NCBI RefSeq assembly: GCF_004010195.1
Contig: NC_057719.1
Span: 11,333,923-11,353,922, forward strand
Origin: Chiloscyllium plagiosum
Taxonomy: Eukaryota
Direction: 5' to 3'
DNA: 20,000 nucleotides
Under the pieces are notes generated by a model, which had not been told where the DNA came from, made no database searches, and worked only from the letters and a program-made list of their open reading frames with translations. The position numbers and the translations under genes are program-made. This document shows, piece after piece, positions 1 through 20,000 of the stretch (positions within the stretch are counted from its first letter, which is position 1; each line of letters opens with the position of its first letter).

Positions 1-1790
1 ATATTTTTCTACCTTACAAAGTAATCAGACACCAAATAACTTGAACAATTTTAATTAAAATTGGTCAATTTTGAGAGAGGCTGGATGCTTGTATAAAGAA
101 ACTGGACAGATCTTTTATTGACAGAATCAATAAGCAGCATTACCTCAAGGCGTATGATACATGATTATTTGGCAGAATAAATTGGGAAGCTCTGAAATGT
201 CAGAGTACCACATTTCAGATGTGATGTTAGTCCAAGACACCTGCACCTAGGATTAAAAGGTGCTATGTGTGTCAGGTTTCCTAGAATATGGCATGAACCA
301 CAGTTCAAAAGTACTTGATTATTGCCTGTAAAACACTTTGATACATCCTGAGTTGGTGCAAAGCACCATCTATCAAGACATCCACATTGTCTTGAAATCA
401 AGACAAATCACACAAACTCCTTCCCATTGTATAAGATAATTCAGCTGAAAGGGTTAACCTGGAACCTTTGAAATCGCTCCATCCACTGACATATAAATGG
501 GTGTCTCAGGGCGAAGCTAACCAATTTGTTGTTAGTCAGTTCAAAAGCCTACAGTGTGGTAGCAAGGCCTGGGTTACAATCTCTTGAGACAACAATATCT
601 CTTATTCAGTGTTTGTGTAGTTAACTGGACTTAAGTTAATGTGTCGTTCTGTCTTGCAATTATGTAATAATTTCTTGTTACTCAAGAATGTGCCGTCTCT
701 GCTTATCTTTCACCACTTAATGCTAGCAAACTCCGCAGACTAGTATTCCCAGAAGGATTGGTAAGCTACTCAAACAAAGTCTTAAGCAGAACCAAGTGCC
801 AACTGCAGGAATCATTTACAATACTTTCCCCTGACTGTAGAGTCTCTGCCTCCATCATCACTCCACTCTACAGCTTTGTAACTCAACCTTGTTGCATTGT
901 AATCGCTTGCACCCAAGTCTATCCCTTTTTCTGACATTCTTTCCAATCTTGAGAATCTTCAAGCATTCTAAACATGGGATTGTTGTTCTACATAAATAAA
1001 TAAGTTTTTTTTTATTTCAGTGGACGATTAACAACCTCTACATGAAAATTTGCAGTACAAATCAGTGCCACAGTGTACCTATTCACTCAGCAAGGAAAAC
1101 ATGAGTTCCCTGCAGGCCACTGACAAAGAATTGTGTTCACTGGTCGCGTAGCAAAGTGCTGAATGTTGTGTTTTTGCAGCGAAGGCACAGCAGTGCTAGA
1201 GTGAGCAGCACACACTGTGCTATTGTTGTGGGGAATCAATATATCATCAGCAACCATCAAACAGAAGGGGGCTGAAGCCACGGAGGTGATGCACAGCGAC
1301 AGCAAGCAGACAGCCAGGTTTCTGATAACCATGGTGTAAGAATGGATGCTCCGAGACCCACATTTCACACACCCTACCTGTGCTCAAAGCCCTTTTTGTT
1401 AATTGTGTTGGAAACATTTTGCTTCTTTGGAAGATGCAGAAGCTTTAAAAAGGGGTTGCATGTTCATATAAACAAAAAAAAATTGGCAATATTTTATTGG
1501 TAAAACACAACTAAAAGCAGCATCCCCACAAGGAATGTGGTGCACGGTATTATCTCCAGCAAACGCTGAAGGATTTCTTGTGCATTGTTAAATAGATACC
1601 ATACCATAGACAGAATGTAATGCCCTCGCCCATGACAGGTTTGGTGGCTGTTAGGCATATAACCAGGCCCCTAATTGGCCAGTAGATTTCATTTTTCCAC
1701 CCCAAGAGTCCTTCATCCAAAGGAAAGACCCCGTTAAGTGCCTAATTGCCTCTTAATGTTGTAGGCCTTCCCAAAACTAAGATTACAGTG

Positions 1791-2121
1791 GATTAGATTA
1801 GACTCCCTATAATATGGAAACAGGCCATTTGGTCCAACAAGTCCACACTGACCCTCCGAAGAGTAACCCACCCAGACCATTCCCCCACCTTATATTTACC
1901 CTTACTAATGCACCTAACACTGTGGGCAATTTAGCATGGCCAATTCACCTAACCTGCACATCTTCGGACTGTGTGAGGAAACCAGAGCACCTGGAGTAAA
2001 CCCACGCTGACACAAGGAGAATGTGCAAACTCCACACAAACGGTCCCCCGAGGCGGGAATTAAACCCGGGTCCCTGGTGCTGTGAGGCAGCAGTGCTAAC
2101 CACTGAGCCACCATGCCGGCC
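1791..2121 (-). mobile_element. HE1-type tRNA-derived V-SINE, full length
   Basis: Minus strand has A box TGGCTCAGTGG, B box GGTTTAATTCC, a central V-domain (TGTGTGGAGTTTGCACATTCTCC...GGTTTCCTC), a HER1/CR1-like 3' end and a (TCTAA)n tail. Aligns by eye with the copy at 10543-10856. Confidence 0.92.
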
Positions 2122-2214
2122 ATGCGAATACAGGACTCTCACTAGCTTTCTCACCAAGACTGCCTTCCCTAGCATGAAATTAAAAATTTAATTTATATTC
2201 ATTAGAGGTCTTGA

Positions 2215-2420
2215 TTTTAAGCGCTCCGCCAGTAATGATCTCTTAAACTCCCTCCTTAATTCTCTCAACCTCCACTTCTTCTATTAAGGCACTCCATAAT
2301 CCCATCTCTTTGAACAAGCTATTGTCATCTGTCCAACATTTCTTTACGTAGCTGGATGTCAAATTTAGTAAGATAATGAGTTTGTGAAATTCCTTGGACG
2401 TATTACCATGTCAGTTTTCG
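2215..2420 (+). mobile_element. Old L2-clade LINE 3' end fragment
   Basis: Degenerate AACTCCCTCCTTAA...CTCTTTGAACAAGCT...TGTGAAATTCCTTGGAC resembles fish/shark L2 3' ends; recall only. Confidence 0.45.
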
Positions 2421-2435
2421 TGTATTTTTATCATG

Positions 2436-2780
2436 TGTCCAGCTTTAGTTCAACTAATACCACACTTGGCTCGGAACCACAAAGTTCTGGGTTCAAGTCT
2501 CGTTTCAGTACTTCACGCTAACGCCGAACTGCAGTTTTTCTCATGACGAATCAAACCAACTCCCATCTGCTTACTCGGTGGGGTATAAAAGAAAACAGAC
2601 ACTACTTCAAACAAGAGCAGGGAAGTTGAGTTGCCTCTTGGCCATGTCTGTATCTCAACCAAAAACAAACATCTTGTTGCTCATGGGGATTTGTTGAGTG
2701 CACAGTTACTGTGGACACTTCCTAAATAAAACTATCATGACCCACTTGGAAAGGTGCGCTGATTCTTGAGTGTCAAGTGT
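2436..2780 (+). mobile_element. Degenerate Deu-domain SINE (SacSINE1-like)
   Basis: B-box-like GGGTTCAAGTC followed by decayed Deu-domain words (TAAAAGA...CACTACTTCAAACAAGAGCAGGGAAGTT...TGGCCA...CTCAACCAA); collinear with 12652-13040. Confidence 0.6.
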
Positions 2781-2875
2781 CACAGAAGTAAACATATTTA
2801 ATCAAACTACTCAAAGTCCACAATCTTCCAGTCTAGTGAATTTAGGTTAATAGAAAACACTAGACATTAATGCAG

Positions 2876-2987
2876 GATAAAAGCAAACTGACAAAGGGTC
2901 AGTTAGACTCGAAACGTCAGCTCTTTTCTCTCCTTACAGATGCTGCCAGACCTGCTGAGATTTTCCAGCATTTTCTCTTTTCGTTTC
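2876..2987 (+). mobile_element. Penelope-derived mini-element (pLTR fragment) with 14-bp TSD
   Basis: Flanked by AGACATTAATGCAG at 2862-2875 and 2988-3001. Body is the near reverse complement of 3345-3446. The first 12 nt (GATAAAAGCAAA) match the extreme terminus at 3316-3326 in the opposite orientation to the body. Confidence 0.88.
2888..2922 (+). ncRNA. Minimal hammerhead ribozyme-like motif, 5'-truncated (C3/A8 mismatch)
   Basis: CTGACAA-A-GGGTC-agtta-GACTC-GAAAC-GTC-AGCT. Stem II pairs fully (one G-U); the 5' strand of stem I is lost at the junction. Confidence 0.55.
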
Positions 2988-3315
2988 AGACATTAATGCA
3001 GCTTCTGCATTTATCAAGAAACTACTGGTTTATTAGAAATAAATCAATCCTAATCACAGATAAACAAATGATTGAAAGAGGTGCTCTTTTGTTTTTTGAG
3101 TCTTTGTGATCTCTAACTTTCATTCCAAGTCCACTCAGTTCTTTATTGAAGACGCATGGCAATTGTCACACCAATTATTCACTGCCTGAGTTAGAATCAG
3201 CAATTTACAAGCACATGGTGAGCAAAAATAGTAAGCTATCTTCTAATTCTTTGTGATGTCTCTGCAATGACAGGATGTTGTCTTTTTATAGAGCTTTATT
3301 ACATTCTTCTTTTAA

Positions 3316-4020
3316 ATAAAAGCAAATTACTACGGATGCTGGAATCTGAAATCAAAAGAGAAAATGCCGGAAAATCTCAGTAGATCTGGCAGCATCTGTA
3401 AGGAGAGAAAAGAGCTGACGTTTCGTGTCTAACTGATCCTTTGTCAAAGCTAAAAAAAGGGAGAAAGAGGGAGGTATTTATACTAGGCTGAGAAAAGGTG
3501 AGTCATGGCTCCAGAAGCAAAGGTAGCAATAAAGAGGTGACAATGACAGTGCATAGAGAGATTATAGGGAAATTAGGAGCTGTGAATGACCAAGGCTGAA
3601 GCCAATGCTATGGGGCAAAAATATGTGGGGAATGGGTGAAGCAGAGGCAAAATGGAAAACAGGGGAGAAGAGCAGCAAAAGAGGAAGAGGAAAGGAAAAA
3701 GGTGATGAGAGAGTGGGGAGCGAGAGAAAGAGAGACAATCAAGAAATAAGAGGTACAGGACAGTGAAAAAAATATTTTAAAAATGAAATAAAATTACGGA
3801 GCAGAATGAAAACAGAGGAGTCGAGATGGGATAATCATGTGAAGTTGTTGAATTCAATGTTGAGACCGGCAGGCTGTAACGTGCTTAGTCGGAAGATGAG
3901 ATGCTGTTCCTCCAGTTTGCATTGAGCTTCACTGGAACATTGCAGCAGGCCAAGGACAGACATGTGGGCATGGGAGCAGGAGTGTGTGTTGAAGTGGCAA
4001 GCCACGGGAAGGTCCAGGAC
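3316..4020 (-). mobile_element. Penelope-like element, 5'-truncated: endonuclease C-terminus, pyrimidine-rich 3' UTR and pLTR end
   Basis: Minus strand 4017-3835 translates as LDLPVACHFNTHSCSHAHMSVLGLLQCSSEAQCKLEEQHLIFRLSTLQPAGLNIEFNNFT*, typical of the C-terminus of a PLE GIY-YIG domain. A CT-rich tract and a hammerhead-bearing terminus follow. Confidence 0.9.
3413..3451 (-). ncRNA. Minimal type I hammerhead motif with U3-A8 variant core
   Basis: Minus strand AGCT-TTGACAA-A-GGATC-agtta-GACAC-GAAAC-GTC-AGCT. Stem I is AGCT/AGCT; stem II has two mismatches in this copy. Confidence 0.6.
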
Positions 4021-4092
4021 CTAATTGTATTCTTCTTTTGTTCAATTAACTTCGGTCTCTTCATTAAAAGTACATTCGAAGCCTCGAAAGTG

Positions 4093-4168
4093 CTCGAAAC
4101 GTCCACTCTCCTGCTCTATGGATGTTGCCTGACCAGCTGTGCTTTTCTAGCACCACACTTTTCAACTA
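4093..4168 (+). mobile_element. Penelope pLTR 3' fragment (same family as 8957-9125)
   Basis: CTCGAAACGTCCACTCTCCTGCTCTATGGATGTTGCCTGACCAGCTGTGCTTTTCTAGCACCACACTTTTCAACT aligns with 9053-9126. Confidence 0.8.
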
Positions 4169-4491
4169 GGTGTATAACAGCCTGGGTACAGCAACTGCTC
4201 TGCCCAGGACCAGAAGAAACTACAGAGGGTTGTGTGCACAGTCCTCACCATGATGGAAGCCAACCTTCCATCCATGGACTCCATTTACACACCCTGTTCC
4301 TGTGGAAAGGCTGCCAACATCACTAAAGAGCCATCACACCTTGGCAATGCACTCCTATAACCTCTTTCATCAGGCAGAAGATACAGAAGTTTGACCACTT
4401 GCACCAGCAGGTTCAAGAACAGCTTCTCGCTGGCCATTATTAAACTGATGAATGGACTCTCTAACTTTAAATAATGCTTACTTTGCTAATG

Positions 4492-4751
4492 CAAGGTTTG
4501 TGAAGGTTTGTAGCTCAGGTTGAGGTTTAGGGTGTAGGTTTGCTCGCTGAGCTGTAGGTTTGATATCCAGACGTTTCGTTATCTGGCTAGGTAACATAAT
4601 ATCTTATATAGATATCTTATATAGATATAAATAGAAAGCAGGAGACAACAGCTTCGCTTCACTTGGAGGTCGCCACTGATGATTTTACCTAGCCAGGTCA
4701 TGAAACGTCTGGATGTCAAACCTACAGCTCAGCGAGCAAACCTACACCCTA
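4492..4751. mobile_element. Inverted-repeat Penelope-derived mini-element with 14-bp TSD
   Basis: TSD TTACTTTGCTAATG at 4478-4491 and 4752-4765. About 70-bp inverted arms at 4528-4597 and 4682-4751. The sense half resembles the Penelope terminus at 16497-16606. Confidence 0.9.
4673..4712 (+). ncRNA. Minimal type I hammerhead motif
   Basis: CCA-CTGATGA-T-TTTACCT-agcc-AGGTCAT-GAAAC-GTC-TGG. Canonical core and 3-bp stem I; the base of stem II is mutated relative to the antisense arm (GTTACCT...ATAAC). Confidence 0.6.
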
Positions 4752-5060
4752 TTACTTTGCTAATGTTGATCTTGCCTTGCGCATGCCTCTATCCAAGTTT
4801 TTTATTCATCCTATGATCTATATAGGAGCTTGATTACTATGATCTGTTTGTATTGTTTGTAAACAAAACTTTTCACGGTACTTAGGTACATAAAACAATA
4901 AATCAAACAACTGGGTGAGCGGAAAGCAGAATAATGATGCTAGAAATTTCAAATGGAAACAGAAAAGGCAGGCACAAGCTCAACGCAGAAACAGAGGTTA
5001 GCCAATACTGAAATAGCCAAGTTAAAAGATCCACTTCCTTTCCAAAAGCATTGAGCCCAA

Positions 5061-5180
5061 ATTCATTTTTTATTCACTTGCGGGACATGGGCATCACTGG
5101 CTGGGCTGGCATTTATTGCCCATCCATTGTTGGCTTTGAGAAGGTGGTGGTGAGCTGCCTTCTTGAACTGTTGCAGTACA
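5061..5180 (-). mobile_element. CR1/L2-group LINE 3' terminus (second family)
   Basis: Reverse complement reads CTGCAACAGTTCAAGAAGGCAGCTCACCACCACCTTCTCAA...GGATGGGCAATAAATGCCAGCC...GTGAATAAAAAAA. Matches 9400-9460 and the tail of the SINE at 6192-6545. Confidence 0.75.
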
Positions 5181-5255
5181 CCAACCTAACCCCACCTCCA
5201 TCCCAGCCCACTCACCCAGTACCCGCTTAGAAACAGAGCTCATAAAACCTACACT

Positions 5256-5593
5256 GTCATAGTCATAGAGTCATATAGATGTACAGCATGGAAACAGACC
5301 CTTCGGTCCAACCCATCCATGCCGACCAGACATCCCAACCCAATCTAGTCCCACCTGCCAGCACCCGGCCATATTCCTCCAAACCCTTCCTATTCATATA
5401 CCCATCCAAATGCCTCTTCAGTGTTGCAATTGTATCAGCCTCCACCACATCCTCTGGCAGCTCACTCCATACACGTATCACCTTCTGCGTGAAAAAGCTG
5501 TCCCTTAGGTCCCTTTAATATCTTTCCCCTCTCACCCTAAACCTATGCCCTCTAGTTTTGGACTCCCCAACCCCAGGGAAAAGACTTTGTCTG
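5256..5593 (-). mobile_element. HER1/CR1 LINE 3' end
   Basis: ORF 5263-5481 RVWSELPEDVVEADTIATLKRHLDGYM is the CR1 ORF2 C-terminus; (CTATGA)-type microsatellite tail. Confidence 0.92.
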
Positions 5594-5799
5594 TCCTTTG
5601 AAAGTTAATGAAAGGCTCATACATAAACAAACAAACACCAGAAGGACCAATGTCAGAAGCGAATAAATCTGTCAAAAAAATCAAATTCACATACTTTATG
5701 AGAGCTGAATAAACAAAATTTACAAAAATAACTGGAATTTTTGAAGGTCGCCAAAAGCTCATGCATCTGTTAAAACTTACAAATAGACAAAAAAAAAGA

Positions 5800-6600
5800 C
5801 GGCATTGATTTGCAAAAAAATGCAATTAATAGCACAAACAGAGGTTACAGGGTATGATCTTATAGCCATTACAAAAACGTGGTTACAAGGAGATCAAAAT
5901 TGGGAACTGAACATTTAGGGGTACGTGAGTATTTGAAAGCACAGGCAGGGAGGAAAGGGTGGCAGAATGGCTTTGTTAGCACAGACTGGATTGAGTAAGA
6001 TAGCAAGAAACTATCTTGGACCAGATGATATAGAATCCTTATTGTTGGAGATAAGAAACAAAAAGAAGACGAGACACCAGTGGGACTGCTCTACAGACAG
6101 CCAAATAGTAGGTATTCGGTAGGACAGGGAATAAATCAAGATATAATAAGGGCATGTGAAAATGCAGTATCAGCGTGACTTAAGCCTCCATGGGAAGGTG
6201 ACGGCCTCGTGGCATTATCAATGGACTATTCATCCAGAGACCCAGTTAATTCCAGAGAACCTGGGTTAGAACCATACCACAACAGTTGGTGGAATTTGAA
6301 TTCAATAAACATTTGGAATTAAGAATCTAACAATGATCATGAATCCATCGTTGATTGTCGGAAAAACTTGTCTGATTCACTGATGTCCTTTAGGGAAGGA
6401 GAAACGGTTGTCTTTACCTGGTCTGGCCTACACTGACTCCACACCCACATGGTGACTCTTAACATCCCTCTGGACAATTAGGGATGGGTAATTAATGCTG
6501 GCTTAGCTGGTGAGGCCCTCATCTCATGAATGAATGAAAAAAAAATTGTGAAAATTGAATTGGCAAAGATAGCCATGAGGAAGAATTCCTGAGGATGTCA
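5800..6600 (+). mobile_element. Decayed CR1 LINE ORF2 endonuclease region, split by a SINE
   Basis: LIAQTEVTGYDLIAITKTWLQGDQNWELNI*GY...RQGGKGG fits the APE endonuclease motifs (IAITETWL, GGGV). Resumes after 6545 with IGKDSHEEEFL. Confidence 0.8.
6192..6545 (+). mobile_element. tRNA-derived SINE with CR1/L2-group tail
   Basis: Degenerate A/B boxes, central TTCACTGATGTCCTTTAGGGAAGG...CCTGGTCTGGCCTACA, and tail GGACAATTAGGGATGGGTAATTAATGCTGGC...TGAATGAATGAAAAAAAAA shared with 5061-5180. Confidence 0.8.
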
Positions 6601-6615
6601 TTCATCCTGGAAAAA

Positions 6616-6726
6616 ATTTGGATGCATATGGACCAGGAGCCGACAGGCAGGACTAGTTTAGTTTGGGATTATGTTTGGCATTTACCATTTGGACCGAAGG
6701 GTCTGTTTCCATGCTGTATGACTCCA
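6616..6726 (+). mobile_element. Short HER1/CR1 3' terminus
   Basis: GGACCGAAGGGTCTGTTTCCATGCTGTATGACTC matches the termini at 5256-5310 and 14795-14845. Confidence 0.85.
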
Positions 6727-6759
6727 AAATGAAGTTACAGGATTCATTGAGAGATGATG

Positions 6760-6937
6760 TCTGGAACCTGCAGAGATGGAGAAGGAAATGTACAAGCCTA
6801 CAAACGGTCCATGTACCCAAGGCTTCACTTGCCCCACCAAGCCTGCAGATTGTACATTTGACTTATTGGCCATCTCAGAACCCATTGTACTAGGGTGGAA
6901 GCAAGTCATCCTCAATCCGATGGGACTGCCTAAGAAG
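6760..6937 (+). mobile_element. RTE-clade LINE 3' end
   Basis: Decayed C-terminal zinc-finger-like segment (CP...CRLYI*LIGHLRTH) followed by GTGGAAGCAAGTCATCCTCAATCCGATGGGACTGCCTAAGAAG; recall only. Confidence 0.6.
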
Positions 6938-6939
6938 TG

Positions 6940-7052
6940 ATCACATTTACACTGGTGTTCTCTGTGGGATGTTAATGTGAGCAAATTAGCCACTTACATA
7001 TTGTGACAATATTTAAAGAGATAATCATGGGCGTGAAGTACTTTGCAGTGTA
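6940..7052 (+). mobile_element. Degenerate Deu-SINE 3' half
   Basis: CTGTGGGATGTTAATGTGAGCAAATTAGCC...GTGAAGTACTTTG resembles 12930-13030. Confidence 0.45.
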
Positions 7053-7166
7053 GGCTTCCTAATTTTTTATGCAGCTTCCATTTATACAATACAGAGGCGT
7101 TGGTGCTAAATTAAAAGCTGTGATTTGTGTATTTCCGATGGAAGGAAAAGGATGGGGAAAAGAAAG

Positions 7167-7174
7167 TGACGTCA
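7167..7174. promoter_or_regulatory. Full palindromic CRE motif
   Basis: TGACGTCA with an intact CpG in repeat-free sequence; motif match only. Confidence 0.25.
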
Positions 7175-8956
7175 AAGAGGGAGGAAAATTAAATAAAAAG
7201 ACTTTTACCCCTCAAAGATGACATATACCTGACAAATCACCTTAACATGAAGGAAAGGTGCTGCTCAACTTTCTGCATTGTTAGCAGTGCCATCACCAGG
7301 TTGCTGCAGAAAGTGCAGCTCCTGCTGATCAACTGTATCAAGTTCACATTAACTTTGATTTTCTAGTGCTCTATTTGGCTTCATCATAACAGTACAATCT
7401 ATTAGTCAACTTAAAAGTTCCCAGTATGTACAAGATGTCTAATTTACTGGCAATCAAATACAAACTGTTTCTCAGCACGTCTGCAGTGCCACTACTGATT
7501 GTTCCACAACCTTAAGTAAAGCATTATTGTAAATCTCAGGAATGGAAACTATACTTAATTTCCTAAAAGAAATTAATAAAGCAGACAAAATGACATGAGC
7601 TCTTGACTACTAGAAATGAGTTACAGGCTAAAATCTACTTGAAGTTTCAGATTAATTAGCACCTCATCCACAAATATTCCACTCCCTCCATCACAGGCGA
7701 CCAGTAAGCTTAACATCTGTGGTGGGTAAGTTACTTGAGAATATTCTGAGGGATAAGATATACATGCAATTGGAAAAGACAGGGTTTGATTAGCGCATGG
7801 CTTTGTGAGTGGGAGATCATGTCTCACAAATTTGTTAGAGTTTTTTGATGAAGTGACTAAGAAGGTTGACGAAGGCAGGGCTGTAGACATAGTCTATGTA
7901 GATTTCAGTAAAGCCTTTCATAAGGTTCTACATGGTGAGCTGCTCTGGAAGGTTAGATGACATGGAATCTAAGGCGAGCTGGTAAATTGAGTACAAAGTT
8001 GGCTTGTTGGGAGGAAGCAGAGAGTAATAGTGGAATGTTGCTTGTCAGACTGGAAGCCTGTGACTAGCGGAGTGCCTCAGGGGGTTGGTGCTGGGCCCAT
8101 TACTGTTTGCTATCTAAATCATTGATTTGGGTGAGAATGTACAAGGCATGATTAGCAAGTTTGCTGATGACACTAAAATTGGCGGTATCCTTGGCAGCGA
8201 GGAAAGTTATCAGAAATTGCAGCAGGATCTTGATCAGCTGGGGAAGTTGACCTAAAAATGGTAAATGGAGTTTAATGTAGATAAGTGTGAGGTCTTGCAT
8301 TTTGGAAAGTCAAATCAGGTAGGAGTTTTATGGTGAATGGTAGGGCCTTAAGAAGTGTAGTGGAACAGAGGGATCTTGGAGTTCATGGTTCTCTGAAAGT
8401 GGAGTCACAGGTAGACAGGGCAGTGAAGAAGGCTTTTGGCGTACTGGCCTTCATGAGTCAGGGCATTGAGTATAGAAGTTGGGAAGTTATGTTGCAGTTA
8501 TACTGGACATTGGCGAGGCCACACTTGGAGTATTGTATTCAGTTTTGGTCACCTTGCTATCGGAAGGATGTTATTAAACTGCAGAATGCAGAAGAAATTT
8601 ACAAGGATGTTGTCAGGACTCAATGGTCTGAGTTATAGGGAGAGGTTAGACAACCAGGACTTTTTTTCTTTAGAATATAGGAGACTGAGAGGCATATAAG
8701 ATCATGATAGGCATGGATAGGTTGAATGCACTCAGTCTTTTTCCCAGTGTTGAGGAATTGAGGACTAGAGGGCATCAGTTTAAGGTTAAAGGGGAAAGAT
8801 TAAAACTGAACCTGAGGGGCAACCTTTTTTTAAACACAGAGGGTGGTATGCATATGGAATGAGCTGTCAGCGGAAGTGGTTGAGGCGGGTATATTAACAA
8901 TATTTAAAAGGAACTTGGACAAATATATGGATAGGAAAGGATTAGAAAGATATGGG

Positions 8957-9125
8957 GAGAAAGTGAGGTCTGCAGATGCTGGAGATCAGAGCTGAAAATG
9001 TGTTGCTGGAAAAGCGCAGCAGGTCAGGCAGCATCCTGAAGAAGGGCTTATGCCCGAAACGTCGATTCTCCTGTTTCCTGGATGCTGCCTGGCCTGCTGC
9101 GCTTTTCCAGCAACACATTTTCAGC
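8957..9125. mobile_element. Inverted-repeat Penelope-derived mini-element with 15-bp TSD, nested in HER1
   Basis: TSD TTAGAAAGATATGGG at 8942-8956 and 9126-9140. Near-perfect ~47-bp inverted arms (8990-9036 and about 9079-9126) enclose a hammerhead motif. Confidence 0.93.
9033..9066 (+). ncRNA. Minimal type I hammerhead motif, intact core
   Basis: ATC-CTGAAGA-A-GGGC-ttat-GCCC-GAAAC-GTC-GAT. Canonical CUGANGA/GAAA/UH, perfect 4-bp stem II, 3-bp stem I. Confidence 0.7.
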
Positions 9126-9242
9126 TTAGAAAGATATGGGCCAAGTGCAGGGAAATGGGGTTCGCATGGATGGACATTTTGGTTGGCATGGACCAGTTAG
9201 GGCCAAAGGGCCTGTCTCCGTGCTGTAGGACTCTATGACAAT

Positions 9243-9462
9243 GAAAACAGATAAATGGGAACACCACTACCTGCAAGCTCTCTTCCAAGTTACTCGCCAT
9301 CCTGAGTTGGAAATACATTACCATTGCGTCACCGTCATTGGGTCAAAATCCTGAAATTCCCTCCCTAAGGGCACTGTGGCTCAACCTATAACACATAGGA
9401 CTGCAGCTGTTCAAGAAGACAGCTCACCACCACCTTCTCAATGGCAACTAAGAATGGTTAAA
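9243..9462 (+). mobile_element. CR1/L2-group LINE 3' end (second family)
   Basis: GGGAACACCACTACCTGCAAG...GGGTCAAAATCCTGAAATTCCCTCCCTAA...TTCAAGAAGACAGCTCACCACCACCTTCTCAA overlaps the family seen at 5061-5180. 7645-7692 is probably its upstream part. Confidence 0.75.
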
Positions 9463-9465
9463 TTA

Positions 9466-9639
9466 AACAAAGCATTGTGAATGCAGGAGATCCAAAACAA
9501 AAACAGAGATTGGTGGAGAACCTCCACAGGTCTGTCAGCATCTGTGGAGAGAAAGCAGAGTTAACATCTCGAGTCCGGTGACTCTTCATCAGGTCTCGAT
9601 GAGTTTGCTGAATTTTGCCAGCAATTTCTGTTCTTGTGT
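9466..9639. mobile_element. Older inverted-repeat Penelope pLTR remnant with mutated hammerhead
   Basis: Antisense arm 9466-9593 reads on the minus strand CTGATGA-A-GAGTC-accg-GACTC-GAGATGTTA (GAAA changed to GAGA). A short sense arm at about 9605-9639 is complementary to 9498-9530. Confidence 0.75.
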
Positions 9640-9664
9640 AAGTTTTTGGTAAATGTCTTCAGCA

Positions 9665-10160
9665 CCCCCTTTAAGACCTTGACCTCTTTCCTAAAGTGCA
9701 GTGCCCAGATCTGAACAGAATCTTTCTGCTGAGGCTGGATTATGTCTTTTGCCCAGATAATTATCTCTTAAGAAATTCTCCACTACACAACTTGAGGACG
9801 GCTGGCCTGATGTTGCTGGATTTATTTGATTCTTTCTTTTTAAAGATTTGCAATTCTCCAGCACTCTGGATCCAGCCTACATGAAAAGACAATTGGGAGA
9901 TCGTGACATGAGCCTCCTCAATTTCCATCCTTAACTTCCTTGCTAACGTGGCATGCATCTAAACTGGACCAGGTGCCTTTTCTACTTTGAGGAATGCCAA
10001 CTTTTTAGGACTACCTCTTAATTTTATCCTGTCCAACTTTGCATAGCACCATTTTCTTTTCTAGCAAAGACAGATGCAAAGTACACATTTAGCAGCACTA
10101 TGCCCTCTGCTTCCACAAGATGATCTCCATTTTATTCCCTAATCAGCTCTGTCCATCCTT
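9665..10160 (-). mobile_element. Very old CR1 fragments
   Basis: Minus strand VQIWALHFRKEVKVL-like and LNVYFASVFARK-like remnants of CR1 ORF2. Confidence 0.55.
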
Positions 10161-10429
10161 CCTCTCAGTGTTCTTTTCTTATGAGCAGAAATTAGTCTGG
10201 AAAGAATGCACCTCAAAAGTATTGGACAGATTTCAATGAAACTTGATATCAGTAGGCTATGATACAAAGAAGAACTGTTTGCTTTTTCGCAAAGATTTGG
10301 ATCAGGGTGCTGGAATCTTTTAATATTGGGAAATAGTCTGAATGGAGATTTCTAGAGTGCTGTGGGTTACTATGGAGTGTTGTGAATTGTCACAGTTGCT
10401 GTGATGGAATTTGTTGCAACTATCAAAAC

Positions 10430-11592
10430 ACTACGGTGGGAGAGTTCAAAGCTAGGGGGGATATTTTTAAGGCAACAGGGGAAAGGTTTAAGAAGGACAT
10501 GAGGGAAAACCACAAAATGATGTATAGACAGGTTAAATGAATGGGCTGCACGGTGGCACAGTGGTTAGCACGGCTGCCTCACAGCGCCAGGGATCCGGGT
10601 TCAATTCCCGCCTCAGGTGACTGTCTGTGTTGAGTTTGCACGTTCTCGCTCTGCATGGATTTCCTCTGGGTGCTCCGGTTTCCTCCCACAGTCCAAAAAC
10701 GTGCAGGTTAGGTGAATTGGTCATGCTAAATTGCCCGTAGTGTTAGGTGCAGGGGTAAACATAGGGGAATGGGTCTGGGTGGGTTGCGCTTCGGCGGTCA
10801 GTGTGGACTTGTTGGGCTGAAGTTTCCACACTGTAAGTAAGTAATCTAAAAAAAAATGCAACAAACTGAGTATAATTTGAGAAAATGTGAAGTTGTTCAT
10901 TTTAGTGAGAAGAATAGAAAAGCATGTTATCCAGATGATGAGAAATTGATCAGTCTGATATGCAGAGTTATGGGAGTCCTCGTGCAGGAATTACAAGGGA
11001 TAGTATACAGGTGGAGCAAATAATTCGGAAAGCTAATAGAATGTGATCATTCATCACAAGGAGAATTGAAAGCAAAAGTGGGGAGGTTACGTTTCAGTTA
11101 TACAAAGACTGCATCTAACTGTGCACAGTATTGGGAAAATTCAGAGAAGGCTTACCAGATCTGAAATAGTGGAGGGGCTTGTCTTATGAGAAAAGGTTGA
11201 CAGACTTGACTTGCATCCTCTGGAAGTTTAAAGAAGTAAGAGTGAATTGATGAAAATATATAAGATCTTGACAGGATAGATATGGAGCAAATGCTTCCTC
11301 ATGAAGAACCAAAAAGTAGGGTCCGCTATTTAAAAATTAGGAGTCATCCACTTCAAACATAAATCAGCTGATTTTGTTTACCCCACAGAGGGTCATGAAT
11401 CTTTGGAGGTCTCTGAAAAGGTGGTGGAAGCAGTACTCTTGAATATTTTAAGATTGAAGTCGATAGATACTTGCGAAGCAAGAGATAAGAGATCATCGGT
11501 GTTAGCAGGAATGCAGATCTGAGGTTACAATCAGATAATTTATGAGCAGATGTAGAAATCCTCCTCCTGCTCCCAACTGATATGTTTGTATT
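10430..11592 (+). mobile_element. Old CR1 LINE 3' fragments, split by an HE1 SINE
   Basis: IDRLNEW|...EYNLRKCEVVHFSEKNRK, LSYEKRL and IYKILTG-type remnants; ends CTCCTCCTGCTCCCAACTGATATGTTTGTAT. Confidence 0.8.
10543..10856 (+). mobile_element. HE1-type V-SINE, full length
   Basis: A box TGGCACAGTGG, B box GGTTCAATTCC, V-domain, HER1-like 3' end and A-rich tail. Confidence 0.93.
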
Positions 11593-11789
11593 CCTTCTAC
11601 TTCATGGAAAGGTGTCAACTCTGTATCTGAAGCATCTACTCTTTGAAGCCCACCCTTTGTTCAGTTGCTGTTTTGCCCACTAATTTTAGAATCCAATCCA
11701 GCTGAGTCAAATCCTTTCGATAATCACTGAAGTTAGCCCTTCTCTAGGGAAGCGTTTTTAAGTTGGATTGCTCCTTGCCCTTTTCAATG

Positions 11790-11900
11790 TCTTCTCTAAA
11801 TCTAACAAAGTTATGATCACTATTTCCCAATTTATTCCACAAACCTGAACCGTTTGGCTCATTTCATTTTGAAAAACTAGATTTAGCACTGCTTTCTTGA
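11790..11900 (-). mobile_element. Old CR1 endonuclease remnant
   Basis: Minus strand TTGGGAAATAGTGATCATAAC translates to LGNSDHN, the APE SDH motif. Confidence 0.5.
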
Positions 11901-11908
11901 AATATTAT

Positions 11909-12551
11909 TGCTCTGGACTAGGCCAAATCCCCTCAAAATATATCAAGGAAATAGCCCAGATCCTAACTATTTATTTTATTTAAAGACGAGTATAAAGACT
12001 TGAGTTCCAATTGGTCCACTACTGGGTTTTAAACAAAACAAAACTTTATTCTTACAACACAGTTAAAGCACAAACAAAACAGAAGAATTAGCATAACTTT
12101 AACTCAGTTGAAACACTTATTAGATATTACTTAAGTACTAATCACCAACTGCTTTAATATAGGAGCACCCCATAAACACACCTTGGCAAATTCAGCTCAT
12201 GATTATGTTCATGTGCTGTTTTCTTTCCAGTTGAGGAGAAAGGAACACCGAAACAAACCATCTAGCCACACACAGAGAGAGAAAACTCAAGCTTTTTGCT
12301 GCAGCAGAGAGACAGCTGCATCTATCAGCTTCAACAGTCAACTCCAAACACCAACTGAAAGCAAAACCAAAACTCTGGAACCGTGTGAACCTGTCTCCAC
12401 CCATTCGTGCCTCGTTGATCTAATGTTTTAAAAAAACACCTAGGGAGCTCAAAGCTGTTTACCCATTGCTTCTGAAGTTGACATTCCACCACAACTGTGG
12501 CAAGATAAACAGCACAGAACAAATCTCTCTTAACGGCAAAGTACCATCACA
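11909..12551 (-). mobile_element. Probable solo LTR (Gypsy-like)
   Basis: On the minus strand it begins TGTGATG and ends ...AGCA, with AATAAA near 12045-12050, about 140 nt from the 3' end. No coding capacity; flanks TTAT/ATAT form an imperfect 4-bp TSD. Confidence 0.55.
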
Positions 12552-12651
12552 ATATACAAAACAAGACATTTCTCTTGTACATCTTTCAGGAATTTGTTCT
12601 CTGCATTGCCATTTACTATTCCAGTCTATATTAAAATAAATTTTGCTTAAC

Positions 12652-13040
12652 AGCTGCGGCTCAGTTGGTCACATCCTTGCATCATCATCTGATTCAAGTC
12701 CCCGCTCAGGCTTAGCATAGAAATCAAGATTAAAGATCCAGCGCAATACTGAGGAATTACTGTCTTTTGGGTAAGACATTAAATGGAGACCACATATGCC
12801 TAATTGGTTAGACTCAAAAAGATCCCATGGCATCATTTTGAAGGACAGAGGAGTTGTTTGTGGTGTTATGGTCAACATTCATCCCTCACTCAGCATCATA
12901 AAACAGATTATCTGCTCATTAGCACATTGTTCTTTGTGGGAATATGATGTGTTGAAATTGGCTGATGCATTTTCTACATTAATAAAGTGGATATACTTCA
13001 AAGGTTTTGCAATGGCTATAATATGCATTGAGACATGGCT
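12652..13040 (+). mobile_element. Deu-domain SINE (SacSINE1-like)
   Basis: tRNA-like head (GGCTCAGTTGG, GATTCAAGTCC) and Deu domain AAAAGATCCCATGGCA...TGGTCAACATTCATCCCTCA...AAACAGATTATCTGCTCATTA...TTTGTGGGA...AAATTGGCTG. Confidence 0.8.
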
Positions 13041-13181
13041 TTGGTTAAGTGGATATTTTTATTCACTTCTTAAAATTATTGCATTTCATTTCTTGCAACT
13101 TTCTGAAATTCGCTGGAGAATGCACTCGTTTTTCTCCAAAGGACATTTATCCTCTTTGGGTTATAATATTAATTTGATCAT

Positions 13182-13197
13182 TAGTGCCATCTACTGC
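13182..13197 (-). promoter_or_regulatory. Candidate CTCF site
   Basis: Minus strand GCAGTAGATGGCACTA has one mismatch to the CCASYAGRKGGCRS core; motif match only. Confidence 0.35.
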
Positions 13198-14326
13198 ACT
13201 CTTATTTCTTGAGAGTACTTTGTATTCAAGAACAGTGAGTTCCAAATTTGCCTCTTCTTTGAGTCAAATCTCTTATTGCTACTATGTCATAGTCCCAAGT
13301 GGCAAATAATGCAGCGCACCAACTCATTTACCTTGCTACATGCATTTATGTATATATACCCCAACCCCTCCAGTTCCTGCAAAATTCTACAATGCTATGG
13401 TGTTATTTGTCTTTCCCAGTCTTCTCTCTAATGTTCAGCCTTTAGGATTATTTATTCATTTTGTGAGTTATACTGCTAATGTGCACTAGTATAAAGTGTG
13501 CAGTCCAAAAAATGGCACCAACGCTCAATATTAGACCCAATGTTCCACAGTACACTAAAGCCATGTTGTTTGACAGTCCCACAAGGGGACTGTCTTGAAA
13601 ACAGAGTGCATCTCAATATTGTGCAAAGTCAGGTTTTAAAAATACCAAGCGTATATTTTAAAGTTTCATACAGAATCTGGTTTAGAACACAAGGTTCTAA
13701 TGAAAAGATGTTCTGAGTATACAATCAAGCAGTTGGCTGATCCTGCACAACCTGGGGGACGCACAGCTAGTAATATAACCCCATTTTGCCATTCGGTTGG
13801 CACAAATCTCTGTCCGAGACTGCATCAGTAATGCAAAGCAACTACAAGAGCCAAATAAAGCTTTAAAAACAAAGGCCATTATTCAGATTTTGTATCTTCT
13901 TTTCACCCTCTGGTCAACTTCCAAAGTCTTAATTCCTTTGTGGTTATAGACCTATGGAGTGTGAATGCTTTACACATTAGCATGAAATGCGGGCCTGAAG
14001 CCTGGGGCTAGATTTTCAAAGCTCCTACTGTACTGACAAGTAAGTTGAAATATGATGAAGGGATTTGCATACTGTGTAATACATGGTGGTTTAACACAGG
14101 CAATGACTGCTGATGAGGACTGACTGTGCTGGGAATAAGCAGCTTGAGACTACAGAGATAGAAACAAACGTTTCTTGTAGTTTAGCTGTTCTCAGAAATT
14201 AATAAGGGAACATAGTGGGATAGTTGTGTTTTAATTGTCTATTCTCTCCAATATTCATAGTTATTTGTTACTTAAGAAAGCAATTCAACATCTAAATAAT
14301 GAATCATCTTAATTAGCATTGTAATA

Positions 14327-14373
14327 AACATTTAGGTCACAACTTTGCGACGAAAAGTTGTGACCTAAATGTT
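14327..14373. repeat. Perfect 20-bp inverted repeat with 7-nt loop
   Basis: AACATTTAGGTCACAACTTT-gcgacga-AAAGTTGTGACCTAAATGTT. Confidence 0.97.
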
Positions 14374-14794
14374 CTTATTCTGCCAAAATAATTGTAATAA
14401 CCTATTTCTATTTACCCCTAGCATGCAAAGGCACTCAATTTATGCATATGCCAAACGTTCGCCTCTTCAACTCCCAAAAGGTGAATGTGAGATAGCATAA
14501 TTCATTGCACTAACACTTCAATTCATATGGCCTTCTTCCACCAAGGGTGGGCTAATTGAAATGATCTCCCATGAGGAAGAAAATCTTCATTAGCTGTAAT
14601 AATGTGAAACTTATCATTTACAGGACCAATGTTTATCTTTTAAATAACTAACTTGGTACAGTGGTTGGGAACACATCTGCCAAAGCAACTTATGTCGCAT
14701 CACTAAGGTTGCCAGTCTTGATTATGACATATTCTTGATGGTGTCATCACATAATGCATTGCTGCCAAATGCTCCAGTTACTTCATTGGTTAGT

Positions 14795-15489
14795 GAGTCA
14801 CAGAGTTATAGAATTGCACAGCACAGAAACAGACCCTTCGGTCCAATTCGTCCATGCCAGCCAGAAATTCTAAATTAATCTAGTCCCATTTTCCAGCATT
14901 TGGCCCATTTCTATCTAAACCCTTCCTATTCATATACCCATCCAGATGCCTTTTAAATGTTGTAATTGTACAAGCTTCCACAACTTCCTCTGGCAGCTCA
15001 TTCCATACACGCACCACCCTCTGCATGAAAAAGTTGCCCGTTAGATCCCTTTTTAATCTTTCCCCTCTCACCTTAAATGTACGCCCTCTAGTTTTGGGCT
15101 CCCCTAACCTGGGAAAAAGGCCTTGGATATTTAGGCTATCCATGGCCCTCATGATTTTATGGATCTCTATAAGGTCACCCCTCAACCTCCAACACTCCAG
15201 GGAAAATATTCAGTCTCTCCCTGTAGCTCAAATCCTCCAACCCTGGTAACAGCTGTGTAAATCTTTGCTGCATCCTTTCAAGTTTCACAACATCTTTCCT
15301 ATATCAGGGAGACTAGTATTCTAAATCTGGCCTAACCAATGCCCTGTACAGCCGTAACATGATCTCCCAACTCCTGTACTCAATACACTGACCAGTAAAG
15401 GCAAGTGTATCAAACACCTTCTTCACTATCCTGTCTGCCTACGAGTCCATTTTCAAGAAACTATGAACGTGTACCCCAAGGTCTCTTTG
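14795..15489 (-). mobile_element. HER1/CR1 LINE 3' portion
   Basis: ORF 14880-15185 RGDLIEIHKIM...NFFMQRVVRVWNELPEEVVEA...FKRHLDGYM; terminus matches the other HER1 ends. Confidence 0.95.
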
Positions 15490-16054
15490 AACTTCCCAAG
15501 CATTGCCATTTCCATGTTCCTATGACATCTGAAACACAAATAGATCATTCATTATCCATTTTGATGGCTTAGTCAAACGCCATTTCCCACCTTCCTCAAT
15601 GCCCAGGATCTTCTTTAATATTACAAAGTGTTTAAAGACAAATACAAAGAATTCAGAATCAAGCCCAGGACTCATCTGCTCCATCTGCTTTCTTTTACTT
15701 TCTTTCTCTCTTTTCTGGTTTTTCTTTCCTTTTTTATTATACTTACCTCTTGTTGAAGAGCTTGGTCGCAGGAACAGCAGCGAGTGTTCCGGCAGTGTCT
15801 GCATCCAGCACAGATTCATGGAGGCAGTCTGGGCCCAGTATGAGACCTGGCAGTATTGTCAGTGGCTGCATCGGTGAGAGGGGGCCTGACACAGAATCAT
15901 GGAAGTGGTGGAGTTGAGTTTGGGCTGGTGCAGTACCCGGCAGCATTTACGGTCTGTGCGTTGGTGAGGTTCAGCAAGGACTCTGTGACAAGGGCATCGG
16001 TGGAGGCAAGACAGAGCCAAAGATTGGCGAATTTCATTCCAGCGGCAGTGTGGC

Positions 16055-16606
16055 AAAAGAAACTACTCAGACCCCTTTGCATCAGGGCAGCCCACAAACC
16101 CACCAACACACTACAACAGCAGCTAATGACCTTGAAAGACCCTATACAGACATCAAGCAAAAATGTCATTTCCAAAATAACTTGCAAGAACTGTAACAAA
16201 CACTACATTGGATAAACAAATAGAAAACTAGCCACCAGGATACATGAACTAGCCACAAAATCACATGATCCTCTCTCACTAGTATCTTTACACATAGATG
16301 AGGAAGGACACTACTTCAACTTGGACAACACATCCATCCTAGGACAAGCCAAACAGACACATGCACGAGAATTCCTAGAAGCATGTCATTCTATCAACAA
16401 ACACATCGAATTAGACGCCATCTACCACCTCCTGAGAAAAAGAACAGATAATGACATCACCACAGGAAATGATATCACCAACCCAAAGAAACCCAAACAT
16501 ATAAATAGAAAGCTTCGCCCAGGGGCCCACTGAAGATGTTACCTAGTATGGTGACGAAACGTCTGGAAATGAATCTTCCAGCTCAGCGAGCAAATCTACA
16601 TCCAGA
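16055..16606 (+). mobile_element. Penelope-like element, 5'-truncated: GIY-YIG endonuclease pseudogene and pLTR
   Basis: HKPTNTL...KDP...VISKITCKNCNKHYIG*TNRKLATRIHE...GHYFNLDNTSILGQAKQTHAREFLEA, a GIY-YIG domain with CxxC. Stop at 16213-16215; hammerhead-bearing terminus. Confidence 0.93.
16527..16566 (+). ncRNA. Minimal type I hammerhead ribozyme motif, intact
   Basis: CCA-CTGAAGA-T-GTTACC-tagtat-GGTGAC-GAAAC-GTC-TGG. Canonical core, 6-bp stem II, 3-bp stem I and palindromic ACGT in place of stem III; predicted cleavage after C16563. Confidence 0.75.
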
Positions 16607-16814
16607 GACTTGTGCTTAGGCACCAGACCATGGCAGAGTACTTAACAAGAAAGACTGTAAAGTGGAATGCTACTTAATGTTGTGCCTTTACATTCTATGC
16701 TTTGGTTTTTTTTTCCTATGTTTTAAGATGGACAATGGTAACACTATACAACACTTTTCACTGTATTTTGTAACAAAATCCACGTGACAACAATAAATAA
16801 ATCAAATGTTTTGA

Positions 16815-16978
16815 ATGGATGGTGCTATAGTGGTAATATCACTGGACTGGTAATCCAGTACAATGTAATGAAAGCACAGGTTCAAATCCCCTTACAACAG
16901 CTAGTGGAATTTAAATTCAATTAATCAAATCTGGAATTAAAATACCTCAGTAACGGTGGCCATGAAATATGATCAATG
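16815..16978 (+). mobile_element. 5' half of a tRNA-derived SINE (family of 6192-6545)
   Basis: TAGTGGTAATATCACTGGACT...GGTTCAAATCC...GTGGAATTTAAATTCAAT...TCTGGAATTAA...CCATGAA is collinear with 6200-6345. Confidence 0.7.
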
Positions 16979-17445
16979 CATTTCTGGAAATTAAATGACA
17001 TTGGAGGAGGAAACAAGCATAACTTTCAGGGAGATAAGAAATGGCATTTATCGCTGCAATTACTGAAGAAAAAAAAGAACTGGCTTTGAGAGGACTATCA
17101 GCCTATGCTATTGGGTGCCTTAGAAACTCGCTGTTCTGAGAATCCAGATTTGTCAGCCCAGAAGACAAAGAGGAAAGAAGACTCTTAGAAATTGTAGTCT
17201 CTCTTCTGAAATCCTCTGAGTATTACTTGCCCCCACCTGGCAAAATCTGACACAGTAGACTTTGACCAATTCTCAGCAGTTCAAATTCAAATTGAAGAGA
17301 ATCAAAACAGGACATTTATCATCAATCTGTAGCCGTCAGCAATTGACTTTCTTTCACAGGAAATTTCAGTTGATCTGTGAGTTATTCCATTTTACCCATG
17401 TTTCCAGAGCTGTGGTGCAGAGACTTGTGTTCTTGTTGTCTGAGT

Positions 17446-18040
17446 GAATTGAATTGAATTAACTTTATTGTCACACGTACGCAAATGAGTACAGGGAAAA
17501 GTTTACACATCACCACATACTGCATCATCTTAGGTACAAAGATACCTCGGTACAACTTCTTCAGTTACAAGATCTTAGAAATTGAGAAATAAAAAGCCCA
17601 GCATTGCAATACTAAAAGTCCAGAACAACAGTCTTCCAACACAGACCACACTGGCATCTAGCCTCCAGTTGGCCTTGGCTCCAGACCGATCTGGGCTTCA
17701 GCTTGAAGTTCATGAGGTTGCAAGATTGCTCTGGAATTGCCTCAAGACTGGCAGACCACACAGAGGCCATGCCAAACCAAAAGACCGCTAGAAGACCACC
17801 ACACAGGTCTGAGAGGATGGCATGCCGGAAAGCTGCTATGCCAGGCTGAAAGGCTGCCATGGAAGGGCCACTGCGCCAGGCCGAGAAGACTCCTCCTCAT
17901 GTTTACGCAGAGGCTGGGAGTCATTGGTGAGCAAGAGAAAAGAAGACAAAAAATAAAGCGGATAAAGAAGTGAAAGAAGAAGAACAGGCGGAACGGATCA
18001 GCTCCGGCTGAAGCACCTTATTCTGCCGCCACCTTGGACC
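17446..18040 (-). mobile_element. Non-coding ~595-bp retroposon with LINE-like 5' end and Rex1/Babar-type tail
   Basis: Minus strand starts GGTCCAAGGTGGCGGC, then a pyrimidine tract and GC-rich body, and ends ACTTTTCCCTGTAC...CGTGTGACAATAAAGTT(AATTC)3. Confidence 0.65.
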
Positions 18041-18643
18041 AGTATTAGTACAGCAACATCATTACATCTGACCCATCAGCTTACTTTTGTGGCTGGGTGT
18101 GCAAGATTAACAGCAATGTATTTTAATTCTGGATCATATCTTTGATGTTATCTAGAGTTTGTGACCGACTATTAGATTAAGTTTTATTCATAATAAGTGG
18201 ATTACTTGGAGAGCATTGAATGGAGACAGGTGGATGTTTCTCTTATTTTTCATTGTAATATCAAAAAGAAGCCAGTGGCCATTTTGGTAATTGAAATAAC
18301 AAAGTTACGCCAATGGTATGACCTGTGGAGTAGTGGGGTTTGATTATAAGCACACCCCTCCAGACACCCACTGCTGATGGAATTAAATGCCATTCTTTCC
18401 AGCAGAACCAGCAGCTAGAGTATAAATTGTCCTTACAATATGACTGATGCCTCTGAATAGGTGACCTAACAGTTTGCATAGCTTTAACCTCAGACTAGAA
18501 GTGGACTAAAATAAGGAAGACCACAATTTAGAAAATGGGATTGTTCTTTTGCCTGCATCATAATTCAACTATTTAACAACATGTAAAAGAGGACCTGCTT
18601 ACTCCACTACCATGCCAGCCAGCAAGGTGCCATGATGAATCTG

Positions 18644-18862
18644 AGGCTGCCAATTCTGAACACATTCCTGGAAATCTTGTCACTTTTTTTGCCTCCTTTT
18701 TTCCTTGAATCTTCAATATTTTTGTGACAGAGAAAGGAAACTATTCAAAGAAAATGAAGAAACAACAGACTGGGTGCTTAAAGTTGACAATGTTTCTAAC
18801 AGATTTTCATTTTGCTCACAACCCAGAGACCCCAGGGCAGTTCCAGAGAGATGGAAACCGTG
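18644..18862. mobile_element. Possible decayed MITE with AGGGTTGCCA-type ends
   Basis: Starts AGGCTGCCAA and ends ATGGAAACCG. The start resembles 14704-14750 (AAGGTTGCCAGTCT...ACATATTCTTG). Confidence 0.3.
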
Positions 18863-19337
18863 TTTAGATCTGTTTCTGCAGAGTTAGCCAGTCTCATTTT
18901 GGGCAGGGAAGTATGCTACTGTATAGTCAGTCAGTGAGTGCTATTGCTGATCCAGATTAGTATCCAGAAACTCTTGCTTAGGATGCATGACTGAGCTTCA
19001 CTATGACAGCCACCTTGCTTGATTAGACCATTGATGTGCAATGTCAGAGCTTGGAAATAAACATTCATTCCAACACTGTACAATGACAGTCAAGTATACC
19101 ATTCACAGGAGGTACTGCAGTGACTTACTTTTGTTCCTTTAACAGTGAGGATCTGAAATCTGAATACAGGCTGTAGTAACTAGTTGTAGTCAGGAACAAC
19201 CATTTAATACATGCTCTGACTAACATAGGCAGCAATAAATGTTTTCAGAAAATGCCAAATTTCTGAATTGGCCTGTCTTCTGGACATAGGTTGACAGAAA
19301 GCATGGAGCACTTTTCTGTCCTTAAGAATTATTATTT

Positions 19338-20000
19338 GGGGGATCCAAGATGGCGGCGACCCAGCAAGACTGAGTCTATAGTGCTCCTCCCAAGACTTGG
19401 GTACAGTGGGTCACCCACCCCCTACCACGCTCACCAAATCATTTATAATAGTTGTGTAATTTAATTAGTTGTGTAATATTACATTTGAACAATTTAATCC
19501 TAAGTAAAAATGACTAAAGGGAAGGGAGCCCGCAGCTCTCAGCAAGCAGGAACCCCTCCCCCACCCTCTCCAGCTGCAGCAGAGGAGTCCACAGCCGCCC
19601 CGGGGGACTTACCTACAGTAACACGCCTTGCAGAAATGATTTCCAAGCTGGATTCGAAGATCGATGCCTTTATTGCAGAATCCAGAAATCGTTGGGACTC
19701 GCTCTCGGCCGCGCTGCAGAAGCACAACCGAGAAATCCTGAGTCGGAGGGGCGGAGTTAAAGGCCGCGACCTCCGAAAATACCGCACAATTGGCCGTGGA
19801 TCAGGTCGTTGATAATCGAGGTCGTCGAAAAAATATTCGTTTGCTGGGCCTTCCCGAACGGGAAGAGGAAGGCCAGCTTACAGCATTCCTGGAGCAGTGG
19901 CTGCCACAGCTTTTAAATCTGCAAGCTGGATCAGGCCAGGTAAGGGTGGAATGGGCCTACCGGGTAGCAATACGCGGGCCCGGCTCGAACCAGCGCCCAC
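19338..20000 (+). mobile_element. L1-clade LINE, 5' UTR and ORF1 (runs off the window)
   Basis: Starts GGGGGATCCAAGATGGCGGC (YY1-type motif at 19346-19357); CpG-rich ORF1 with the L1 ORF1p signature DNRGRRKNIRLLGLPE. Confidence 0.92.
19510..20000 (+). pseudogene. L1 ORF1p (Transposase_22-like), frameshifted
   Basis: MTKGKGARSS...KLDSKIDAF...LQKHNREI in frame 1. The homologous continuation VGGAELKAATSENTAQLAVDQVVDNRGRRKNIRLLGLPEREEEGQLTAFLEQWLPQLL...VEWAYR is in frame 2 from 19742. Confidence 0.88.

Follow-up and report, generated by a model that had tools for sequence, protein, structure and literature searches.

The window, that is, the whole 20,000-nucleotide stretch of Chiloscyllium plagiosum DNA under analysis, contains four short inserts (A to D), all with their two pieces in head-to-head orientation and a tail on one piece only, and three further copies (E to G) of the ends of Penelope-like elements (PLEs; Table 1). 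The inserts measure 110-260 nt in all and have no coding body between their arms. Other features of the window are (i) LINE-like 3' ends at 5261-5589, 7690-9239 and 14796-15470, presumably CR1-type, with many contigs ceasing to match at 9239, which marks a LINE-like 3' terminus, (ii) inverted copies of one short repeat at 1902-2123 and 10541-10758 (84-87% identity), which resembles a tRNA-derived shark SINE, (iii) an isolated palindrome at 14327-14373 that is unrelated to the PLE families (23-nt arms, 96% complementary, 1-nt loop) and (iv) a GC-rich stretch with broken frames at 19340-20000, similar to the beginning of an L1-type element (5' end with ORF1), in which a Pfam search of 19742-19999 gave no match.

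Table 1. Positions of the four inserts, their parts and the three other PLE copies in the window (TSD, target site duplication)
Feature	Positions	Strand	Description
Insert A, whole	2862-3001	+	exact 14 bp TSDs at 2862-2875 and 2988-3001
Insert A, antisense piece	2876-2887		12 nt, tail only
Insert A, sense arm	2889-2987	+	begins at hammerhead U4
Copy E	3314-4028	-	plain 5'-truncated PLE: GIY-YIG C-terminus (3841-4017), 3' UTR, hammerhead, tail
Copy F	4078-4167	+	solo sense end of the insert C family; stops at the tail-less position of insert C
Insert B, whole	4478-4765	+	exact 14 bp TSDs at 4478-4491 and 4752-4765
Insert B, tail	4492-4527		36 nt
Insert B, antisense arm	4528-4600		ends within hammerhead core
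Insert B, tandem filler	4599-4628		13-nt unit
Insert B, sense arm	~4621-4751	+
Insert C, left TSD copy	8942-8956	.	15 bp, with G8956 possibly part of the element; aligned records begin at 8956
Insert C, tail	8957-8989	-	33 nt, one-sided; antisense copy of distal terminus
Insert C, antisense arm	8990-9036	-	47 nt; ends on TCC microhomology (9034-9036) shared with sense arm
Insert C, sense arm	9034-9125	+	minimal hammerhead 9033-9066; ends at tail-less site
Insert C, right TSD copy	9126-9140	.	exact repeat of left copy; empty-site alignment
Insert D, whole	9466-9639	-	older fold-back, without TSD
Insert D, tail	~9466-9497
Insert D, antisense arm	to 9592		ends at hammerhead C3 position; GAAA mutated
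Insert D, sense piece	~9593-9639		diverged
Copy G	16060-16603	+	5'-truncated PLE with GIY-YIG region; intact minimal hammerhead at 16530

A preliminary description of this DNA had read all four inserts as variants of one plan, in which an antisense copy of the element's terminus is followed by a junction and by a sense copy that stops short of the terminus. This plan holds for inserts B and C, but in insert A the antisense side is reduced to the 12-nt piece of tail, and in insert D the arms match each other poorly. The arms of insert C align over 46 of 46-47 positions with 1 mismatch, and its predicted fold is far more stable than that of shuffled sequences (z = -14.7 vs 200 shuffles), while the arms of insert B are identical at 67 of 73 positions. 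All 6 mismatches of insert B (4528-4600 vs 4679-4751) fall in the junction-proximal 37 nt and none in the outer 36 nt, a skew that may have come from two different template RNAs or from repair of the outer stem at a later time. Its filler consists of 2.3 copies of a perfect unit that is near-palindromic and AT-rich, and which we take to resemble the templated insertions of end joining. Insert A does not qualify as a fold-back: the insert contains no inverted repeat, and nothing in the sense arm pairs with the antisense tail piece. The unpaired tails of 33, 36 and about 30 nt in the earlier account were borne out at 33 nt in C, 36 nt in B and 31-34 nt in A, the last by way of copy E. Insert D was rightly seen as an older fold-back, yet its arms match weakly, and a search of its flanks that tolerated as many as 2 mismatches in 12 revealed no TSD.

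The exact TSDs of 14, 14 and 15 bp reported for inserts A, B and C were confirmed by flank comparison, and they far exceed what random flank pairs produce (longest exact repeat 10 bp, and none of 300 pairs reaching 14 bp, with a slack of 20 nt). The figure of 14-15 bp is nevertheless looser than it appears, because 1-3 of the duplicated bases also fit the element, giving 11-14 bp for A, 14 bp for B and 13-15 bp for C. Copy E, a complete 715-nt tail-bearing truncated insertion, has a TSD of its own (11 bp exact, 13 of 15, at 3299-3313 and 4025-4039; null 3 in 5000); since this copy is plain and its TSD is of like size, such TSDs are not peculiar to fold-backs. None was found at the flanks of copies F and G. 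The TSDs are 64-71% AT, against 59% for the window. Insert C lies in a LINE-like 3' end and is a true insertion, because the alignment with a related LINE 3' end (14800-15000) runs through the site with the insert absent, and contigs of two DNA runs jump from 8952 to 9147-9154, omitting it.

PLE families and hammerhead motifs

Two PLE families supply the arms, and each has a GIY-YIG-coding copy in the window (E and G). Insert A is 93% identical to the end of copy E over 102 nt, and the peptide upstream in copy E is 63% identical to P0010, a protein bearing RT-like and GIY-YIG sequence, over 97% of its length. The sense arm of insert B is 78% identical to the end of copy G and translates into the C-terminus of the shark PLE protein P0002 (52% over 40 aa, E 2.7e-4), to which copy G itself is 70% identical over 168 aa; the RVT_1 and GIY-YIG matches of P0002 are weak, both lying below the Pfam cut-off, and GIY-YIG matches among the related proteins in general fall short of it too. 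Owing to these links of B to P0002 and copy G, of A to copy E and of E to P0010, a PLE origin of inserts A to D is virtually certain. Inserts C and D are only 70-75% identical to A and E (C being ~70% like both), and C is 80% identical to copy F over 77 nt. All protein matches that carry species names are from carpet sharks.

Several searches delimit these families. A profile search of the window found no further copies (6 matches to one family and 3 to the other, all of them inputs), and no autonomous partner of the insert C subfamily was seen in the window, where the only coding copies, E and G, are truncated. Pfam gave no relevant match for five window ORFs, where a Cas_Csy1 match was rejected as weak (E 0.12), nor for a read-through of copy G. 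Scans with degenerate motifs derived from the window had no match in viral contigs, metagenome contigs or prokaryote genomes. Copies E and F were considered as a single fold-back and rejected as such, with no common TSD and ~70% identity. Pieces of PLE endonuclease also lie inside predicted host proteins (P0005, P0007, P0008, P0009 and P0011), some of them under unrelated names, and are either gene-model errors or exonised PLE fragments; in Pfam, P0009 and P0011 gave no GIY-YIG match.

The inserts had been called hammerhead-bearing, and a pattern scan does find hammerhead-type cores in all four, but only in C is the core undamaged, and there it is predicted to be buried in a hairpin. A core with GAAACGT occurs at 2888, 9036 and 16530, and degenerate forms in B, D, E and F. 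Insert A combines C3 with A8 and is missing the 5' strand of stem I, in B stem II of the sense copy is broken and the antisense copy stops within the core, and D has GAGA in place of GAAA. Insert C alone among the four has core and stem II intact in sequence (C3 at 9036, predicted cut after 9063). In its predicted fold, however, stem I has a pair probability of 0.0 and C3 is paired, both being tied up in the long hairpin; to adopt the hammerhead fold would cost 8.5 kcal/mol, or 5.7 kcal/mol without the antisense arm, in a model that treats the monomer and leaves out dimers and protein help, which minimal hammerheads reportedly need (PMC4209133, PMC11167929). The hammerhead is probably a passenger in inserts A to D. 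No hammerhead family was matched in Rfam, and three matches to miRNA hairpins, below the gathering score, were rejected as generic hairpins. Copy E has a hammerhead (3440-3470, minus strand) of the U3-A8 core variant, and a pyrimidine tract that closes with AG, much as in a splice acceptor, lies 2 nt ahead of the core; that variant is known in PLEs, and an intron of Drosophila Penelope ends at helix I (PMC4209133).

The front edge of the hammerhead also coincides with several arm ends. There are eight arm ends in total, and four of them (A sense, B antisense, C sense and D antisense) fall between -2 and +3 relative to C3, a clustering with P ~0.011 that was computed post hoc on an arbitrary uniform range of 180 nt. 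In raw reads, agreement over the 30 letters upstream of 9034 is 0.49, against 0.44 at the true terminus and 0.63-0.82 in a conserved continuation, although a value of 0.49 could also come from indels in a low-complexity UTR. That this edge is the 5' end of the RNA is put forward tentatively, as somewhat less than an even chance. Self-cleavage as the source of the 5' boundary was rejected for A and C: their sense arms begin ~28-30 nt upstream of the predicted cut, and a boundary ~28 nt upstream of that cut means that self-cleavage does not make it.

Termini and junctions in reads and contigs

Four of 24 listed runs, representing three organisms, were aligned at 85% likeness to positions 8880-9700 of the window. 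X1 and X9 are DNA contigs from organisms A and B, respectively, X15 consists of RNA-like contigs from organism C, and X21 of raw poly(A) single-cell reads from organism A (~2% of the run). The aligned records number 108,208 in X1 (counted only in part), 82,495 in X9, 18,738 in X15 and 3,719 in X21; the best run contains 0.57 of the sequence words, and none of the contigs listed spans insert C. Loose ends before 8956 occur in 1099, 1183, 231 and 637 records of X1, X9, X15 and X21, with a flank agreement of 0.34-0.44. In both of the genomes sampled as DNA (X1 and X9), over 1,000 contigs share this fixed tail terminus although their flanks are unrelated. The tail-less end recurs too, copy F ending at the position of C and copy G within 2 nt (0-2 nt) of that of B. 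Summed depth in X1 reaches 6-9 million on the arms, against ~6 at 9664-9691; this suggests a family copy number of 1e5-1e6, although a summed contig depth is no copy number.

Internal junctions are many and each of them is rare. Among the best 15 of 743 joints counted, four join a tail piece, starting from 8978, 8984, 8988 or 8989, to the hammerhead edge, which is the layout of insert A; none of these four exceeds a depth of 191, whereas depth on the arms adds up to 6-9 million and single-copy contigs (X1) have ~5-6. One of them, 8988-T-9034, occurs in three organisms with depths of 70 (X1), 181 (X9) and 9.5 (X15); for X1 and X9, the two DNA runs, this is ~12-15 times the depth of single-copy sequence. 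At the junction of insert C, aligned records have loose ends both before 9034 and behind 9036. Of the ~1,181 reads of X21 covering 9016, at least 679 exit the sequence of insert C at 9035-9036 into a conserved continuation, and 553 reads enter the hammerhead at 9034 from a different upstream sequence, which places the junction of insert C on the shared TCC. This junction is not the family norm. Records carrying it match the reference and do not appear as joints; the raw reads bound them at no more than ~43%. Reads of X21 run in both directions with no pile-up of starts or ends, and 97% of those aligned continue into other sequence, in a type of library that misses small and circular RNA. As for insert D, its junction is carried on contig 24 of X9, which spans 9538-9700 with 4 differences at a depth of 13.4; the insert is therefore older than the split from organism B, where it looks single-copy.

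Formation of the inserts

The preliminary description offered two options, a stereotyped product of GIY-YIG/RT priming and self-propagating, MITE-like ribozyme elements, and suggested that identical junctions at many loci would speak for propagation and unique ones for formation at each insertion. The reads and contigs answer this in part, since their joints are mostly varied while 8988-T-9034 recurs in three organisms. The first option gains support from the fixed tail terminus and from arms that, as had been required of it, derive from the termini of GIY-YIG-encoding elements (copies E and G, proteins P0010 and P0002); the second loses ground through the many, individually rare junctions and the damaged or buried ribozymes. 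Formation anew at each insertion is very likely. Taken as a whole, we think it probable that inserts A to D are dead, doubly 5'-truncated insertions of endonuclease-positive (EN+) PLEs, each twin-primed as it inserted, with twin priming itself a reasonably probable route.

Twin priming would proceed as follows. The PLE protein would nick both target strands with a stagger of ~11-15 nt and so create two 3' overhangs. The overhang of the top strand would prime cDNA at the distal RT start site, yielding tail and antisense arm, and the bottom-strand end would prime at a proximal site 31-36 nt further in, yielding the tail-less sense arm. The cDNA ends would then be joined, by the TCC microhomology in C, near-bluntly in A and with templated filler in B, and fill-in of the staggered nicks would create the TSD. 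Since the arms of B and C overlap on the template (by 73 and 47 nt, respectively), a second RNA or strand displacement has to be assumed for them. The scheme is drawn from three TSD-bounded two-piece inserts. It accords with a PLE protein that cuts and extends both strands and is modelled as a dimer, and with an RT that starts at two sites, the tail being the gap between them (PMC11167929).

An unlikely alternative is self-priming, in which one cDNA or antisense RNA snaps back at each insertion and is copied into the inverted arm, as was proposed for head-to-head palindromes of PLEs (PMC3846280). The duplicated, near-palindromic 13-nt filler at the junction of insert B and the 3-nt microhomology at that of insert C would both suit such a fold. 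A snap-back, however, copies only what the first arm contains, and it is excluded for the tail piece of insert A because a copied arm can hold only first-arm sequence and this piece has no partner. Insert C would need an extra deletion, each of its arms having sequence that its counterpart lacks (the tail in one case, the hammerhead in the second), and the 4 of the best 15 of 743 joints that link tail-only pieces to the hammerhead edge speak against self-priming as well.

Much less probable are self-propagating ribozyme mini-elements, MITE- or retrozyme-like, that would be transcribed, perhaps circularised, and re-inserted in trans by PLE protein. The very high abundance (108,208 contigs in X1 and 82,495 in X9) would fit, as would the recurrence of joint 8988-T-9034 in X1, X9 and X15, whose depth propagation would also give, and non-LTR retrozymes are reportedly non-autonomous PLE derivatives that occur in one cartilaginous fish too (bioRxiv 10.64898/2026.07.22.740005). 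Yet the four inserts show four junction types, every joint among the 15 shown has a depth of at most 191, the junction of insert D has a single-copy-like depth of 13.4 in X9, the ribozyme is damaged in A, B and D and predicted to be buried in C, and tandem arrays of such units are absent from the window. It is similarly doubtful that a ~125-nt hammerhead-headed RNA is made on its own and inserted by twin priming, its products being re-transcribed and re-inserted as a fold-back PLE satellite; such a self-renewing satellite, improbable as it is, would be neither a tandem retrozyme nor a MITE, and the joint of tail and hammerhead edge found in three organisms would be its example. Least probable of all, two separate events, in which a second PLE end would insert in reverse beside or into the first with a later deletion, would suit the density of PLE ends (A, E, F and B within 1.9 kb), the cutting of pLTR-junction DNA by PLE endonuclease in vitro (PMC11167929) and the differences between arms (6 of 73 sites in B, strong in D), but in A, B and C the two pieces lie together between one pair of exact TSD copies and no TSD separates them, the arms of C differ at 1 site, and all four inserts are head to head with the tail always on one piece.

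Relation to known elements

Inserts A to D do not form a new class of element; they are a new and very abundant case of insertions already described, and more precisely the smallest form of the inverted pLTR plus tail. They show what characterises EN+ PLEs: (i) a terminus homologous to the 3' end of an element with RT and GIY-YIG, in C and D only via A and E, (ii) a tail of 30-40 nt at one end, (iii) an inverted truncated copy within a TSD, fully in B and C, as a 12-nt piece in A and without TSD in D, and (iv) by pattern scan, a minimal hammerhead in the terminal repeat. An inverted pLTR, a one-sided 30-40 nt tail and a TSD have been described jointly for these elements (PMC3846280, PMC8557442), whose complex insertions share with ours the inverted 5'-truncated copy, the tail, the TSD-bounded unit, the microhomology junctions and the terminal-repeat hammerhead. 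Ours differ in having no coding body, a size of 110-260 nt and a very high copy number, and in the tail-only antisense piece of insert A; TSDs are 11-15 bp here and 8-10 bp in rotifer PLE insertions. To call this an under-described system, as was done at first, is thus too strong, since the layout is in these two papers, opposite-strand pairs of minimal hammerheads 100-700 bp apart, from truncated PLEs, are in PMC4209133, and the tail is explained in PMC11167929. Our literature search, which covered titles and the starts of abstracts with partial coverage of subscription journals, found no paper on shark PLE mini-inserts and none, within the same scope, on twin priming in PLEs.

The closest relatives differ in instructive ways. 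Anolis Poseidon PAc (PMC11167929) likewise has two fixed end points, which lie 31-36 nt apart here, AT-rich targets and a hammerhead that is not required for insertion; the tail of insert B is similar in being 72% A+C, whereas those of A, C, D and E have 38-58%, and the inverted arm present here is not modelled in the available parts of that paper. The minimal hammerheads of metazoan PLEs (PMC4209133) have the same core, stem II, short stem I and palindromic GAAACGUC, no helix III, dispersed solo motifs and the U3-A8 variant (seen here in copy E), but those in our fold-backs are buried or broken, and the portion of that paper available names no shark.

Ours are also short non-coding pieces and invite comparison with other inverted or small elements. 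For L1 twin priming, the source cited is reportedly Ostertag and Kazazian 2001. In that process both nicked strands prime cDNA as well, giving an inverted 5' piece within one TSD (PMC9148063), whereas the inserts here have no poly(A), putative fixed priming sites near the same RNA end and segments that can overlap. Non-LTR retrozymes are alike in being short, non-coding and PLE-derived, with a type I hammerhead and a TSD of more than 4 bp (PMC7229834; bioRxiv 10.64898/2026.07.22.740005), but they form head-to-tail tandems with a hammerhead per unit and circular RNA, while the inserts here are head to head or solo with a single damaged or buried motif each; the window contains no head-to-tail tandem of units that each carry a hammerhead. 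The comparison with MITEs can be made in the same terms. MITEs have inverted repeats at both very ends and a uniform interior in many copies. Part of this feature list is from PMC8969392. Here, inserts B and C have 33-36 nt unpaired on one side and A has no terminal inverted repeats, and the interior varies, with 743 joints (15 shown) and most reads diverging from insert C at 9035-9036.

How the inverted pLTRs of PLEs form has been described as open (PMC8557442), with rival models left standing (PMC3846280). A genome with very many tiny inserts is useful in this respect, since a single read can take in the two TSD copies, the two start sites and the junction. Tail-only antisense pieces, as in insert A and in the joints from 8978-8989, discriminate twin priming from self-priming, and arm ends at the front edge of the hammerhead, if this proves true, would map the 5' end of the RNA and argue against a boundary set by the ribozyme. 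Repeats of this kind are also open to misfiling as MITEs or miRNA hairpins. Counting tail-only pieces together with hammerhead-edge boundaries makes the question of the inverted ends of PLEs a testable one.
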